Origin: an uncultured Clostridia bacterium
GTDB taxonomy: Bacteria; Bacillota; Clostridia; Christensenellales; CAG-138
NCBI GenBank assembly: GCA_905235205.1
Contig: CAJOKM010000004.1
Location: 1,879-65,878 of the forward strand
Direction of reading: 5' to 3'
DNA: 64,000 nt
Positions within the stretch are counted from its first letter, which is position 1, and every line of letters begins with the position of its first letter. A program made the translations under genes and the position numbers. Positions 1 to 64,000 of the stretch are shown here, piece after piece. The notes beneath the pieces were generated by a model. It worked only from the letters and a program-made list of their open reading frames with translations. It was not told the origin of the DNA and ran no database searches.

Positions 1-677
1 TCGCGCTCCAGGATCGCGTTCAGATCGGCGTTTTTGCGGCGGATCGTTTCCATCGTACCGTCGCGCAAAAGAAGACAGACGTCGCCGCTCTGGTGAAGCG
101 ACGCGCGATGCACCGTGCCGTTGCGGATCACGAGCGAATCGTTGTGATGCCCGTAATAATCGCCGGAGATCGCAAGCAGCGAATCGGTTCGTCTTGCCAT
201 GTCTGCGACCTCGCCGTGCCCCGTCCTGGAGAAGTTGCCGTTAAAGCTCTCGGTGCGGATCTGCGTGACGTTGTCGACAAAAACGTCGCCCACATAGTAT
301 GTGACACGGTCCTGAAAATTCCGGGTGTCCGCGACGGCTCTTACGCTCACGGAAAGCGAGGGACTCCGGTACGAGGATTCGGTCGACAGAACGCCGTCCA
401 GCCAGAACGACGCGCCGGCCGGTGAAAGCTGCCGTTCGGATTCGGGCGCGGGATCTGAAGCGGGAACGAGCAAAGACTCCCCGGCAGGCGTTGCGGCGGC
501 TTGCGTCGCCGATGTCCGAAGCGGAGCGGGCGTCGCCACGTCCATCGTAACGGCGGAGGAATCCGGTTCCGGCAGAAAACGAAGACACAGAATGTACACG
601 CCAAGTCCCGCCAGTACGGCGAGGACACAGCAGAACAGTATGATGACCGGAGCGCAGGTGCGGGAGTGATCCTTCAT
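1..677 (-). CDS. phosphodiester glycosidase family protein (DUF2233/NAGPA-like), N-terminal part; 3' end lies beyond the window edge
   Basis: Frame is open from ATG 677 to the left edge, so it is absent from the ORF track. It starts MKDHSRTCAPVIILFCCVLAVLAGLGVYIL (signal anchor) and contains LLAISGDYYGHHNDSLVIRNGTVHR, the INGDYYG...VIRNG signature of this family. ATGA overlap with the mntP stop. Confidence 0.6.
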   Translation of the reverse strand, partial: MKDHSRTCAPVIILFCCVLAVLAGLGVYILCLRFLPEPDSSAVTMDVATPAPLRTSATQAAATPAGESLLVPASDPAPESERQLSPAGASFWLDGVLSTESSYRSPSLSVSVRAVADTRNFQDRVTYYVGDVFVDNVTQIRTESFNGNFSRTGHGEVADMARRTDSLLAISGDYYGHHNDSLVIRNGTVHRASLHQSGDVCLLLRDGTMETIRRKNADLNAILER

Positions 678-1321
678 AGCCATAGAATATGCGGCGCTGC
701 GAGGGCGGATTCAATCTTGCCGCATTGCAAAAAAGATGGAAGGATGCCGAGCGTTTCCAAAGCGATCTTTAAGCCGATCGTCATAAGCACGATGCCGCCG
801 GCGATCGTTGCGGCTTTATGATACTTCAGACCGAAGCGGTTGCCGATCCGGACCCCGAGCAGGGACAGCGCGAACGTTATTGCGCCGATCATGAAAACCG
901 CAAAGAAGATGCTCGTGCCGCCGTGCAGCCAAACGATTCCCTCCTGCATCGAGAAGGTCACGCCGACGGCGAACGCATCGATGCTGGTTGCGACGGCGAG
1001 CATGAAAAGCTTTCCGATCGTTGCGGCGCCGGAGGGCGCTTTAGCCTCCTGATCATGGATTCCGTCAACCAGCATTTTGATCCCGAGAATCAGCAAAAGC
1101 GCGCATGCGATCCACGGACCGATCGTGATGAACGAGGCGAACGTGGAGCCGAGCGCAAACCCCAGAAGCGGCATCAGCGCCTGGAATCCGCCAAAGAACA
1201 GAGCGATCAGAAGCGCGTTCTTGATCAGCAGCTTCTGCATGGAAACGCCCTGGCACATAGATACGGCGAACGCGTCCATGGAAAGTCCGACGCCGATGAA
1301 CAGAATATCGGAAAAGGTCAT
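674..1321 (-). CDS. mntP: manganese efflux pump MntP family protein
   Basis: ORF 674..1378; preferred start is ATG 1321 with GGAGG 6 nt upstream. Duplicated GLSMDAFAVS / ATSIDAFAVG motifs and six hydrophobic helices. Confidence 0.85.
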   Translation of the reverse strand: MTFSDILFIGVGLSMDAFAVSMCQGVSMQKLLIKNALLIALFFGGFQALMPLLGFALGSTFASFITIGPWIACALLLILGIKMLVDGIHDQEAKAPSGAATIGKLFMLAVATSIDAFAVGVTFSMQEGIVWLHGGTSIFFAVFMIGAITFALSLLGVRIGNRFGLKYHKAATIAGGIVLMTIGLKIALETLGILPSFLQCGKIESALAAPHILWL

Positions 1322-1411
1322 ACCCGCCTCCGTAAACGATAACGCATTCAGTATAGCAAAGAACGAGCCGAAGCGCAATCATTCCCAATCAATTTTAACA
1401 TTTTTACCGAC

Positions 1412-1440
1412 TTTACAGAACGTTTTTGACACGGTATACT
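1412..1440 (+). promoter_or_regulatory. sigma-A type promoter for the PP-loop ATPase gene
   Basis: TTTACA (1412-1417), 17-nt spacer, TATACT (1435-1440), 28 nt upstream of ATG 1468. Confidence 0.5.
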
Positions 1441-1467
1441 GAAATAAAAGAAAGGAACGGTAACGGT

Positions 1468-2223
1468 ATGAAACGGATTTTGGGCAGTATTCGAAGGGCG
1501 GACGAAAAGTTTCGTCTGATTGAGGACGGGGACCGTATCTGCGTCGGCGTGTCGGGCGGCAAGGATTCCCTGCTTCTGATGCAGGCGATGAAGCTGTATC
1601 AGCGGTTCTCCTATACAAAGTTTGACGTGATCGCGATCATGCTCGATCTCGGACTCAAGTATCAGAATACAGCGCCGATCCACGCATACGCGGATCGCAT
1701 CGGCATTCCGTTCGAAGTGATCCCGACGGAGATCGGCAAGGTCGTATTCGAATACCGCGCAGAGCGCTCTCCGTGCGCGCTGTGCGCAAAACTGCGCCGC
1801 GGCGCACTGAACACGGCGGCAAAACAGCGCGGGTGCAACAAGGTCGCGCTCGGACACAACCGGGAAGACGTTCTGGAGACGTTTCTGATGTCGCTTTTAT
1901 ACGAGGGACGCATGAACACGTTCGCGCCGATCACGTATCTGTCCCGAAAGGACATTACGCTGATCCGCCCGATGATCTACGTGCCGGAAAAATACTGCCT
2001 GTCCGTCGCGCGGCAGATGGAACTGCCGGTCCTGCCGCCCAACTGCGACGTTGCGGGGCATACGAAGCGCGAAGAAGCGAAAGAACTCATTAAGTATCTC
2101 TGCACGATTGTGCCGGATGCGGACGCAAAAATGATGCATGCGATCACCAACACCGAGAAATACGGGCTGTGGGATCGCATGCGGATCAAGCAGACAAGAG
2201 GGGAAACGCAAGAGGACGAATAA
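1468..2223 (+). CDS. PP-loop ATPase, tRNA 2-thiocytidine biosynthesis TtcA family
   Basis: ORF 1426..2223, start moved to MKRILG. Contains the SGGKDS PP-loop, CALCAKLRRG cysteine motif and LGHNREDVLETFLMS. Confidence 0.8.
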   Translation: MKRILGSIRRADEKFRLIEDGDRICVGVSGGKDSLLLMQAMKLYQRFSYTKFDVIAIMLDLGLKYQNTAPIHAYADRIGIPFEVIPTEIGKVVFEYRAERSPCALCAKLRRGALNTAAKQRGCNKVALGHNREDVLETFLMSLLYEGRMNTFAPITYLSRKDITLIRPMIYVPEKYCLSVARQMELPVLPPNCDVAGHTKREEAKELIKYLCTIVPDADAKMMHAITNTEKYGLWDRMRIKQTRGETQEDE

Positions 2224-2225
2224 GC

Positions 2226-2738
2226 TTACTGTCGGAATACGTGGGTTTCCTTCAGAAGCTGAGCGGTCAGCGCGTCGCGGTTCTCCTCGTTGATCGAATG
2301 GCAGACGGCGCGCGGGTGCGCGCGTACCGCGTCCAAAAAGGGCGTGGATTTGTCGCGCACGGCGGCGATCAGCAGCGGTGCTTGATCAAATAACCGCAGG
2401 ATCGCATCCGTAAAGACCGGCGAATTGCTTTCGAGAAATCCGAGCTCATCCAGCACGATCACTCCGTTGTACGGGAAATCCAGTTTGTCCGCAAACCGGT
2501 CGAACGCATCCGGGTACGCCGTGCTGCAGCCGCTTTTGCATTTCCCGATCAGGTTTTCCGTTGAAAAGCGGCGCGGCTCGCCGTAGCGGTGAATATAGAC
2601 CGGACAGAATCCGTCCGCGCCTTCGGCTTCCTTTTTGGTGATCATGCCGTATACAGGGACGGACAGACCGGAAATCAGCTTGCGGATCAGCGTCGATTTG
2701 CCGACGCCGTTGCTCCCTACGATCAGAATGTGCTGCAT
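2226..2738 (-). CDS. nucleoside-triphosphatase, THEP1/NTPCR-like P-loop protein
   Basis: In-frame start MQHILIVGSNGVGKSTL (Walker A) inside ORF 2226..3152, with AGGAGG upstream. Walker B is VIVLDELG. The upstream 137 codons of the ORF are R/S/P-rich junk. Confidence 0.7.
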   Translation of the reverse strand: MQHILIVGSNGVGKSTLIRKLISGLSVPVYGMITKKEAEGADGFCPVYIHRYGEPRRFSTENLIGKCKSGCSTAYPDAFDRFADKLDFPYNGVIVLDELGFLESNSPVFTDAILRLFDQAPLLIAAVRDKSTPFLDAVRAHPRAVCHSINEENRDALTAQLLKETHVFRQ

Positions 2739-2818
2739 ATCAAACCTCCTATACTGCTTGCAGTATACCGTATTTTGAACGACAACGCAACCGAACGAAA
2801 CAGGAAAGGAAAACGGAC

Positions 2819-3538
2819 ATGGAACAGCGCTTTTACTGGAACGAAGAACGGATCCGTTTCTTTTCCGACGCCGCGGAGCACAGCACGTTTTTCCGAACGT
2901 TAGCCGCGCTCCTTTCGGAACACATCCGCCCGGACGATCGCGTACTGGACGCCGGCTGCGGGCTCGGCTATCTGTCGACGGAGTTGACGAAGGTTTGCGC
3001 GCAGGTAACGGCGGTCGATCTCGAGCCGAAGGCGATCGACGCGCTGAAAGACCGCACACGCGATTTGAAAACGCTTCGCACGGTCTGCGCCGATGTTTTT
3101 CGGATTCCGCTTCCGTATGACGTGATCGTGTGCTGCCGGTTCGGTTCGACAACGGAGGCGCTGGAACTGTTTGACCGCTCCTGCGCGCGGGAACTGATTC
3201 TGATCAAACGACAGAGCCCTGACAGGAGATTTGACGCGTCCAAAGAGCGGCACGCCAGAACGGCGGCGGAAGCGGAGGCCATCTTACGCCGGCAGGGGAG
3301 ACCGTTTGAAGCACGGGACGTTACTTTGAACCTGGATCAGCCGTTTCGTTCCGTGGAGGACGCAGAGCGGTTCTTTCGCGCATACCGATCCGATCCGGAT
3401 ACAGCGCAGAGCGAACAGCTGCTTTTGAAACTTGAAAAGACCGGAGACGATGCGTTTCCGTATCGGTTTCCGGTCTCAAATGCCTTGCGGATCTTTTGGG
3501 TTCAAAAAGCGGCTGTCAGGGATTGCGATCGAACGTGA
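2819..3538 (+). CDS. class I SAM-dependent methyltransferase
   Basis: Motif I VLDAGCGLGYLS and the downstream VTAVDLEP acidic loop; 239 aa. Confidence 0.75.
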   Translation: MEQRFYWNEERIRFFSDAAEHSTFFRTLAALLSEHIRPDDRVLDAGCGLGYLSTELTKVCAQVTAVDLEPKAIDALKDRTRDLKTLRTVCADVFRIPLPYDVIVCCRFGSTTEALELFDRSCARELILIKRQSPDRRFDASKERHARTAAEAEAILRRQGRPFEARDVTLNLDQPFRSVEDAERFFRAYRSDPDTAQSEQLLLKLEKTGDDAFPYRFPVSNALRIFWVQKAAVRDCDRT

Positions 3539-4148
3539 CGCCGACGGTCTCGGGAAGGACGTCTGTGTGCGCAAGGATGCGGACGGAGTATGTCCCGAAT
3601 TCCTTGGCAAAGGACTCGTTCTTCTCCGCAACGGTCTGACACTGTTTCACGATCGTTTCGCTGTCAACGACCGAACCGTGAAAGACCGGCATCACCGCGT
3701 CGAACAGCGCGCGCAGCGCTTCGACCGATTCCCGGTTCTTTTGCCTGAGCGCTTCATGGACCGACGCCTCGCCTTCGGGGTCGGGGCACAGCGGGGTCAG
3801 AAATGACAGGGATACAATGCCTTTGCTGTCCGATTCCATGCCCATCTCGATCGGCACGCCGTTTGCGGCGGTCAGGTGATACCCGCCGTCCGCCCGTTCG
3901 ACGGAGAACCCGGCGTCGTCCAATGCGTTTAAGATATGCATGCCGCGGATCGACGCGTCCGGTGTCGGAGACGCCAGAGCGCTTGCTTCGACGGACGCAT
4001 CGGAAGATTGCGGTTTCTTGCCGTAATGCAGCGCAAGATAGACAAACAGCAGCACAATGAGACCGATCAGAACATACTCGACGATCTTCATGCGCTCGGT
4101 CTGAAGGAACCGCTTTGCTTTTTTCTTTGTTTTCCCGTCAGTCGACAT
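3516..4148 (-). CDS. hypothetical membrane-anchored protein
   Basis: 210 aa with a basic N-terminus, one TM helix (IVEYVLIGLIVLLFVYLAL) and an extracytoplasmic domain. Overlaps the upstream acyltransferase-like gene by 11 nt. Confidence 0.55.
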   Translation of the reverse strand: MSTDGKTKKKAKRFLQTERMKIVEYVLIGLIVLLFVYLALHYGKKPQSSDASVEASALASPTPDASIRGMHILNALDDAGFSVERADGGYHLTAANGVPIEMGMESDSKGIVSLSFLTPLCPDPEGEASVHEALRQKNRESVEALRALFDAVMPVFHGSVVDSETIVKQCQTVAEKNESFAKEFGTYSVRILAHTDVLPETVGVTFDRNP

Positions 4149-5082
4149 CGCGGCAAACCGTTTCCGGTTTTTCGTCCAGGACGTGCGGATTCTTGAGGTA
4201 CGTCTTCATCAGCTTGAACGCGGACGCGAGCGCAAAGCCGTCACAGATGCGTTCGTCGCATACGACGTTGTAATCGATGTATCGGCGCTGTACCGGCGTT
4301 CCGTTCTGCTTCAGCTCCGTCTGCACGCGCGGCGCGCCGAAGGAGAGAAAGATGGGGATGTTCCCGAAATTGTACAGATGATGGTAGACCGGCGGAATGC
4401 CGAGCGAGCCCATCGAGGTGATGAACATGGAGCCGTGGAACGGACTGATCTCGATCAGCTTTTTGGGGAGCAGGCCGAAATAATCCAGCAGCTTCAAAAG
4501 CCAGACCGCGTTTTTCAGCAGCAGACCGGGAATGAAATTTAAGATCTTCGCCGTGTTGTCGAAATTGCTGTCAGGATTCGCTTCTTTGTTTTCACTGATC
4601 AGCTTGGAGATCTTGTGATAGACGTCGTCTGCGGTATCGGTCGGCGAGAAATGCATTTTGACAATGGTTTCTTCCGCTTCAAGGGTCATTTCGCGCTTGA
4701 TGGTCAAAAGAACGACGATGTCGTTGTCGTGCGAGTAAACGCGCTGTCCGGACAGGAACCGGTTAACCATCGGACGCTGCGAAACGACGCGCACATACCC
4801 CGCAAGGATTACATGCATGATGCCGAAGCCGTTCAATCCCTGATTGCGCTTTTTGCGGATGTAGTTCTTGACTTCCGTGATCTCAAAAGAGTCGTGAAAA
4901 TAGACGCTTGCGCCGGAGCGATCCGGCATGATATACGGCGAAACCTTCGACATCGGCTGCAGCGAACGCAGACGGTACCCGTCCGAGCGATCGCCAAACC
5001 GGCGTTTCCGCTGAACCGGCTGCTCGAGCGCGCCGGCACCGGCAGGTAGTTCCGCACGTTTATGTTTTCTGTTTCTGCTCAT
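4138..5082 (-). CDS. 2-oxoacid dehydrogenase E2 / CAT-like acyltransferase catalytic-domain protein (stand-alone)
   Basis: 314 aa. The C-terminal block YNVVCDERICDGFALASAFKLM aligns to the DHRxxDG active-site motif of E2/CAT-fold acyltransferases. No lipoyl domain. Confidence 0.6.
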   Translation of the reverse strand: MSRNRKHKRAELPAGAGALEQPVQRKRRFGDRSDGYRLRSLQPMSKVSPYIMPDRSGASVYFHDSFEITEVKNYIRKKRNQGLNGFGIMHVILAGYVRVVSQRPMVNRFLSGQRVYSHDNDIVVLLTIKREMTLEAEETIVKMHFSPTDTADDVYHKISKLISENKEANPDSNFDNTAKILNFIPGLLLKNAVWLLKLLDYFGLLPKKLIEISPFHGSMFITSMGSLGIPPVYHHLYNFGNIPIFLSFGAPRVQTELKQNGTPVQRRYIDYNVVCDERICDGFALASAFKLMKTYLKNPHVLDEKPETVCRDVD

Positions 5083-5199
5083 ATTTACCCCCAGAGTATC
5101 TCATATCATCATACCAAATTCGGCTTTCTTTGGCAAGAGGTATTTCGGGTTGCAATCCGACCCGGGCGCCTGTATAATAGTGGAAAAGAGAGGTCGGTT

Positions 5200-7233
5200 A
5201 TGCGAAAGAATCCCGAGATTTTAGCGCCTGTCGGAACGGAAGGATCGCTTGAGGCGGCGGTGTACGCCGGCGCGGACGCGGTCTATTTCGGCGCGGGCGC
5301 ATGCAACGCAAGGCGAAACGCAGGGCAGTTTACGGGCGAACGGTTGCAGGATGCCGTGCGCTTCTGCCACGCGCACGGCGTGAGCGTGCATGTCACAGTC
5401 AATACGCTGGTGCGCGACGAGGAACGGAACGCCGTTGCCGATACGATTGAGGAGATCGCAAGAGCGGGCGTGGACGCCGCGATCGTGCAGGACCTGTGCG
5501 TGATGAAGCTGATCCAAAAGATCTGCCCGTCGCTTCAGATGCACGGATCGACGCAGATGGCGGTGCATAATATCAGCGGCGTACGGGAGCTTGCCGATCT
5601 CGGGTTTTCGCGCGTCGTGCTTGCGCGGGAGCTTTCGATCGGGGAGATCCGCGCGATCCGGCAGGAAACGAACGTGGAGCTTGAGTGTTTCGTGCACGGC
5701 GCGCTGTGTATGAGCGCGTCGGGCATGTGCTATCTGTCCGCCATGCTCGGAGAGCGAAGCGGAAACCGCGGACTGTGCGCACAGCCGTGCAGACTTCCGT
5801 TCACCTGCAACGGGTCAGACTATGCGCTGTCGCTAAAGGACATGTCGCATATCGCGCACTATGCCGAATACCGTGAAATCGGCGTCGATTCGCTGAAGAT
5901 CGAGGGTCGGCTGAAATCGCCCGAGTACGTTGCGGCGACTGTCGACGCGGTGCGCCGCGTACGCGACGGCGAGCCGTACTCCGAGGAGATGCTGAGGAGC
6001 GTGTTCTCAAGAAGCGGGTTTACCGAAGGATACTATCGCGCAGAGCGCAATCATACCATGTTCGGCGTGCGCACCGAAGCGGACGCGAAACGTTCAAAGG
6101 AAGCGGTATCCGACGTGCGCGCGCTGTACCGCGCGCCGCAAAAACGCGTGCCTGTCCGCGCAGAAATCGAGATCCGCGCGGGGCAAGCTGCATCGCTTTC
6201 CGTTTCGGACGGAACGCACACGGTCAAAGCCTCGGGCGACGTTCCCGAGCCTGCCGTGCATGCGCCGCTTTCGGAGGAATCCGTGAAAAAGAGCATCGCA
6301 AAAACGGGCGGGACCCCGTTCTATCTGGATGCGTTCAACTGTGCGCTCGACCCGGGGCTTATGCTTTCCGCATCCTCGCTGAATACGTTGCGCCGGACCG
6401 CGCTCGACGCGCTCTATGAGAAACGTGCCGAACCGCCGGAAAGAGAGATTTTGCATCCGATGCCGGAGCCTGATGGAGCTGTTCGGCGCAGCACGCCGGT
6501 CTTTTGCGTGCGGTATGCGTCAGAGAAGCAGTGGACGGACGATCCGCGTATCGCCTATTACAGCATGCCGCTGAACGTGCTCTTAAAGCATCCGGCGTAT
6601 ATACGGGAAAACGCCGCGGCGGAAGTGCCCGCGCTCGTGTATCCGGATGAGGAAAAGATTGTCGTCTCGAATCTGCTTGCGCTGCGGCAGCAGGGACTGC
6701 GCTATGCCGTTGCCGAGAACATCGGCGCGATCCGGTTGATCCGCGAGGCGGGACTCGTTCCGGTCGGCGGGTACGGACTGAACGTGACAAACAGCGACGC
6801 GATTTTAGAATACGCTAAGCGCGGCGTGCAGATGCAGTTTGTTTCCTTTGAGCTTTCCGCGCCGAAGATCCGCGATCTTTACAGCGCGATCCCGCTCGGC
6901 ATGATCGTTTCGGGGAGGCTTCCGCTGATGCAGCTTCGCGCGTGTCCCGCCAGAACCGACCGCGGCTGCGGATCGTGCGACGGACGTCCCGTCGTCGGCG
7001 ACCGCAAGGGCGCCGCGTTCCCGCTTGTCTGCCATGCGAGACAGTACTCGACGCTTTTGAACAGCGTGCCGCTGTACGTTGCGGACAAACAGCTTCCGCC
7101 GATCGACGCATACGCCGTGTATCTCACCGTCGAGTCGACGGACGAGGCGCGAGCGCTGATTCAAAATACGCTCGACCGCGCGGCGTACCCGGACGCGCAT
7201 ACGACCGGGCTTGCGTTCCGGAATCTTTTATAA
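5200..7233 (+). CDS. peptidase U32 family protein (RlhA/TrhP-type Fe-S hydroxylase family)
   Basis: Start MRKNPEILAPVG inside ORF 5062..7233. Contains AGADAVYFG, LKIEGRLKSPEYV and the cysteine cluster CFVHGALCMSASGMCYLS...CAQPCR. Confidence 0.85.
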   Translation: MRKNPEILAPVGTEGSLEAAVYAGADAVYFGAGACNARRNAGQFTGERLQDAVRFCHAHGVSVHVTVNTLVRDEERNAVADTIEEIARAGVDAAIVQDLCVMKLIQKICPSLQMHGSTQMAVHNISGVRELADLGFSRVVLARELSIGEIRAIRQETNVELECFVHGALCMSASGMCYLSAMLGERSGNRGLCAQPCRLPFTCNGSDYALSLKDMSHIAHYAEYREIGVDSLKIEGRLKSPEYVAATVDAVRRVRDGEPYSEEMLRSVFSRSGFTEGYYRAERNHTMFGVRTEADAKRSKEAVSDVRALYRAPQKRVPVRAEIEIRAGQAASLSVSDGTHTVKASGDVPEPAVHAPLSEESVKKSIAKTGGTPFYLDAFNCALDPGLMLSASSLNTLRRTALDALYEKRAEPPEREILHPMPEPDGAVRRSTPVFCVRYASEKQWTDDPRIAYYSMPLNVLLKHPAYIRENAAAEVPALVYPDEEKIVVSNLLALRQQGLRYAVAENIGAIRLIREAGLVPVGGYGLNVTNSDAILEYAKRGVQMQFVSFELSAPKIRDLYSAIPLGMIVSGRLPLMQLRACPARTDRGCGSCDGRPVVGDRKGAAFPLVCHARQYSTLLNSVPLYVADKQLPPIDAYAVYLTVESTDEARALIQNTLDRAAYPDAHTTGLAFRNLL

Positions 7234-7248
7234 AACAGATCTTTTTTT

Positions 7249-7281
7249 CAACCGTTCGATGAAATGTCGGACGGTTGTTTT
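7249..7281 (+). terminator. putative rho-independent terminator after the U32 gene
   Basis: Stem CAACCGT...ACGGTTG followed by TTTT. Confidence 0.4.
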
Positions 7282-7309
7282 CATATGCGGGAAAAACCAT
7301 ACATACAGT
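7281..7309 (+). promoter_or_regulatory. sigma-E-like sporulation promoter upstream of spoIIIAA
   Basis: TCATATG (7281-7287), 14-nt spacer, CATACAGT (7302-7309). This matches the B. subtilis mother-cell sigma-E consensus (TCATATT-N14-CATACAnT), about 20 nt before ATG 7329. Confidence 0.5.
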
Positions 7310-7328
7310 GAGAGCAGGAGGGACGAGC

Positions 7329-8249
7329 ATGGAACCGTGGAAAGCACAGTGGACGGCATTGCTGCCCAAACCCATATCGGAGGTGCTGCATCGCATTGAC
7401 GAAACAGAACCGCTTTTAGAGATCCGTCTGCGGCGCGACGCGCCGATGGAGCTTGTGTTCGAGGACGCGGATCGGATCGTATACGGCAACAACGGCGCGC
7501 CGATGACGACGGCGGAGGATCTTCGGCAGATCTGCGCGCGCCTGACGGAGTTTTCGGCGTTTGCCTGGGAGAATGAGAAGCGGAGCGGATTTGTCACGGT
7601 CGGCGGATGCCGTGTCGGACTGTCCGGACGCATGATCCGCTCGGAAAAGGGTGTTTTAGGGTTTTCATCGGTCTCGGGACTGTGCATTCGTATCGTGCGG
7701 GAGAAAATCGACTGCGCAAAGGATTTGTCGAGCGCGCTGATGCGCGACGGGCGGCTGCTTTCCTCGATCCTGGTCTCACCGCCGGGATGCGGCAAAACGA
7801 CGCTTTTGCGCGATCTGATCCGGATTGCGTCCGACGGATTGTACGGGGTACGCGCAAGCCGCGTCGGCGTCGCGGATGAACGGTTCGAGCTCTCGGGCGG
7901 GTCCGACGGTTCCGTGCCGTTCGATCTGGGCGTACGGACCGACGTCGTTTCGGGGATTGCAAAGGCGGACGCGATGGTGCGGATTCTGTCCACGCTCTCG
8001 CCCGAGATCCTTGCGATGGACGAATTGAACGACCGGCGCGACTGCGACGCGCTGCTGGACGCGCACGGCAGAGGCGTGACGGTGCTTGCGACCGCGCACG
8101 GCAGCGACAGAGAAGACCTCATACGCCGACCGATGCTCCGGATGCTGTTCCGCGAACGCGTGTTCGAGCGGATCGCGGTTTTGCACGGCATCGGAAAACT
8201 GAAAGCCGTGTATGACGAAACCGCCGCGCGAACGGAAGTGCGCAGGTGA
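7329..8249 (+). CDS. spoIIIAA: stage III sporulation protein AA (ATPase)
   Basis: Start MEPWKAQW with AGGAGG upstream. Walker A SPPGCGKTTLLRDL and Walker B ILAMDEL; first gene of the 8-gene spoIIIA order. Confidence 0.9.
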   Translation: MEPWKAQWTALLPKPISEVLHRIDETEPLLEIRLRRDAPMELVFEDADRIVYGNNGAPMTTAEDLRQICARLTEFSAFAWENEKRSGFVTVGGCRVGLSGRMIRSEKGVLGFSSVSGLCIRIVREKIDCAKDLSSALMRDGRLLSSILVSPPGCGKTTLLRDLIRIASDGLYGVRASRVGVADERFELSGGSDGSVPFDLGVRTDVVSGIAKADAMVRILSTLSPEILAMDELNDRRDCDALLDAHGRGVTVLATAHGSDREDLIRRPMLRMLFRERVFERIAVLHGIGKLKAVYDETAARTEVRR

Positions 8250-8725
8250 AGGCGGTCGGGATCGCGCTGCTGTTCGGACTCTGTACGCTGTTCGGATTCC
8301 GGACCGCAGAAAAAAAGACGGTGCGGCTGAAAACCGTACGCGCGATGCTGCTGGAGCTGCAGGCGTTTTCCGATGCGATCATGACGGGCGGCGAAACGCT
8401 TCAACGGCTGTCAGAGCGATCCGGCGTTTTTTATTCGCTTCTTTCGGCGTATCTAAAGGAACTCGAACAAGGGAAGACGGAGACCGAGGCGGCGGAACTT
8501 GCCCTGGAAACCCTCAACGGAACCGGAGACGTGCAGGCGGCGCTCAAGCAGTTTCTGACGGGACTTTCCGGCGCGTCCGGCGCCGCGCTGCGAGGACGGA
8601 TTCACTCGCTGATGCCGGTTTTGCAGGCAGCGGAAACGGCGGCGGAAGCGGAAGCCGGGCAGGGGCGTGTGTTTCGGTGCATCGGCGTGCTGATCGGAGC
8701 GGGGCTGGCGATTCTATTGATGTAG
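8246..8725 (+). CDS. spoIIIAB: stage III sporulation protein AB
   Basis: GTG start overlapping the AA stop (GTGA); N- and C-terminal TM helices; position in the operon. Confidence 0.8.
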   Translation: MKAVGIALLFGLCTLFGFRTAEKKTVRLKTVRAMLLELQAFSDAIMTGGETLQRLSERSGVFYSLLSAYLKELEQGKTETEAAELALETLNGTGDVQAALKQFLTGLSGASGAALRGRIHSLMPVLQAAETAAEAEAGQGRVFRCIGVLIGAGLAILLM

Positions 8726-8734
8726 GGAGCGTTT

Positions 8735-8932
8735 ATGGATATCAATTTGCTGTTCAAGATCGCAGGGATCGGGATTCTCGTCGCGGTGATCGTACAACTG
8801 CTTCGGCAGAACGGACGCGAAGAACTCGCGACGGTTGCGGCGGTTGCCGGACTCGTCCTTGCGACCATGCTCGTGCTGTCCATGATTGTGTCGCTGCTGG
8901 AAACCGTGCGGCGCACGTTCGCCCTGTACTGA
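8735..8932 (+). CDS. spoIIIAC: stage III sporulation protein AC
   Basis: 65-aa two-TM protein MDINLLFKIAGIGILVAVIVQLLRQNGREE, typical of SpoIIIAC. Confidence 0.85.
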   Translation: MDINLLFKIAGIGILVAVIVQLLRQNGREELATVAAVAGLVLATMLVLSMIVSLLETVRRTFALY

Positions 8933-8933
8933 T

Positions 8934-9326
8934 ATGGAACGGCTTCTGCTGATTGCACTGGTCGGATCGGTCACCGCCGTCCTGCTGCGGGCGGTTCGAA
9001 CGGAGTACGCCGTTATCGTCGGGATCGTGACCGCGGTGCTTCTGCTCGTGTTCGGGATCGGATCGTTTACGGGGATCGCAAGCGTGTTCGAGCGTGCCTG
9101 CACGGAGTTTGGCGTATCGTCGGCGCTGCCTGCGTCCGCATTGAAGATTCTCGGACTCGCGTACCTGACCGATCTCGGCGTAAACATCTCGAAGGACGCC
9201 GGACAGCAGGCGATCGCCGGAAACCTTGAACTGGGCGGGCGGATCCTGATCGTATCGTGCGCGCTTCCGTCAATCGTATCGCTGTTGGAAACGGGCGCCG
9301 GGCTGATTCGGGAGACGCTCACATGA
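8934..9326 (+). CDS. spoIIIAD: stage III sporulation protein AD
   Basis: Start MERLLLIALVG inside ORF 8886..9326. Polytopic membrane protein with LKILGLAYLTDLGVNISKDAGQ. Confidence 0.85.
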   Translation: MERLLLIALVGSVTAVLLRAVRTEYAVIVGIVTAVLLLVFGIGSFTGIASVFERACTEFGVSSALPASALKILGLAYLTDLGVNISKDAGQQAIAGNLELGGRILIVSCALPSIVSLLETGAGLIRETLT

Positions 9327-10441
9327 ACCGCGCGGTCTTCTTGCTTACAGTGCTGCTGCTTCCGCTGTGCTTTGCGTCTGTGCCGGAGAAGGCGGGCGAC
9401 GCAGCCGAAGCGCTGGTCGCTTCGGTCGATCTGTCGGAATGGGACGATTGGTTTACACAAAACACGGAAGGAATTGCGTTCAAGCCTTCGGACTTTCTCC
9501 GAAGGACCGTAAACGCGGAACAGGCGAACGATCCGGACGCGTGGAAAAAGGCCGCGCTCGAAGTGGTTTTCCCGTCGCTGAAAACGGCGATACAATACGG
9601 CATGCTGTTTCTGGGGCTTGCGGTGCTTGCGTCGGTCCTGCGGGGGCTGGACACGTCGTCCGCGACGGCGGAAACCGCCGAAATCGCGTTTCGCGCAATC
9701 GCATCAACGGCAGTGCTGCTTGTCGTGTTTACGGAGATTCGGTCCGCGAGTCTTGTATTGAAGCGCGTGACGAATACGTCGGAGGTGCTGCTTCCGATCC
9801 TGCTCGGGTATTTGACGCTCGGCGGTATGGAGCATTCGGCGGCGGCGATCGCACCGCTGTTTTCCCTGCTGTCCGACCTTGTGCTGAACGTCTTTTCCCG
9901 GATCGTCGTTCCGCTTGCCGCGATCGGAGGCGTTCTCTTGGCGCTTGACGTCAGCGGGAACGGAAACCTGCATCCGATCGGGCGAATCCTGATCCGCGGC
10001 GCGAAATGGATCCTTGCGACGGTGTGTTCCGTATTTCTGCTGTTCTCGGTCTTTCGCGGCGCGACGGCGGGAAGCGCGGACGGATTCCTGCTGAAAACGG
10101 CAAAGCTTGCTTTAGGCGGGATCCCGGCGGTCGGCGGGGTCGTCACGGAATCGGTGGAGACGGCGTATCAGTGCCTGATGCTGGTCAAAAACGCGCTCGG
10201 CTTCAGCGCGGCGGCATTGCTTGTGCTGATCGCGGTAAAGCCCGTTCTGTCTGCGGCGCTGATGCGGTTTGCGCTGCGCGGCGCGTCGGCTCTGTGCGAA
10301 CCGATTTCCGGCAGACCGTATGCCGAGCTGCTGCGCGGACTCTCGGATACCATGCAGGTGATCGTTTTGGCGGAGCTTGCGTCGCTTGCTATGGCGCTGT
10401 TTGCGCTTTCGCCGGTGTTCGGCGTGGGGCGGTTTTCATGA
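9323..10441 (+). CDS. spoIIIAE: stage III sporulation protein AE
   Basis: Start MNRAVFLLTVLLL (signal peptide), ATGA overlap with AD; large polytopic membrane protein at the AE position. Confidence 0.85.
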   Translation: MNRAVFLLTVLLLPLCFASVPEKAGDAAEALVASVDLSEWDDWFTQNTEGIAFKPSDFLRRTVNAEQANDPDAWKKAALEVVFPSLKTAIQYGMLFLGLAVLASVLRGLDTSSATAETAEIAFRAIASTAVLLVVFTEIRSASLVLKRVTNTSEVLLPILLGYLTLGGMEHSAAAIAPLFSLLSDLVLNVFSRIVVPLAAIGGVLLALDVSGNGNLHPIGRILIRGAKWILATVCSVFLLFSVFRGATAGSADGFLLKTAKLALGGIPAVGGVVTESVETAYQCLMLVKNALGFSAAALLVLIAVKPVLSAALMRFALRGASALCEPISGRPYAELLRGLSDTMQVIVLAELASLAMALFALSPVFGVGRFS

Positions 10442-10605
10442 ACGCCGCGGCAAGGGCGGTGCTTGCGATCGCCGCGGGCGGCGTGTGCGTGACCGTACTG
10501 GAAACGCTGCTGCCGCGATCCGGAGTGAGAACGGCGGCGAAGGTTGCGATGGGACTGCTGTATCTCCAACTGCTCACGGAACAAATCCTGAGCATAATTC
10601 GGTAG
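10438..10605 (+). CDS. spoIIIAF: SpoIIIAF-like mini-protein (N-terminal membrane segment only)
   Basis: 55 aa, MNAAARAVLAIAAGGVCVTVLETLLPRSGVRTAAKVAMGLLYLQLL. ATGA overlap with AE, and spoIIIAG starts 11 nt after its stop. Only the two-helix N-terminal part of SpoIIIAF is present. Confidence 0.6.
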   Translation: MNAAARAVLAIAAGGVCVTVLETLLPRSGVRTAAKVAMGLLYLQLLTEQILSIIR

Positions 10606-10615
10606 CGGAGGGACT

Positions 10616-11209
10616 ATGATGCAGAAGAAGGACGGAACGAACGTACTGGAACGGATCAAAGCGCGCGTCAAAAAGAACCCCGGGCTCGCTTACGCCGGGT
10701 ATGTCACGATCGGAGTGATCGCCGTCCTTTTTTATCTGCTCGGCAGCCGCTTGGACTGTTCGGGCGCAAAACAGGAATCGACACCGGCAATCGAGACCGG
10801 CGTGCGCGCCGCAGAACGCGACACGCTGGAACGAAGACTGATCGAAGTCCTTTCCAAGATCCGCGGCGCGGGCAGGGTGGATGTGCTTGTCACGTATGAG
10901 ACGAACGGAGAGATCGTCACGGCAACCGTACGGCAGACCGATGAGGACGTAAAGGATGCGAACGGGACGGGCGGAAGCGAGACCTCGCGTACGGTGCGCG
11001 AGGTCACCGAGCCCGCGACGGTCGAGACACAGAACGGGCATACGCCGATCGTGCTGTATGAAAGGGAACCGCTTGTGCGCGGCGTGATCGTGGTGGCGGA
11101 AGGCGCGTCTGACTTTTCGGTGCGGGAGAAGCTGCAGGCGGCGGTGCATGCGGCGACCGGGATTCCGGTTGCGCGGATCGAAGTGTTTGAGATGACTTAC
11201 GGCGGATAA
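10616..11209 (+). CDS. spoIIIAG: stage III sporulation protein AG
   Basis: N-terminal TM, LERRLIEVLSKIRGAGRVDVLVTYE, and C-terminal VRGVIVVAEGASDFSVREKLQAAVHAATGIPVARIEVFEM. Confidence 0.85.
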   Translation: MMQKKDGTNVLERIKARVKKNPGLAYAGYVTIGVIAVLFYLLGSRLDCSGAKQESTPAIETGVRAAERDTLERRLIEVLSKIRGAGRVDVLVTYETNGEIVTATVRQTDEDVKDANGTGGSETSRTVREVTEPATVETQNGHTPIVLYEREPLVRGVIVVAEGASDFSVREKLQAAVHAATGIPVARIEVFEMTYGG

Positions 11210-11235
11210 AAAACAATTCAATGGAGGATCAAGCA

Positions 11236-11769
11236 ATGAAAGAAACGATGAACCGGTACAGGAAATTTCTGAACAAACGCGTTCTGACGGCGGTGGGTCT
11301 GTGCCTGCTGCTGGTTGCGGCGGTACTCACAAACGTGCTGATCAACCGCGGCAGGACGGAGGAGACCGAGGCGCAAGCGTCGAACGACGCGGTACAGGTG
11401 TCTTCGGTCGGGCGCACGTCCGATCCGAACTTCTTTGCGGCGTACCGCGAGGAGCGCGACGGCGTGCGCACGCAGGAGCTTGCGTATCTCGACGCGATCG
11501 TGGCGCAGGGCGCGGATGCGGAAACGCTTGCCGACGCGCAGAAGCAAAAGCTTTCGCTGGTGAACGCCATGGAGACCGAACTGACCGTGGAAAACCTGGT
11601 CCGTTCGAAAGGCTTTGCGGACGTGATCGTATCCATGCACGAGGGAAGCGTGAACGTTGTGGTCGGCGCGGATACGCTTTCGGACGAACAGGTCGCGCAG
11701 ATCCTGGATATCGTCCTCAGGGAGACGGGCGAAAGCGCCGAAAACGTCAAAATCAGCACGACGCTGTAG
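11236..11769 (+). CDS. spoIIIAH: stage III sporulation protein AH
   Basis: ORF 11221..11769; ATG 11236 is preferred (GGAGGA 7 nt upstream). N-terminal TM, FFAAYREERD, and a C-terminal ring-building-like domain. Confidence 0.8.
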   Translation: MKETMNRYRKFLNKRVLTAVGLCLLLVAAVLTNVLINRGRTEETEAQASNDAVQVSSVGRTSDPNFFAAYREERDGVRTQELAYLDAIVAQGADAETLADAQKQKLSLVNAMETELTVENLVRSKGFADVIVSMHEGSVNVVVGADTLSDEQVAQILDIVLRETGESAENVKISTTL

Positions 11770-11791
11770 CGCTTTGAAAATCGCCGGAATG

Positions 11792-11820
11792 GGTTTACTT
11801 TTCCGAATATTGATGGTATA
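11792..11820 (+). promoter_or_regulatory. sigma-A type promoter (extended -10) for the asp23 operon
   Basis: TTTACT (11792-11797), 17-nt spacer ending TGg, TATACT (11815-11820). Confidence 0.5.
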
Positions 11821-11869
11821 CTATCCACAAATACGAATCGGGTGAACCGGTTCAGATGGAGGTACCGAA

Positions 11870-12283
11870 ATGAGCGAGTATAAAGATATCACCGTCGAAT
11901 CCGAAGGAAACGGCGGGAAAGTCGTTTTTGCGGAAGACGTCGTTGCGACCATTGCAACGCTTGCCGCCGCGGAGGTGGACGGCGTGTACGGAATGAGCGG
12001 CACCGCGTTTGAAGGACTCGGTGAAAAGCTCGGCAAAAAGAACTACACCAAGGGCATCAAGGTGGAAGTCGGACAGGTCGAGTGCGCGGTCGATATGAAC
12101 ATTATCGTTCGCTACGGGTTCAAGATTCAGGACGTCTGCCGCGCTGTGCAGGAAGCAGTCAAAAACGCGATTGAGACCATGACGGGCCTGAAGGTCGTGC
12201 AGGTCAATATCGCGGTCACGTCGATCGCGTTTGCGAAGGAAGTGCCCGCCGAACCGCCGAAGCCGGAGAATCGGGTCAAATAA
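11870..12283 (+). CDS. Asp23/Gls24 family envelope stress response protein
   Basis: VVFAEDVVATIATLAAAEVDGVYGM and IIVRYGFKIQDVCRAVQEAVKNAIETMTGL. Confidence 0.9.
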   Translation: MSEYKDITVESEGNGGKVVFAEDVVATIATLAAAEVDGVYGMSGTAFEGLGEKLGKKNYTKGIKVEVGQVECAVDMNIIVRYGFKIQDVCRAVQEAVKNAIETMTGLKVVQVNIAVTSIAFAKEVPAEPPKPENRVK

Positions 12284-12350
12284 TGCGCATCCGCTGCCGG
12301 AGTTCGCTTCGGCACGGTGCGGACAAGCATCGGATGAAGGGAAAACAACC

Positions 12351-12905
12351 ATGAAACGAGTCGTCAGGATCCTGACAGGACTGCTTGCGGTTTTGGCGAT
12401 CGCGCTTGTTGTCTGCGTGTTTCTGGCGCTGATCGGCTGGCCGGTTTCGCAGGAACGGCTGACGGAGCTTTTGAGCGCCGCGCGGCGTATGCCGAATGTA
12501 CTGCTGACGGTTTCGGCGGCACTGCTTCTGGCGGCGATCGGCGTGTTTACGCTCTATGCGCTGTATGCCGAACGGTTTTCGAAACAGACGGCTGCGATCA
12601 TAGAGCATAACGCCATGGGCGAAACGTCGGTTTCGTTTTCTGCGCTCGCGGAGCTTGCAAACGGCGTGGCAAAGAGCCGGCCGGACGTGAAGGACTGCAA
12701 AACGAGCGTCAGCTCGACGGGCGATCGGGTCCGGATCTCGGTGCGCGTGGTGACGGCGCCGACGGTGTCGCTTTTAGAACTCACGTACGCGCTGCAGAAC
12801 GCGATCTCCGCGCGCGTACTGGAGGTGTGCGGCACGCCGATCGGGAGCGTCGACGTGCGGGTCGATCAGACGGACGCGGAGCAAAAACACGCGAGGGTCA
12901 ACTGA
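12351..12905 (+). CDS. amaP: alkaline shock response membrane anchor protein AmaP
   Basis: Start MKRVVRILTGLLAVLAIALVV inside ORF 12231..12905; two TM helices; follows asp23 as in the known Asp23 operon. Confidence 0.7.
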   Translation: MKRVVRILTGLLAVLAIALVVCVFLALIGWPVSQERLTELLSAARRMPNVLLTVSAALLLAAIGVFTLYALYAERFSKQTAAIIEHNAMGETSVSFSALAELANGVAKSRPDVKDCKTSVSSTGDRVRISVRVVTAPTVSLLELTYALQNAISARVLEVCGTPIGSVDVRVDQTDAEQKHARVN

Positions 12906-12923
12906 AACGGAGGGTGAGGTCGA

Positions 12924-13136
12924 ATGAAGGAGTTTATCGAAGCGCATAAGTGGGCGATCGTATTGAGCATTGTGGCGATCATTATCGTACTGCTGTTCTA
13001 TTTGATCGGCTGGTGGACGCTGCTTGCGGCGCTGCTGGTCGGCATTGCGATCTTTTTCGGAAAGCTTCTGGACAACGGCGGAACGGAATCGGTCAAAGCC
13101 TTCTTCCGGAAACTGTTTAAGGGAAAAAACGCATGA
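12924..13136 (+). CDS. DUF2273 family small membrane protein
   Basis: 70-aa two-TM protein, third member of the asp23-amaP-DUF2273 cluster. Confidence 0.7.
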   Translation: MKEFIEAHKWAIVLSIVAIIIVLLFYLIGWWTLLAALLVGIAIFFGKLLDNGGTESVKAFFRKLFKGKNA

Positions 13137-13531
13137 GTCACACGTTATCCAGAGAAATCGCCATGAAACGGCTGTATGCCGAAACGGTCGGCGGAGAGGA
13201 CACGCTGGAGGAAGCGCTGGCGCAGACCGAGTGCGGCGATCTCTCCGACGAGGATGTATTCTTCTCGGACCGCCTGTATGAGGGCGTGCACGCGCATTGC
13301 GATGCAATCGACGCGGAGATCGGGGCGCACGCAAAGGACTGGTCGATCGGGCGGATCGCCAAGGTGGATCTTTCCATCCTGCGCGTCGCGGTGTATGAAC
13401 TTCTGTACGAAAAGAACATTCCGGTCGGCGCAACGGTCAACGAAGCGGTCGAGCTTGCGAAGGCGTTCGGCGGGGATAAGTCGGCAGGGTTTATCAACGG
13501 CGTTTTGGCTGCCGTAGCAAAGGCGCATTGA
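13133..13531 (+). CDS. nusB: transcription antitermination factor NusB
   Basis: REIAMKRLY..., RIAKVDLSILRVAVYELLY and GFINGVLAAVAK. Confidence 0.9.
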   Translation: MSHTLSREIAMKRLYAETVGGEDTLEEALAQTECGDLSDEDVFFSDRLYEGVHAHCDAIDAEIGAHAKDWSIGRIAKVDLSILRVAVYELLYEKNIPVGATVNEAVELAKAFGGDKSAGFINGVLAAVAKAH

Positions 13532-14484
13532 TGACAAAACCCGTTTGTCTTGGAATCGACACGAGCTGCTATACCACCTCGGTCGCATGTGCGGATGATA
13601 AGAGCATCGTCTTTTCCGAAAGGACGATGCTTTCCGTCCCTTTTGGCAATCGGGGATTGCGGCAGTCCGAGGGTCTGTTTCAGCACGTCAAACAGCTTTC
13701 GCCGCTTTTGTGCGATCTGTTTGCGTCCGTTGACCGGGACAGGATTTGCTCGATCGCGGTCAGCGCGTCGCCGACCGCAAAGGATGACAGCTACATGCCG
13801 GTCTTTCTGGCGGGACTGAAGCAGGCGGAAACGCTCGCGGCGGCGCTCGGCGTTCCGCTGTACCGGGTCGATCATCAGAGCGGGCATATCCGCGCCGCGC
13901 TGTACGGAAACGAAGCGCTTTTAGACCGACCGCGGTTTTTGGCTGCGCATATCAGCGGCGGCACGACCGACCTGCTGCTTGTCGAGCCGGATCGGGACAA
14001 GCCGTACCGGATCGAAACCGTCGGGACCTCGACCGACCTGCATGCGGGACAGTTCGTGGACAGGGTAGGCGTGGCGATGGGACTGCCGTTTCCGGCGGGA
14101 AAACATCTGGAGCGGCTTGCAATCGAAGCCGTTGAGAAATCCGTTAAGCTCCCGGGCGCCGTGCGCGGGTTGAACTGCTCGTTTTCCGGCGCGGAGTCCG
14201 CAGCGCAGCGGCTGCTGACAGATACAGCGAAAGAGGAGCTTGCCTACGGCGTATACGATTGTCTGTCGAGAACGCTTTCTAAGATGTTCGCGCACGCTGT
14301 CGACGCGTATGGAAGGCTCCCGGTGCTGGTGTGCGGCGGCGTGGCGTCTTCGGCGCTTTTGCGATCGCTGCTGAAAAACCGGTTCGACGGAGACCTGTAT
14401 TTCGGGAGACCGGAACTGTCCGCCGACAACGCGGTGGGCGTCGCGCTTTTAGGCGCGGATCGGAGCGGAACATGGATGAACTGA
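13528..14484 (+). CDS. divergent Kae1/TsaD (peptidase M22, ASKHA fold) family protein
   Basis: LGIDTSCYTT (compare LGIETSCDET), VDHQSGH (HxxxH metal site), HISGGTTDLLLV, CSFSGAES, VCGGVASSALLRS and SADNAVGVALLG all track TsaD blocks. The GPG loop is absent. Confidence 0.65.
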   Translation: MMTKPVCLGIDTSCYTTSVACADDKSIVFSERTMLSVPFGNRGLRQSEGLFQHVKQLSPLLCDLFASVDRDRICSIAVSASPTAKDDSYMPVFLAGLKQAETLAAALGVPLYRVDHQSGHIRAALYGNEALLDRPRFLAAHISGGTTDLLLVEPDRDKPYRIETVGTSTDLHAGQFVDRVGVAMGLPFPAGKHLERLAIEAVEKSVKLPGAVRGLNCSFSGAESAAQRLLTDTAKEELAYGVYDCLSRTLSKMFAHAVDAYGRLPVLVCGGVASSALLRSLLKNRFDGDLYFGRPELSADNAVGVALLGADRSGTWMN

Positions 14485-15683
14485 AGCCCGTCTTTACGGT
14501 GCATGAATTAACCGAATATGTGGACCTGCTGCTCGGGATCGATCCGAATCTCAAAGAGCTCGCCGTGGAAGGCGAACTGGAGGCCGTGAAGCGGCATTCC
14601 TCCGGGCATCTGTATTTTACGCTCAAGGACGAGCTCGCGTCGGTCAACTGTGTGATGTTCCGTCAGCATGTGATGGGACTGCGGTTTTTGCCGAAGGACG
14701 GACAGCGCGTCCGGCTTGCGGGACGGGCGAGCCTGTATCAGAAGGACGGACGCTTTCAGCTGATGGCGACCGGACTGATGCCGAAAGGCGACGGTTCGCT
14801 GTACGCGGCGTTTGCCGCATACAAGGAGGAGCTGAAACAGCGCGGCTGGTTTGACGAAGACGAAAAGAAACCGATTCCGTATCTGCCGAAAGCGGTCGGC
14901 ATGGTCACCAGCGCAAACGGCGCGGCATGGCATGACGTGCAGAACGTGATCGGACGGCGGTTTCCGCTGATGCCGGTCGTGCTGTATCCGGCGGCGGTAC
15001 AGGGCGCGGGCGCGGCGGAGGAGATTGCGAAGGCGATCGACCGCGCGAACGCCGAACACCGCTGCGACGTGCTGATCGTCGGACGCGGCGGCGGCAGCAT
15101 GGAGGATCTGTGGGCGTTCAATGAACCGCCGGTCGCCGAAGCGATCAAACGAAGCGCGATCCCGATCATCTCCGCTGTCGGACATGAGACGGATCAGTCG
15201 ATCAGCGATTTCGTAGCCGACCTGCGCGCGCCGACGCCGTCTGCGGCGGCGGAGCTTGCCGTTCCCGAGTGGGACGCGATCAGGGACGCGCTGCAATCGG
15301 CAGGCGAGCGGCTGGGTCACGCGCTCCTGAACGGACTTGAACGAAAACGCGACCGGCTCGGACTTTGCTGGTCGGACGCGCGGCGGCTGCGCGTTTTCCG
15401 CGCGCTGGACCAGAAACGCCAGGCGCTGGACGATTGCCGCACCGCCGTTGAGCGGGCGGCGGAAAACGCGATCGAGAAACGCCGGCATGCGGTTTTAACG
15501 GAGCTCGAACGCCTGCGCGCGTACAGTCCGCAGCGGACGCTCGCGCGCGGGTTCGCAATGATTCAGGACACGCACGGCGCACCCGTAACGACGGCGAAGG
15601 AGCTGAAAACGGGCGACGCGGTTGCGATCCGGTTTTATGACGGAACGGTCGACGCAAGCGTGACCGGAAAGGAACAGAAATGA
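14472..15683 (+). CDS. xseA: exodeoxyribonuclease VII large subunit
   Basis: Start MDELKPVFTVHELTEYV inside ORF 14331..15683; OB fold followed by VLIVGRGGGSMEDLWAFN. Confidence 0.9.
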   Translation: MDELKPVFTVHELTEYVDLLLGIDPNLKELAVEGELEAVKRHSSGHLYFTLKDELASVNCVMFRQHVMGLRFLPKDGQRVRLAGRASLYQKDGRFQLMATGLMPKGDGSLYAAFAAYKEELKQRGWFDEDEKKPIPYLPKAVGMVTSANGAAWHDVQNVIGRRFPLMPVVLYPAAVQGAGAAEEIAKAIDRANAEHRCDVLIVGRGGGSMEDLWAFNEPPVAEAIKRSAIPIISAVGHETDQSISDFVADLRAPTPSAAAELAVPEWDAIRDALQSAGERLGHALLNGLERKRDRLGLCWSDARRLRVFRALDQKRQALDDCRTAVERAAENAIEKRRHAVLTELERLRAYSPQRTLARGFAMIQDTHGAPVTTAKELKTGDAVAIRFYDGTVDASVTGKEQK

Positions 15684-15877
15684 ACGAAACGAAATCATTT
15701 GAACAAAAACAGGCTGAGCTCGAAGCGATCGTGTTGAAACTGGAGAGCGGAAACGCGCCGCTCGAAGAGATGATCGCGCTGTACGAGCAGGGCGAAGCGC
15801 TCTACCGCGAATGCGCCGAGACGCTCGACGCATATGAAACGCGCTTGAAAGCGTTTGAGAAGGAGAAAACCGAATGA
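15680..15877 (+). CDS. xseB: exodeoxyribonuclease VII small subunit
   Basis: 65 aa, FEQKQAELEAIVLKLESGNAPLEEMIALYEQG; ATGA overlap with xseA. Confidence 0.9.
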   Translation: MNETKSFEQKQAELEAIVLKLESGNAPLEEMIALYEQGEALYRECAETLDAYETRLKAFEKEKTE

Positions 15878-16671
15878 TGGAAGCGTTGCGGGAACGGATC
15901 GAACGCGCGCTCGAATCATTTTCAACGGATGACGTGGCGCCCCTTCTTCGGGAAAGCATGCGGTATAGCCTTCTGGGCGGCGGAAAACGGATCCGGCCGT
16001 GCCTTCTGCTGTTGGTATGCAGCATGCTCGGCGGCAGGGAAGAGGTCGCGCTTCCGTTTGCGTGCGCGCTTGAAATGATCCATTGCTACTCGCTGATCCA
16101 TGACGATCTTCCGGCGATGGACGACGACGCCATACGACGCGGACGGCCGAGCAATCATGTGAAGTTCGGGGAAGCGAACGCGATCCTCGCGGGCGACGGG
16201 CTTTTGACCAAAGCCGCGCTGCTGCTCGCAGAGCAGAACGGGTTCGACGACGCAAAACGCGCGATCTTAGAGGGCGCGTATGCCATGGTCAGCGGACAGA
16301 GCGACGATCTGAACCTGACCGAACGAAGCGCGGAAACGCTCGAACGCATCCACGTCCGCAAGACCGGCGCGCTGTTCAAGGCGGCATGCGTCGCCGGCGC
16401 GTATCTTTCGGACCCCATGCGCGCGGAGGAGATGGGCGCGTTCGGCGACACGCTCGGACTGCTGTTTCAGATGACCGACGACCTTCTTGACGCGGCGCGC
16501 GATCGCGAAGAAGGCAAACTGACCTATGTGACCTACTACGGCGAAGCGGAGACCGCGCAATTTGTGCAGGATGCGGCAAGCCGCGCAAGCGCGATCCTGA
16601 AACCGTATCACGGCGAAGCGGCTGAGACGCTGCGCGCGCTGATCGCCGCGCTAAAGAGCAGAACGGAGTAA
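15874..16671 (+). CDS. ispA: polyprenyl (farnesyl/geranylgeranyl) diphosphate synthase
   Basis: First Asp-rich motif LIHDDLPAMDDD and second motif FQMTDDLLD. Confidence 0.88.
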   Translation: MMEALRERIERALESFSTDDVAPLLRESMRYSLLGGGKRIRPCLLLLVCSMLGGREEVALPFACALEMIHCYSLIHDDLPAMDDDAIRRGRPSNHVKFGEANAILAGDGLLTKAALLLAEQNGFDDAKRAILEGAYAMVSGQSDDLNLTERSAETLERIHVRKTGALFKAACVAGAYLSDPMRAEEMGAFGDTLGLLFQMTDDLLDAARDREEGKLTYVTYYGEAETAQFVQDAASRASAILKPYHGEAAETLRALIAALKSRTE

Positions 16672-16672
16672 T

Positions 16673-18505
16673 ATGAGCACCTATCCGATCCTTGATACCG
16701 TCAACGGAATACAGGATTTAAAAGCGCTGAAGGAGGAGCAGCTCCCGGCGCTCTGCGAGGAACTGCGCGCATTTTTGATCGAACACGTCTCAAAAACCGG
16801 CGGGCATCTGGCGTCGAGCCTCGGCGCGGTCGAGCTGATCGTCGCCATGCATTACGTCTTCGACAGCCCGACGGATAAGCTCGTGTTCGACGTCGGACAC
16901 CAGGCGTATGTGCATAAGATCCTGACCGGACGCAAGGACGCGTTTGATACGCTGCGCATGGAAAACGGACTCTCGGGATTTCCGAAGCACAGTGAGAGCG
17001 AGCATGACGCCTTTGATACGGGACATGCGAGCACGGCAATCTCCGCTGCGCTCGGGCTTGCGCGCGCCATGCGGCTTTCGGGCGAATCCGGCATGTCAGT
17101 CGCGCTGGTCGGTGACGGCGCAATGACCGGCGGGCTCTCGTTTGAGGCGCTTGATGACGCGGGACGCGAGCGCATCCCGCTGCTTGTGATCTTAAACGAT
17201 AACCAGATGTCGATCTCGCAGAACGTCGGCGGACTTAAAAACTCGCTGACGCTGATGCGCACGAACCGCACGTACAACGCGTTCAAACGCTGGCTGAACG
17301 GGATCCTGGAAACCAGCCGGTTCGGAAAGTTTTTGAGCCGGCATATGGAGACGTTCAAAAACCGTGTCAAGAAGTTCTTTGCGCCGAACCTGCCGTTTGA
17401 GGAGTTCGGGATTCTGTATCTCGGTCCGGTCGACGGACACGATGTGAGAAAGATCATTCGGTATCTGCGCCGATGCAGAAAGCTCGATAAACCGATGCTG
17501 CTGCACGCGATCACCACCAAGGGGAAGGGCTATCCGTTTGCCGTGGAGAACCCGGAAAAGTTTCACGGCATCGCGCCGTTCGAGGTCATGACCGGCAAGG
17601 TCAGTCCGGAACGGCAGAAGACCTGCTCGGAGGTGTTCGGCGAAACCATGCTGCGCCTTGCAAAGAACGATCCGAAGATTGTGGCGATCACGGCGGCAAT
17701 GCCGAGCGGGACCGGACTTTCGCCGTTTGCACAAGCGTATCCGGACCGGTTCATTGACGTCGGCATCGCGGAAGCGCATGCCGTGACGATGGCGGCGGGA
17801 CTGGCGCGCGGCGGCATGCGGCCGGTCGTTGCGGTCTATTCCTCGTTTTTGCAGCGTGCCTACGATTCCATTCTGCACGACGTATGTCTTCAGAACCTGC
17901 CGGTCGTGTTTGCGGTCGACCGGGCGGGACTCGTCGGGTCCGACGGAGAGACGCACCAGGGCATCTATGATCCGGGATTCCTTTCCACCATGCCGAACCT
18001 CGCGGTCTATTCGCCGTCCTCGCAAAAGGAGCTTGCCGCTATGCTGGAGCTCGCGCTTTCGCGCAGGGAGCCTGCTGTGGTGCGCTACCCGCGCGGCGCG
18101 TTGCCGGACGTTCCGATGAAGACGTCCCTGTCGTTCGGACAGTGGGAGATTGCGGAGCCGCTGAAAAAAACAACGATCATTGCGCACGGAACGCTGTTGC
18201 CGCTTGCGAAATGGGTCGCGAAAAAACACGGCGTCGGTCTGATCAACGCGCGTTTTTTGCAGCCGCTTGACAGCGATCTGATCGATTATTTCAAAGAAAA
18301 CGAGATCCGGCTCCTCGTGCTGGAGGAGAACACCGTCTCGCTCGGGGAGAAGATCGCGCTCGCCGCAAATCCGTGCCGGGTTCGTTCGATCGCGGTCCCG
18401 ACCGAACCGATCCCGCAGGCTTCGGTGACCAGACAGCGGGAGCGCTGCGGGTTCACCGAGGAGGACGTGACAAAAGCGCTGCTTGCGCTTACGGAGGACG
18501 CATGA
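16673..18505 (+). CDS. dxs: 1-deoxy-D-xylulose-5-phosphate synthase
   Basis: 610 aa; GGHLASSLGAVEL, GHASTAISAALG, VGDGAMTGG, IAEAHAV. Confidence 0.95.
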   Translation: MSTYPILDTVNGIQDLKALKEEQLPALCEELRAFLIEHVSKTGGHLASSLGAVELIVAMHYVFDSPTDKLVFDVGHQAYVHKILTGRKDAFDTLRMENGLSGFPKHSESEHDAFDTGHASTAISAALGLARAMRLSGESGMSVALVGDGAMTGGLSFEALDDAGRERIPLLVILNDNQMSISQNVGGLKNSLTLMRTNRTYNAFKRWLNGILETSRFGKFLSRHMETFKNRVKKFFAPNLPFEEFGILYLGPVDGHDVRKIIRYLRRCRKLDKPMLLHAITTKGKGYPFAVENPEKFHGIAPFEVMTGKVSPERQKTCSEVFGETMLRLAKNDPKIVAITAAMPSGTGLSPFAQAYPDRFIDVGIAEAHAVTMAAGLARGGMRPVVAVYSSFLQRAYDSILHDVCLQNLPVVFAVDRAGLVGSDGETHQGIYDPGFLSTMPNLAVYSPSSQKELAAMLELALSRREPAVVRYPRGALPDVPMKTSLSFGQWEIAEPLKKTTIIAHGTLLPLAKWVAKKHGVGLINARFLQPLDSDLIDYFKENEIRLLVLEENTVSLGEKIALAANPCRVRSIAVPTEPIPQASVTRQRERCGFTEEDVTKALLALTEDA

Positions 18506-19323
18506 GCAAGGTACGTCTGGATGTGGAACTGGTATCGCGCGGGCTGTGTCCGTCGCGCGAAAAAGCGCGGGCGCTGATCCTTGCGGGCGAAGTGCGCGTC
18601 AACGGGATTCGCGCGGACAAGGCGGGACAGGAGATCGCGCCGGAAGCGGAGATCGCCGTGATTGGGGACGCCGTTCCGTTTGTGAGCAGAGGCGGGCTGA
18701 AACTGGATAAAGCGGTGCATACGTTCCCGATCGTACTGCACGGACGGACCTGCGCCGACATCGGCGCTTCGACCGGCGGATTCACGGATGTGATGCTGAA
18801 AAACGGTGCGAAGCACGTTTATTCCGTCGACGTCGGTTACGGGCAGCTCGACTGGTCGCTTCGAAACGATCCGCGGGTCACGGTCATGGAACGCACCAAC
18901 GCGCGGTTTATGACGCCGGACTGGTTTTCCGATCCGATCTCGTTCGCCTCGATCGACGTCTCGTTTATCTCGCTTCGGCTCATTCTTCCGCCGCTGTATG
19001 CGTGCCTTCCCGATAACGGCGAGGTCGTCGCGCTGATCAAGCCGCAGTTCGAAGCCGGACGTGCCGAGATCGGCAAAAACGGCGTGGTCCGCGATCCCGC
19101 GGTGCATGAGCGCGTGATCCGGGACATGATCGATTTCGCGCAGAGCATCGGGTTTTCGATCGCGGGATTGTCGTTCTCTCCGATCACGGGACCGAAGGGA
19201 AATATAGAGTTTCTTTTATACATTCGAAAAACCGGTCCCAAAAATGACGCAGACCTGCATGATTTTTCGGGTTTGGTGCGGGAAACTGTTTCAAATGCCC
19301 ATTTAATGGGCAAATCCCGTTAA
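18502..19323 (+). CDS. tlyA: TlyA family rRNA (cytidine-2'-O)-methyltransferase
   Basis: Start MSKVRLDVELVSRGL (S4 domain) inside ORF 18373..19323; SAM motif CADIGASTGGFTD. Confidence 0.88.
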   Translation: MSKVRLDVELVSRGLCPSREKARALILAGEVRVNGIRADKAGQEIAPEAEIAVIGDAVPFVSRGGLKLDKAVHTFPIVLHGRTCADIGASTGGFTDVMLKNGAKHVYSVDVGYGQLDWSLRNDPRVTVMERTNARFMTPDWFSDPISFASIDVSFISLRLILPPLYACLPDNGEVVALIKPQFEAGRAEIGKNGVVRDPAVHERVIRDMIDFAQSIGFSIAGLSFSPITGPKGNIEFLLYIRKTGPKNDADLHDFSGLVRETVSNAHLMGKSR

Positions 19324-19341
19324 AAATTATTCACAATTTCC

Positions 19342-19370
19342 TTGCCATTGATCGAACGCAACTGTATAAT
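19342..19370 (+). promoter_or_regulatory. sigma-A type promoter for nadK-argR-recN
   Basis: TTGCCA (19342-19347), 17-nt spacer, TATAAT (19365-19370). Confidence 0.6.
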
Positions 19371-19403
19371 AATTAGGTAATATTCACTGATGGGAGTTGC
19401 GCT

Positions 19404-20189
19404 ATGCATCTTGTTTTTGCAGCGCATGCAAAAAATGCATCGCTCGCATCCGCCTGTCGGGGTCTGATGAAAACGGCGGAAGGGGAAGGCTTTGCCTGTT
19501 CGATCCTTTCCGACGTCGATTCTTTTTCGCCTTCCGACGAGACGGTGATCATCGCAGTCGGCGGGGACGGGAACTTTATTCGCACGGCGCATATCGCCTG
19601 CGAACACAGTATTCCGCTGTTCGGCGTCAATTGCGGACGGATCGGGTTTTTGACCGAATGGACCGAGGAATCGTTCCCGGAGGCGCTGCTTCGGCTTCGC
19701 GCCGGTGCGTACCGGATCGAGCAGAAGTCCATGCTTTCCGTAAGCGTCAACGATGAGCACGCGCGCGACTGCGTGAACGATCTGCTGGTGTATAAACACT
19801 CGTTTTCGGGCGTCGCAAGCATCGCGCTTGCGATCAACGGACAAACGGTAGGCGACCTGTTCGGTGACGGGATCACGGTCGCCACTTCGACCGGCGCAAC
19901 GGGGTATTCGCTGTCGGCGGGCGGTCCGATCATTGCGGACGGACTGGATGCGATGGTGGTAACGCCGATCTGCGCGCATACGCTGCACTTTCGCCCGATC
20001 GTGGCTGCGGCAAACGCGTCGGTCACGATGACCATGGCGGACCGCGGGTTTTTAGCGGCGGACGGGGACCGGTTCCGCTCCGTGCAGCAGAATGACCGGA
20101 TTACGGTCACACGGTCCGATCGGACGGTTCCGATGATGACGTTTCAGACACGGAATCTGTTCCGTCTGATTTCCGAAAAACTGACATGA
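19404..20189 (+). CDS. nadK: NAD kinase
   Basis: IIAVGGDGNFIR, GVNCGRIGFLTE and TGATGYSLSAGGPI. Confidence 0.9.
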   Translation: MHLVFAAHAKNASLASACRGLMKTAEGEGFACSILSDVDSFSPSDETVIIAVGGDGNFIRTAHIACEHSIPLFGVNCGRIGFLTEWTEESFPEALLRLRAGAYRIEQKSMLSVSVNDEHARDCVNDLLVYKHSFSGVASIALAINGQTVGDLFGDGITVATSTGATGYSLSAGGPIIADGLDAMVVTPICAHTLHFRPIVAAANASVTMTMADRGFLAADGDRFRSVQQNDRITVTRSDRTVPMMTFQTRNLFRLISEKLT

Positions 20190-20206
20190 TGATGAGGTAA
20201 CGGAGT

Positions 20207-20656
20207 ATGAAAACCAAACGACATGCAATGATCTTGAATCTGATCGCATCCGAGAATATCGAAACGCAGGAAGAGCTTGCAAAGCTGCTGTCCGCGAAGG
20301 GGTTTTCGGTCACGCAGGCGACCGTATCGCGCGACATCAAAGAGCTGCGGCTGATCAAGGTCCTGACCGGGGAAGGGAAATATAAATACGCAACGGTGGA
20401 GAAGGCGGAATCCGATCTGCAGGAACGCTTTATCCGTCTGTTCAGCAACTGTGTCGTTTCGATCACGTCGGCGGGGAACCTGATCGTGGTCAAGACGGTT
20501 CCGGGCAGCGCGCCGGTCGCCGCGGAAGCGATCGACTCGATGAAATGGCCGGAGATCGCCGGGTCGCTTGCGGGCGACAACACGCTGTTTGTCGCCGTCC
20601 GTGAGGGAAAGAGCGTTTCCGACATGATCAAGCGGTTCCAGAAACTCATGAAATAA
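20207..20656 (+). CDS. argR: arginine repressor
   Basis: KRHAMILNLIASENIETQEELAKLLSAKGFSVTQATVSRDIKEL and C-terminal GSLAGDNTLFV. Confidence 0.9.
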   Translation: MKTKRHAMILNLIASENIETQEELAKLLSAKGFSVTQATVSRDIKELRLIKVLTGEGKYKYATVEKAESDLQERFIRLFSNCVVSITSAGNLIVVKTVPGSAPVAAEAIDSMKWPEIAGSLAGDNTLFVAVREGKSVSDMIKRFQKLMK

Positions 20657-20667
20657 CGGAGGGCGTC

Positions 20668-22341
20668 GTGCTCACACGTTTACAAGTCAACAATATTGCT
20701 TTGATCGATAAGTCCGACATTGTTTTCGATGCGGGCTTTTCTGTATTGACGGGCGAAACCGGCGCGGGCAAATCGATTCTGATCGAGTCGGTCAGCTTCG
20801 TGCTCGGCGATCGCGCAAGCCGGGAGAGCATCCGCACCGGCGCGGACAAAGCGTCGGCGGAAGCGACGTTTGTGCTTTCAAAGGATTCGCCTGCCCGCGC
20901 GTATCTGAATGAGCATCAGCTTGACGACGGCGATACGCTGGTGCTGTACCGGGAGCTCTCGCAAAGCGGCAGAAACGTATGCAGGATCAACGGGACGCTC
21001 GTAACAGCGGGCGAACTGAAAGCGCTCGGCGATCTGCTGGTCGATCTGCACGGGCAGCACGCGCATCAGTCGCTGCTGAATCCCGCAACGCACCTGGAGC
21101 TGATCGACGCATACGCAGGGAGCAATGCGGACGGTCTCAAGGACCGCGTGGAAGCGGCGCGGCAGGCGGCACTGCAGGCGGCGCGGGATCGCGATCTTTT
21201 GAAAAACGGGATTCGCGAGCGCGAGCGGCGCATCGACGCGATCCGATTCCAGCTCCGGGAGATCGACGCGGTATCTCCGGTCGACGGTGAAGAGGAGCAG
21301 CTCGAGAGCGACCGCAATAAAATGCGCAACGCCGAAACGATCATGGAGGGCTTAAACGACGCGTACGACGCGCTGTTCTCCGATACCGGCGCGCTTGCGT
21401 CGCTGTCCAGAGCGCGCGACGCGTTGAACCGCATCGGCGAATACGACGAAGCCTACCGCGCGCTTTCGGAGCGAACGGATGAGGCGTACTACTCGATTGA
21501 GGACACGGCGTACGAACTGCGCGACGGAAGAGACGCGTTCCGGTTCGATCCGGACCTGCTCGAGCAGACCGAAAGCCGGCTTGCCGCCATCCAGTCGCTG
21601 AAACGGAAGTACGGCGCGACGATCGGCGAGATTCTTGCGTATCGGGAAAAGATCGAAACGGAATGGAACCTGCTTTCGGACGGCGACAATCAGCTTGAAA
21701 CGCTTGAACGAAAGGTTATCGAGTCGGTCGATGCGTTCGGAGCGCTTGCAAAAGCGTTGTCCGATCGCAGAAAGACGGCGGCAAAGCGTCTTGTCAAGGA
21801 AGCGGTGAAGGAACTAAACGACATGGGCATGCCGCATGCCGTTTTAGAGCCCGCGTTTTCGGAGATTCCGAAGGAACAGCTTGCGGAAACGGGAATCGAC
21901 GCGATGGAGTTCCTGCTGTCCGCAAACCGCGGCGAGCCTGTCAAACCTCTCGTCAAGGTCGCAAGCGGCGGCGAGATGTCGCGTATCATGCTTGCCCTGA
22001 AGGCGGCGCTGTCCGATGCGGACCGGATCGAAACGCTGATTTTCGACGAGATCGATACCGGCATTTCCGGCATGGTCGCGAACACCGTTGCCGAGAAAAT
22101 GCGCGAGCTCGGCGCAAAGCATCAGGTGCTTTGCGTGACGCATCTGCCGCAGATCGCCGCGCACGCGGATACGCAGTACGTTGCCTATAAGTATTCCGAC
22201 GCGCAAAAAACGCACAGCGTTACGCAAAGACTCACCGAAGCCGAACGGGCGAAGGAGCTTGCGCGGATCATGGGCAGCGACGAATCCGATCAGACCGCGA
22301 TGGAGCACGCCAAAGCGCTGCTCGAAGCGGCAAAGCGCTGA
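20668..22341 (+). CDS. recN: DNA repair protein RecN
   Basis: GTG start; LTGETGAGKSIL Walker A, long coiled coil, ASGGEMSRIMLAL signature and LIFDEIDTGISG. Confidence 0.95.
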   Translation: MLTRLQVNNIALIDKSDIVFDAGFSVLTGETGAGKSILIESVSFVLGDRASRESIRTGADKASAEATFVLSKDSPARAYLNEHQLDDGDTLVLYRELSQSGRNVCRINGTLVTAGELKALGDLLVDLHGQHAHQSLLNPATHLELIDAYAGSNADGLKDRVEAARQAALQAARDRDLLKNGIRERERRIDAIRFQLREIDAVSPVDGEEEQLESDRNKMRNAETIMEGLNDAYDALFSDTGALASLSRARDALNRIGEYDEAYRALSERTDEAYYSIEDTAYELRDGRDAFRFDPDLLEQTESRLAAIQSLKRKYGATIGEILAYREKIETEWNLLSDGDNQLETLERKVIESVDAFGALAKALSDRRKTAAKRLVKEAVKELNDMGMPHAVLEPAFSEIPKEQLAETGIDAMEFLLSANRGEPVKPLVKVASGGEMSRIMLALKAALSDADRIETLIFDEIDTGISGMVANTVAEKMRELGAKHQVLCVTHLPQIAAHADTQYVAYKYSDAQKTHSVTQRLTEAERAKELARIMGSDESDQTAMEHAKALLEAAKR

Positions 22342-22356
22342 TTCGTACGAACGCAC

Positions 22357-22381
22357 AGACCTCATATGAGGTCTTTTTTTG
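22357..22381 (+). terminator. rho-independent terminator after recN
   Basis: AGACCTC-ATAT-GAGGTCT followed by a T7 run. Confidence 0.8.
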
Positions 22382-22430
22382 TATGCTTTTTGAACGGATG
22401 CGCACGATAGTAAAAAGGAGTGTGCATACT

Positions 22431-23636
22431 ATGAAACGGTTTTTTCGCGCGATCACGGCGCTGTTTTCCGCAATTCTTCTGGGCTGGTACTGTATTCCCG
22501 AGGTATATCGGACGCTGCATCTTCCCGACCGGGTCGACGCGTCGTTTTCGGTTTCCGCACCCGCGATGCGGACGGAACGGACCGATGTGTACGCCGTATC
22601 GGGATCGCGTGACGAGCGATTGCGCGATGTATCCGGGCAGGCGTATTCGATTCGCCTGTTCGGCGTTCTGCCTCTGCGCACCGTGTATGCCGCGGCGCGG
22701 CAGAGGACGGTATGCGTCGGCGGGGAAGCGTTCGGCGTGATTCTCAGGACGAACGGCGTGCAGATCGTCGGGATCGGGTACGTCGACGCCGAGGAGGGCA
22801 GGATCAGTCCGGCGCAGAAAGCGGGCCTAAAAGAGGGCGACGTGATCTGCGCGGTCGACGGGATGACGGTGACCGACACGCAGTCGTTTATCGGACTGTG
22901 CGAAAAAGCGGGCGAGATCTGTACGCTGTCCTGCCTGCGTGAAGACACGCCGTTTACGGTTACGCTTCGGCCTGCGGCGGACAGCGACGGCGTAAAGCGC
23001 ATCGGCGCATGGGTGCGCGACAGCACGTCGGGGATCGGGACCCTGTCGTTTTATGACGCGTCCAGCCGCCGGTTCACCGCGCTCGGGCACGGTGTGACCG
23101 ATGTGGATACGGGAAAGCTGATCGCGCCGGCAAGTTTTTTGAGTGAAGTACGGCTGACCGGGATCCGAACGGGCGACGCAAACAATGCGGGCGAGCTTTT
23201 GGGGCAGTTTTCCGATCGGGAAGCGGACGCGATCGGCTCGGTCGAGCAGAACACCGTGTTCGGAATCGCGGGGACGCTGAGCGGGTTCACAGACACGAAT
23301 GAGACGGCGATCGGGATCGCGCCTGCCGGCGCGGCGCATTTGGGGGATGCGTTCATCCGCTCGACGATCGACGCCGGCGGCGTGCGTGAATACCGGGTTC
23401 GCGTGATCCGCGTCGATGTGCAGTCGTCGCCCGAGACGCAGGGGATGATGATTGAAATTACGGACGACGCATTGCTCGAAAAAACGAACGGCATCGTACA
23501 GGGCATGAGCGGCAGTCCGCTGATCCAGGACGGGAAACTGATCGGCGTCGTGACGCATGTGTTCGTCAGCCGGCCGACGCGCGGATACTGTCTGTACGCG
23601 GACTGGATGGCGCAAAAACTGCTGCCTTCGACATAA
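22431..23636 (+). CDS. spoIVB: SpoIVB peptidase (S55)
   Basis: Start MKRFFRAIT (AAGGAG upstream) inside ORF 22383..23636. PDZ segment GLKEGDVICAVDG, LGHGVTD, and catalytic GMSGSPLIQDGKLIGVVTHV. Confidence 0.9.
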   Translation: MKRFFRAITALFSAILLGWYCIPEVYRTLHLPDRVDASFSVSAPAMRTERTDVYAVSGSRDERLRDVSGQAYSIRLFGVLPLRTVYAAARQRTVCVGGEAFGVILRTNGVQIVGIGYVDAEEGRISPAQKAGLKEGDVICAVDGMTVTDTQSFIGLCEKAGEICTLSCLREDTPFTVTLRPAADSDGVKRIGAWVRDSTSGIGTLSFYDASSRRFTALGHGVTDVDTGKLIAPASFLSEVRLTGIRTGDANNAGELLGQFSDREADAIGSVEQNTVFGIAGTLSGFTDTNETAIGIAPAGAAHLGDAFIRSTIDAGGVREYRVRVIRVDVQSSPETQGMMIEITDDALLEKTNGIVQGMSGSPLIQDGKLIGVVTHVFVSRPTRGYCLYADWMAQKLLPST

Positions 23637-23676
23637 TTTATTCACGGTATTCCCGCGTTTCGTCATTTCTTCACGG

Positions 23677-23705
23677 TTGAATTGCGTCAGGAATTGGCAG
23701 AAAAT
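23677..23705 (+). promoter_or_regulatory. possible sigma-A-like promoter upstream of spo0A
   Basis: TTGAAT (23677-23682), 17-nt spacer, GAAAAT (23700-23705). No convincing sigma-H motif seen. Confidence 0.3.
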
Positions 23706-23730
23706 GGCAGTACGGAGAGGGGGAAACCGT

Positions 23731-24450
23731 ATGCGTATTCTGATGCAAACGACCGACGAAGCGACGGAACGGTCGTATTTATCCGCGGCGGACGAGCTAA
23801 ACGGACTGGATCTTTGCGTGCTGCACGACGAAGCGCAAGCCCTGGAGCGCGCGTTTCGTGAGCCGTTCGACGCACTGATCGTCGATGAAGAAAGCGAGGC
23901 AAGCGACACGCCCGGCACTGACCGCGTCTTTTATCCGGACAATCGGATTCTGCTGTTCGATACAGCGCCCCACGCAATCCCGAGCGAGATCACCTACGCC
24001 TTTTACCGCTCGACGCCGCCGAAAACGGTGCTCGGGCGGATCGGTACGTTTCCGGCGGGAGGCGTACACAGAACCGGAACGGACGCCGCGATCTCACGCT
24101 TTTTACAGCGGGTGGGGGTTCCGGTGCATCTGAACGGATTCTATCTTCTGAAGGATTCGATCCGGCTGATTCTGACCTGCAAACGCCCGACGGACTTGCG
24201 CATCACGCGCGATCTGTATGCGGCGCTGTCCGAAACGCTGCGGATTCCTTCGTCCGGCATCGAGCATGCGATCCGCCATGCGATCGGCGCGGCGTGGCTT
24301 CGGGCGGATGTGGAGCTGCTCGAATCGGTTTTCGGGTACACGGTCAGTTCGGAACGCGCCATGCCGTCCAACGCGGCGTTTCTGTTTACGGCGGCGGAGC
24401 GGATTCGCCTGGAGAGCGGGGAGGAGCAGCGATGGAATACCATGAATTGA
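23731..24450 (+). CDS. spo0A: sporulation transcription factor Spo0A with atypical, shortened receiver domain
   Basis: Start MRILMQTTDE (GGAGAGGGGG upstream) inside ORF 23557..24450. The C-terminal domain matches the Spo0A DNA-binding domain: GVPVHLNGFYLLKDSI..., IEHAIRHAIGAAW, VFGYTVSSERAMPSNAAFLF. Canonical position after spoIVB. Confidence 0.8.
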   Translation: MRILMQTTDEATERSYLSAADELNGLDLCVLHDEAQALERAFREPFDALIVDEESEASDTPGTDRVFYPDNRILLFDTAPHAIPSEITYAFYRSTPPKTVLGRIGTFPAGGVHRTGTDAAISRFLQRVGVPVHLNGFYLLKDSIRLILTCKRPTDLRITRDLYAALSETLRIPSSGIEHAIRHAIGAAWLRADVELLESVFGYTVSSERAMPSNAAFLFTAAERIRLESGEEQRWNTMN

Positions 24451-24908
24451 TCGCACTGTCGGATCGGTTTCACAGCCGGTACCGGGATCCGGACGCGCTT
24501 TTGGACGCGGTGATCAACGCGACGCTTTGCGCGCTGTGCGTTCCGGCAAACCTTTTAGGCTACCGGTATCTGTTCCTTGCGGTTCGCTATATCCGCAAAA
24601 CGCCGCAGGAAAAGCGACTCAACATGCTGCGCGACATCTATCCGCACGTAGCGGAGATGACCGGAACGAATCCGCCCATGGCGGAGCGCGCGATGCGTTA
24701 TGCGATCTCGTGTGCATGGAAACGCGCCGATCCCGAGGTGCTGTATTCATATCTCGGACTGCGCGGACGTGATCTCAAGAACGCGCCGACCAACGTAGAG
24801 TTTCTGTATCTTGTCGCGGAGCGCGTGCGTCTGATCACCGGCGATCCGGAGGACGAAGCGCGGTTTCAAAGACTGATGGAAGAAGCGCACAAGCGTTTCG
24901 GATCGTAA
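24432..24908 (+). CDS. stand-alone Spo0A C-terminal (DNA-binding) domain protein, no receiver domain
   Basis: Start MEYHELIAL (GGGGAGGAG 5 nt upstream) inside ORF 24294..24908. VPANLLGYRYLFLAVRYI, AERAMRYAISCAWKRADPEVLYSYLG and APTNVEFLYLVAERVRL parallel the Spo0A_C blocks. Overlaps spo0A by 19 nt. Confidence 0.75.
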   Translation: MEYHELIALSDRFHSRYRDPDALLDAVINATLCALCVPANLLGYRYLFLAVRYIRKTPQEKRLNMLRDIYPHVAEMTGTNPPMAERAMRYAISCAWKRADPEVLYSYLGLRGRDLKNAPTNVEFLYLVAERVRLITGDPEDEARFQRLMEEAHKRFGS

Positions 24909-24912
24909 ACAA

Positions 24913-24942
24913 TTGACGAACGACGTCGCTCTGTGCTAAAAT
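24913..24942 (+). promoter_or_regulatory. sigma-A type promoter (extended -10) for deoB-punA
   Basis: TTGACG (24913-24918), 18-nt spacer, TGcTAAAAT (24934-24942). Confidence 0.55.
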
Positions 24943-24973
24943 CCTATATATCTGAATGCAGCGAGGTATGGAA

Positions 24974-26149
24974 ATGAAGAAGAGAGCGATTTTGATCGTG
25001 CTGGACAGCGCCGGGATCGGCGAACTGCCGGATGCGGCGGATTTCGGCGACGTTGGCGCCAACACGATCTGCAACATCTTTGAGAAGCGCGGCAGGCTCG
25101 ACGTTCCGAACATGAAGCGGCTCGGACTTGCGCACATCGACGGATGCCGGCTTCCGAAGGACGAAACCGAACTGATCGGAAGCTTCGCAAAATGCGCGGA
25201 GCAGACGCATGCGAAGGACACGACCTGCGGACACTGGGAGATGGCGGGGCTTGCGCTTGACGAAGCGTTCAAGACCTATCCGAACGGATTCCCGCGAGCC
25301 TTTTTAGACGCGTTTGAAGCGCGGATCGGGCGCGGCACGCTCGGCAATACGGTCGCGAGCGGAACGCAGATCATCCAGGAGCTCGGCGACGAGCATGTGC
25401 GCACCGGCAAGCCGATCGTGTATACCAGCGCGGACAGCGTGTTTCAGATCGCCGCGCATGAGAAGGTCATTCCGCTAAAGGAGCTGTACCGCATCTGCGA
25501 GATCGCGCGGGAAATGCTGACCGGTGAATACCTGGTCGGACGCGTGATCGCACGGCCGTTCGTCGGCGGAAACGGCGTCTATACGCGCACCGAGAACCGC
25601 AAGGACTACGCCGTCGCGCCGTTTAAGGATACGATCTTAGACGGTCTGACCGCACAGGGCATGGATGTGGTCGGCATCGGCAAGATCGAGGACATCTTTT
25701 GCCACAGAGGGATCACGACCGTCGATCATACCAAGAACAATCCGGCAGGCATCGAGGCGACGCAGCGCTTTATCGACGCGGGAACCGGCGATTTCATCTT
25801 TACAAACCTTGTCGACACCGACATGCTCTACGGACACCGCAACGACGTCGAAGGCTACGGCGCGGCGCTCGAGTACTTTGACGCGCATCTGCCTGCCATG
25901 ATGCACGCAATGGACGAAGGCGATATCCTGATGGTGACAGCGGACCACGGCTGTGATCCGACCACGCCCGGCACGGATCATACGCGCGAGTATATTCCGC
26001 TTTTGATCTACGGCAAACATATCAGACACGGCGTAAACCTCGGTGTCCGCAGGCAGTTTTCGGACATCGGCGCGACGATCTACGAATACCTGACCGGCGA
26101 GACCTGGCGCGAGGGTGATTCATTCTTAAAGGAAATCTGGGAGGACTGA
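24974..26149 (+). CDS. deoB: phosphopentomutase
   Basis: KRAILIVLDSAGIGELPDA, and TADHGCDPT in the metal-binding region; 391 aa from ATG 24974. Confidence 0.92.
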   Translation: MKKRAILIVLDSAGIGELPDAADFGDVGANTICNIFEKRGRLDVPNMKRLGLAHIDGCRLPKDETELIGSFAKCAEQTHAKDTTCGHWEMAGLALDEAFKTYPNGFPRAFLDAFEARIGRGTLGNTVASGTQIIQELGDEHVRTGKPIVYTSADSVFQIAAHEKVIPLKELYRICEIAREMLTGEYLVGRVIARPFVGGNGVYTRTENRKDYAVAPFKDTILDGLTAQGMDVVGIGKIEDIFCHRGITTVDHTKNNPAGIEATQRFIDAGTGDFIFTNLVDTDMLYGHRNDVEGYGAALEYFDAHLPAMMHAMDEGDILMVTADHGCDPTTPGTDHTREYIPLLIYGKHIRHGVNLGVRRQFSDIGATIYEYLTGETWREGDSFLKEIWED

Positions 26150-26150
26150 C

Positions 26151-26975
26151 ATGGAAGATTTGATGAAGATCATCAACAGCGCTGCGGCGCTTCTAAAGGA
26201 ACAGGGCGCGGACAAGGCAACGATCGGACTGATCCTGGGCAGCGGACTCGGCGATTATGCGGAAACGCTCGAAAACAAGCGGTTTGTGAATTATTCGGAT
26301 ATCGAAGGCTACCCGGTCTCGGCGGTCGTCGGGCACAAGAATCGGTTCGTCATCGGCGAAAAAAACGGCAAGACGGTCATCGCCATGCAGGGGCGGTTCC
26401 ATTATTACGAGGGGTATCCGCAGTCGCTTCTGACGCTCGGCGTGCGCACCATGCGAAAGCTCGGCGTAAAGAAGCTTCTGATCACCAACGCGGCGGGCGG
26501 CGTGAATATGAACTACCACGCGGGCGATCTGATGCTGATCTCGGATCACATCAACCTGTCCGGCAGCAATCCGCTGATCGGCAAGAACCTGGACGAGTTC
26601 GGTCCGCGCTTCCCGGATCAGAGCAACGTGTACGATAAGGATCTCCGCGCAAGGATGATCGAACTGTCCATACGCGAAGGGATCCCGATGCAGGAGGGCG
26701 TATACATCATGATGTCCGGTCCGTGCTACGAAACGCCGGCGGAGATCCGCATGGCGCGCGCGCTCGGCGCGGACGCGGTCGGTATGTCCACGGTGCCCGA
26801 AGCGATGTGCGCGGCACACTGCGGCATGAAGGTGCTGGGCATCTCGCTGATCACCAACATGGCGGCGGGCGTACTCGATCAGCCGCTTTCCCACGCGGAG
26901 GTCACCGAAACCGCAGCAAAGGCGACCAAACAATTCACCGCGCTTGTCGATCTGATTTTAAAAGAGATCTTCTGA
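26151..26975 (+). CDS. punA: purine nucleoside phosphorylase (PNP family I, trimeric type)
   Basis: GLILGSGLG, GRFHYYEGY, TNAAGG and AVGMSTVPE. Confidence 0.92.
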   Translation: MEDLMKIINSAAALLKEQGADKATIGLILGSGLGDYAETLENKRFVNYSDIEGYPVSAVVGHKNRFVIGEKNGKTVIAMQGRFHYYEGYPQSLLTLGVRTMRKLGVKKLLITNAAGGVNMNYHAGDLMLISDHINLSGSNPLIGKNLDEFGPRFPDQSNVYDKDLRARMIELSIREGIPMQEGVYIMMSGPCYETPAEIRMARALGADAVGMSTVPEAMCAAHCGMKVLGISLITNMAAGVLDQPLSHAEVTETAAKATKQFTALVDLILKEIF

Positions 26976-26980
26976 TTTTT

Positions 26981-27110
26981 CGCGCCGAAGGCGCGCGCCG
27001 CAAAAGGTTGGTAGCGAGAGATTTTCGTTGTGAGGGCGTTTACAACCGAACAGAAAATCCGAGCGAGACCTTTTGCGGAAAGGAGCCGCGACGGAGCGTG
27101 CGAGCGGTGA
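26981..27110 (-). repeat. tRNA-linked structured repeat, copy A (81-nt hairpin core 26998..27078 plus small GC hairpin 26981..26995)
   Basis: Near-identical to 55437..55562 in the opposite orientation. Closing stem CCGCAAAAGGT/ACCTTTTGCGG. Lies 26 nt distal to the tRNA-Ser(GGA) terminator, in the same sense as the tRNA. Confidence 0.85.
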
Positions 27111-27136
27111 CGCTTCACGGACGTCGGCTGAACTTC

Positions 27137-27183
27137 CCCAAAACGAAAGCGTCGCCGCGAACTCAGCGGAGTCCGCGGCGACG
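27137..27183 (-). terminator. rho-independent terminator of tRNA-Ser(GGA)
   Basis: On the minus strand, CGTCGCCGCGGACTCCGCTGAGTTCGCGGCGACG followed by CTTTCGTTTTGGGG; it begins right after the CCA end. Confidence 0.7.
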
Positions 27184-27274
27184 TGGCGCAGAGAGAGGGA
27201 TTCGAACCCTCGATACGGTTCCCCGTATACACGATTTCCAGTCGTGCGCCTTAGACCAGCTCAGCCATCTCTGC
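27184..27274 (-). tRNA. tRNA-Ser (anticodon GGA)
   Basis: Manual fold: acceptor GCAGAGA/TCTCTGC, anticodon stem CACGA/TCGTG, loop CTGGAAA, long variable arm, T-arm GAGGG-TTCGAAT-CCCTC, encoded CCA. Confidence 0.9.
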
Positions 27275-27300
27275 ACGGTGGTTTTTGCTGCACCTTTGCT

Positions 27301-27329
27301 ATCTTACAACAATCGTTCCCAAAAAGCAA
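27301..27329 (-). promoter_or_regulatory. sigma-A type promoter for tRNA-Ser(GGA)
   Basis: Minus-strand TTGCTT (27329-27324), 17-nt spacer, TAAGAT (27306-27301). Confidence 0.4.
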
Positions 27330-27389
27330 GTGATTTTTTCGACTTGCCGAGGCATCAGCACAGAAAAAACAAAAATGTTGAAAAAAGTG

Positions 27390-27417
27390 CTTGCTTTTTT
27401 TCTGAAACCGTGTATAA
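27390..27417 (+). promoter_or_regulatory. sigma-A type promoter for tRNA-Ala
   Basis: TTGCTT (27390-27395), 16-nt spacer, TATAAT (27412-27417), 14 nt before the tRNA 5' end. Confidence 0.5.
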
Positions 27418-27431
27418 TGATTTCTGTTCGC

Positions 27432-27506
27432 GGGGCATTAGCACAGTTGGTAGCGCGCAACGTTCGCAATGTTGAGGTCAGGAGTTCGAATCTCCTATGC
27501 TCCACC
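27432..27506 (+). tRNA. tRNA-Ala (anticodon CGC)
   Basis: Acceptor GGGGCAT/ATGCTCC with the G3:U70 alanine identity pair, anticodon loop TTCGCAA, T-loop GGTTCGAATCC-like AGGAGTTCGAATCTCCT, encoded CCA. Confidence 0.9.
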
Positions 27507-27546
27507 ACGTCGTCGTAAGTCTCACTTGACTTGCGACGATTTTTTT
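27507..27546 (+). terminator. rho-independent terminator after tRNA-Ala
   Basis: CGTCGTCGTAAGTC-TCACTT-GACTTGCGACGA followed by a T7 run; starts immediately after CCA. Confidence 0.75.
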
Positions 27547-27561
27547 ATGCAGAGGTTATTT

Positions 27562-28101
27562 ATGGAACAAACACGAAAGACTCCGTTCCGCACCGTAGAA
27601 CTTGCCTATATCGCGCTCGGTACGGCGCTGATCGCCGTGTGCGCATGGATCACGGTCCCGTTTACCGTTCCGTTTACGATGCAGCTGTTTGCCGTGTATC
27701 TCGTTCTGCTGCTGATCGGCGGGCGGAACGGCTCGATCTCGATCGCGGTCTATCTGCTGCTCGGCGCGGTCGGCGTACCGGTGTTTTCCGGCTTCAAAGG
27801 CGGGTTCGGCGCGCTGATCGGCATGACGGGCGGGTATCTTGTCGGCATGCTTTTGATCGGACTTGTTTACTGGCTCTCTACGGCGCTGTTCGGCAAAAAA
27901 TGGTTTGTCGAACTCGGTACGCTCGTTTTCGGAACGCTCCTTTGCTACGCGTTCGGCACGGTCTGGTTTTCCGTTTTGAACGGTGAAAAAGGGTTCGCGG
28001 CTTCTCTGATGGTCTGCGTCGTTCCGTTCCTGCTCCCGGACGCAGCAAAGCTCGCGCTCGCGCTTCTGCTCGGCCGCAAACTGCGCCCGCTCATCCCGTA
28101 A
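27562..28101 (+). CDS. bioY: biotin transporter BioY
   Basis: Start MEQTRKTPF inside ORF 27469..28101. TVPFTMQLFAV, GAVGVPVFSG..GG and GGYLVGM are typical BioY blocks. Confidence 0.88.
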   Translation: MEQTRKTPFRTVELAYIALGTALIAVCAWITVPFTVPFTMQLFAVYLVLLLIGGRNGSISIAVYLLLGAVGVPVFSGFKGGFGALIGMTGGYLVGMLLIGLVYWLSTALFGKKWFVELGTLVFGTLLCYAFGTVWFSVLNGEKGFAASLMVCVVPFLLPDAAKLALALLLGRKLRPLIP

Positions 28102-28122
28102 TCAATTTCTTTATAAAACCTC

Positions 28123-28160
28123 TTGACAACGGCAAATATATTTGATACAATATGATTGTA
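28123..28160 (+). promoter_or_regulatory. sigma-A promoter with overlapping OhrR-type operator
   Basis: TTGACA (28123-28128), 17-nt spacer, TACAAT (28146-28151). The -10 is the left arm of the perfect inverted repeat TACAAT-ATG-ATTGTA (28146-28160), which resembles the B. subtilis OhrR box TACAATT-AATTGTA. Confidence 0.65.
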
Positions 28161-28185
28161 CAAAATATTTAGAAGGAGTGTCGGT

Positions 28186-28659
28186 ATGGAATACGATCCC
28201 CGTGAGGCGATGAAGCTCAAGAATCAGTTGTGTTTTCCGCTGTATGCCGCGGCGCGGCATGTGACGGGACTGTATACGCCGTATCTCAGACCGTTGGGGC
28301 TGACGTATACGCAGTACATTGTGTTTCTCTCGCTGTGGGAGAAGGACGGCGTATCGGTCGGCGAGCTTTGTGAGACACTGATGCTGGACAACGGGACGCT
28401 TTCGCCGCTGCTGAAAAAGATGCAGCAGGCGGGGTATCTGGATCGAACGCGCAGCGAAGCCGACGATCGGGTGGTCGTGATCACGCTGACAGAAGCGGGA
28501 AGAGCGCTTAAGGAGAAGGCAAAGGATATTCCGCTGAAGGTGGCGGGATGTATCGCGCTGGCGCCCGAGAAGGCGCAGACGCTTTACACGCTTCTGTATG
28601 AACTTATTGAGAATCAAAAACAGAATCGAAAGGAGCAAACCAATGAAGACAGTCTATGA
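28186..28659 (+). CDS. ohrR: MarR family transcriptional regulator, OhrR subfamily
   Basis: Start MEYDPREAMKLKNQLCFPLYAAAR contains the sensing Cys in the QLCFxLY context. Winged helix LTYTQYIVFLSLWE...VGELCETLMLDNGTLSPLLKKM. A second Cys at residue 122 suggests the 2-Cys type. Confidence 0.8.
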   Translation: MEYDPREAMKLKNQLCFPLYAAARHVTGLYTPYLRPLGLTYTQYIVFLSLWEKDGVSVGELCETLMLDNGTLSPLLKKMQQAGYLDRTRSEADDRVVVITLTEAGRALKEKAKDIPLKVAGCIALAPEKAQTLYTLLYELIENQKQNRKEQTNEDSL

Positions 28660-29188
28660 TTTCACGGTACGGGACAGAAAAGGAAACGACGTCAGCCTTT
28701 CCGACTATGCGGGCAAGGTGCTTTTGATCGTCAACACGGCGACGGGGTGCGGATTTACGCCGCATTACGAACCGCTCGAGGCGATGTACAAGGAACTCAA
28801 GGACAAGGGATTTGAGATCCTGGATTTTCCGTGCAATCAGTTTGCCAATCAGGCGCCGGGCAGCGAGGATGAGATTCACGAGTTCTGCACGCTGAAGTTC
28901 GGCACGGAGTTTCCGCAGTTCAAAAAGATCGACGTCAACGGCGAAAGCGCGGATCCGCTGTTTGCGTTCCTTGCGACGGAGAAACCGTTTGAAGGCTTCG
29001 GCAAGGGAATGAAGAACGCGATGCTGGAGAAGTTTGCCAAGATGAACAACAAGCAGTTCGGCGATAAGGCGTATATCAAGTGGAACTTTACGAAGTTCCT
29101 CGTCGACCGCGAAGGCAACGTCGTCGCGCGGTTTGAACCGACCGTCGACATGGCGGACGTGAAGAAAGCGGTAGAAGCGGCCCTGTAA
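28643..29188 (+). CDS. glutathione peroxidase family thiol peroxidase
   Basis: Start MKTVYDFTV (AAAGGAG upstream) inside ORF 28598..29188. LIVNTATGCGFT, FPCNQFANQAPG, KWNFTKFLVDREG. Overlaps ohrR by 17 nt. Confidence 0.9.
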   Translation: MKTVYDFTVRDRKGNDVSLSDYAGKVLLIVNTATGCGFTPHYEPLEAMYKELKDKGFEILDFPCNQFANQAPGSEDEIHEFCTLKFGTEFPQFKKIDVNGESADPLFAFLATEKPFEGFGKGMKNAMLEKFAKMNNKQFGDKAYIKWNFTKFLVDREGNVVARFEPTVDMADVKKAVEAAL

Positions 29189-29198
29189 GGAGAGACGC

Positions 29199-30326
29199 AT
29201 GAAGGATATCACGACGGCGGCCGCTACCAGGGAAAAAGTCATCGTAAGAACCAGCGTCATCGGGATTCTCACAAACCTGCTGCTGGTCGGATTCAAAGCG
29301 GCGGTTGGCCTGATCTCGAACTCGATCGCGGTCATTTTGGACGCGGTCAACAACCTGTCCGACGCGCTTTCGTCGGTGATTACGATCATCGGCGCGAAGC
29401 TCGGCGCAAAACAGCCGGACAGGAAGCATCCGCTCGGCTACGGCAGGATCGAGTACCTGAGCTCGATGATCGTTGCGGCGCTGGTGCTGTACGCAGGTAT
29501 CACGTCGCTTGTGGAGTCGGTCAAGAAGATCATCCATCCGGAGGCGGCGGAATACAGTACGGTTTCGCTGATCATTATTTCCGTGGCGATCGTCGTCAAG
29601 CTGCTGCTCGGCCTGTACGTGAGAAAACAGGGCAAAAAGGTCAATTCGGGCGCGCTGTCGGCGTCCGGTTCCGACGCGCTGTTCGATGCGATTCTGTCGG
29701 CGTCGGTGCTTGCGAGCGCGATCGTGTATCTGGTCTTCGGGGTCTCCCTGGAAGCGTACGTCGGCGTGGTGATCGCCGGATTCATTATCAAGGCGGGCGT
29801 GGAGATGATGATCGAAACGCTGAACGACATCATCGGCAAGCGTGAGGACAGCGAGTCAACCAAAGAACTCAAACGCATCATCTGCGAAGAGGAAGCCGTG
29901 CTCGGCGCGTATGACGTCACGCTGTTCAATTACGGACCGGACAAGAACTACGGTTCGGTTCATATCGAACTGCCGGATACGCTGACCGTGGACGACGTCG
30001 ACCGGATCACGCGCCGCATCCAGAACGACGTGTTCCAAAAGACGGGCGTGATTCTGACGGGTATCGGCGTGTATTCGCACAATACGTCCGACGACGAGGC
30101 GGCGCAGATGCGCGACGCGGTCCGCAACACGGTGCTCTCGCACGAGTGGGCGCTGCAGATGCACGGATTCTATGCCGATACCGAACGGAAAACGCTGCGC
30201 TTCGACGCGGTCTTGAGCTTTGACGTCGACCGGAAGGAAGCGCTGGAAACGCTGTATAAAGAGGTCTCGGCGCTGTACCCGGATTACGAGCTCCTGATCG
30301 TTCCGGACGCGGATATAACGGACTGA
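29199..30326 (+). CDS. cation diffusion facilitator family transporter
   Basis: Six TM helices with SIAVILDAVNNLSDALSSVI and HPLGYGRIEY, plus a C-terminal cytoplasmic domain. Confidence 0.85.
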   Translation: MKDITTAAATREKVIVRTSVIGILTNLLLVGFKAAVGLISNSIAVILDAVNNLSDALSSVITIIGAKLGAKQPDRKHPLGYGRIEYLSSMIVAALVLYAGITSLVESVKKIIHPEAAEYSTVSLIIISVAIVVKLLLGLYVRKQGKKVNSGALSASGSDALFDAILSASVLASAIVYLVFGVSLEAYVGVVIAGFIIKAGVEMMIETLNDIIGKREDSESTKELKRIICEEEAVLGAYDVTLFNYGPDKNYGSVHIELPDTLTVDDVDRITRRIQNDVFQKTGVILTGIGVYSHNTSDDEAAQMRDAVRNTVLSHEWALQMHGFYADTERKTLRFDAVLSFDVDRKEALETLYKEVSALYPDYELLIVPDADITD

Positions 30327-30345
30327 AACAGATGCGGATTGACGG

Positions 30346-30374
30346 ATCGCACGGTATAACGCCGTGCGATTTTC
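30346..30374 (+). terminator. putative terminator after the CDF gene
   Basis: ATCGCACGG-TATAACG-CCGTGCGAT followed by TTT. Confidence 0.5.
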
Positions 30375-30387
30375 ATATAATGTTCAT

Positions 30388-30416
30388 TTGCTTTTCTGAC
30401 GGGTTCGACTTACAAT
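30388..30416 (+). promoter_or_regulatory. sigma-A type promoter for the dehydrogenase gene
   Basis: TTGCTT (30388-30393), 17-nt spacer, TACAAT (30411-30416). Confidence 0.5.
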
Positions 30417-30435
30417 GAAACCGGAGGGGAAGCCT

Positions 30436-31383
30436 ATGCAGATCGTGATTTTGGACGGATATTGCGTGAACCCGGGCGATGTGGACTGGAGTCCGTTAAA
30501 AGCGTTCGGCACCGTATCGGTGTACGACCGGACGCATCCCGATATGGTCGCGCAGCGGCTGCGCGGCGCCCAGATCGCGTTTGTCAATAAAGTCAGGCTG
30601 AACCGTGACGTTCTGTTCGGCGCGAGACAGCTGAAGTATATCGGGGTGCTTGCGACCGGCTACGACGTTGTAGACCTTGCCGCGGCGCGAGAACGCGGCA
30701 TTACGGTTACGAACGTGCCCGCATACGGCACCGAAGCGGTCGCGCAGCATACGATTGCTTTGCTTTTGGCGCTGTGTCAGCATGTGGAGCATCATGCGGC
30801 GCTCGTGCAGAAAGGCGCATGGACGGCGCAGCCGGATTTCTCCTGGTTTGAGATCGCGCCGGTGCTGCTGCACGGCAAAACGTTCGGGGTTCTCGGCTGC
30901 GGACGGATCGGGTCGCGCGTTGCGAAGATCGCGGACGCGCTCGGCATGCGCGTGATCGGAACGAATCCGACGGAGCGCGCAGGATTTCCCGGGAAATACG
31001 TCCCCCTCGAAACGCTGTTAAAAGAGTCCGACGTCATCAGCCTGCACTGCCCGGCAAAAGCGGACACGGTGGGCCTGTTCCGGAAAGAAACGATCGAGAA
31101 GATGAAGGACGGCGCGATCCTTCTGAACACCGCGCGCGGCAGTCTTGTTTCCGAAACCGACGTGCGCGACGCGCTGCAGTCCGGCAAGCTCGGCGGCTAC
31201 GGCGCGGACGTCGTGTCCGAAGAGCCGATCAGGCTTCGAAATCCGCTGCTCGGCGCGCCGAACTGTCTCATCACCTCGCATTATGCCTGGACGCCGAAAC
31301 CCATGCGTCAGAGGATCATCGACGTTTCGGCGGAGAATCTCGCGGCGTATTTATCCGGGCGGCCAATCAACGTCGTCTCATGA
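30436..31383 (+). CDS. D-2-hydroxyacid dehydrogenase (glycerate/phosphoglycerate dehydrogenase family)
   Basis: Start MQIVILDGY (GGAGGGG upstream). NAD motif GVLGCGRIGSRVA, and catalytic region LNTARGSLV...HYAW. Confidence 0.85.
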   Translation: MQIVILDGYCVNPGDVDWSPLKAFGTVSVYDRTHPDMVAQRLRGAQIAFVNKVRLNRDVLFGARQLKYIGVLATGYDVVDLAAARERGITVTNVPAYGTEAVAQHTIALLLALCQHVEHHAALVQKGAWTAQPDFSWFEIAPVLLHGKTFGVLGCGRIGSRVAKIADALGMRVIGTNPTERAGFPGKYVPLETLLKESDVISLHCPAKADTVGLFRKETIEKMKDGAILLNTARGSLVSETDVRDALQSGKLGGYGADVVSEEPIRLRNPLLGAPNCLITSHYAWTPKPMRQRIIDVSAENLAAYLSGRPINVVS

Positions 31384-31429
31384 CCCGCAGGATCGGATTT
31401 TCGCATCAAAAACAGGTCAACTGTGTACC

Positions 31430-31465
31430 GGCTCCCGCCTTTGGGAGCCTTTTCGGTTTCTTTTC
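31430..31465 (+). terminator. rho-independent terminator after the dehydrogenase gene
   Basis: GGCTCCC-GCCTTT-GGGAGCC followed by TTTTCGGTTTCTTTT. Confidence 0.65.
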
Positions 31466-31554
31466 CGAAATGCCATCTTGCGTTTACAATTAGCACTTGC
31501 AAAAAATGCAGTTTTCGGGTAAACTATACCCATCTATTCTCGGAGCTGTATGTC

Positions 31555-32865
31555 ATGTTTGTATGGACCGAATCGACGTGGATGGAATGTGGCGTTTCGC
31601 GTTCAGACGGCGTACTCGCTGCACTTTCGGGCGGCGCGGACTCCGTGGCGCTGCTGCTGGGTCTTTGCGCTCTCAGAACGGAAGGGAAGATCGCGCGGCT
31701 ATGTGCGGCGCATCTGCATCACGGGATCCGCGCACAGGAAGCGGACGCGGACGAAGCGTTCTCGAAAGCGCTGTGCGAATCGCTGCAGGTTCCGTTTCGT
31801 TCGGAGCGGGTCGACGTTCTGGCGCTTGCCGCATCGCAGGGGATCTCCGTTGAGCTTGCCGCAAGAAACGCCAGATACGCGTTTCTGGAACAGGTGCGAA
31901 CCGAACAGCGGCTTCAAGTGATCGCGCTCGGGCATCACCGGGACGATCAGGCGGAAACGCTTCTGCTGCATCTTTTGCGCGGCAGCGGAACCGACGGTCT
32001 TGCCGCCATGCGCATCCGGACCGGGAACCTGATCCGGCCGCTTCTTCGAACGGGCAAAGACGAGATCCTTGCCTTCCTGTCCGAGCGCGGACAGCCGTAC
32101 CGGACGGATTCCACAAACCTGATCCCGGACGCGACGCGAAACAGGATCCGCCTTTCGGTCCTTCCGACGATGGAGGAAATCAATCCGGCGGTAAAACGCA
32201 CGCTTGCCGAAACGGCGGCGCGCGTCGGCGAGGATGCTGCGTATCTCGGGCTGCTTGCGGATCGTGCGCTGCATGCGTGCGGATCGGATCGAACGAAACT
32301 GCTTGCGCTCGACCGGCCGATCCGGCTGCGGGTGCTGAAACGGCTTTTGCCGTATGAAGACTTCACGCGTGCCGACCTGTTGCGGCTTGACGAACTGCTG
32401 CACGGACAGACGGGCGACACCGCGACGCTGAAAAACGGGGTCATCGCGTGGCTGGACGCAAACACGCTTCGCTTTGACGGCGAAAAGCCGGAGCCGTACC
32501 GCGTTTCGCTTCCCGAAGAAGGAACGGTAAGGCTTCCGAACGGAACGCTTCGCATGGAATACGTTGAAGCGGCATTCGTTCCGTGCGGCGCAAACGAGGC
32601 GTACGTCGACGCAGACCGGCTGACGGGAACGCTTACGGCGCGTTCGCCGGAAAAAGGAGACCGGTTCACGCCGTTCGGAATGAAGGGGAGCAGGCTTTTA
32701 AGCGATTGCTACACCGATCGCAAGGTGGGAAGGTTTTTCAGGAACGGTCCGGTCGTTTGTGACGAAAAAGGCGTTGTGTTCGTTGCGGGACTGACGATTG
32801 ACGAACGGCTGCGTGTGACGGCGCAGACGAAGCGGATATACCATTTTGTTTTTGAGGAGGAATGA
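31555..32865 (+). CDS. tilS: tRNA(Ile)-lysidine synthetase
   Basis: Start MFVWTES... inside ORF 31423..32865. PP-loop LAALSGGADSVALL, LGHHRDDQAETLLLHLLRG. tilS-hpt-ftsH synteny. Confidence 0.88.
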   Translation: MFVWTESTWMECGVSRSDGVLAALSGGADSVALLLGLCALRTEGKIARLCAAHLHHGIRAQEADADEAFSKALCESLQVPFRSERVDVLALAASQGISVELAARNARYAFLEQVRTEQRLQVIALGHHRDDQAETLLLHLLRGSGTDGLAAMRIRTGNLIRPLLRTGKDEILAFLSERGQPYRTDSTNLIPDATRNRIRLSVLPTMEEINPAVKRTLAETAARVGEDAAYLGLLADRALHACGSDRTKLLALDRPIRLRVLKRLLPYEDFTRADLLRLDELLHGQTGDTATLKNGVIAWLDANTLRFDGEKPEPYRVSLPEEGTVRLPNGTLRMEYVEAAFVPCGANEAYVDADRLTGTLTARSPEKGDRFTPFGMKGSRLLSDCYTDRKVGRFFRNGPVVCDEKGVVFVAGLTIDERLRVTAQTKRIYHFVFEEE

Positions 32866-32869
32866 GACC

Positions 32870-33424
32870 ATGTGGGGGAAAAGCTTCATGGCGCAGGACA
32901 TTGAGGAGGTCCTGCTTTCGGAGGAACAGATCAGAAAGCGCGTGCAGGAGCTCGGCGATCAGATCTCCAAGGACTATGACGGTCAGGAGATCATCGTGCT
33001 CTGCGTTCTGAAGGGTGCGAGCATCTTTTTCGCGGATCTGATCCGCGCGATCACGGTGCATACCAAAATGGACTTTATGGCGATTTCGAGCTACGGTGAC
33101 GCGCAGAAGACGAGCGGGATCGTGCGCATTTCGAAGGATATGGACACGAGCATCACCGGAAAGCACGTACTGATCGCGGAGGACATCATGGACAGCGGTC
33201 TGACGCTTTCGTACCTTACGCGCATGCTGAGCGAGCGGCAGCCCGCGTCGATCCGTTCCTGCTGCTTCCTCGACAAGCCGGAGCGCAGAGAATGCGAGAT
33301 CACGCCGGATTACTGCGGATTCGTGATTCCGAACAAGTTCGTGGTCGGCTACGGGCTCGATTACAAGCAGAAATATCGCAACCTGCCGTATATCGGCGTT
33401 TTGAAACCCGAGATCTACAGCTGA
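32870..33424 (+). CDS. hpt: hypoxanthine phosphoribosyltransferase
   Basis: ATG 32870 with GAGGAGG 9 nt upstream. PRPP motif VLIAEDIMDSGLTL and FVVGYGLDY. Confidence 0.92.
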   Translation: MWGKSFMAQDIEEVLLSEEQIRKRVQELGDQISKDYDGQEIIVLCVLKGASIFFADLIRAITVHTKMDFMAISSYGDAQKTSGIVRISKDMDTSITGKHVLIAEDIMDSGLTLSYLTRMLSERQPASIRSCCFLDKPERRECEITPDYCGFVIPNKFVVGYGLDYKQKYRNLPYIGVLKPEIYS

Positions 33425-33464
33425 GATCCCGGAACACGGGCAATCGCCCAAAACGGAGGATACT

Positions 33465-35465
33465 TTGGAAAACAACCCGAACAACAAACGCGGTTTCGAC
33501 CCGCGCCGGCTGATCACGGTCGCCATCTGGGGACTCATTCTCCTCGTGCTGGTGTTCATGGTCACCAACGGCTGCTCATCGAACAAGCCGAAGGAAATCA
33601 ATTACACGGAGTTCGCAAAAAGCTTTGAGGACGGCGAGATCAAGGCCGTCTATGAAGTACTGTCCGGCGGTACGTTCTACGGACTGTATCAATCAAGCGA
33701 AGCGGACGCGGACAAACTGCCCGACAAGGCGGACTTCATTCTCCATATCGACAACGACGAGTTTAAGGAGAACATGAAGATTCTCGTCTCGCAAAAGACG
33801 GGCACGGATGCGGAGTCCGTCACGCAGAGCGACTACGGGTTCGTATACAAATCCGCGATTCCCGAAGGCACGTCGTGGTGGCTGATTCTTTTACAGTACG
33901 TTCCGCTCCTGCTGATCATGATCGTGATGATGGTCTTCATCTACCGGCAGCAGGGCGGCGGCAAGCAGATGATGAACTTCTCAAAGTCGCGCGCGCGGCT
34001 TTCTGATCCCGCGGAGGGCAAGGTGACGTTCAAGGACGTCGCGGGGCTTGTCGAGGAGAAGGAGGAGCTCAAGGAGGTCGTCGACTTCATGCGCGACCAC
34101 AAGCGCTTCACCGAAAACGGCGCAAGGATCCCGAAGGGCGTTCTGCTCGTCGGACCTCCGGGTACCGGTAAAACGCTGATGGCGAAAGCGGTCGCGGGCG
34201 AAGCCGGCGTTCCGTTCTTCTCGATCTCCGGCTCGGACTTTGTGGAGATGTTCGTCGGCGTCGGCGCGTCGCGCGTGCGCGATCTGTTCGACACCGCCAA
34301 GCGAAGCGCACCCGCGGTCGTGTTCATCGACGAGATCGACGCGGTCGGGCGTCAGCGCGGCGCGGGACTCGGCGGCGGTCATGACGAGCGCGAACAGACG
34401 CTCAACCAGCTGCTTGTGGAAATGGACGGCTTTGCCGCAAACGAGGGCATTATCGTTCTCGCGGCAACGAACCGCGCCGACATCCTCGACCCGGCGCTGC
34501 TGCGGCCGGGCCGGTTCGATCGCAGGATTACGGTCGGATACCCGGACGTCAAGGGGCGCGAGGAAATTTTGAAAGTCCATGCGCGCAACAAACACTTTGC
34601 AAAGGACGTCAGCTTAAAGACGCTGGCGCGGCGTACGCCGTACTTCACCGGCGCGGACCTTGAAAACATTCTCAATGAGGCGGCGATCCTCTGCACGCGC
34701 GACAAGCGCAAGGAGATCACGCAGACGGATCTTGAAGAAGCGGTCACCCGCGTGCAGATGGGTCCCGAAAAGAAGAGCCGCGTGGTCACGGAGAAGGACA
34801 AGGAGATCACCGCGTATCATGAATGCGGACACGCGATCCTGGCGCATGAGCTTCCGCAGTGCGACGATCTGCACGAGGTCTCGATCATCTCGCGCGGATG
34901 GGCGGCGGGCTATACGATGATGCTCCCCAAGGAGGACATCCATCATCAGCTCAAATCGCACATGCTCGACGAGATCTGCATGTCGATGGGCGGACGCGTT
35001 GCCGAAAAGATCGTGTTCACCGACGTTTCGACCGGCGCGATCCAGGATCTCAAGAACGCGACGGCGACGGCGCGCAAGATGGTGGAGGAGTACGGCATGT
35101 CCGACGCGGTCGGACCCGTCTTCCTCGGCGGCGACACAGAGGTATTTATCGCCAAGGACTGGGGACACGCCAAGAACTACTCCGAGGAACTGTCCGCCAA
35201 GATCGACGCGGAGATCCGCACGATCCTCGAAGGGCAGTTTGACCGCGCGGAACGGATCCTCAGGGAACACCGGGACGGACTCGACGCCTGCGCGAAGCTG
35301 CTTCTGAAATACGAGCGCGTGACCGGCGAGGAGTTTATCGCGGTCTATCGCGGCGCGGATATGGATGCGGTCATGCATAAAACAACGGTCGAACCGGAGC
35401 CCACGCCCGCCGATGCGGCGGAAACGGAAGCGACGCAGCCCGAAGAACCAACGGAGAATCGCTGA
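33465..35465 (+). CDS. ftsH: ATP-dependent zinc metalloprotease FtsH
   Basis: TTG start. Walker A GPPGTGKT, Walker [13 protein letters not shown] region, zinc site HECGHAI. Confidence 0.95.
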
Positions 35466-35471
35466 GACAGC

Positions 35472-36302
35472 ATGGACGAGAACCGGTTTGATCTACATAC
35501 GCACAGCATTGTTTCGGACGGAACGGCAACTCCCAAGGAGATTGTCGGCATTGCTGCGCGTTCCGGCATCAAACTGCTTGCGCTGACGGATCACGACAAT
35601 ATCACGGGCGTGCAGGAAGCGCTCGACGCGGGAAAGGAACTCGGCGTTCCAGTGCTGCCGGCGGTCGAAATGGACAACGAGTGGCGGCATGAACTGCACA
35701 TCATCGGACTGGACGTCGATCTTCGCAATCCGACGCTCAACCGCGCGCTGGAGATCGCGCGCGAGCGCCGCGAACGGCGAAACAGGATCATCTACAGCCG
35801 GCTCAAAGAAGCCGGGTACGATATTCAGCCGCTGGTCGGGCGTCCCGAGTCCGTCACAACCAAACTGCACATTGCGCACGCGCTGATCAAGGGCGGATAC
35901 GCGTCCGACGTGCGCGACGCGTTCGTGAAATACCTGCGTCCGGGCACGGTCGGCTACTATACCGAAACGCGGTTCACGCCGCAGCAGGTGATCGATATCA
36001 TCCACCTGGCCGACGGACTCCCGATCCTTGCGCATCCGTGTCACATCCGCGACAATCCGCACGGACTGATCCGCGAACTGTACGATCTCGGCCTGATGGG
36101 GCTTGAAGCGTACTATCCGTCGTCGTCGCAGCGGCAGACGGATATGTACGTGTCGATCGCGCGGCAGTATCGCATGCTTGTGACCTGCGGGAGCGATTTT
36201 CACGGCGACAACCGTCCGGGCGTCGAGATCGGATGCGCGTGGAGAAACGCGCCCGTTCTCGAACACACCTATGAGACGCTTGTGAAACGAATGAATTCGT
36301 GA
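35472..36302 (+). CDS. PHP domain phosphoesterase
   Basis: FDLHTHSIVSDG, LALTDHD and AHPCH histidine-rich motifs. Confidence 0.8.
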   Translation: MDENRFDLHTHSIVSDGTATPKEIVGIAARSGIKLLALTDHDNITGVQEALDAGKELGVPVLPAVEMDNEWRHELHIIGLDVDLRNPTLNRALEIARERRERRNRIIYSRLKEAGYDIQPLVGRPESVTTKLHIAHALIKGGYASDVRDAFVKYLRPGTVGYYTETRFTPQQVIDIIHLADGLPILAHPCHIRDNPHGLIRELYDLGLMGLEAYYPSSSQRQTDMYVSIARQYRMLVTCGSDFHGDNRPGVEIGCAWRNAPVLEHTYETLVKRMNS

Positions 36303-36317
36303 CGGGTTTGTATTTCT

Positions 36318-36346
36318 GTCCCGGCGGTGCTGCCGGGACTTTTTTG
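36318..36346 (+). terminator. rho-independent terminator after the PHP gene
   Basis: GTCCCGGC-GGTGC-TGCCGGGAC followed by a T6 run. Confidence 0.8.
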
Positions 36347-36384
36347 ACGAGCGGCAGGCGCGGCGGTTATTTTTGAATCGGGTC

Positions 36385-36413
36385 TTGCCAAACGGCGGGT
36401 TTTCGGCTATAAT
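36385..36413 (+). promoter_or_regulatory. sigma-A type promoter for the aminopeptidase-efp unit
   Basis: TTGCCA (36385-36390), 17-nt spacer, TATAAT (36408-36413). Confidence 0.6.
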
Positions 36414-36445
36414 ACGTTTGATATAGGCAGAATCGGAGGCAATCC

Positions 36446-37516
36446 ATGGACGATCGCATTGCGCGGCTTCGCGCCGCAATGGAGCAGCAGGGCTTGGACG
36501 CCGTACTTTTGAAGTCTGTTACGGCGATTCGTTATTTTTCCGGGTTTACGAGTGAAGACGCGTCCGTCGTCGTCACAAAGGACCGCAGCGTCCTTCTGAC
36601 AGACTTCCGCTATACCATTCAGGCAAAGGCGCAGTCGGGCGACTGCTGCGAGGTTCTCGAGGTTTCCGGCGCGGCGCACAACGAGGCGATCGGTAAGATC
36701 GTAAAAGACGGCGATGTGAAGCGCTTAGGCTTTGAAGACGATTATGTCAGCTTTGCGCGCTATCAGGCGTATCAGGCGTTCGGCGCGGAGCTTGTGCCGT
36801 TTGCGAAGGAACTGCATCATTTGCGCATCCTTAAGACGGCTGACGAAGTCGAGTGCCTCCAAAAGGCACAGGCAATGGCGGATCAGGCGTTTGCGGAGCT
36901 TTTGAAAACGATCCACGCCGGCATGAGCGAACGGCGTGTCGCCGCGGAGCTCGAATACATCTGCGCGAAGCTTGGCAGCGAAGGCCCGTCGTTTGAAACG
37001 ATCGTCGGCTCCGGCCCGAACGGCGCGATGTGCCATGCGGTCCCCGGGGATCGTGTGCTGCAGGAGGGCGATCTGGTGGTCCTCGATTACGGCTGCATGT
37101 ACAACGGCTATCATTCCGATATGACGCGTACGTTCGCGGTCGGCAAGGCGGATCCGTTTGCGGAGGAGATCTACGGCATCGTGCGCGAAGCGCAGCAGCG
37201 CGCGCTGGATGCGTTAAAGCCCGGCGTCACCGGAAAGGAACTCGACGCGATCGCGCGCGATTTCATCAAGGAAAAAGGCTACGGCGACTGCTTCGGTCAC
37301 TCTCTGGGACACGGATTCGGACTGCTGATTCACGAAGCGCCGTACGCATCGGCGGCAGGCGATACCGTCTTTGAAGAGGGCATGACGATCACCGTCGAGC
37401 CGGGCATCTATCTCGAAGACAGGTTCGGCGTCCGCATTGAGGACTGCTGTGTCGTAACAAAGGACGGCAAACGAAACTTAGTGACCGCGTCAAAAGAACT
37501 CATGCATATCGATTGA
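36446..37516 (+). CDS. Xaa-Pro aminopeptidase / M24 family metallopeptidase
   Basis: VLDYGCMYNGYHSDMTRT, GHSLGHGFGLLIHE, TVEPGIY. Sits upstream of efp as in Bacillus (yqhT-efp). Confidence 0.88.
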   Translation: MDDRIARLRAAMEQQGLDAVLLKSVTAIRYFSGFTSEDASVVVTKDRSVLLTDFRYTIQAKAQSGDCCEVLEVSGAAHNEAIGKIVKDGDVKRLGFEDDYVSFARYQAYQAFGAELVPFAKELHHLRILKTADEVECLQKAQAMADQAFAELLKTIHAGMSERRVAAELEYICAKLGSEGPSFETIVGSGPNGAMCHAVPGDRVLQEGDLVVLDYGCMYNGYHSDMTRTFAVGKADPFAEEIYGIVREAQQRALDALKPGVTGKELDAIARDFIKEKGYGDCFGHSLGHGFGLLIHEAPYASAAGDTVFEEGMTITVEPGIYLEDRFGVRIEDCCVVTKDGKRNLVTASKELMHID

Positions 37517-37561
37517 CGAGCACGATATCAGGATCAGAATCAAATTGGGAGGATTATCACT

Positions 37562-38119
37562 ATGATTATGGCAGGCGATTTCCGCAAGGGCGTTACGGTC
37601 GAGATCGACGGCGTCGTATGGTCGATTTCCGACTTCCAGCATGTAAAACCGGGCAAGGGCGCGGCGTTTGTTCGCACCAAGCTCAAGAACGTCATGACCG
37701 GCGCGGTGCTGGAGCGTACGTTCAGCCCGACGGACAAATACCCGCTGGCGCACATCGAAACCAAGGACATGGAATACCTGTATTCCGACGGCGAACTGTA
37801 TTACTTCATGGACATCGAGACCTACGAGCAGCTTCCGCTGAACTTTGAGCAGGTCGAGGACGCGATCGATTTCATCAAAGAGAACGATCAGGTCAAGATG
37901 CGTTTCTATAAGGGGAACGCGTTCTCCGTGGAAGCGCCGAACTTCGTCGAGCTCAAGGTCACCGAGACCGAACCGGGCTTCAAGGGCGATACGGCGACCG
38001 GCACGACCAAACCTGCGGTTTTGGAAACCGGCTATCACATTGCGGTCCCGCTGTTTGTCAATGAGGGCGACACGATCCGCATCGACACGAGAACCGGCGA
38101 ATATATGTCCCGCGTATAA
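37562..38119 (+). CDS. efp: elongation factor P
   Basis: [13 protein letters not shown]...[17 protein letters not shown], with Lys in the KPGKG loop; 185 aa. Confidence 0.95.
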
Positions 38120-38149
38120 CGCAAACTACTTAAAAATCGGAGGTGCAGT

Positions 38150-38557
38150 ATGAGCAGGATTTCTGAAAAGGTGGCTTACCTGGACGGCCTTATGGAAGGA
38201 CTCAACATCCGCGAAGACAAGTATGCCAAGATCTTCACGGCGATCGTCGACACGCTCGATCTCGTGGCGGAAGAGATGGCGGATCATGAGGACACGCTTG
38301 CGGATCTGGACGACAGTGTGGAAGAGATCTTCGAGAACCTCGATGAATACGACGAGCTCCTGTATGGCGACGAGGAAGACGACGAGGAAGAGGACGACGA
38401 ATTTGACGAGGATGATTTCTTTGAGATCGTCTGCCCGAACTGCGGCGAGACCATCTACTTCGATCAGGACATGCTCGACCGTCCGGACGGTCTGATCTGC
38501 CCGAACTGCAACGAACCGATCGAACTGCATATTCCGGAGACCGAACCGGAAGCGTAA
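38150..38557 (+). CDS. acidic zinc-ribbon protein (CD1247 N-terminal domain-like), function unknown
   Basis: 135 aa with an N-terminal helical domain, a poly-acidic tract DEEDDEEEDDEFDEDD and a C-terminal CPNCGE...CPNCNE ribbon. Immediately downstream of efp. Confidence 0.7.
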   Translation: MSRISEKVAYLDGLMEGLNIREDKYAKIFTAIVDTLDLVAEEMADHEDTLADLDDSVEEIFENLDEYDELLYGDEEDDEEEDDEFDEDDFFEIVCPNCGETIYFDQDMLDRPDGLICPNCNEPIELHIPETEPEA

Positions 38558-38571
38558 GCGAAAGAAACAAG

Positions 38572-38598
38572 GCGGGAGGCTGCGGCTTCCCGCTTTTA
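38572..38598 (+). terminator. rho-independent terminator
   Basis: GCGGGAGG-CTGCGG-CTTCCCGC followed by TTTTAT. Confidence 0.6.
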
Positions 38599-38630
38599 TG
38601 AAGGGATCGTATTCTAAAAAAGAATGAACC

Positions 38631-39530
38631 ATGGTTGAAATCGCAAGAAAAATCTGCAAACGTCTGCATGCCTATCTCCGGATGGACCGGTATTCGGGAA
38701 AGGTGTATTCGGTGTACCCGAACGCTGTCCATCTGCAAACCTCCATCGGCATGGTATCGGTTCTGACAAACGCGCGCTGCCTGCATCCGTTTTCCGTCGT
38801 TATCAACTCGACCAAACAGCTTGAGCGGTTTGCGATCGAAGAGGGACAGGAAGTGCTTCTGGGCGACGAACGGATCGAGATTCCCGCATGCGGGTTTTCC
38901 GTCGATCTTTCGCAGGCGACCGATTTCGATCTCTCGGTGGATTCGATGCAGACGCTGTTTTTACCGACCGATCTTTCCATCCGCTTACGGCATCTGCTGC
39001 GTGTGATCGAAACGAACAGCAGGCAGGACGATCTCGGCCCGCTTGTTATTGAGGCGCGATCCGATTCGTACTGCGACGAGATTCGCGCGCTGCTGCCTGC
39101 GCTGCATACGGCGTTTCGCGAACAGGATCCGAACGCGTGCCGCGACGCGGCGGCGGCGATCGGCGGGATCGGCGCAGGTCTAACGCCGGCGTCGGACGAT
39201 CTTCTGTGCGGGTATGCGGCGGCGTATGCCGCGCTGAGCATTGCGCTCGGCAGAAGCAACCAGCGCGTGCTGTCGCTGACGCGGGAAATGGCGTCCGGCG
39301 CGGCGGCGCAAACGACCGAGCTTTCCGCGGCGGTCTTGCTGCAGTGCGGCGAGGGACTCGTGTCCGAGGACGTCTATCAGCTTTTGCGCGCGCTCTTTTC
39401 GGACGTGCCGTATGCGGCTATGGTTGCTTCCGCGGCGAAGCTGGCTTCGGGTGAAGGCGCCGGCGGCGTGAACCTTTTGACCGGCGTGTATCTCGCGCTC
39501 TCGCATCAGTACGGCGGACGCGACGATTGA
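38631..39530 (+). CDS. DUF2877 (AllH-like) domain protein
   Basis: GIGAGLTPASDDLLCGYAAAY matches the G-x-G-LTP-x-GDD motif of the family; 299 aa. Confidence 0.65.
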   Translation: MVEIARKICKRLHAYLRMDRYSGKVYSVYPNAVHLQTSIGMVSVLTNARCLHPFSVVINSTKQLERFAIEEGQEVLLGDERIEIPACGFSVDLSQATDFDLSVDSMQTLFLPTDLSIRLRHLLRVIETNSRQDDLGPLVIEARSDSYCDEIRALLPALHTAFREQDPNACRDAAAAIGGIGAGLTPASDDLLCGYAAAYAALSIALGRSNQRVLSLTREMASGAAAQTTELSAAVLLQCGEGLVSEDVYQLLRALFSDVPYAAMVASAAKLASGEGAGGVNLLTGVYLALSHQYGGRDD

Positions 39531-39547
39531 TTCCCTAAAATTCAAAG

Positions 39548-39578
39548 CACCGCTCCGAAAAATCGGAACGGTGTTTTC
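39548..39578. terminator. bidirectional terminator between convergent genes
   Basis: CACCGCTCCG-AAAAAT-CGGAACGGTG, flanked by an A/T-rich run on the left and TTTTCTG on the right. Confidence 0.65.
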
Positions 39579-39580
39579 TG

Positions 39581-40009
39581 TTATTCAGCCGGTTTTTCCT
39601 GCGGCTCTGCGAGCTCGTTTGTGTCGATCGTCTTGCGGAAGACGACAAACCGCTGATACGGGAACTCGGTCGCAAGGTTCAGGATCATATTGATCGCCGT
39701 GACCAGGTATTCGTTCCAGCCGAGCCGCTCGGTCAAAAAGTGCTCAAGAAGCGTTGAGAGCGGCGTGAACACGCAGTAATACGCGAAGACGAGCAGCATG
39801 GCCTTCGGTACGTTCGACGCGCTCTTGAACGTGTAGCGACGGTTGATCGTGAAGTTCCAAAGCACGGAGAGCACGAGCGCGATCAGATAGCTCAGCCAGT
39901 AGTTCCAATGGAACAGCTCGTTCATCAGCGTGAAGCTGCCGATCTCGATCAGCCCGGCGGAGGCGGCGATCAGCACGTATTTCACGGTGCGAAGCAATTC
40001 TTTTTTCAT
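39581..40009 (-). CDS. GtrA family membrane protein
   Basis: Start MKKELLRTVKYVLIAASAGLIEIG inside ORF 39581..40129. Four TM helices and WNFTINRRYTF, typical of GtrA. Confidence 0.8.
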   Translation of the reverse strand: MKKELLRTVKYVLIAASAGLIEIGSFTLMNELFHWNYWLSYLIALVLSVLWNFTINRRYTFKSASNVPKAMLLVFAYYCVFTPLSTLLEHFLTERLGWNEYLVTAINMILNLATEFPYQRFVVFRKTIDTNELAEPQEKPAE

Positions 40010-40293
40010 GGGGTCGGGTCCTCTTTTGCAAAGATACTGAGAAGCGCGGGGTCTAAATAACCGTCCGCTTCGCCTTCGATGAGGCCTTCGCCCTTGTGAT
40101 ATTCGGGTGTGCGGATGAGCTGTCTCCATTCATAGGGAGAGACGGGATCGACGGAAAGCTCCTCGGCGTACGACGCGGTCGTGTGCCATGCCTGACGGCA
40201 GGCGGAACAGCGAATCACACGATCGCGCCCGGTGATATGGATCACGGTCCAGTTGGCAAGATCCGGAACGCGGCAAATGCATTTTGCGTACAT
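40006..40293 (-). CDS. hypothetical small protein with possible Cys4 zinc-binding N-terminus
   Basis: 95 aa with AGGAGG 4 nt upstream of the ATG. CxC at residues 5-7 and CxxC at 29-32. 4-nt overlap with the gtrA start. Confidence 0.55.
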   Translation of the reverse strand: MYAKCICRVPDLANWTVIHITGRDRVIRCSACRQAWHTTASYAEELSVDPVSPYEWRQLIRTPEYHKGEGLIEGEADGYLDPALLSIFAKEDPTP

Positions 40294-40301
40294 GAATCCT
40301 C

Positions 40302-41075
40302 CTACGGCTGCTTGATCCGGCTTTTCGGCGCGCAGATCGACTGGGTGTATTCGTCGAGCGTCATGGCGTGGCAGACGGACGGCGTACTGAACAGAAAGAC
40401 CTTGTCATACTGATAGCTGTACGCGGCGTTCTTCGAAAGGATCAGCTGATCCTTCACGTTGATTTCAAGCTTCTGCCCGATCTGCTCGATCATCTGCGCG
40501 GTTTTGAGATCGTCCTCGGACGGAACGAGAATATTCGAGGGATGATTGTGCGTTAAGATCACATACCGTGCGCGGTGCAGCAGCGCGGTTTCGATGACGC
40601 GGCGCGGTTCGATGCTGACGTGCGAAAGCGTGCCGACCTGCAGCACTTCGGTGTGCAGAACGGACATCGAAGAGTCCAGGCAGATGATGCGCAGCGTTTC
40701 ATAGCGATCCGACGCGGCAAGCGCAAGCGCGTAGCGGCAGGCGTCCTGCGGGTTTTCCAGGCGGCTGTTCGGCACGGACCGCGCGGCTTCGAGGTTCAGC
40801 CGGCGGTGCAGATCAAACAGCATGTGCAGATAGACCGCGGTGCGTTCGCCGATCCCGTCAAGCGTTTTCAAATCGTTCGGGTCGGCGGCGAACACGCCGG
40901 ACAGCGAGCCGTAGCGGTTCAACAGCCGGTGCGCAAGCTCGTTCACGTCCCTGCGCGGGATCGCGTAGGTCAAAAGCAGTTCGAGCACGGTATGATCCGG
41001 CATACCGTCCATACCGGCTTTCTGATACGTCATGCGAAGCCGTTCGCGATGTCCTTCGTGCAGATGCTTTTCCAT
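40302..41075 (-). CDS. radC: RadC-like JAB domain protein (UPF0758)
   Basis: HEGHRERLR, HhH segment LKTLDGIGERTA, and JAMM-like block ARYVILTHNHPSNILVPSEDD. Confidence 0.85.
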   Translation of the reverse strand: MEKHLHEGHRERLRMTYQKAGMDGMPDHTVLELLLTYAIPRRDVNELAHRLLNRYGSLSGVFAADPNDLKTLDGIGERTAVYLHMLFDLHRRLNLEAARSVPNSRLENPQDACRYALALAASDRYETLRIICLDSSMSVLHTEVLQVGTLSHVSIEPRRVIETALLHRARYVILTHNHPSNILVPSEDDLKTAQMIEQIGQKLEINVKDQLILSKNAAYSYQYDKVFLFSTPSVCHAMTLDEYTQSICAPKSRIKQP

Positions 41076-41081
41076 ACCGGT

Positions 41082-41110
41082 ATTTTACAATCTTCCGCCT
41101 GTTTCGTCAA
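41082..41110 (-). promoter_or_regulatory. sigma-A type promoter placed for a leaderless radC mRNA
   Basis: Minus-strand TTGACG (41110-41105), 17-nt spacer, TAAAAT (41087-41082). Only 6 nt (ACCGGT) separate the -10 from ATG 41075, and there is no Shine-Dalgarno sequence. Confidence 0.5.
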
Positions 41111-41221
41111 TCTCCGAACGAAAAAATAAGAGTCCGCCGTTTTGACGGTCCAACGGGTAGATTCCGTTTCGGGATCACAGGAAATAAGATTTCTAAGGAC
41201 ATTCTCAAAGTAATACAAAAA

Positions 41222-41262
41222 CCGGCATAGCGGGTAGATACCAACTACGCCGGTTTGTCGAA
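41222..41262. terminator. terminator after the DUF5684 gene
   Basis: AACCGGCATAG...CTACGCCGGTT hairpin flanked by an A5 run on the left and TTTG on the right. Confidence 0.5.
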
Positions 41263-41273
41263 TTTTCAAATGT

Positions 41274-41678
41274 TCAGTTCTGCTCGAAACTGTCGACGGC
41301 TCCTTCGCCGTCAATGCCGATATATTGCGCGCTTCCGAAAGCGAGGATCAGCAGGAAGATGGGCTCTAAGAGAATCAATCCGGCAGCGAATCCGCCGCTC
41401 TTTCCGAAAACCCTGGCGAGCTTGACGTATGTCATGATGTCAAAAACGATATTGGCGATCGGGATAAGCATCAGGAACATATAGGCGCCGCTTCCCCAGG
41501 TGATCTTGAACAAGACCCATACATCGTAGATCGGGATGATGGCAGCCCAGCCGGGTTCCCCGGCTTTTTTGAAGATCTTCCACATCGCAACGATCATGAG
41601 GACGGTGAGTCCGATGGAAACGATGATGGAAACGGGTGAAGAATCCCGAGACATATCAGAGATAACACTGAAATTCAT
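41274..41678 (-). CDS. DUF5684 domain membrane protein
   Basis: KIFKKAGEPGWAAIIPIYDVWVLFKI signature; four TM helices; 134 aa. Confidence 0.7.
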   Translation of the reverse strand: MNFSVISDMSRDSSPVSIIVSIGLTVLMIVAMWKIFKKAGEPGWAAIIPIYDVWVLFKITWGSGAYMFLMLIPIANIVFDIMTYVKLARVFGKSGGFAAGLILLEPIFLLILAFGSAQYIGIDGEGAVDSFEQN

Positions 41679-41741
41679 GCATACACTCCTTCCATTGTCC
41701 GCTCAAAACGTCCGTATTTCCGAATTGCCGACGGACATAGC

Positions 41742-43217
41742 TTACAGATTCTTCAAAAGACCGGTGGCTTCGTTGAACTCGTTGATGAGCGCGTCGATCT
41801 CGTCGACCTGCGCGTGGACGTCGGTCCAGTAGTTCTGATCATACCACTGCGCGTTGAGCTCCGAAACGTCCTTGCCCTGCTGTTCGACCCAGGTGTAGTA
41901 CTTGAGGTTATGGACGCGCTTTCTCGACTCGTAGGTGAGCTCTTCCATCGTGTCGGTGCGGATGCCGTGCAGATGTTCCGCCCAGTCGGCAGCGGCCTTT
42001 GCTTCGCTGTACGCGCCGTTTTCCTCCTCAAGCTCGCGGATGCGGCTCTGATACATTTCGGCGGAGTCGGTGCCGACGGTGGCGAGAATGTCGTGCTCGT
42101 CGAGCTCGTAGTACTTCGCCATCTTGATGCAGCACAGCATGTTCGCGATGCCGGAAATGCCGAGCAGCGGGAGCTTTTCGACGGTTTCCGCCGGAACGCC
42201 GACGACGTCGCGGAGGTACGCGTGTCCGACCGGATCGTTGAAGAGCCGTAAAAGTTTCTGGCTGTCTTCATCGTCGATCGCGATGACCATATCGGTGTTT
42301 TTGACGTTGTGGATCCACGGCACGTGCTTGTCGCCGATGCCTTCGATGCGATGACCGCCGAAGCCGTTGTTCAAAAGCGTCGGGCACTGCAGCGCTTCGC
42401 CGACGGCGAGCTTGGAACCCGGATACTTTTCCTTCAGGAAATCGCCCGCGCTCATCGTTCCCGCGGAACCGCTGGTGAACGCCGCGCCCGCAAAGCGGTC
42501 GCCGTCGCGGCGGATCTGCTCGACGGCGTCGTAGATCGCGCGGCCGGTGACGTTGTAGTGCCAGAGCGGATTGCCCATCTCTTCGAACTGGTTGAAGATC
42601 ATCATGGACGGATCCTTACGAAGCTCCCAGGTCTTATCGAAGATCTCCTTGACGTTCGACTCGCAGCCCGGCGTCGCAATGACCTGACCGGCGATCTTCG
42701 AAAGCCATTCGAAGCGTTCCCTGGACATCTCGGCGGGCAGGATCGCCACGGAATCGCAGGCTAAAAGCTTTGAATTGAACGCGCCGCCGCGGCAGTAATT
42801 GCCGGTGGACGGCCAGACGGCGTGGTGATAGGTCGGATCGAACTGTCCGGTCACGAGCCGCGGCACCAGACATCCGAACGACGCGCCGACCTTATGGCAG
42901 CCGGTGGGGAACCACTTGCCGGTCAGAAGCACGATCCGCGCCCTGACGCCGGTCAGTGCGGACGGAAGCTCGATGTAGTTCACGTCGCCGAACTTGCCGT
43001 CGCCGCCTTTTTCCACCGGATTGTTTCTCCAGGTGATGCGAAACAGGTTCAGAGGGTTCACGTCCCAAAGTCCGACGCCGGTCAGTTTGTCCTGGATCTT
43101 CTCCGGGATCTTTGAGGGATCTTCCATCTGCGCAAACGTCGGAATGATAATGTTCTTTTCCTTTGCGCGTTCGATCGAGCGGTTCAGGTTGTCGCGATGC
43201 ATCGTGAGATCGATCAT
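41742..43217 (-). CDS. pyridoxal-phosphate-dependent enzyme, tryptophan synthase beta-like (fold type II) superfamily, about 490 aa long form
   Basis: Start MIDLTMHRD (AAGGAGA upstream) inside ORF 41742..43256. Candidate PLP lysine in PTGCHKVGASF, and a glycine-rich loop FTSGSAGTMSAG. Confidence 0.6.
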   Translation of the reverse strand: MIDLTMHRDNLNRSIERAKEKNIIIPTFAQMEDPSKIPEKIQDKLTGVGLWDVNPLNLFRITWRNNPVEKGGDGKFGDVNYIELPSALTGVRARIVLLTGKWFPTGCHKVGASFGCLVPRLVTGQFDPTYHHAVWPSTGNYCRGGAFNSKLLACDSVAILPAEMSRERFEWLSKIAGQVIATPGCESNVKEIFDKTWELRKDPSMMIFNQFEEMGNPLWHYNVTGRAIYDAVEQIRRDGDRFAGAAFTSGSAGTMSAGDFLKEKYPGSKLAVGEALQCPTLLNNGFGGHRIEGIGDKHVPWIHNVKNTDMVIAIDDEDSQKLLRLFNDPVGHAYLRDVVGVPAETVEKLPLLGISGIANMLCCIKMAKYYELDEHDILATVGTDSAEMYQSRIRELEEENGAYSEAKAAADWAEHLHGIRTDTMEELTYESRKRVHNLKYYTWVEQQGKDVSELNAQWYDQNYWTDVHAQVDEIDALINEFNEATGLLKNL

Positions 43218-43388
43218 AAGAAATCTCCTTTGTATAATTGATTTGCGCTTGTGCACATTCTTTCAAAGTATATCATACTCGGTTTTTCGCGGTTTGTAAA
43301 CAGCAAGAAAAATGAATTTTATGAAAGAAATTGCGCGGAAGCCTTTCTATCGCGCGCAAACAATGGTACAATCACTACGGAGGAAGCT

Positions 43389-44195
43389 ATGATCAGGACA
43401 GGGATTTCAACGGCAAGTTTTTTCGATACGCTGATGCTTGAGGACGCGCCCGCGCTGCTGAAGGCGTGGGGGATTCGCTATTCCGAGTATTATCTGAACA
43501 GCTATTGCGAGTACGATCCGGCGTTTATCGAGCCGCTGGCGCACGCGTCGGAGGATGCGGGGATCTGCGTGACCGCCGTGCATCCGATGAGTCTGCAATA
43601 CGAACCGCAGCTGTTCACACCGCATCCGCGCCAGCGCGACGATGCGTTCAAAGCGTATGAAACCGTTTTGAAGGCGGCGGAAAGACTGCATGCGGATCAC
43701 TACGTAATGCACGGGCCCGTTGTGCTCAACGGCGCCGCGAAAAATCTGCAGTTCGAGCGGCTTGCGCCGATCTTCGACCGGCTTTCGGAGATGGCGGAGG
43801 ATCACGGGCTGCGCCTTACGCTCGAAAACGTCAGTTACGGCATCATGCCCACGCCCGGGATCGGACAGCAGCTGCAGAGCCTGATGCGCCGCACCCTGTA
43901 TCATACGCTCGATCTCAAGCAGGCGATCCGCGCGGGCGTGGATCCGATGGCGTTTGTCGACGCGTTCGGCGAGCGGATCATCGCGGTGCACGCGTGCGAC
44001 TGCGACCGGTCGGGGGAGAAGCCTCGCTTCTGCCTTCCGCCGCGCGGCGGATATGATTTTAAGCGCATGACGGACGCGCTTGTGAAAAAGGGATTTTCGG
44101 GCACGGTCATGCTCGAAGCATACAGCGATATGTACCGAAGCCATTCGGAGCTTAAGGACGCTTACACGGCGCTGGATCGGCAAATCAACGCATAG
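43389..44195 (+). CDS. sugar phosphate isomerase/epimerase (xylose isomerase-like TIM barrel)
   Basis: Start MIRTGISTASF (GGAGGAAG upstream) inside ORF 43251..44195. HADHYVMHG and LTLENV motifs. Confidence 0.7.
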   Translation: MIRTGISTASFFDTLMLEDAPALLKAWGIRYSEYYLNSYCEYDPAFIEPLAHASEDAGICVTAVHPMSLQYEPQLFTPHPRQRDDAFKAYETVLKAAERLHADHYVMHGPVVLNGAAKNLQFERLAPIFDRLSEMAEDHGLRLTLENVSYGIMPTPGIGQQLQSLMRRTLYHTLDLKQAIRAGVDPMAFVDAFGERIIAVHACDCDRSGEKPRFCLPPRGGYDFKRMTDALVKKGFSGTVMLEAYSDMYRSHSELKDAYTALDRQINA

Positions 44196-44206
44196 GAGGA
44201 ATCGAA

Positions 44207-45619
44207 ATGGAAACGGGAACGTTTGAAGAATCGATGCGCATCACGATCGATTACAACAACATGATGCAGGAAACGCTCGGCGCACGCGGGCTCACCAAAG
44301 CGGAGCTTACGGCGCTTCCGTTACGGGAAGCCGTCAAGGGCATGAAAGAGAAGCGCGGACAGATGAAATGGCGCGAGCTTCCGCACAACCAGGACGCGAT
44401 CGTGGGCGAAATCGAAGCGGTTGCGAAGGACGTGCGCGCGCGGTTTGAGAACTTCGTGGTGCTCGGCATCGGCGGAAGCGCATTGGGTCCGATCGCGGTA
44501 CAGCAGGCGCTGTCACATCTTCGCTACAACGATCTTCCGCGCGAAAAACGGAACGGACCGCGGCTGTTTGTCGAGGACAACGTCGATCCGGAGCGCATGA
44601 ACGCGCTTTTGGACGTGATCGACGTGGAAAAAACCTGTTTCAACGTGATCACCAAATCGGGCAGCACGTCGGAAACGATGTCGCAGCTTCTCATTGTGAC
44701 CGATCTTTTACACAGGGCGCTCGGCGAGGACATCTCCACGCACCTGATCGCGACGACCGACCGCGAGAAAGGGAATCTCATCAAGATCGCAAAGCGCGAG
44801 AACCTTCAAACCTTCTATGTGCCGGACGGCGTGGGCGGACGGTTTTCGGAGCTGTGCCCGGTGGGACTTTTAGCGGCGGCGGTGTGCGGGATCGACATCC
44901 GCATGCTTTTACGGGGCGCGGCGTACATGGACAGGCTGACCCAAAATGAGAACGTGTTTGAAAACCCGGCGTACCTTCCGGCGGCTTTGCAGGTTGCGGC
45001 GATGAAGCGCGGCGCGAACATCCATGTTCTGATGCCGTATGCGGATTCGCTGAAATACATTGCGGACTGGTATGCGCAGCTGTGGGCGGAATCGCTCGGC
45101 AAGCGCACGGACAACGCCGGAAACGAGATCTATGCCGGACAGACCCCGGTCAAATCGCTCGGCGTGACCGATCAGCATTCGCAGGTGCAGCTCTATACGG
45201 AAGGTCCGTTTGACAAGGTTGTGACGTTTCTGTCCGTCGACCGGTACAGAAGCACGATGCCGATCCCGAACGGATACCTTGATATTCCGGACGTGTCGTT
45301 CCTTTCGGGACACACGCAGAACGAACTGATCGCAGCGGAGGAAGCGGCGACCGAGTATGCGCTCATGAAGAGCGGACACCTGAGCTACGCGATCCGCATG
45401 CCGGAGGTGAACGCGTTCACCGTCGGCGAGCTTTTGTACCTGTTTGAAGTCATGACCGCGTTTGCGGGCGAACTGCTTTTTTTGAACGCGTTCGATCAGC
45501 CGGGCGTCGAGGAAGGCAAGAACGCGACGTACGCGCTGCTCGGCAAGCCCGGGTTTGCCGAAAAGAAAGCGGAGCTTGACGCCGCGCCGAAAAAACGCGC
45601 GGAATACGTCGTCAGATGA
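44207..45619 (+). CDS. pgi: glucose-6-phosphate isomerase
   Basis: VVLGIGGSALGP, ITKSGSTSET, GGRFSELCPVGL and DQHSQVQLYTEGP. Confidence 0.92.
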   Translation: METGTFEESMRITIDYNNMMQETLGARGLTKAELTALPLREAVKGMKEKRGQMKWRELPHNQDAIVGEIEAVAKDVRARFENFVVLGIGGSALGPIAVQQALSHLRYNDLPREKRNGPRLFVEDNVDPERMNALLDVIDVEKTCFNVITKSGSTSETMSQLLIVTDLLHRALGEDISTHLIATTDREKGNLIKIAKRENLQTFYVPDGVGGRFSELCPVGLLAAAVCGIDIRMLLRGAAYMDRLTQNENVFENPAYLPAALQVAAMKRGANIHVLMPYADSLKYIADWYAQLWAESLGKRTDNAGNEIYAGQTPVKSLGVTDQHSQVQLYTEGPFDKVVTFLSVDRYRSTMPIPNGYLDIPDVSFLSGHTQNELIAAEEAATEYALMKSGHLSYAIRMPEVNAFTVGELLYLFEVMTAFAGELLFLNAFDQPGVEEGKNATYALLGKPGFAEKKAELDAAPKKRAEYVVR

Positions 45620-46782
45620 AGAAACGCGCCGTCGGAACCAAAGCACCGTACCGTGTCGATGTCGTTACGATCGTTCTGGTAACGGCTTTGGTTCTGTTCG
45701 GCCTTGTGACGATTCTAAACGTATTGTCCGACCCGTTCGACGGCACGGAGACGACGTTTCAGGCGTTCTATGACCGCCTGAACTTTCAGTTCTTTTCCCG
45801 ACAGGCGGCGAACATTCTGATCTCGCTTGCCGTGCTGATCCCGCTTGCGATCATCGACTATGACAAGTATAAACCGTTTGTCAAAGTCGCGTATGTCGTA
45901 TGCCTGATCCTGCTGTTCCTGCTTGTTGTCGCGGGACAGAACACGCGCGGCGCGCTCGGCTGGTTCTGGATCGGCGCGCGCTCGTTCCAGCCCTCGGAGA
46001 TCACCAAGGTTGTGCTGATCATCGCGCTGTCCAAGGCCGCGTCGGAAGCGTACGACCGGCGCGGACCGATCACGGCGTTCCGTGATTTTTCAAAGCTGTT
46101 TCTGATCTTCTTCGTACCGTTTCTGCTCGTCATTTTACAGCGCGATTTCGGCACCGCCATGGTCATTCTGATCATCTTCGGCGGGATTCTGTTTGCCGTG
46201 CGCATTCGCTGGCGGTATGTGTTCGGCGGACTGTTTGCGCTCGGCGTAGGCGGGATCCTAAGCTGGATGCTCGTTCTGACCGAAACGCAGAAGGAGCGCA
46301 TCCGCGTCTTTATCGATCCGACGCGCGATCTCGAGGGCGAGGGCTTGAACGTGCTGCACGCCAAGCAGGTCATCGGCTCCGGCGGATTCTGGGGGAAGGG
46401 CTATTTTTCGAAGGGCACGCTTGTGCAGACCGGATATGTCCCCGAGTGGCATACCGACTTTATCTTTTCCGGCATCGGCGAGGGCGTCGGCTTTTTCGGC
46501 GCGATGCTGCTGATCATCGTATTCTTTGCTCTGCTGTTCCACTGGCTGCATACGGCGCTGGTTGCGCGGGATACGTTCGGTCGCTGCCTTTGCGTCGGGT
46601 GCACCGTCATGATCGCCGCGCACGTCTTTGAAAACGTCGCCATGAACCTCGGCGCGATGCCGGTCACCGGTATTCCGCTGCCGTTTATCAGCTACGGAGG
46701 GTCGAATATTCTCGCGTCGTTTGCCTGCGTCGGCATCGCCATGAGCGTGTACGCGCGCGCGGCGGGGAGGCGGCAGTTATGA
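45616..46782 (+). CDS. FtsW/RodA/SpoVE family peptidoglycan glycosyltransferase
   Basis: SFQPSEITKV, DFGTAMV, HTDFIFSGIGEGVGFFG and GIPLPFISYGGSN. ATGA overlap with pgi. Confidence 0.9.
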   Translation: MKKRAVGTKAPYRVDVVTIVLVTALVLFGLVTILNVLSDPFDGTETTFQAFYDRLNFQFFSRQAANILISLAVLIPLAIIDYDKYKPFVKVAYVVCLILLFLLVVAGQNTRGALGWFWIGARSFQPSEITKVVLIIALSKAASEAYDRRGPITAFRDFSKLFLIFFVPFLLVILQRDFGTAMVILIIFGGILFAVRIRWRYVFGGLFALGVGGILSWMLVLTETQKERIRVFIDPTRDLEGEGLNVLHAKQVIGSGGFWGKGYFSKGTLVQTGYVPEWHTDFIFSGIGEGVGFFGAMLLIIVFFALLFHWLHTALVARDTFGRCLCVGCTVMIAAHVFENVAMNLGAMPVTGIPLPFISYGGSNILASFACVGIAMSVYARAAGRRQL

Positions 46783-47612
46783 CGGTTCGACGGTTGACAC
46801 ACGCGGACCGCGCGCAGGCGGAAGCGATGTGGCGGGAGATCTTCGGCGATTCCGAAGCGTTTACCGCCTGGTATTTTTCGAATCGGTTTTCTCCCGTACA
46901 CTCCTTCGGCGCGTTCGACGGCGTGCGGCTTGTCGCCATGACGCTCGGCAGATCGACCAGGATCCGTGTGGAGGACGGGGTGCACGACGCGCTTTTGATC
47001 TCCGGCGTCTCCACGCTTGCGGGGTATCGCGGCAGAGGCTTGATGCACAAACTTGTCTCGATGCAGACCGAACACGCAAAGAATGCAGGCTTCTCCTGCT
47101 GCTATCTGCATCCGGTGCGCGAATCGCTCTACGCGTCGCTCGGCTTCCGACCCGGCACCGACGCGCTGCGGATCGAGTCGGACGCCGCGCGGACGCACAA
47201 ACCGTTTACGCTGCGCGACGGGGTCGATCTTCAAGCAATGTGCGCGGTATACGATACCCTGCTTTTGACGCATGACGGCATGCAGATGCGCGACGAAGCT
47301 GAGTGGAACGCGGTTTTGAACGACTACGCGACGGACGGCGGAAAAACCGTCGTCGCCTATGCGGAAAACCGTCCCGTCGGATATATCTGCTGCCTTGCGG
47401 ACGGAACGGTTTCGGAACTGTTTGCGCTGTGTCCGAACGCGTACGCGGCGCTCATTGACACGGCGGCGGCGCGGCTGGGACAGTCTTTGAAGGCAACTGT
47501 GCCGACCGACTGCGATCTTATGGGCGAGCGTGTGTACGGCATGCAGTATCTCGTCTTTGACGGTGCGTTTTCACTTCCGCTCAAAAATGGGTTCTGCCGG
47601 CTCGCCTATTGA
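46779..47612 (+). CDS. GNAT family N-acetyltransferase
   Basis: Acetyl-CoA motif GYRGRGLMHKLV and LYASLGF. ATGA overlap with the upstream gene. Confidence 0.75.
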   Translation: MTVRRLTHADRAQAEAMWREIFGDSEAFTAWYFSNRFSPVHSFGAFDGVRLVAMTLGRSTRIRVEDGVHDALLISGVSTLAGYRGRGLMHKLVSMQTEHAKNAGFSCCYLHPVRESLYASLGFRPGTDALRIESDAARTHKPFTLRDGVDLQAMCAVYDTLLLTHDGMQMRDEAEWNAVLNDYATDGGKTVVAYAENRPVGYICCLADGTVSELFALCPNAYAALIDTAAARLGQSLKATVPTDCDLMGERVYGMQYLVFDGAFSLPLKNGFCRLAY

Positions 47613-47676
47613 CCGTCCCTGACATAATCCGTTCTTTGTCCGCATATAGTACGGCAAAGGTTCGGAGGGTATCGGG

Positions 47677-48492
47677 ATGCAAGTGATTGTAATCAATAAA
47701 AAGACGTGGCTTGCCGTGCTGATCTGCGCGGCGCTGCTGATTGTGGGGATCGTTCTGTACTGCACGCTTCGGGAAAAGACGCCCGAAGAGACCGCGCCGA
47801 CGATGGCGGTTGTGGATTCCTATGAGCTGAACGCGATTCCGGTGACGTCGCGGCAGGTGCCGGTGTACAGCGTCAAGCGGACGGATCACGCGATCGCGCT
47901 GACGATCGACGCGGCATGGAGCGCGGATAAAACACAGTTTATCCTCGACACGCTCGACCGCTACGGGATCAAGGCGACGTTCTTCCTGTGCGGCGTGTGG
48001 GTTGACGCCTATCCGGAAATGGTCAAGGAGATCGCCGCGCGCGGACACGAGATCGGGAATCATTCGCTGACGCATCCGCATATGAACCGCATCTCCGCAG
48101 ACGAGATCCGAAAGGAACTGTCGGTCCTCGACGACACGATCGAGTCTTTGACCGGCAAGCGCTGCACGCTGTTTCGCGCGCCGTTCGGCGAGTACAACGA
48201 CACCGTCGTGTCGACCGTGCGCGACATGGGGTATGAGATCGTGCAGTGGAACCTCGACACCGTCGACTGGAAGGAGGGGCGCAGCGCGGATACGATCCTG
48301 AATGCTGTGCTTCCGAAGCTTTCTGACGGCAGCATCATCCTTTCGCACAACAACGGGTTCGAGATCGAAACCTACCTTCCGAAGCTGATCGAAACCGCGC
48401 AGAACAACGGCTTCCGCTTTGTCACCATCTCCGAGCTGCTGCCGGACGGTACGCGACAGGTCGACAACAACGGCGTGTGCACCGGATCGTAG
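47677..48492 (+). CDS. polysaccharide deacetylase (NodB homology domain), membrane anchored
   Basis: N-terminal TM; LTIDAAW, ATFFLCG and HEIGNHSLTHPHM NodB motifs. Confidence 0.88.
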   Translation: MQVIVINKKTWLAVLICAALLIVGIVLYCTLREKTPEETAPTMAVVDSYELNAIPVTSRQVPVYSVKRTDHAIALTIDAAWSADKTQFILDTLDRYGIKATFFLCGVWVDAYPEMVKEIAARGHEIGNHSLTHPHMNRISADEIRKELSVLDDTIESLTGKRCTLFRAPFGEYNDTVVSTVRDMGYEIVQWNLDTVDWKEGRSADTILNAVLPKLSDGSIILSHNNGFEIETYLPKLIETAQNNGFRFVTISELLPDGTRQVDNNGVCTGS

Positions 48493-48500
48493 CTTTGCAC

Positions 48501-48533
48501 AAAAAAGAGCAGCCCTGCGGAGCTGCTCTTTTC
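48501..48533. terminator. bidirectional terminator between the deacetylase and MATE genes
   Basis: An A6 run, AGAGCAGC-CCTGCGGA-GCTGCTCT, then TTTTC. Confidence 0.75.
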
Positions 48534-49925
48534 TCATGCTATTTCAAAGCCGTGGATCCAGTCGGACTTTTTATAGTAGATGAAATAGATCACCGAGCTG
48601 ATAAACCAGGTCAGCGGATAGGCGGCAAAGAGCAGGATGATCTCATGACGGATCGACATGGCGACCGTGATATAAATGATGCGGAACACGCACCACACCG
48701 CAAGCATGATGACCATCGGTACGATCGCCTTGCCTGCGCCGCGGCAGATGCCCGCGATGGAGTGCGAAAACGCCAAGAGGAAGAAAAACAGCGATTCCAC
48801 ACGGCACTGCCGTGCGCCGATTGCGATAATCTCCTGCACCGCCTGCGGGTCCTGGTCGGTGATAAAGGTCGAGATGAAGAATCCGCCGAAAAAGAACAGC
48901 ACGATCCCGACGATCTCCGCCATGGTGATCGACGTGAGGATGCCGAACCGCGCGCCTTCTCTTGCGCGGTCGTACTGTCTCGCGCCGAGGTTCTGACCGA
49001 TGTAGCTTGTCAAAGCCATCGAGAAGCTCATGATCGGCAGGAACACGAAGCCTTCGATGCGCGAATACGCGCCGCACGCCGCCATGGCGAGCGCGCCGAA
49101 GCTGTTGATGTTGGTCTGCACGAGCACGTTCGCCAATCCGATGACGGAGTTCTGCACGCCGGTCGGAAGCCCGTAGCGGACGATCTCCTTGAGGCTCAGC
49201 CGGTCCATGCGCAGTTTCTTCCATTCAAGGCGGTAGACGGTTCCTTTGCGGGTGAGTTGAATGAGGCAGAGAATTGCGCTGACGGTCTGAGATAGGACCG
49301 TCGCGATCGCCGCCCACTCGACGCCGAGCCCAAGCGCCCCGACAAAGAACAGGTCGAGCAGGACGTTCAAAACGGAGGACACGATGAGGTAGTACAGCGG
49401 ACGGCGGCTGTCGCCGACCGCGTTCATGACGCCCTTCATCGAGTTGTACATGACCACGGGAACGGAGCCCAGGAAATAGTAGCGCAGGTACGCGACCGAG
49501 TTCGGCATGACGTTTTCGGGCACGCCCATCCATTTGAGAATCTGCGGCGTCATGACCACGCCGAACACCGAAAGCACGATCCCGCAGATCAGAGAGAACA
49601 CGGTGTTGGTATGGACCGCCTTTGAAACGCGGTCGAGATCGCCCGCGCCGAAATAGCGTGAGATCACCACGCCCGCGCCCATCGACGCGCCGACAAAAAA
49701 GCTGATCAGAAGGTAAATGAGACTCCCCGAGGAATTGACCGCCGCGAGCGCTTCCTTGCCGAGGAAGTTTCCGACGATCCACGAGTCCGCCGTGTTGTAG
49801 AGCTGCTGAAAGAGCTGGCTTAAGAAGATCGGCGTCGCAAAGGAGACGAGCACCTTCCACGGCTTGCCTTCGGTCAGCAGCCGTGCGGATTGCGGATGAT
49901 GGTGGAAGATGGAAGAGAGTTTCAT
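48534..49925 (-). CDS. MATE family efflux transporter
   Basis: 463 aa, 12 TM helices, N-terminal PIFLSQLFQQLYNTADSWIVGNFLG. Confidence 0.9.
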   Translation of the reverse strand: MKLSSIFHHHPQSARLLTEGKPWKVLVSFATPIFLSQLFQQLYNTADSWIVGNFLGKEALAAVNSSGSLIYLLISFFVGASMGAGVVISRYFGAGDLDRVSKAVHTNTVFSLICGIVLSVFGVVMTPQILKWMGVPENVMPNSVAYLRYYFLGSVPVVMYNSMKGVMNAVGDSRRPLYYLIVSSVLNVLLDLFFVGALGLGVEWAAIATVLSQTVSAILCLIQLTRKGTVYRLEWKKLRMDRLSLKEIVRYGLPTGVQNSVIGLANVLVQTNINSFGALAMAACGAYSRIEGFVFLPIMSFSMALTSYIGQNLGARQYDRAREGARFGILTSITMAEIVGIVLFFFGGFFISTFITDQDPQAVQEIIAIGARQCRVESLFFFLLAFSHSIAGICRGAGKAIVPMVIMLAVWCVFRIIYITVAMSIRHEIILLFAAYPLTWFISSVIYFIYYKKSDWIHGFEIA

Positions 49926-50005
49926 ATTTTTGGATTCAAATCATGGATCGGTGAAATCTGCTTACGCAGATGAAATTCGCCCTGCGGACGGAGGAAATCC
50001 GCCAG

Positions 50006-50139
50006 CCGCGCCGCAGGCGCGCAACCGCAAGCGATTGGTAGCGCAGCGGAGGCGTTGAGAGGGCGCTTGCAACCGAGCAGCCGTAGCAAGCGTGATCGCT
50101 TGCGGAAAGGAGGAGCGGCGGAGCAAGGCGCAGCGGCGG
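50006..50139 (-). repeat. tRNA-linked structured repeat, diverged copy C (81-nt hairpin core 50024..50104; small GC hairpin 50006..50020)
   Basis: Same architecture and length as copies A and B, but the closing stem is CCGCAAGCGAT/ATCGCTTGCGG (three compensatory pair changes). Lies 12 nt distal to the tRNA-Ser(GCT) terminator. Confidence 0.8.
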
Positions 50140-50151
50140 ATTGTTTCTGCA

Positions 50152-50192
50152 AGAAAAAAGCCGCCGCGAGCTCAGCGGAGCCCGCGACGACG
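50152..50192 (-). terminator. rho-independent terminator of the tRNA-Ser pair
   Basis: Minus-strand CGTCGTCGCGGGCTCCGCTGAGCTCGCGGCGGC followed by a T6 run. Confidence 0.75.
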
Positions 50193-50285
50193 TGGCGCGG
50201 AAAGTGGGATTTGAACCCACGCACCGGTCATCCCAGTCTACTCCCTTAGCAGGGGAGCCCCTTATAGCCACTTGGGTATTTCCGC
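50193..50285 (-). tRNA. tRNA-Ser (anticodon GCT)
   Basis: Acceptor GCGGAAA/TTTCCGC, anticodon stem CTCCC/GGGAG, loop CTGCTAA, long variable arm, T-arm GTGGG-TTCAAAT-CCCAC, encoded CCA. Confidence 0.9.
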
Positions 50286-50302
50286 GTGCTTTTCGAGAAA
50301 AT

Positions 50303-50389
50303 GGCGGAGATGGTAGGATTTGAACCCACGGATGCTCTCACATCAACGGTTTTCAAGACCGCCTCCTTAAGCCACTCGGACACATCTCC
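50303..50389 (-). tRNA. tRNA-Ser (anticodon TGA)
   Basis: Acceptor GGAGATG/CATCTCC, anticodon loop CTTGAAA, long variable arm, T-loop TTCAAAT, encoded CCA. Confidence 0.9.
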
Positions 50390-50402
50390 TCGCGCAATGC
50401 GC

Positions 50403-50431
50403 ATTATAACAAATCGGCGTGCGAATGTCAA
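50403..50431 (-). promoter_or_regulatory. consensus sigma-A promoter for the tRNA-Ser pair
   Basis: Minus-strand TTGACA (50431-50426), 17-nt spacer, TATAAT (50408-50403). Confidence 0.7.
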
Positions 50432-50484
50432 TCTTTATTTGAACCGTATTTTCGGCAGGAAAACCGAATCCGGACAGAATCCGC

Positions 50485-50512
50485 TTGATTTATGACGGCT
50501 TGTTTTGTATAA
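50485..50512 (+). promoter_or_regulatory. sigma-A type promoter for queA-tgt-tsaEB-rimI
   Basis: TTGATT (50485-50490), 16-nt spacer, TATAAT (50507-50512). Confidence 0.6.
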
Positions 50513-50543
50513 TGAATTGATTTTACAGAGTTGAGGCATCCGA

Positions 50544-52694
<2,151 letters not shown>

Positions 52695-52695
<1 letters not shown>

Positions 52696-53153
52696 TGCCG
52701 ATCAAACGAACCGTTGAAACCGAAGAACAGATGCTTGCGCTCGGAAAGCGTGTTGCGGACCTGCTCGAAAAGACCGGGTTTATCGCGCTGTACGGAAACC
52801 TCGGCGCGGGCAAAACGGTGTTTGCGCGCGGCGTTGCGAGCGCGTTCGGCGTCTCTCACGTGCAGAGTCCGACGTTTACGATCGTATGCGAATACCCGAC
52901 AAAGCCGCATCTCTGTCACTTTGACGCATACCGGCTGTCCGACGCCGACGAGCTCTATGCGATCGGGTTCGAAGACTACCTAAAGGATGACGCGATGCTT
53001 TTGATGGAGTGGGCGAACCTTGTTTCGTCCGCGCTTCCGAAGGATCGTCTGGACGTGACGGTAACGGGGTCCGGCATGGATGTGCGCACGGTGGAACTGA
53101 CGCCGCGAGGCCCGCGGTATGAGGAGATATTTCATGAAGATTCTTGCGTTTGA
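52695..53153 (+). CDS. tsaE: tRNA t6A37 biosynthesis ATPase TsaE
   Basis: LYGNLGAGKTVFARG, SPTFTIV, HFDAYRL. Confidence 0.9.
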
Positions 53154-53721
53154 AACAACCGACGCGGTCGCGTCCGTCGCGCTGTATCTGGACGGCGCGA
53201 TCGACTGCACCGTGATCGAAACGGATCGCAGACACGCCGAATCCGTTCTGCCTGCGGCGGAGGCGCTGCTGTCCGGACACGGACTTACCACCGCCGATAT
53301 GGATCTGTTTGCGGCGGACGCGGGGCCCGGCTCGTTCACCGGCGTGCGGATCGGCGTATGCATGGCAAACGCGCTCGGCGCGGCGCATGGGAAACCGGTC
53401 GTCGCGGTCAATGCGCTTGAAACGCTCGCGTACCCGTACCGGGAGGAAACGGTCTGCGCGCTGATCGACGCGCGTAACGGAAACGCTTATGGCGCGGTCT
53501 ACGAGAACGGCGCGGTCCGAATTGCCCCGTGCGCGTGCGTGATCGACGATTTTACGGCGAATTTGGACACGGACTGCCGGATGGTCGGCACGGCGACAAA
53601 CGACCCGAAATTGCCCTCTGCGGCGGACGTTGCAAGGATCGCCGCAAACCGGACGGGGGAGAAGGAGATCGCTCCGCTGTATCTGAAGCTTTCGCAGGCG
53701 GAACGGATGTGGAACAAATGA
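53134..53721 (+). CDS. tsaB: tRNA t6A37 biosynthesis protein TsaB
   Basis: Start MKILAFETTD inside ORF 53119..53721; GPGSFTGVRIGV. Confidence 0.88.
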   Translation: MKILAFETTDAVASVALYLDGAIDCTVIETDRRHAESVLPAAEALLSGHGLTTADMDLFAADAGPGSFTGVRIGVCMANALGAAHGKPVVAVNALETLAYPYREETVCALIDARNGNAYGAVYENGAVRIAPCACVIDDFTANLDTDCRMVGTATNDPKLPSAADVARIAANRTGEKEIAPLYLKLSQAERMWNK

Positions 53722-54242
53722 CGACCGTCCGACCGATGACAAAAGCCGATATCGACGCGGTCTATACCGTTGAAGCGCAGTCGTTCCGTTCGCCGTGGTC
53801 CAAGCACTCGCTGCTCGGCGAGCTCAAAAACAAGGTCGCGCATTACGCGGTCATGGAGCTTGACGGCGACGTGATCGGCTACTGCGGCATGTGGGTGCTG
53901 TTCGACGAAGCGCATATCACCAATATCGCGATCCTGCCCGCGCATCGCGGAAACGGATACGGCAAACAGCTTCTGCACGCGTCCATGCGTGTGGCGGCGT
54001 CGTTCGGCGCGGAAATGATGACGCTCGAGGTGCGCGAAACAAACACGGTCGCGCAGCGCATGTACGGCGAGATGGACTTTTCGGAGCAGGGATTCCGCAA
54101 GCGCTACTATACCGACACCGGCGAGGGCGCGAAGCTGATGTGGAACCGGAACATTGTGAAAACGGTCGAAAATAATACTTGCCTTGCGGAAACTTATCTG
54201 TTAGAATCGGAAGCGTTCAAAAAAGGAGAGAGGGAAGCATGA
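53718..54242 (+). CDS. rimI: ribosomal protein S18-alanine N-acetyltransferase
   Basis: Start [13 protein letters not shown] inside ORF 53529..54242. [17 protein letters not shown], and tsaE-tsaB-rimI order. Confidence 0.85.
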
Positions 54243-54739
54243 GTTTATACGAAACATGGCAGCAGGTTGCGCAGTCGCCTGAGACGCAGGAAGCGTACAA
54301 CGCGTTCTGGAGCACCTATTTTGAAGCGGAGAAGCAGAACTACAAGAAGATTTTAGCGAATCACGAGACGGTCTTTTCGGGCAAGCTTAAAGAGGTCGCA
54401 AAGCAGTTCGATATGGATCCGGTGACGTTTACCGGATTTCTGGACGGCGCAAACTCGAGCCTAAAAGACGGCGAGCTCGATCTGAACGCGCTGACCGAGG
54501 AGAGCGAGATCGCGCTGAAGTTCGATTTCGACCGGCTGTATATCAATATGCACAACGCGAAGGCGGACTGGCTTTTTAACCTGCCGGAATGGGAAACCGT
54601 GCGCACGGCGGAGCAGCGTAAAGAACTGACCAGGCAGTACCGCGCGGAAAAGATTTTCGTCGCGCCGCCTTCGGTCGGCAGGAACGATCCGTGCCCGTGC
54701 GGAAGCGGCAAAAAGTATAAAAAGTGCTGCGGCAGATGA
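54239..54739 (+). CDS. SEC-C metal-binding motif protein
   Basis: Start MSLYETWQQ (ATGA overlap with rimI); C-terminal [19 protein letters not shown]. Confidence 0.75.
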
Positions 54740-54756
54740 TTTGCCGAAAAAATGGA

Positions 54757-54785
54757 TTGACAGAACCGGATTCGTCTGTTAAAAT
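54757..54785 (+). promoter_or_regulatory. sigma-A type promoter of the six-tRNA operon
   Basis: TTGACA (54757-54762), 17-nt spacer, TAAAAT (54780-54785). Confidence 0.7.
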
Positions 54786-54804
54786 ACGAATTCGGAACTG
54801 CGAT

Positions 54805-54881
54805 GCGTCTGTAGCTCAGCAGGATAGAGCAACGGCCTTCTAAGCCGTAGGTCCCGGGTTCGAATCCCTGCAGGCGCGCCA
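54805..54881 (+). tRNA. tRNA-Arg (anticodon TCT)
   Basis: Anticodon stem ACGGC/GCCGT, loop CTTCTAA, T-loop GGTTCGAATCC, encoded CCA. Confidence 0.9.
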
Positions 54882-54935
54882 ACGGCGCATCCCCGAGGGA
54901 AGCCCCGGGGATGCGCATCCTCACAAACGGCACGT

Positions 54936-55013
54936 GGTGGATATAGTTCAGTTGGTTAGAATGCCAGATTGTGGCTCTGGAGGTCGTGGGTTCGAGTCCC
55001 ACTATCCACCCCA
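54936..55013 (+). tRNA. tRNA-His (anticodon GTG) with encoded G-1
   Basis: An extra 5' G pairs with C73. Acceptor GTGGATA/TATCCAC, anticodon loop TTGTGGC, encoded CCA. Confidence 0.9.
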
Positions 55014-55051
55014 TTGTCCGGGGCCGGTCAATGCCGGCTCCGGCGCATCGC

Positions 55052-55126
55052 TGGGGTGTAGCCAAGCGGTAAGGCAACGGACTTTGACTCCGTCATTCGT
55101 GCGTTCAAATCGCGCCACCCCAGCCA
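55052..55126 (+). tRNA. tRNA-Gln (anticodon TTG)
   Basis: Acceptor TGGGGTG/CACCCCA, anticodon stem ACGGA/TCCGT, loop CTTTGAC, encoded CCA. Confidence 0.9.
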
Positions 55127-55129
55127 TAT

Positions 55130-55205
55130 GACCCGTTAGCTCAGTCGGTAGAGCACTTGACTTTTAATCAAGGTGTCCGGGGTTCGAATCCCCGACGGGT
55201 CACCA
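55130..55205 (+). tRNA. tRNA-Lys (anticodon TTT)
   Basis: Acceptor GACCCGT/ACGGGTC, anticodon stem CTTGA/TCAAG, loop CTTTTAA, encoded CCA. Confidence 0.9.
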
Positions 55206-55213
55206 CATTCCGG

Positions 55214-55297
55214 GCGGACGTGGCGGAATTGGCAGACGCGCCGGATTTAGGTTCCGGTGCCATAGGCGTATGAGTTCAAGTCTCTTCGTCCGCACCA
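55214..55297 (+). tRNA. tRNA-Leu (anticodon TAG)
   Basis: Acceptor GCGGACG/CGTCCGC, anticodon stem CCGGA/TCCGG, loop TTTAGGT, long variable arm, encoded CCA. Confidence 0.9.
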
Positions 55298-55300
55298 TAT

Positions 55301-55374
55301 GCAGGTATAGTGTAGCGGTAACACATTAGCCTTCCAAGCTGAGATCACGGGTTCGAGTCCCGTTACCTGCTCCA
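55301..55374 (+). tRNA. tRNA-Gly (anticodon TCC)
   Basis: Acceptor GCAGGTA/TACCTGC, anticodon loop CTTCCAA, T-loop GGTTCGAGTCC, encoded CCA. Confidence 0.9.
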
Positions 55375-55413
55375 CGTCGCCGCAAGCTTCACTGAGCTTG
55401 CGGCGACTTTTTT
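55375..55413 (+). terminator. rho-independent terminator of the tRNA operon
   Basis: CGTCGCCGCAAGCT-TCACTG-AGCTTGCGGCGAC followed by a T6 run; begins right after CCA. Confidence 0.8.
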
Positions 55414-55436
55414 ATTTCATAAACAAGTCACCGCTG

Positions 55437-55562
55437 CGCCTTGTTCCGCTGCGGCTCCTCTCCGCAAAAGGTCACGCTCGGATTTTCTGTTCGGTTGTAA
55501 ACGCCCTCACAACGAAAATCTCTCGCTACCAACCTTTTGCGGGTTTCCGCGCCTGCGGCGCG
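55437..55562 (+). repeat. tRNA-linked structured repeat, copy B (81-nt hairpin core 55462..55542; small GC hairpin 55548..55562)
   Basis: Reverse complement of copy A with only a few mismatches. Closing stem CCGCAAAAGGT/ACCTTTTGCGG. Lies 23 nt after the tRNA operon terminator. Confidence 0.85.
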
Positions 55563-55611
55563 TCTGTATGAGGCTTCCCCTTGAGGGGAAGCTCCGCGAA
55601 GCGGTGATGAG

Positions 55612-55682
55612 GTGTTGCAAACGCGCTCACAACGGCTCGCTCTCGCTACCAACCTTTTGCGGGTTTCCGCGTCTAATGCGCG
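55612..55682 (+). repeat. partial (3' half) copy of the tRNA-linked repeat
   Basis: GGTGTTGCAAACGCGCTCACAACGGCTCGCTCTCGCTACCAACCTTTTGCGGGTTTCCGCG matches the distal half of copy B. It is preceded by the perfect hairpin GCTTCCCC-TTGA-GGGGAAGC (55573-55592). Confidence 0.75.
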
Positions 55683-55689
55683 TTCAATA

Positions 55690-55725
55690 AAAGAAAAGAT
55701 CCGGTTTCAAGCCGGATCCTGTGTT
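55690..55725 (-). terminator. terminator of the MBL-fold gene
   Basis: Minus-strand GGATCCGGCTTGAAACCGGATC followed by TTTTCTTTTATT. Confidence 0.65.
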
Positions 55726-56547
55726 TTATTCGTTCACGGTGATTGTGCCTTCGGCGACAGTCACATGTACGTCGCCGTTTTTCGTTTGCAGGATGACGGG
55801 CTCGAACAGATCGAGCGTTTGCATCGTCTTCTCCTCGGCGGGGTTCTTCGCGGAATCGCAGATCACGACGTATTGCGGCAGCGCAACGGCGAGCAGTTCA
55901 AACAGATTCGCGTCGTACACGCCGTGGTGCGGCAGCTTCAGAATATCGCAGGTCAGGTTTTTTCCGGAAAAGACCAGCGCCTTCAATTCATCTTTTTCGG
56001 CGTCGCCCATGAAAAGCAGCGTTTTTCCGCCGTACAGGATCTTTGTGATCAGCGACTGCTCGTTGTCGCTCTTGCCGTCGAACGCGACGGGAGAGACCCA
56101 CACGGACAGATCCATCGCGCCGAACGACATCGTTTCGTCCTCGGTCTGCCTTGTGACCGGGACGTTCGCAGCGTCGATCTCTTCCAGAAGCTCGGTGCGC
56201 TGCTTGGATTCCTTTTCATAGGCCGGCATGATGATGCGCGCGATCGGAAGCGAGCGGATCAGCGCGTCCGCGCCGCCGATGTGATCCTTGTCAAAATGCG
56301 TGAGAATCAGAAGGTCCAGCTTTTCGACGCCGAGCGCGCGAAGGGCTTCGACCAGCTCGTCGCCGTCGCCGTTTTCTCCGGTGTCGATCATAACGGCAGC
56401 GTCGCTCGTGCGGATCAGAAGCGCGTCCGCCTTGCCGACCGAAAAGGCGTACAGTTCCAGTTTATCCGCCGTATCCGAATCCGCCGGATGGCATGCGCAG
56501 CCCGCAAGCAGAAGCAGGGCAATCAGGATGAGAATCAATCGTTTCAT
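55726..56547 (-). CDS. MBL-fold metallo-hydrolase lipoprotein (ComEC C-terminal domain-like)
   Basis: Start MKRLILILIALLLLAGC (lipobox) inside ORF 55726..56679. LILTHFDKDHIGG and LKLPHHG metal motifs. Confidence 0.8.
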   Translation of the reverse strand: MKRLILILIALLLLAGCACHPADSDTADKLELYAFSVGKADALLIRTSDAAVMIDTGENGDGDELVEALRALGVEKLDLLILTHFDKDHIGGADALIRSLPIARIIMPAYEKESKQRTELLEEIDAANVPVTRQTEDETMSFGAMDLSVWVSPVAFDGKSDNEQSLITKILYGGKTLLFMGDAEKDELKALVFSGKNLTCDILKLPHHGVYDANLFELLAVALPQYVVICDSAKNPAEEKTMQTLDLFEPVILQTKNGDVHVTVAEGTITVNE

Positions 56548-56651
56548 AGGATCAGTATACCCGAACCGCGCCCTCTTGACAAGTCCCGAATCTGTGGTAT
56601 ACTGTAGATACGAACAAATGTTCGAATATCGTCGAAAGCGGATGAAAGAGC

Positions 56652-56891
56652 ATGAAAGTATATGTGGGCGTAGAGACATACACGGACGAAGACGGACATG
56701 TGCGGCCGCAGACGGTGCATTGGACGGACGGACGGCGGTTTGAGATTCAGAAGGTTTTGGACGAGCGGCGCGCCGCGTGCATCCAGGCAGGCGGCAGAGG
56801 CCTGCGTTATACGTGTCTGATCAACGGTCGGACGGCGTTTCTGTTCTTCGAGGGACCGCGCTGGTTTGTGAACGCGGCTAAAAAAGCATAA
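56652..56891 (+). CDS. hypothetical small protein
   Basis: 79 aa with non-biased composition (MKVYVGVETYTDEDGHVRPQTVHWTDGRRFEIQKVLDER...). No family recognised. Confidence 0.5.
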   Translation: MKVYVGVETYTDEDGHVRPQTVHWTDGRRFEIQKVLDERRAACIQAGGRGLRYTCLINGRTAFLFFEGPRWFVNAAKKA

Positions 56892-56954
56892 AAACAGTAG
56901 AAAGCGGCGCGAAACTGTGTTACAATGATCCAAGATACGAAACCGGAGGATCAT

Positions 56955-57275
56955 ATGGAACAGGAATACAGCATTGAAAACGCAAAGAAGTATATCAAGC
57001 AGCGCTTTGTGGAGCAGGGTGATTTTCTGATCTTAAAGGAAGAGGTCTTTGATCAGATGCTGGACCGCGCCGTTGCGCTGGACGAAGCGTTCATGGAGCA
57101 GAGCGGCGTGAACGACGGCGAAGTGTATGACGACGACAAGGCGTTCGAGTATCTGTTCGAAAAGATGCAGAAATCGTTCGAGGACCAGAAGATGTACTGC
57201 ATGCGCTTTGTGGAGGACTACCTCGATTACAGCGAGCAGTATCTCGAGAGCATCGGCGCGATCGAGTGGGACTGA
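56955..57275 (+). CDS. hypothetical acidic protein
   Basis: Start MEQEYSIENAKKYI (GGAGGA upstream) inside ORF 56925..57275; 106 aa, helical and acidic. Confidence 0.55.
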   Translation: MEQEYSIENAKKYIKQRFVEQGDFLILKEEVFDQMLDRAVALDEAFMEQSGVNDGEVYDDDKAFEYLFEKMQKSFEDQKMYCMRFVEDYLDYSEQYLESIGAIEWD

Positions 57276-57308
57276 GCGAAAGGCAGCGCCTTTCGCAGTG
57301 AATCAACG

Positions 57309-58031
57309 ATGAAGGTCCTGTTCATCGGCAACAGCCATACGTATTTCAACGACATGCCGAAGCTGTTTTCGGACATGTGCGGATCGCTTTCGGGCGAGCG
57401 GGCTGAGGTTACGATGCTTGCGTACTCGAACCGCAAGCTCGCCTGGCACGAGAAGGAGTACTTTTCGATCCGGTTCGCGCTGCTGTACGGCGGGTATGAT
57501 TATTGCGTCATCCAGCAGTTCGGACACCCGATGCCGCCGCGCGAAGAGACCGGGCCGGTTTTCGACCGGCTTGCCGGGCTGTGCAGACGCGTCGGGACGG
57601 AACCGGTTCTTTTCATGACCTGGGCACGAAAAAACGAGCCCGAAAAGGCGAGGGAGATCAGCGCGCTCTATCGCGCGCTTGCCGAAAAGCACCGCGCGCC
57701 GATTGCGCCGATTGCGGAGCTGTATGAAGACATTCAAACCACGCATCCCGAGATCGAACTCTATCACAACGACGGCTCGCACGCATCGCCGTACGGGACG
57801 TATCTGATTGCCGCGACGTTTGCCGCGCTGTTTACAAGACCGCAGAGCTTAAACCGGCTTTCCGATCTGTCGAACGACTTCCGGGTGCGGTTTAATGAAA
57901 ACGAGCCGCCGAGCGCGTGTGAAGACGCGGCGTCGGTGCCGGTGCGGCTCGATCCGGACAAGGCGAAAGCGATCCGGAGCGCGGTCGAACGGGCGATCCT
58001 TGAAACGGGCAGGGGAAGAAACGACATATGA
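57309..58031 (+). CDS. SGNH/GDSL-type hydrolase family protein
   Basis: Block I FIGNSHT and block V NDGSHASPYG (DxxH-like); 240 aa. Confidence 0.7.
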   Translation: MKVLFIGNSHTYFNDMPKLFSDMCGSLSGERAEVTMLAYSNRKLAWHEKEYFSIRFALLYGGYDYCVIQQFGHPMPPREETGPVFDRLAGLCRRVGTEPVLFMTWARKNEPEKAREISALYRALAEKHRAPIAPIAELYEDIQTTHPEIELYHNDGSHASPYGTYLIAATFAALFTRPQSLNRLSDLSNDFRVRFNENEPPSACEDAASVPVRLDPDKAKAIRSAVERAILETGRGRNDI

Positions 58032-59248
58032 AGCAGCCGGAATCCAAACTCCACGCGTGGTTTTCCGTTGACATGGAGCACGTCGGCGCGCTGGACGGCG
58101 TCCGCGCGCTGGGCGTTCTGACCGTTCTGTGGTTCCATTTCTGGCAGCAGAGCTGGCTGATGCCGGTGTATCAGACGCCGTTTTTACAGTGGCTCGGGAT
58201 CGAACGCGTCTATCCGGATATGTTCCGCCGCTGCGGGTATCTGTGCGTCGATCTGATGCTGCTGCTCTCGGCGTTTGTGCTGTACCTGCCCTACGCCAGG
58301 AACGCGTTTCTGAACACGCCGATCGAAGACAAAAAGACGTTTTTCAAAAAGCGGTTTGCGCGCATCGTGCCGAGCTACCTGCTTTTGATCGTCGTGACGT
58401 TCTCCGTTTCGCTGTTCGAAGGGTTCTACCGGGGCAGAACGGGCTTTGCCTTCAAGGATCTGTTCACGCATCTGACCTTTACGGAGATGCTGTTTCCCGA
58501 TACCTATCTGTTTTCGGGAACGTCGGGCGTGGTATGGACGGTGTGCATTGAGGTCGGACTGTATCTGATCTTTCCGTGGCTTGCGAAAGCGTTCCGGAAG
58601 CGGCCGCTGCTCGTGTATGCGGGCATGATGGCGGTCGGCGCCGCGTTCACCTACGGCGTCGCGCTGCGCGTTTCGGAGCCGCGGTTCATGGTCAACCGGT
58701 TTCTGACATTTCTGCCCGTGTTCGCAAACGGCATGATGGCGGCGCATCTGTATACCCGGTACGCGGTGAACGTCAGGAATAAGGCGCTTCCGTCGATCGC
58801 CGGCACGCTGGTGTTCGTCGGCGCGGCGGTCCTGCTTGTCAAGCTGTTCTCGCTTTGCGCGGCGGAGGGCTCGGCGCAGCAGACCTGGCAGCTGAACTGG
58901 CGCATCGTGCTCTCGTTCGCGTTTGCGGCGTTCGTGCTGGGCGGCGCGATCTCGCCGAAGCCGGTGCGGAAGCTCCTGGACAACCGCGTGCTGTCCGCGA
59001 TCGCGGCAATCTCCTATAACCTGTATCTGTGGCATCAGTGGCTGATGGTGCGGCTAAGGATGTCGTTTGGCGCGAACAGCGGGGCGGATATTGCGGCGAT
59101 GGGCGCGAATACGCAGTGGACGCTGACGCTGATCGCGCTCGGAACGGCGCTGACCGTTGCCGCTGTGGCGACGTACGGATTCGAACGGCCGGTCTCCGGT
59201 CTGATATTACATTCTGGAAAGGAAACACAAGATGCACGTAACAAGTAA
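58028..59248 (+). CDS. acyltransferase family 3 (membrane O-acyltransferase)
   Basis: LDGVRALGVLTVLWFHF, about 10 TM helices, ATGA overlap with the SGNH gene. Confidence 0.85.
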   Translation: MKQPESKLHAWFSVDMEHVGALDGVRALGVLTVLWFHFWQQSWLMPVYQTPFLQWLGIERVYPDMFRRCGYLCVDLMLLLSAFVLYLPYARNAFLNTPIEDKKTFFKKRFARIVPSYLLLIVVTFSVSLFEGFYRGRTGFAFKDLFTHLTFTEMLFPDTYLFSGTSGVVWTVCIEVGLYLIFPWLAKAFRKRPLLVYAGMMAVGAAFTYGVALRVSEPRFMVNRFLTFLPVFANGMMAAHLYTRYAVNVRNKALPSIAGTLVFVGAAVLLVKLFSLCAAEGSAQQTWQLNWRIVLSFAFAAFVLGGAISPKPVRKLLDNRVLSAIAAISYNLYLWHQWLMVRLRMSFGANSGADIAAMGANTQWTLTLIALGTALTVAAVATYGFERPVSGLILHSGKETQDARNK

Positions 59249-59480
59249 AACAAGCAACGTCTGCTCGACGAAGATCGACTTTGATCTGATCGACGGAAAG
59301 GTCTATAACGTCACGTTCACCGACGGCTGCAACGGGAATCTCAAGGCGATCGGCAAGCTGGTCGAGGGAATGGACCGCGAAAAACTGATCGCAATGCTCA
59401 AGGGCAATACCTGCGGCAGCAACTTTACGTCGTGCGCGGACCAGCTTGCGCGCGCGGTCGAACAGGCGACGGAGGCGTAA
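59232..59480 (+). CDS. TSCPD-domain small protein (TIGR03905-like)
   Basis: 82 aa. VCSTKIDFDLIDGKVYNVTFTDGCNGNLKAIGKLVEGM and CGSNFTSCADQLARAV (a TSCPDQ motif variant). Confidence 0.7.
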   Translation: MHVTSKTSNVCSTKIDFDLIDGKVYNVTFTDGCNGNLKAIGKLVEGMDREKLIAMLKGNTCGSNFTSCADQLARAVEQATEA

Positions 59481-59481
59481 C

Positions 59482-60369
59482 ATGCTGCGCTTCGGCTTCG
59501 ACATCGGCGGAACGAACATCGCCGCCGGCGTTCTCGATGAACAGAACCGCCTGATCGCGAAGGATTCTCTGAAGTTTCCGCGCGGACAGGGCACGCCCGA
59601 AGTGATCGAAACCTGCGCGCGCCTGTACCGGTCGATCCTCGACGTGTCCGGCATCGGGGACGAAAGGATCGCGGGCGTCGGCGTCGCCGTGCCGGGAAGC
59701 GTGGACACCCGGACCGGGACCGTGATCGACGCGCACAACCTCGGCTTTCATCATACGCCGCTGGAGGCGCTTTTAAAGGACAGACTGCAAAAGCCCGTCA
59801 GGCTGATCAACGACGCGGACGCCGCGGCGCTTGCCGAGCTTCGAATCGGCGCGCTGAACGGGACGAGGACCGCCGTTCTGATCACGATCGGAACCGGGAT
59901 CGGCGGCGGACTGATCCTGAACGGAGAACTGTTTGTCGGCGGGCGCGGGAACGGAACGGAGCCGGGGCATATGATCCTTCGAAACGGCGGTCTCCTCTGC
60001 ACCTGCGGGGTCAACGGATGCGCCGAGGTCTACTGCTCCGCAACGCGGCTCGAACGCGACGGCGCGCCGCTCGGAATCCTCGGAACGCGCGCTCTGATCG
60101 ACGCGGCAAGGAACGGGGATCCCGCCGCGAAGCGCGTGTTTGACGCGTTTATCGACGATCTCGGAAGCTATCTGGCGTCGATCGTCAACCTGCTCGATCC
60201 GGAACGGATCGCGATCGGCGGCGGCGTGTGCGGCGCGGGAGACTTTTTGCTCGATCCGCTTCGCGAGAACGTCGGGCGCAAATGCTTCTTTGAAACCTGT
60301 CCCGAGATCGTTACGGCGACCGCCGGCAACGACGCCGGAATCATCGGCGCGGCGTTATCCGCCTGTTAA
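59482..60369 (+). CDS. ROK family glucokinase
   Basis: Start MLRFGFDIGGTNIAAGV inside ORF 59446..60369. EPGHM and the zinc motif CTCGVNGCAEVY. Confidence 0.85.
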   Translation: MLRFGFDIGGTNIAAGVLDEQNRLIAKDSLKFPRGQGTPEVIETCARLYRSILDVSGIGDERIAGVGVAVPGSVDTRTGTVIDAHNLGFHHTPLEALLKDRLQKPVRLINDADAAALAELRIGALNGTRTAVLITIGTGIGGGLILNGELFVGGRGNGTEPGHMILRNGGLLCTCGVNGCAEVYCSATRLERDGAPLGILGTRALIDAARNGDPAAKRVFDAFIDDLGSYLASIVNLLDPERIAIGGGVCGAGDFLLDPLRENVGRKCFFETCPEIVTATAGNDAGIIGAALSAC

Positions 60370-60393
60370 GAAACGGGTTTTCAGCAAGTGAAC

Positions 60394-60430
60394 AGAAAGC
60401 GACCGCGGCGTTGATCCGCGGTCGCTTTTC
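60394..60430. terminator. bidirectional terminator between the glucokinase and SDR genes
   Basis: AGCGACCGCGG-CGTTGAT-CCGCGGTCGCT followed by TTTTC, and preceded by GAAA. Confidence 0.7.
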
Positions 60431-60437
60431 AGATGAT

Positions 60438-61161
60438 TCAAACGGTATAGCCGCCGTCGCAGAGAAGGACCTGTCCGGTCGTGTATCGCGCGTTTACAAG
60501 GTACAGCACAGCGTCTGCGACGTCCTCGGGCGTGCCGATCCGGTTCAGCGGGACTTCGGCGCAAAACGCGTTCAGATCGGACGCGGACAGATGCGCGTTC
60601 ATCGCGGTCGGGATGAACCCTGGCGCAACGCAGTTGACGCGCACGCCTGACGGCGCGAGCTCCAAGCGCTTTACTAAAGCCGACGATCGCCGCTTTCGAC
60701 GCGGAGTAGAGCACTTCGCACGACCCGCCCGAGACGCCCCAGATCGAGGAGAGATTGACAACGGCGGCGTTTTCATGCTGTCTGAGATCGTCTAAAAGTG
60801 TCTTTGTCACGCGCATCGTACCGCGCACGTTCACGTCGAATACGCGAGCGTAGTCCTCGTCCGTTGTATCCGAAAACAGCATCTGCGGGAGCGCAACGCC
60901 CGCGCAGTTGACCAGAACGGAGACCGTGCCGAGGTGTTGATGGATCGATTCGACCATCTTCGAAACGGAATCATCGCTCCGAAGATCGCAGGCAACGCAG
61001 AGATACGGCGTATCGTCGCAAAAAGCGGACGCGACGGACAATGCGGCGTCGCGGTTATGATGATACTGCAGCACGACGGCATAGCCGTGTTCGGCAAGGC
61101 GTCTTGCGACGGCGGCGCCGATCCCGCCGGACGCGCCGGTAACCAAAGCAATCGGTTTCAT
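60438..61161 (-). pseudogene. short-chain dehydrogenase/reductase (FabG-like) interrupted by a frameshift near 60670-60678
   Basis: The N-terminal 155 aa are in the frame of ORF 60355..61161 (TGASGGIG, NCAG, YSASKAAIVGFSKAL). The C-terminal ELAPSGVRVNCVAPGFIPT...GQVLLCDGGYTV continues in the frame of ORF 60438..60776. The junction reads GCG CTT G GAG CTC. Confidence 0.7.
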
Positions 61162-61652
61162 ACGTCCCCCGTAAAGCGCAAAGATTTCATCATGGCGTCG
61201 AACGGCTCCGTATACGGATCGCCCTCGCGGTTCAGAAGCGTAAAGAAGTAGATGCGATCGGCGCTGACCGCGTACACGATCAGGTCATGCTGTCCCTGGT
61301 CGAGCTCGACGCGGCACGCGATCCGTTTCGCCCTGTTGCCGTCGACGCGGCAGTCCTTGACGTCTGTCAGCGTGAGCGATTCATAGCCGCACTGCTCCTT
61401 GAGCGCGGCTTCGTACTCGTCGGCGGAAAACGCGTCGAAGTACCAGTTCAGTTCGGTCGCGTTGAATGTGATCGAGCTTTCGCGCATCGGATTCCCGTGC
61501 GGCGCGAAGCACACGATCGGAGCGTTTGTAACGCGTGAAAACCCGTCCGGAAGCGTCGCCGAGAAGCAGGCGTCGGAATACGTGTTTTCGCCCGGGGACG
61601 CGCAGCCCGAGAGCAGAAGAAGGATCAGCAGCAGAACGGCGGCGCGTTTCAT
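61158..61652 (-). CDS. hypothetical lipoprotein
   Basis: MKRAAVLLLILLLLSGC lipobox; 164 aa; ATGA overlaps on both sides. Confidence 0.65.
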   Translation of the reverse strand: MKRAAVLLLILLLLSGCASPGENTYSDACFSATLPDGFSRVTNAPIVCFAPHGNPMRESSITFNATELNWYFDAFSADEYEAALKEQCGYESLTLTDVKDCRVDGNRAKRIACRVELDQGQHDLIVYAVSADRIYFFTLLNREGDPYTEPFDAMMKSLRFTGDV

Positions 61653-62128
61653 ACCGGTTCCTCGCTGACGCCGAGGATCTCGCCGACATACATCGTGTGC
61701 GGATCGCCGTTCGGATAATAGCGGTTTTGAAGCGCGTCGTCCTCGATCTCATGCTCGTTGAGCTCGGTGCGGCAGAGGATTCTGCATTCGATATGATACC
61801 GGCAGCCGGAAAAACCGTCCTGCGCGCCGAACCGGTTCGGGTAGAACGCGGCGGAAAGCGCCTGCATCTTATCGAGATCGCGTCCGGAGCGCGTGCCGCA
61901 CAGCGCGAGCGCGTCTTTGAGCGTGCCGAACGCAGGTACGCTGACCGTGAACGTATCTGCGCGATCGAGCAGCGCATGCGTATAGCGGCTTTTGCGCACA
62001 TATACCGTAAACGTCGGTTTACCCCAGAGCACGCCGAACTGCCCCCAGCCGATCGTCATGGGGTTTTTGCCCACCATAAGAAATGCGCCGTGCGGAAGCT
62101 GACGCGCGGTTTCCTTCATCCAATCCAT
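61649..62128 (-). CDS. flavin reductase-like (FMN-binding split barrel) protein
   Basis: ATG 62128 with GGAGG 7 nt upstream; the ORF track begins two codons earlier at a GTG. GAFLMVGKNPMTIGWGQFG and FTVSVP are typical of the family. Confidence 0.65.
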   Translation of the reverse strand: MDWMKETARQLPHGAFLMVGKNPMTIGWGQFGVLWGKPTFTVYVRKSRYTHALLDRADTFTVSVPAFGTLKDALALCGTRSGRDLDKMQALSAAFYPNRFGAQDGFSGCRYHIECRILCRTELNEHEIEDDALQNRYYPNGDPHTMYVGEILGVSEEPV

Positions 62129-62180
62129 AAACACACCTCCGTTTGCTCATATTATAAACGAAAGCGAGGGAAAAAGAAAG

Positions 62181-62205
62181 TAAAAAAAGAAGCGTTCCCG
62201 CTTCT
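62181..62205 (-). terminator. terminator after the DUF378 gene
   Basis: Minus-strand AGAAGCG-GGAA-CGCTTCT followed by a T7 run. Confidence 0.7.
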
Positions 62206-62217
62206 TTTTATCCGTAT

Positions 62218-62442
62218 TTACTCGTCGTCGTGCATAAAGGACGTTTTACGCACATTTCGCTGGAACAGCATGACGATGCCCCAGATCCCGCCAAGACCCA
62301 CCAGAACGTAGAGGATGGAGGAAATGACGGAGGATGCGCCGAAGATCCAGTCGACCAGATTGAATCGAAACAGTCCGACCAGCAGCCAGTTCAGCGCGCC
62401 GACGATCATCAGGATCAATGCGATAATATTCATAAGAGTCAC
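62218..62442 (-). CDS. DUF378 domain membrane protein
   Basis: 74 aa; IVGALNWLLVGLFRFNLVDWIFG signature. Confidence 0.8.
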   Translation of the reverse strand: MTLMNIIALILMIVGALNWLLVGLFRFNLVDWIFGASSVISSILYVLVGLGGIWGIVMLFQRNVRKTSFMHDDE

Positions 62443-62453
62443 TCCTTTCGCGC

Positions 62454-62753
62454 TTAGTATGGACGCAAAACGGAATCTTCATGCTCTTTTTTTTCGCGAA
62501 AGATCTCGATTTCAAATCGATCGAAGTCGACCGGCTCCATAAAGTCGCCCGGACGGAACGCGGTATGCGAAAACCGGTCCAGTTCGGCGATGTGTTTTTG
62601 CAAAACGACCGGCCGCGCAAGATCGAGCGCCTGACAAAGCGCGTGCAGGACCGGCATCCAGCCTTCCAGATCAGAAGGTCGTGCAAGAGCGAACTCCTGC
62701 ACGACTTCCGATTTCATTTTTTGATGTTGAATTGTTTTTGCCCAGATACGCAT
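62454..62753 (-). CDS. hypothetical protein
   Basis: Start MRIWAKTIQHQK inside ORF 62454..62870. The ATG overlaps the TAA of the upstream gene (TAATG). 99 aa. Confidence 0.5.
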   Translation of the reverse strand: MRIWAKTIQHQKMKSEVVQEFALARPSDLEGWMPVLHALCQALDLARPVVLQKHIAELDRFSHTAFRPGDFMEPVDFDRFEIEIFREKKEHEDSVLRPY

Positions 62754-64000
62754 TATTTTGCCGTCTGTGCAAACCAGCCGTAGAACTCGATGCAGCCGGT
62801 ATCCTGATACGTTCCGACGAAGTTCCCGTAGACGTTGTACTTCTTGCCGATGTTTTCGGACGGCGTCCACTTGGTGCTGAGGTTGTGCACATAGATGGTC
62901 TCGTCGGTCTTGTTGACGGTCATCTTCACAATGGTCTCGTCGCCGTCGTTGATGATCTCGGAAACGGTCGCGGTGACGCGGAAGCCGTTCGCGTTCGAAG
63001 CGTACTGCGTCGGGTTTGCGAGCATTTCCTGAATCGTGACGTGCTTCGGAATCTCATAGTACTGCAGCGCCTTGATAAACGCGGTCTTGTCCGCGTACGA
63101 TCTCGAAACGATGAACGTTTCGGTGCTCTCCTCGGCGCCTTCCTTGGTCGCGTTCAGTGTGATGGTGGAAACCCCGTAGAAGCTCGGGTCCATCGTAATG
63201 CCGAAGGAGAAGTTGCCTTCCGCGTCGACGGTGACGGTGCCGCACAGCACGTTTGCGGTGTTGTCGCTCGTTGCGGTCAGCGTCGCGCCGGGCAGCGTCG
63301 TGCCGGTCACGGTCAGCTTGCCGGACTTGTCGGCGCGCAGCGAAGCGAGATCGTCCTTGACTTCAAGCGTCATGGGATCGGGAATGAACACGTACGGATT
63401 GACCTCGATCTCGGTCGACGTCGTGACGCGGTTGTTCTTGGTCGCGACCAGCGTGATCGTTTCGGGCGATTCGGTGTTCATGGTGTAGTCATAGCTGAAG
63501 ACGCCGCCCACATAGACCGGGGTATCGACGCCGTTGACGGCCAGCTTGACGTCCTGATCCTCATTGACGAGACCTTCGAACCGGACGACGTTGTTTTCGT
63601 CCGCCATGTAGGTGCCGTCTTCTCTCGCCTGCGGCGCGGTGAGCGAAATGCTCAGAGCGGGGAAGGTGTAGGTAATCGACGGGCATTCGACCTGATAGCT
63701 CGTGCCGTCCGCTCTCGTGACGGAGATCTCCGGCGTCGCGGTGTACTCGGCAGCTTCAAGCGGCGTGTTCGGGAAGAAGATGCCTTCCTCAAACGCGACG
63801 GCGTAGGTCGTGTCGTATTCGTTCTGGTTCGTAATGACCTTGTTGTCCTGATGCGGGCAAACGAACGTCACGGTCGCATTGGACGGAACGAGTACGGAGA
63901 TCACGTTCTCCTTCGTGCCGTTGTCATTGACGCGATCGGTGATCGTGGCATGGGTCATATCCGCTTCGGGCGCAGTCGTCTGTTCGGGTTCGACAGGCGC
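62753..64000 (-). CDS. large secreted/cell-surface protein, C-terminal part (5' end beyond the window)
   Basis: The frame stays open upstream of the first listed Met (APVEPEQTTAPEAD linker). T/V/N-rich beta-strand repeats suggest Ig-like domains. No family recognised. Confidence 0.6.
   Translation of the reverse strand, partial: APVEPEQTTAPEADMTHATITDRVNDNGTKENVISVLVPSNATVTFVCPHQDNKVITNQNEYDTTYAVAFEEGIFFPNTPLEAAEYTATPEISVTRADGTSYQVECPSITYTFPALSISLTAPQAREDGTYMADENNVVRFEGLVNEDQDVKLAVNGVDTPVYVGGVFSYDYTMNTESPETITLVATKNNRVTTSTEIEVNPYVFIPDPMTLEVKDDLASLRADKSGKLTVTGTTLPGATLTATSDNTANVLCGTVTVDAEGNFSFGITMDPSFYGVSTITLNATKEGAEESTETFIVSRSYADKTAFIKALQYYEIPKHVTIQEMLANPTQYASNANGFRVTATVSEIINDGDETIVKMTVNKTDETIYVHNLSTKWTPSENIGKKYNVYGNFVGTYQDTGCIEFYGWFAQTAK

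Follow-up and report, generated by a model that had tools for sequence, protein, structure and literature searches.

The element studied here occupies positions 50,006 to 50,139 of a 64-kb stretch of DNA from an uncultured Clostridia bacterium, to which we refer as the window. On the reverse strand it follows a two-gene operon, tRNA-Ser(tga)-tRNA-Ser(gct), which is preceded by a perfect TTGACA-17-TATAAT promoter (50431-50403) and closed by an intrinsic terminator, T1. Beyond T1 lie a short C/U-rich tract and an 81-nt hairpin (copy C), and further downstream on the same strand is a MATE efflux gene (48534-49925), an assignment of the earlier note that is borne out by a match to MatE (E 1e-57); an exact look-up of the MATE protein returned the same strain only. 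The 3' side of copy C carries a small G+C hairpin, whose flanks can pair with 50124-50139 to give an outer stem in the predicted fold, and a run of short Gut-1-like hairpins. Two more full copies of the 81-nt hairpin (A and B) and a truncated one (D) lie elsewhere in the window, and the coordinates of all features are collected in Table 1. Contigs of the same strain end in or beside copy C, as expected for a repeat.

Table 1. Hairpin copies, their parts and neighbouring features in the window.
Feature	Position	Strand	Remarks
Copy C, 81-nt three-helix hairpin	50025..50105	-	Covariance model R1, 103.3 bits; strand taken from G.U counts and tRNA orientation
Copy C, P1 5' arm CCGCAAGCGAU	50095..50105	-	All 11 P1 pairs covary family-wide
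Copy C, P1 3' arm AUCGCUUGCGG	50025..50035	-	All 11 P1 pairs covary family-wide
Copy C, P3 stem GUUG/CAAC with conserved apical loop AAGCGCCCUC	50053..50073	-	Core used for the genome scan
Copy C, C/U tract GCUCCUCCUUU	50106..50116	-	Single-stranded; contains CCUCCUUUC; directly 5' of P1
Intrinsic terminator T1 of tRNA-Ser operon	50154..50191	-	14-bp stem and U6; begins 1 nt after CCA with CGUCG
tRNA-Ser(gct)	50193..50285	-	Last gene of the operon before copy C
tRNA-Ser(tga)	50302..50389	-	First gene of the operon before copy C
Small G+C hairpin CGCGCC-UGC-GGCGCG	50007..50021	-	Often 3' of the 81-nt hairpin; predicted fold
Gut-1-like run of short hairpins separated by GAAAU	49933..50003	+	20.7 bits, below the gathering score of 50
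Copy A, hairpin	26998..27078	-	R1, 107 bits; C/U tract 27079-27087
Terminator hairpin with U-rich tail, upstream of copy A	27139..27182	-	Directly after tRNA-Ser(gga)
tRNA-Ser(gga)	27184-27274	-	Upstream of copy A
Copy B, hairpin	55462..55542	+	R1, 111.1 bits; C/U tract 55453-55461
Terminator T1, upstream of copy B	55376..55413	+	14-bp stem and U6; directly after tRNA-Gly(tcc)
tRNA-Gly(tcc)	55301-55374	+	End of the six-tRNA cluster before copies B and D
Copy D, 5'-truncated	~55611..55662	+	R1, 29.9 bits; P3, loop and 3' strands kept, 5' strands replaced
tRNA-Ala(cgc)	27432-27507	+	Lacks the hairpin module
Terminator of tRNA-Ala(cgc), comparison site	27508..27546	+	CCA, then CGUCG hairpin and U7; lacks C/U tract and 81-nt hairpin

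The earlier note had described copy C as a diverged copy in which base pairing survives substitution, and each of its readings was recovered base for base. The core is 81 nt long in copy C, as in copies A and B. In the closing stem the 5' arm, as read, has A>G at position 7, A>C at 8 and G>A at 10, and the 3' arm has T>C at 5, T>G at 4 and C>T at 2; the latter three are exactly the bases that pair with the former, and all pairs are preserved. The arms of copy C read CCGCAAGCGAT (50025-50035) and its complement ATCGCTTGCGG (50095-50105), and those of copies A and B read CCGCAAAAGGT and its complement ACCTTTTGCGG (at 26998/27068 in A and 55462/55532 in B). Chance is excluded as the source of the repeat in the window, because the A/B 11-mer CCGCAAAAGGT has five matches there against 0.03 expected and the full copies score 103-111 bits with the covariance model; exactly four model matches (A to D) occur in the window, at three loci. 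Copies A and B belong to one subfamily and copy C to another. Since both subfamilies recur in other genomes, the three compensated differences separate two old lineages and did not arise within this genome.

A scan of one genome per species, with the apical core GTTGYAARCGCNCTCNCAACG as the query, returned at least 116 loci. More than 100 of the matches are true relatives, from about 60 Clostridia assemblies (a lower bound, counted among the 80 loci with titles listed). Nearly all of the hosts are gut or rumen Clostridia, including Oscillospiraceae, Christensenellales, Acutalibacter, Candidatus Fimenecus and Anaerovoracaceae, and among the matches listed there is one cultured carrier, Youxingia wuxianensis NSJ-64 (locus L005), in which the copy occupies 7435-7539 and comes after tRNA-Leu(tag). 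We built the covariance model, R1, from 103 copies; it has 129 matches in 0.71 Mb of fetched loci, many of them outside the search pattern. Many matches lie at contig ends, and two loci (L122 and L123) end in or beside the element. The element is also surrounded by a mosaic of other small features, including G+C hairpins, Gut-1-like hairpins, a 53-nt nested insertion and, in L089, a swapped apical domain.

The element has no family in the collections that we searched. No Rfam 15 family matches at its gathering score over 50006-50139 or over copy A or B, and the tRNAs alone pass in the window; the sub-threshold overlaps are with mir-75, OxyS and ncS037 (E 0.67-9.6). Across the window and 18 loci, Rfam 15 yielded tRNAs, 5S rRNA, a cobalamin riboswitch and one Gut-1, none of them on the 81-nt hairpin. 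Neither the PLSDB plasmids nor the INPHARED phages gave a blastn match to the whole module. A scan of IMG/VR returned four matches, of which two are genuine, and these loci had no called tRNA. By sequence, motif or context we found no published description of the 81-nt element, and the first 200 of the 408 supplementary files of Fremin & Bhatt 2021 contain no match to it.

The consensus fold computed with RNAalifold from the 103 copies has four helices: P1 (11 bp), P2a (3 bp), P2b (3 bp) and P3 (5 bp), the last capped by a 10-nt apical loop, AARCGCNCUC / AARCGCCCUC. The internal loops are also conserved, reading CAC..GCUC on the 5' strand and UCGCUACCA on the opposite one. The stems are maintained by compensatory change and the apical and internal loops are maintained in sequence, the apical loop also in those copies that were found by the model only. 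A possible extra 2-bp helix (GC/GC) in the large internal loop is weakly supported.

Several counts bear on this fold. In the 103-copy alignment (A2), where P3 and its loop are fixed by the search pattern, 93.3% of stem cells are paired against 77.6% in column shuffles (0 of 500 shuffles as high), and pairing falls to 38-53% when the partners are slid by 1-3 columns. Cells changed on both sides number 342 against 102 expected, although the copies are phylogenetically related and cell counts overstate the number of independent events. A second, less ascertained set of 47 copies (A4), half of them outside the pattern, gave 90.4% against 75.1%; this set was aligned by the covariance model, and a model-fitted alignment leans towards the structure of the model. 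At the level of single loci, a pair with compensated change (GC/GC to AC/GU) is seen among the orthologous L017, L098 and L102.

The covariation also has a direction. Over the 103 copies, G.U cells on the forward (tRNA-sense) strand outnumber A.C cells by 135 to 44, a bias that comes from P2 and P3, P1 alone being without it (16 vs 27). In the 47-copy set P3 varies almost only to tRNA-sense G.U, with 16 wobble cells and a further 18 U.G at the closing pair. Because the wobble counts favour the tRNA-sense strand, we take it to be the strand that folds.

The earlier note had argued from the copies in the window that selection acts on nucleic-acid secondary structure and not on a peptide. The whole family agrees with this: with 103 copies aligned and folded by RNAalifold, the stem substitutions are correlated and all 11 P1 pairs show compensatory change, while several reading frames are open at once, no ORF is conserved and 1-nt indels occur. 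The frame to which that note had drawn attention, encoding LVARDFRCEGVYNRTENPS at 27008-27064 (+) and 55476-55532 (-), is indeed open in copies A and B, and in copy C it stops at a TGA (...LVAQRRR*EG...). The substitutions are likewise not codon-patterned, in that they follow the logic of base pairs and change residues radically.

The copies stand in a fixed relation to tRNA genes. A co-oriented tRNA lies within 420 nt upstream of 51 of the 103 copies, and a tRNA on the opposite strand within 420 nt of none (0/103). Of the 103 copies, 11 are at contig edges, and about 40 have no intact tRNA in the fetched DNA, some of these following protein genes (L075, L026). Many copies without an adjacent tRNA are the second or third member of a tandem array (three copies each in L110, L012 and L014; also L076, L077 and L106), and others without an intact tRNA are preceded by a fragment resembling a tRNA 3' end just 5' of the CGUCG hairpin. 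A wide range of tRNAs is represented upstream (Leu, Pro, Gly, Ser, Trp, Arg, Thr, Lys, Tyr, Val, Cys and Met), and the distance from CCA to core clusters at 105-123 nt.

Together these parts form a module with the following order: tRNA CCA, intrinsic terminator T1, A-run, C/U tract (CCUCCUUUC-like) and 81-nt hairpin. In dozens of loci T1 starts 1 nt after the CCA with CGUCG and runs into a U-run; as a G+C-rich hairpin with a U-run, it meets the definition of an intrinsic terminator. In the window, copies A, B and C each come after the final tRNA of an operon and the terminator behind it, in the same sense. We found no sigma-70-like promoter for the module at the window copies.

The U-run of T1 can be re-paired by the A-run a few bases downstream (mean match 6.8 of 9 positions vs 4.7 in shuffles), and three flanking bases covary (GAC/GUC, GGC/GCC). 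The C/U tract, which is unpaired in the predicted folds, contains CTCCT in 88 and CCTCC in 58 of the 103 copies, and its consensus includes CCUCCUUUC, which we take to be the anti-Shine-Dalgarno tail of Bacillota 16S rRNA. The tract is more complementary to the arms of T1 than are shuffles, a comparison made with non-independent copies and mononucleotide shuffles. Taken together, tract and P1 5' strand look like a second copy of the T1 3' arm, U-run and A-run that has since diverged. The likeness of the tract to T1 may represent either a conformational switch or the fossil of a tandem duplication.

Duplicated tRNA ends accompany the module at some loci. Of about 100 tRNAs in the fetched loci, 16 have an exact copy of their last 14-30 nt downstream, 133-587 nt away. 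In 11 of these 16, the tRNA has its own, different terminator, followed by a structured insert that ends in the duplicate and at once by the CGUCG module. In L009 and L038 the 81-nt hairpin itself sits inside repeated units, and these units close with 18-21 nt of the 3' end of the upstream tRNA. The tRNAs of the window have no duplicate of 12 nt or more of their 3' end within 700 nt downstream.

We consider it probable that the element represents a structured repeat that is present in Clostridia in many copies and linked to tRNAs, and that it is part of the 3' flank of the tRNA-Ser(tga)-tRNA-Ser(gct) operon and not of the MATE gene. With at least as much confidence we would describe the family as a tRNA-sense structured RNA module of tRNA operon trailers. 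How such a module might work can be outlined from its anatomy. Polymerase that reads through T1 would transcribe the module in the tRNA sense, and the product would be a 3' external-spacer RNA whose amount follows the transcription of the tRNA operon, by analogy with RrA/B/F of E. coli. Because T1 looks strong (14-bp stem and U6), the downstream hairpin may be rarely transcribed. The long hairpin would lend stability to the RNA, and the invariant loop and the exposed C/U tract could serve as contact surfaces for a protein or for a purine-rich, Shine-Dalgarno-like RNA. Copies may spread and stay alike through tandem duplication and recombination between tRNA 3' flanks.

What the RNA would do is much less certain, and we regard any one molecular role, be it small RNA or decoy on the one hand or fail-safe insulator or processing element on the other, as doubtful. 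As a speculation to which we give little weight, the module could represent a new class of growth-rate-coupled small RNA: leaky tRNA operons would release a stable hairpin RNA displaying both the anti-Shine-Dalgarno copy CCUCCUUUC and the C-rich loop CGCCCUC. The partners of this RNA could be the Shine-Dalgarno regions in mRNAs or a protein specific for the 3' tail of 16S rRNA. If true, translation initiation would be tied to stable-RNA synthesis in gut Clostridia.

The strongest competitor of the tRNA-trailer module is a selfish or neutral repeat of the REP/BIME, ERIC/BOX or MITE kind, without any role in the cell. Its hairpin would serve its own spread, for example as single-stranded DNA for an HUH/RAYT-type enzyme, or would be carried along by unequal recombination at tRNA flanks. 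Much of the genomic behaviour described above suits such an origin, namely the many copies, the tandem arrays and the breaks in assemblies at L122, L123 and other contig ends, as do the subfamilies common to several genomes and the resemblance, noted above, of the C/U tract and P1 5' strand to the T1 3' arm with its U-run and A-run, as if duplicated and then diverged; the mosaic of small repeats in which the element lies is as compatible with selfish DNA as with a function. Yet, within 2.5 kb of about 100 copies, we saw no recurrent transposase, RAYT or integrase, no target-site duplication or flanking direct repeat was seen around the element, and the would-be terminal inverted repeats covary. 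A MITE with 11-bp inverted repeats was rejected on the same grounds: its arms covary and are not conserved in sequence, and no transposase is found among the neighbours. The strict orientation and position relative to tRNA genes (51 to 0) and the conservation of unpaired loop sequences across orders of Clostridia also speak against a purely selfish repeat, as does the preference of the wobble pairs for one strand, though single-stranded DNA could give the same bias. We judge a selfish or neutral origin to be unlikely.

Less probable again, in our view, is a purely local role at highly transcribed tRNA operons, where the element would be a fail-safe terminator, an insulator or a processing signal and its RNA would do nothing in trans. 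The C-rich, G-poor tract would then load Rho or a nuclease, and the long hairpin would be a pause site or a site of the RNase III type. The position behind the last tRNA of an operon and its T1 is what one would expect of such a device, the tract is C/U-rich and G-poor, a T-rich tail follows P1 in 28 of the 103 copies, and insulation would matter at the half of downstream genes that are convergent. Against this, the U-tail is absent from the other 75 of the 103, including every copy in the window, a generic pause hairpin needs no invariant apical and internal loops, and tRNA-Ala(cgc) in the same window does without the module. As an intrinsic terminator in its own right the 81-nt hairpin was rejected for most copies, on the distribution of the T-rich tail (28 of 103, none in the window).

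The earlier note had further proposed that copy C may be part of the 5' leader of the MATE gene, and a riboswitch-like cis-regulatory leader would be one reading of this locus. Copy C lies on the MATE strand, about 100 nt separate the end of its P1 from the ATG at 49925, we found no sigma-70-like promoter between T1 and that ATG, and the start codon is, as the note had observed, without a visible Shine-Dalgarno sequence, being preceded by gaatccaaaaat with no GGAGG-like motif. The proposal does not hold for the family. Over the family, 42 of the next genes downstream point the same way as the element and 40 are convergent, and their distances from it vary between -11 and 1424 nt. Copy C is the only copy in the window with a co-oriented downstream gene; copy A faces a convergent PNP_UDP_1 gene ending at 26975, and copies B and D face a convergent metallo-beta-lactamase-fold gene ending at 55726. 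No protein family, MATE or other, recurs within 2.5 kb of about 100 copies: the sole large cluster is an artefactual ORF running through the repeat itself, and the next largest neighbour family is present at 6 loci. Since the orientation of downstream genes is random and no neighbour recurs, the element is not the leader of any gene family, and together with the lack of an Rfam riboswitch match this makes a MATE leader very improbable. Read-through from the tRNA-Ser operon into MATE is possible at copy C, because the two are on the same strand with no promoter-like site between T1 and the ATG, but it would follow from the position of this copy and would not explain why the family exists.

Finally, we rejected the reading that the element encodes a conserved small protein, to which we attach next to no probability: several frames over the 87-nt core are stop-free in most copies and one forward frame is open in 101 of 103, but in this G+C-rich stretch three to four of them are open simultaneously, the forward strand has neither a start codon nor a Shine-Dalgarno sequence, on the reverse strand GGAGG is followed by unrelated ORFs of 4-23 codons, the copy C frame contains a stop, 1-nt indels occur, and the long ORFs that cross the repeats in the window (26723-27475, 55612-56607) have no Pfam hit.

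The tRNA-linked module is a new, widespread and well-supported structured repeat without a family in Rfam 15. Its nearest counterpart is a class of repeats long known from E. coli and still unsolved. It is abundant in dominant and poorly studied gut and rumen Clostridia, where it would constitute a new annotation family, and it breaks metagenome assemblies at tRNA loci. Experiments are feasible, since there is at least one cultured carrier, Youxingia wuxianensis NSJ-64.

Among known repeats, REP/BIME, ERIC, BOX and Correia elements are likewise short, structured, multi-copy intergenic mosaics, often at the 3' ends of transcription units. Unlike them, however, the element does not occur in both orientations beside many kinds of genes, being strictly oriented and linked to tRNAs. 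REPs conserve their sequence for RAYT enzymes, whereas the stems of the element covary and no RAYT or transposase gene was found beside it. Gut-1 (RF01706; Weinberg et al. 2010, PMC2864571) consists of three short hairpins separated by GUGAAAU. It inhabits the same intergenic spacers of gut Clostridia, and in L028 a true Gut-1 match lies 70 nt downstream of the element; the two are nevertheless separate, with no overlap between Gut-1 and the 81-nt hairpin and no Gut-1 match to the hairpin itself.

A function for the trailer of a tRNA operon has a precedent in 3'ETS-leuZ of E. coli, a 3' external transcribed spacer of a tRNA that sponges small RNAs by pairing with RyhB and RybB (as summarised in PMC8144298). 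The RNA role in a trailer and the coupling of expression to tRNA transcription would be shared with the module as we propose it, whereas 3'ETS-leuZ comes from one locus, ahead of the terminator, and has defined targets, and the element is multi-copy and lies behind the terminator.

The closest likeness is to the tRNA-linked repeats (TLRs) of E. coli (Egan & Landy 1978; Rudd 1999), of which there are 22 elements at ten loci (PMC8144298). In every one of them the final 18-19 bp match the 3' end of the preceding tRNA or rRNA exactly; the TLRs include RtT RNA (RF00391) and RrA/RrB/RrF, which lie between the dual terminators of rrnA/B/D and are made by read-through of T1 (PMC8144298). Although TLRs have been known since 1978, their function is largely unestablished beyond the binding of Hfq and CsrA by RrA/B/F in vitro (PMC8144298). 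Like TLRs, the element lies directly downstream of, and in the same orientation as, tRNA or rRNA genes, behind a first terminator, and it occupies several loci per genome, often in tandem (three loci and four copies in the window). The TLR-like end, in which the unit closes with a tRNA 3' end, is found in L009 and L038, whereas the window copies lack such a duplicate. Unlike TLRs, it belongs to Bacillota and not to Enterobacteria, the two share no similarity of sequence or structure, and its conserved part is the 81-nt covarying hairpin with the C/U tract, where TLRs of E. coli have GGA motifs. RtT RNA (gathering score 45 bits) has no match in the window, and its only match elsewhere in the fetched loci is to an insert in L028, off the hairpin, at 19 bits (E 0.59). 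Because the window has no tRNA-end duplicate and nothing resembling RtT, we regard the element as working like a TLR without being a member of the E. coli family. The same genomic logic thus appears in a distant phylum, here combined with a strongly covarying hairpin with invariant loops, and this hairpin offers a testable handle on the problem: a defined RNA with a defined candidate recognition surface.

All four tRNA transcription units of the window end in one type of terminator, whose stem begins with CGUCG, one base past the encoded CCA. Dozens of Clostridia loci outside the window show the same CCA-CGUCG junction, which lies behind many isoacceptors; this recurrence suggests a conserved 3'-processing or termination signal. 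At the other end of the tRNA-Ser(tga)-tRNA-Ser(gct) operon, a perfect TTGACA-17-TATAAT site with an extended -10 TG is the predicted promoter that drives it. No comparable site was found between the terminator of this operon and the start codon of the MATE gene.

The 81-nt hairpin of the CGUCG module is itself modular, as shown by two copies in locus L089 that keep P1 and the internal loops and have apical P3 and its loop swapped for an unrelated hairpin, TTCGGGCGG-TTAA-TCCGCCCGAA. Six further copies, from different assemblies, have the 5' strand of P1 interrupted by a nested insertion of ~53 nt (…CACTCCGCTCCGCTTYGTTACAG…GATCGCGCGCTTCCCGCG…TACCAYG), possibly a further short mobile or duplicated segment. 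A short G+C hairpin of the form CGCGCC-loop-GGCGCG, whose loop reads GAA, GCA, UGC or UCUAAUG, recurs immediately behind the 81-nt hairpin, both in the window and at many loci elsewhere. This hairpin resembles a distinct module of the REP type.

Positions of features in the window and in fetched loci (L numbers)
Feature	Locus	Coordinates (strand)
tRNA-Ser(gga) terminator	window	27139-27183
tRNA-Ala(cgc) terminator	window	27508-27546
tRNA-Ser(gct) terminator	window	50154-50192
tRNA-Gly(tcc) terminator	window	55375-55413
Predicted promoter	window	50403-50431 (-)
Small G+C hairpins	window	26981-26995, 50007-50021, 55548-55562, 55668-55682
Short-hairpin array	window	49933-50003 (+)
Short-hairpin arrays	L028	2588-2660 (-), 2484-2567 (+)
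Copies with apical replacement	L089	151-260, 389-498
Copy with nested insertion	L009	323-428
Copy with nested insertion	L035	6850-6953
Copies with nested insertion	L004, L045, L048, L084	
Element copy, IMG/VR contig	L119	1355-1460
Element copy, IMG/VR contig	L120	9279-9384
Structured inserts	L038	975-1338
Structured inserts	L001, L021, L027, L028, L033, L048, L061, L071, L081, L097, L116	

Arrays of short hairpins, with GUGAAAU or GAAAU spacers, also adjoin the 81-nt element. Against Gut-1 RNA, first reported from gut metagenomes with its host not known (Weinberg et al. 2010, PMC2864571), the L028 array, behind a tRNA locus in a Candidatus Fimenecus MAG, scores above the Rfam threshold (51.8 bits), and the window array only 20.7 bits.

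In practice, the 81-nt repeat is a cause of MAG fragmentation at tRNA loci. Contigs from independent assemblies of the window's strain end in or beside copy C, one (L122) 38 nt before the MATE ATG and another (L123) within the hairpin core, and many of the listed genome-scan matches are no more than 100 nt away from the end of a contig. Full-scoring copies (107-111 bits with covariance model R1, built from 103 copies) also occur on two IMG/VR contigs classed as viral, with no tRNA called near either; these contigs may represent either the edges of prophages at tRNA loci or host DNA that was misassigned.

Among the fetched loci, structured inserts of ~130-250 nt, two of them in tandem in L038, separate the tRNA from the CGUCG module, and the tRNA preceding each has its own A/T-flanked terminator. 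At the start of each insert stands the tRNA T-arm in reverse complement (e.g. GGGGAATCGAACC), and the last 14-30 nt of the insert duplicate the tRNA 3' end exactly, CCA included; GGACATAAAA(U/C)AGG is common to several. The structured inserts of these Clostridia loci bear the hallmark of the tRNA-linked repeats of E. coli.
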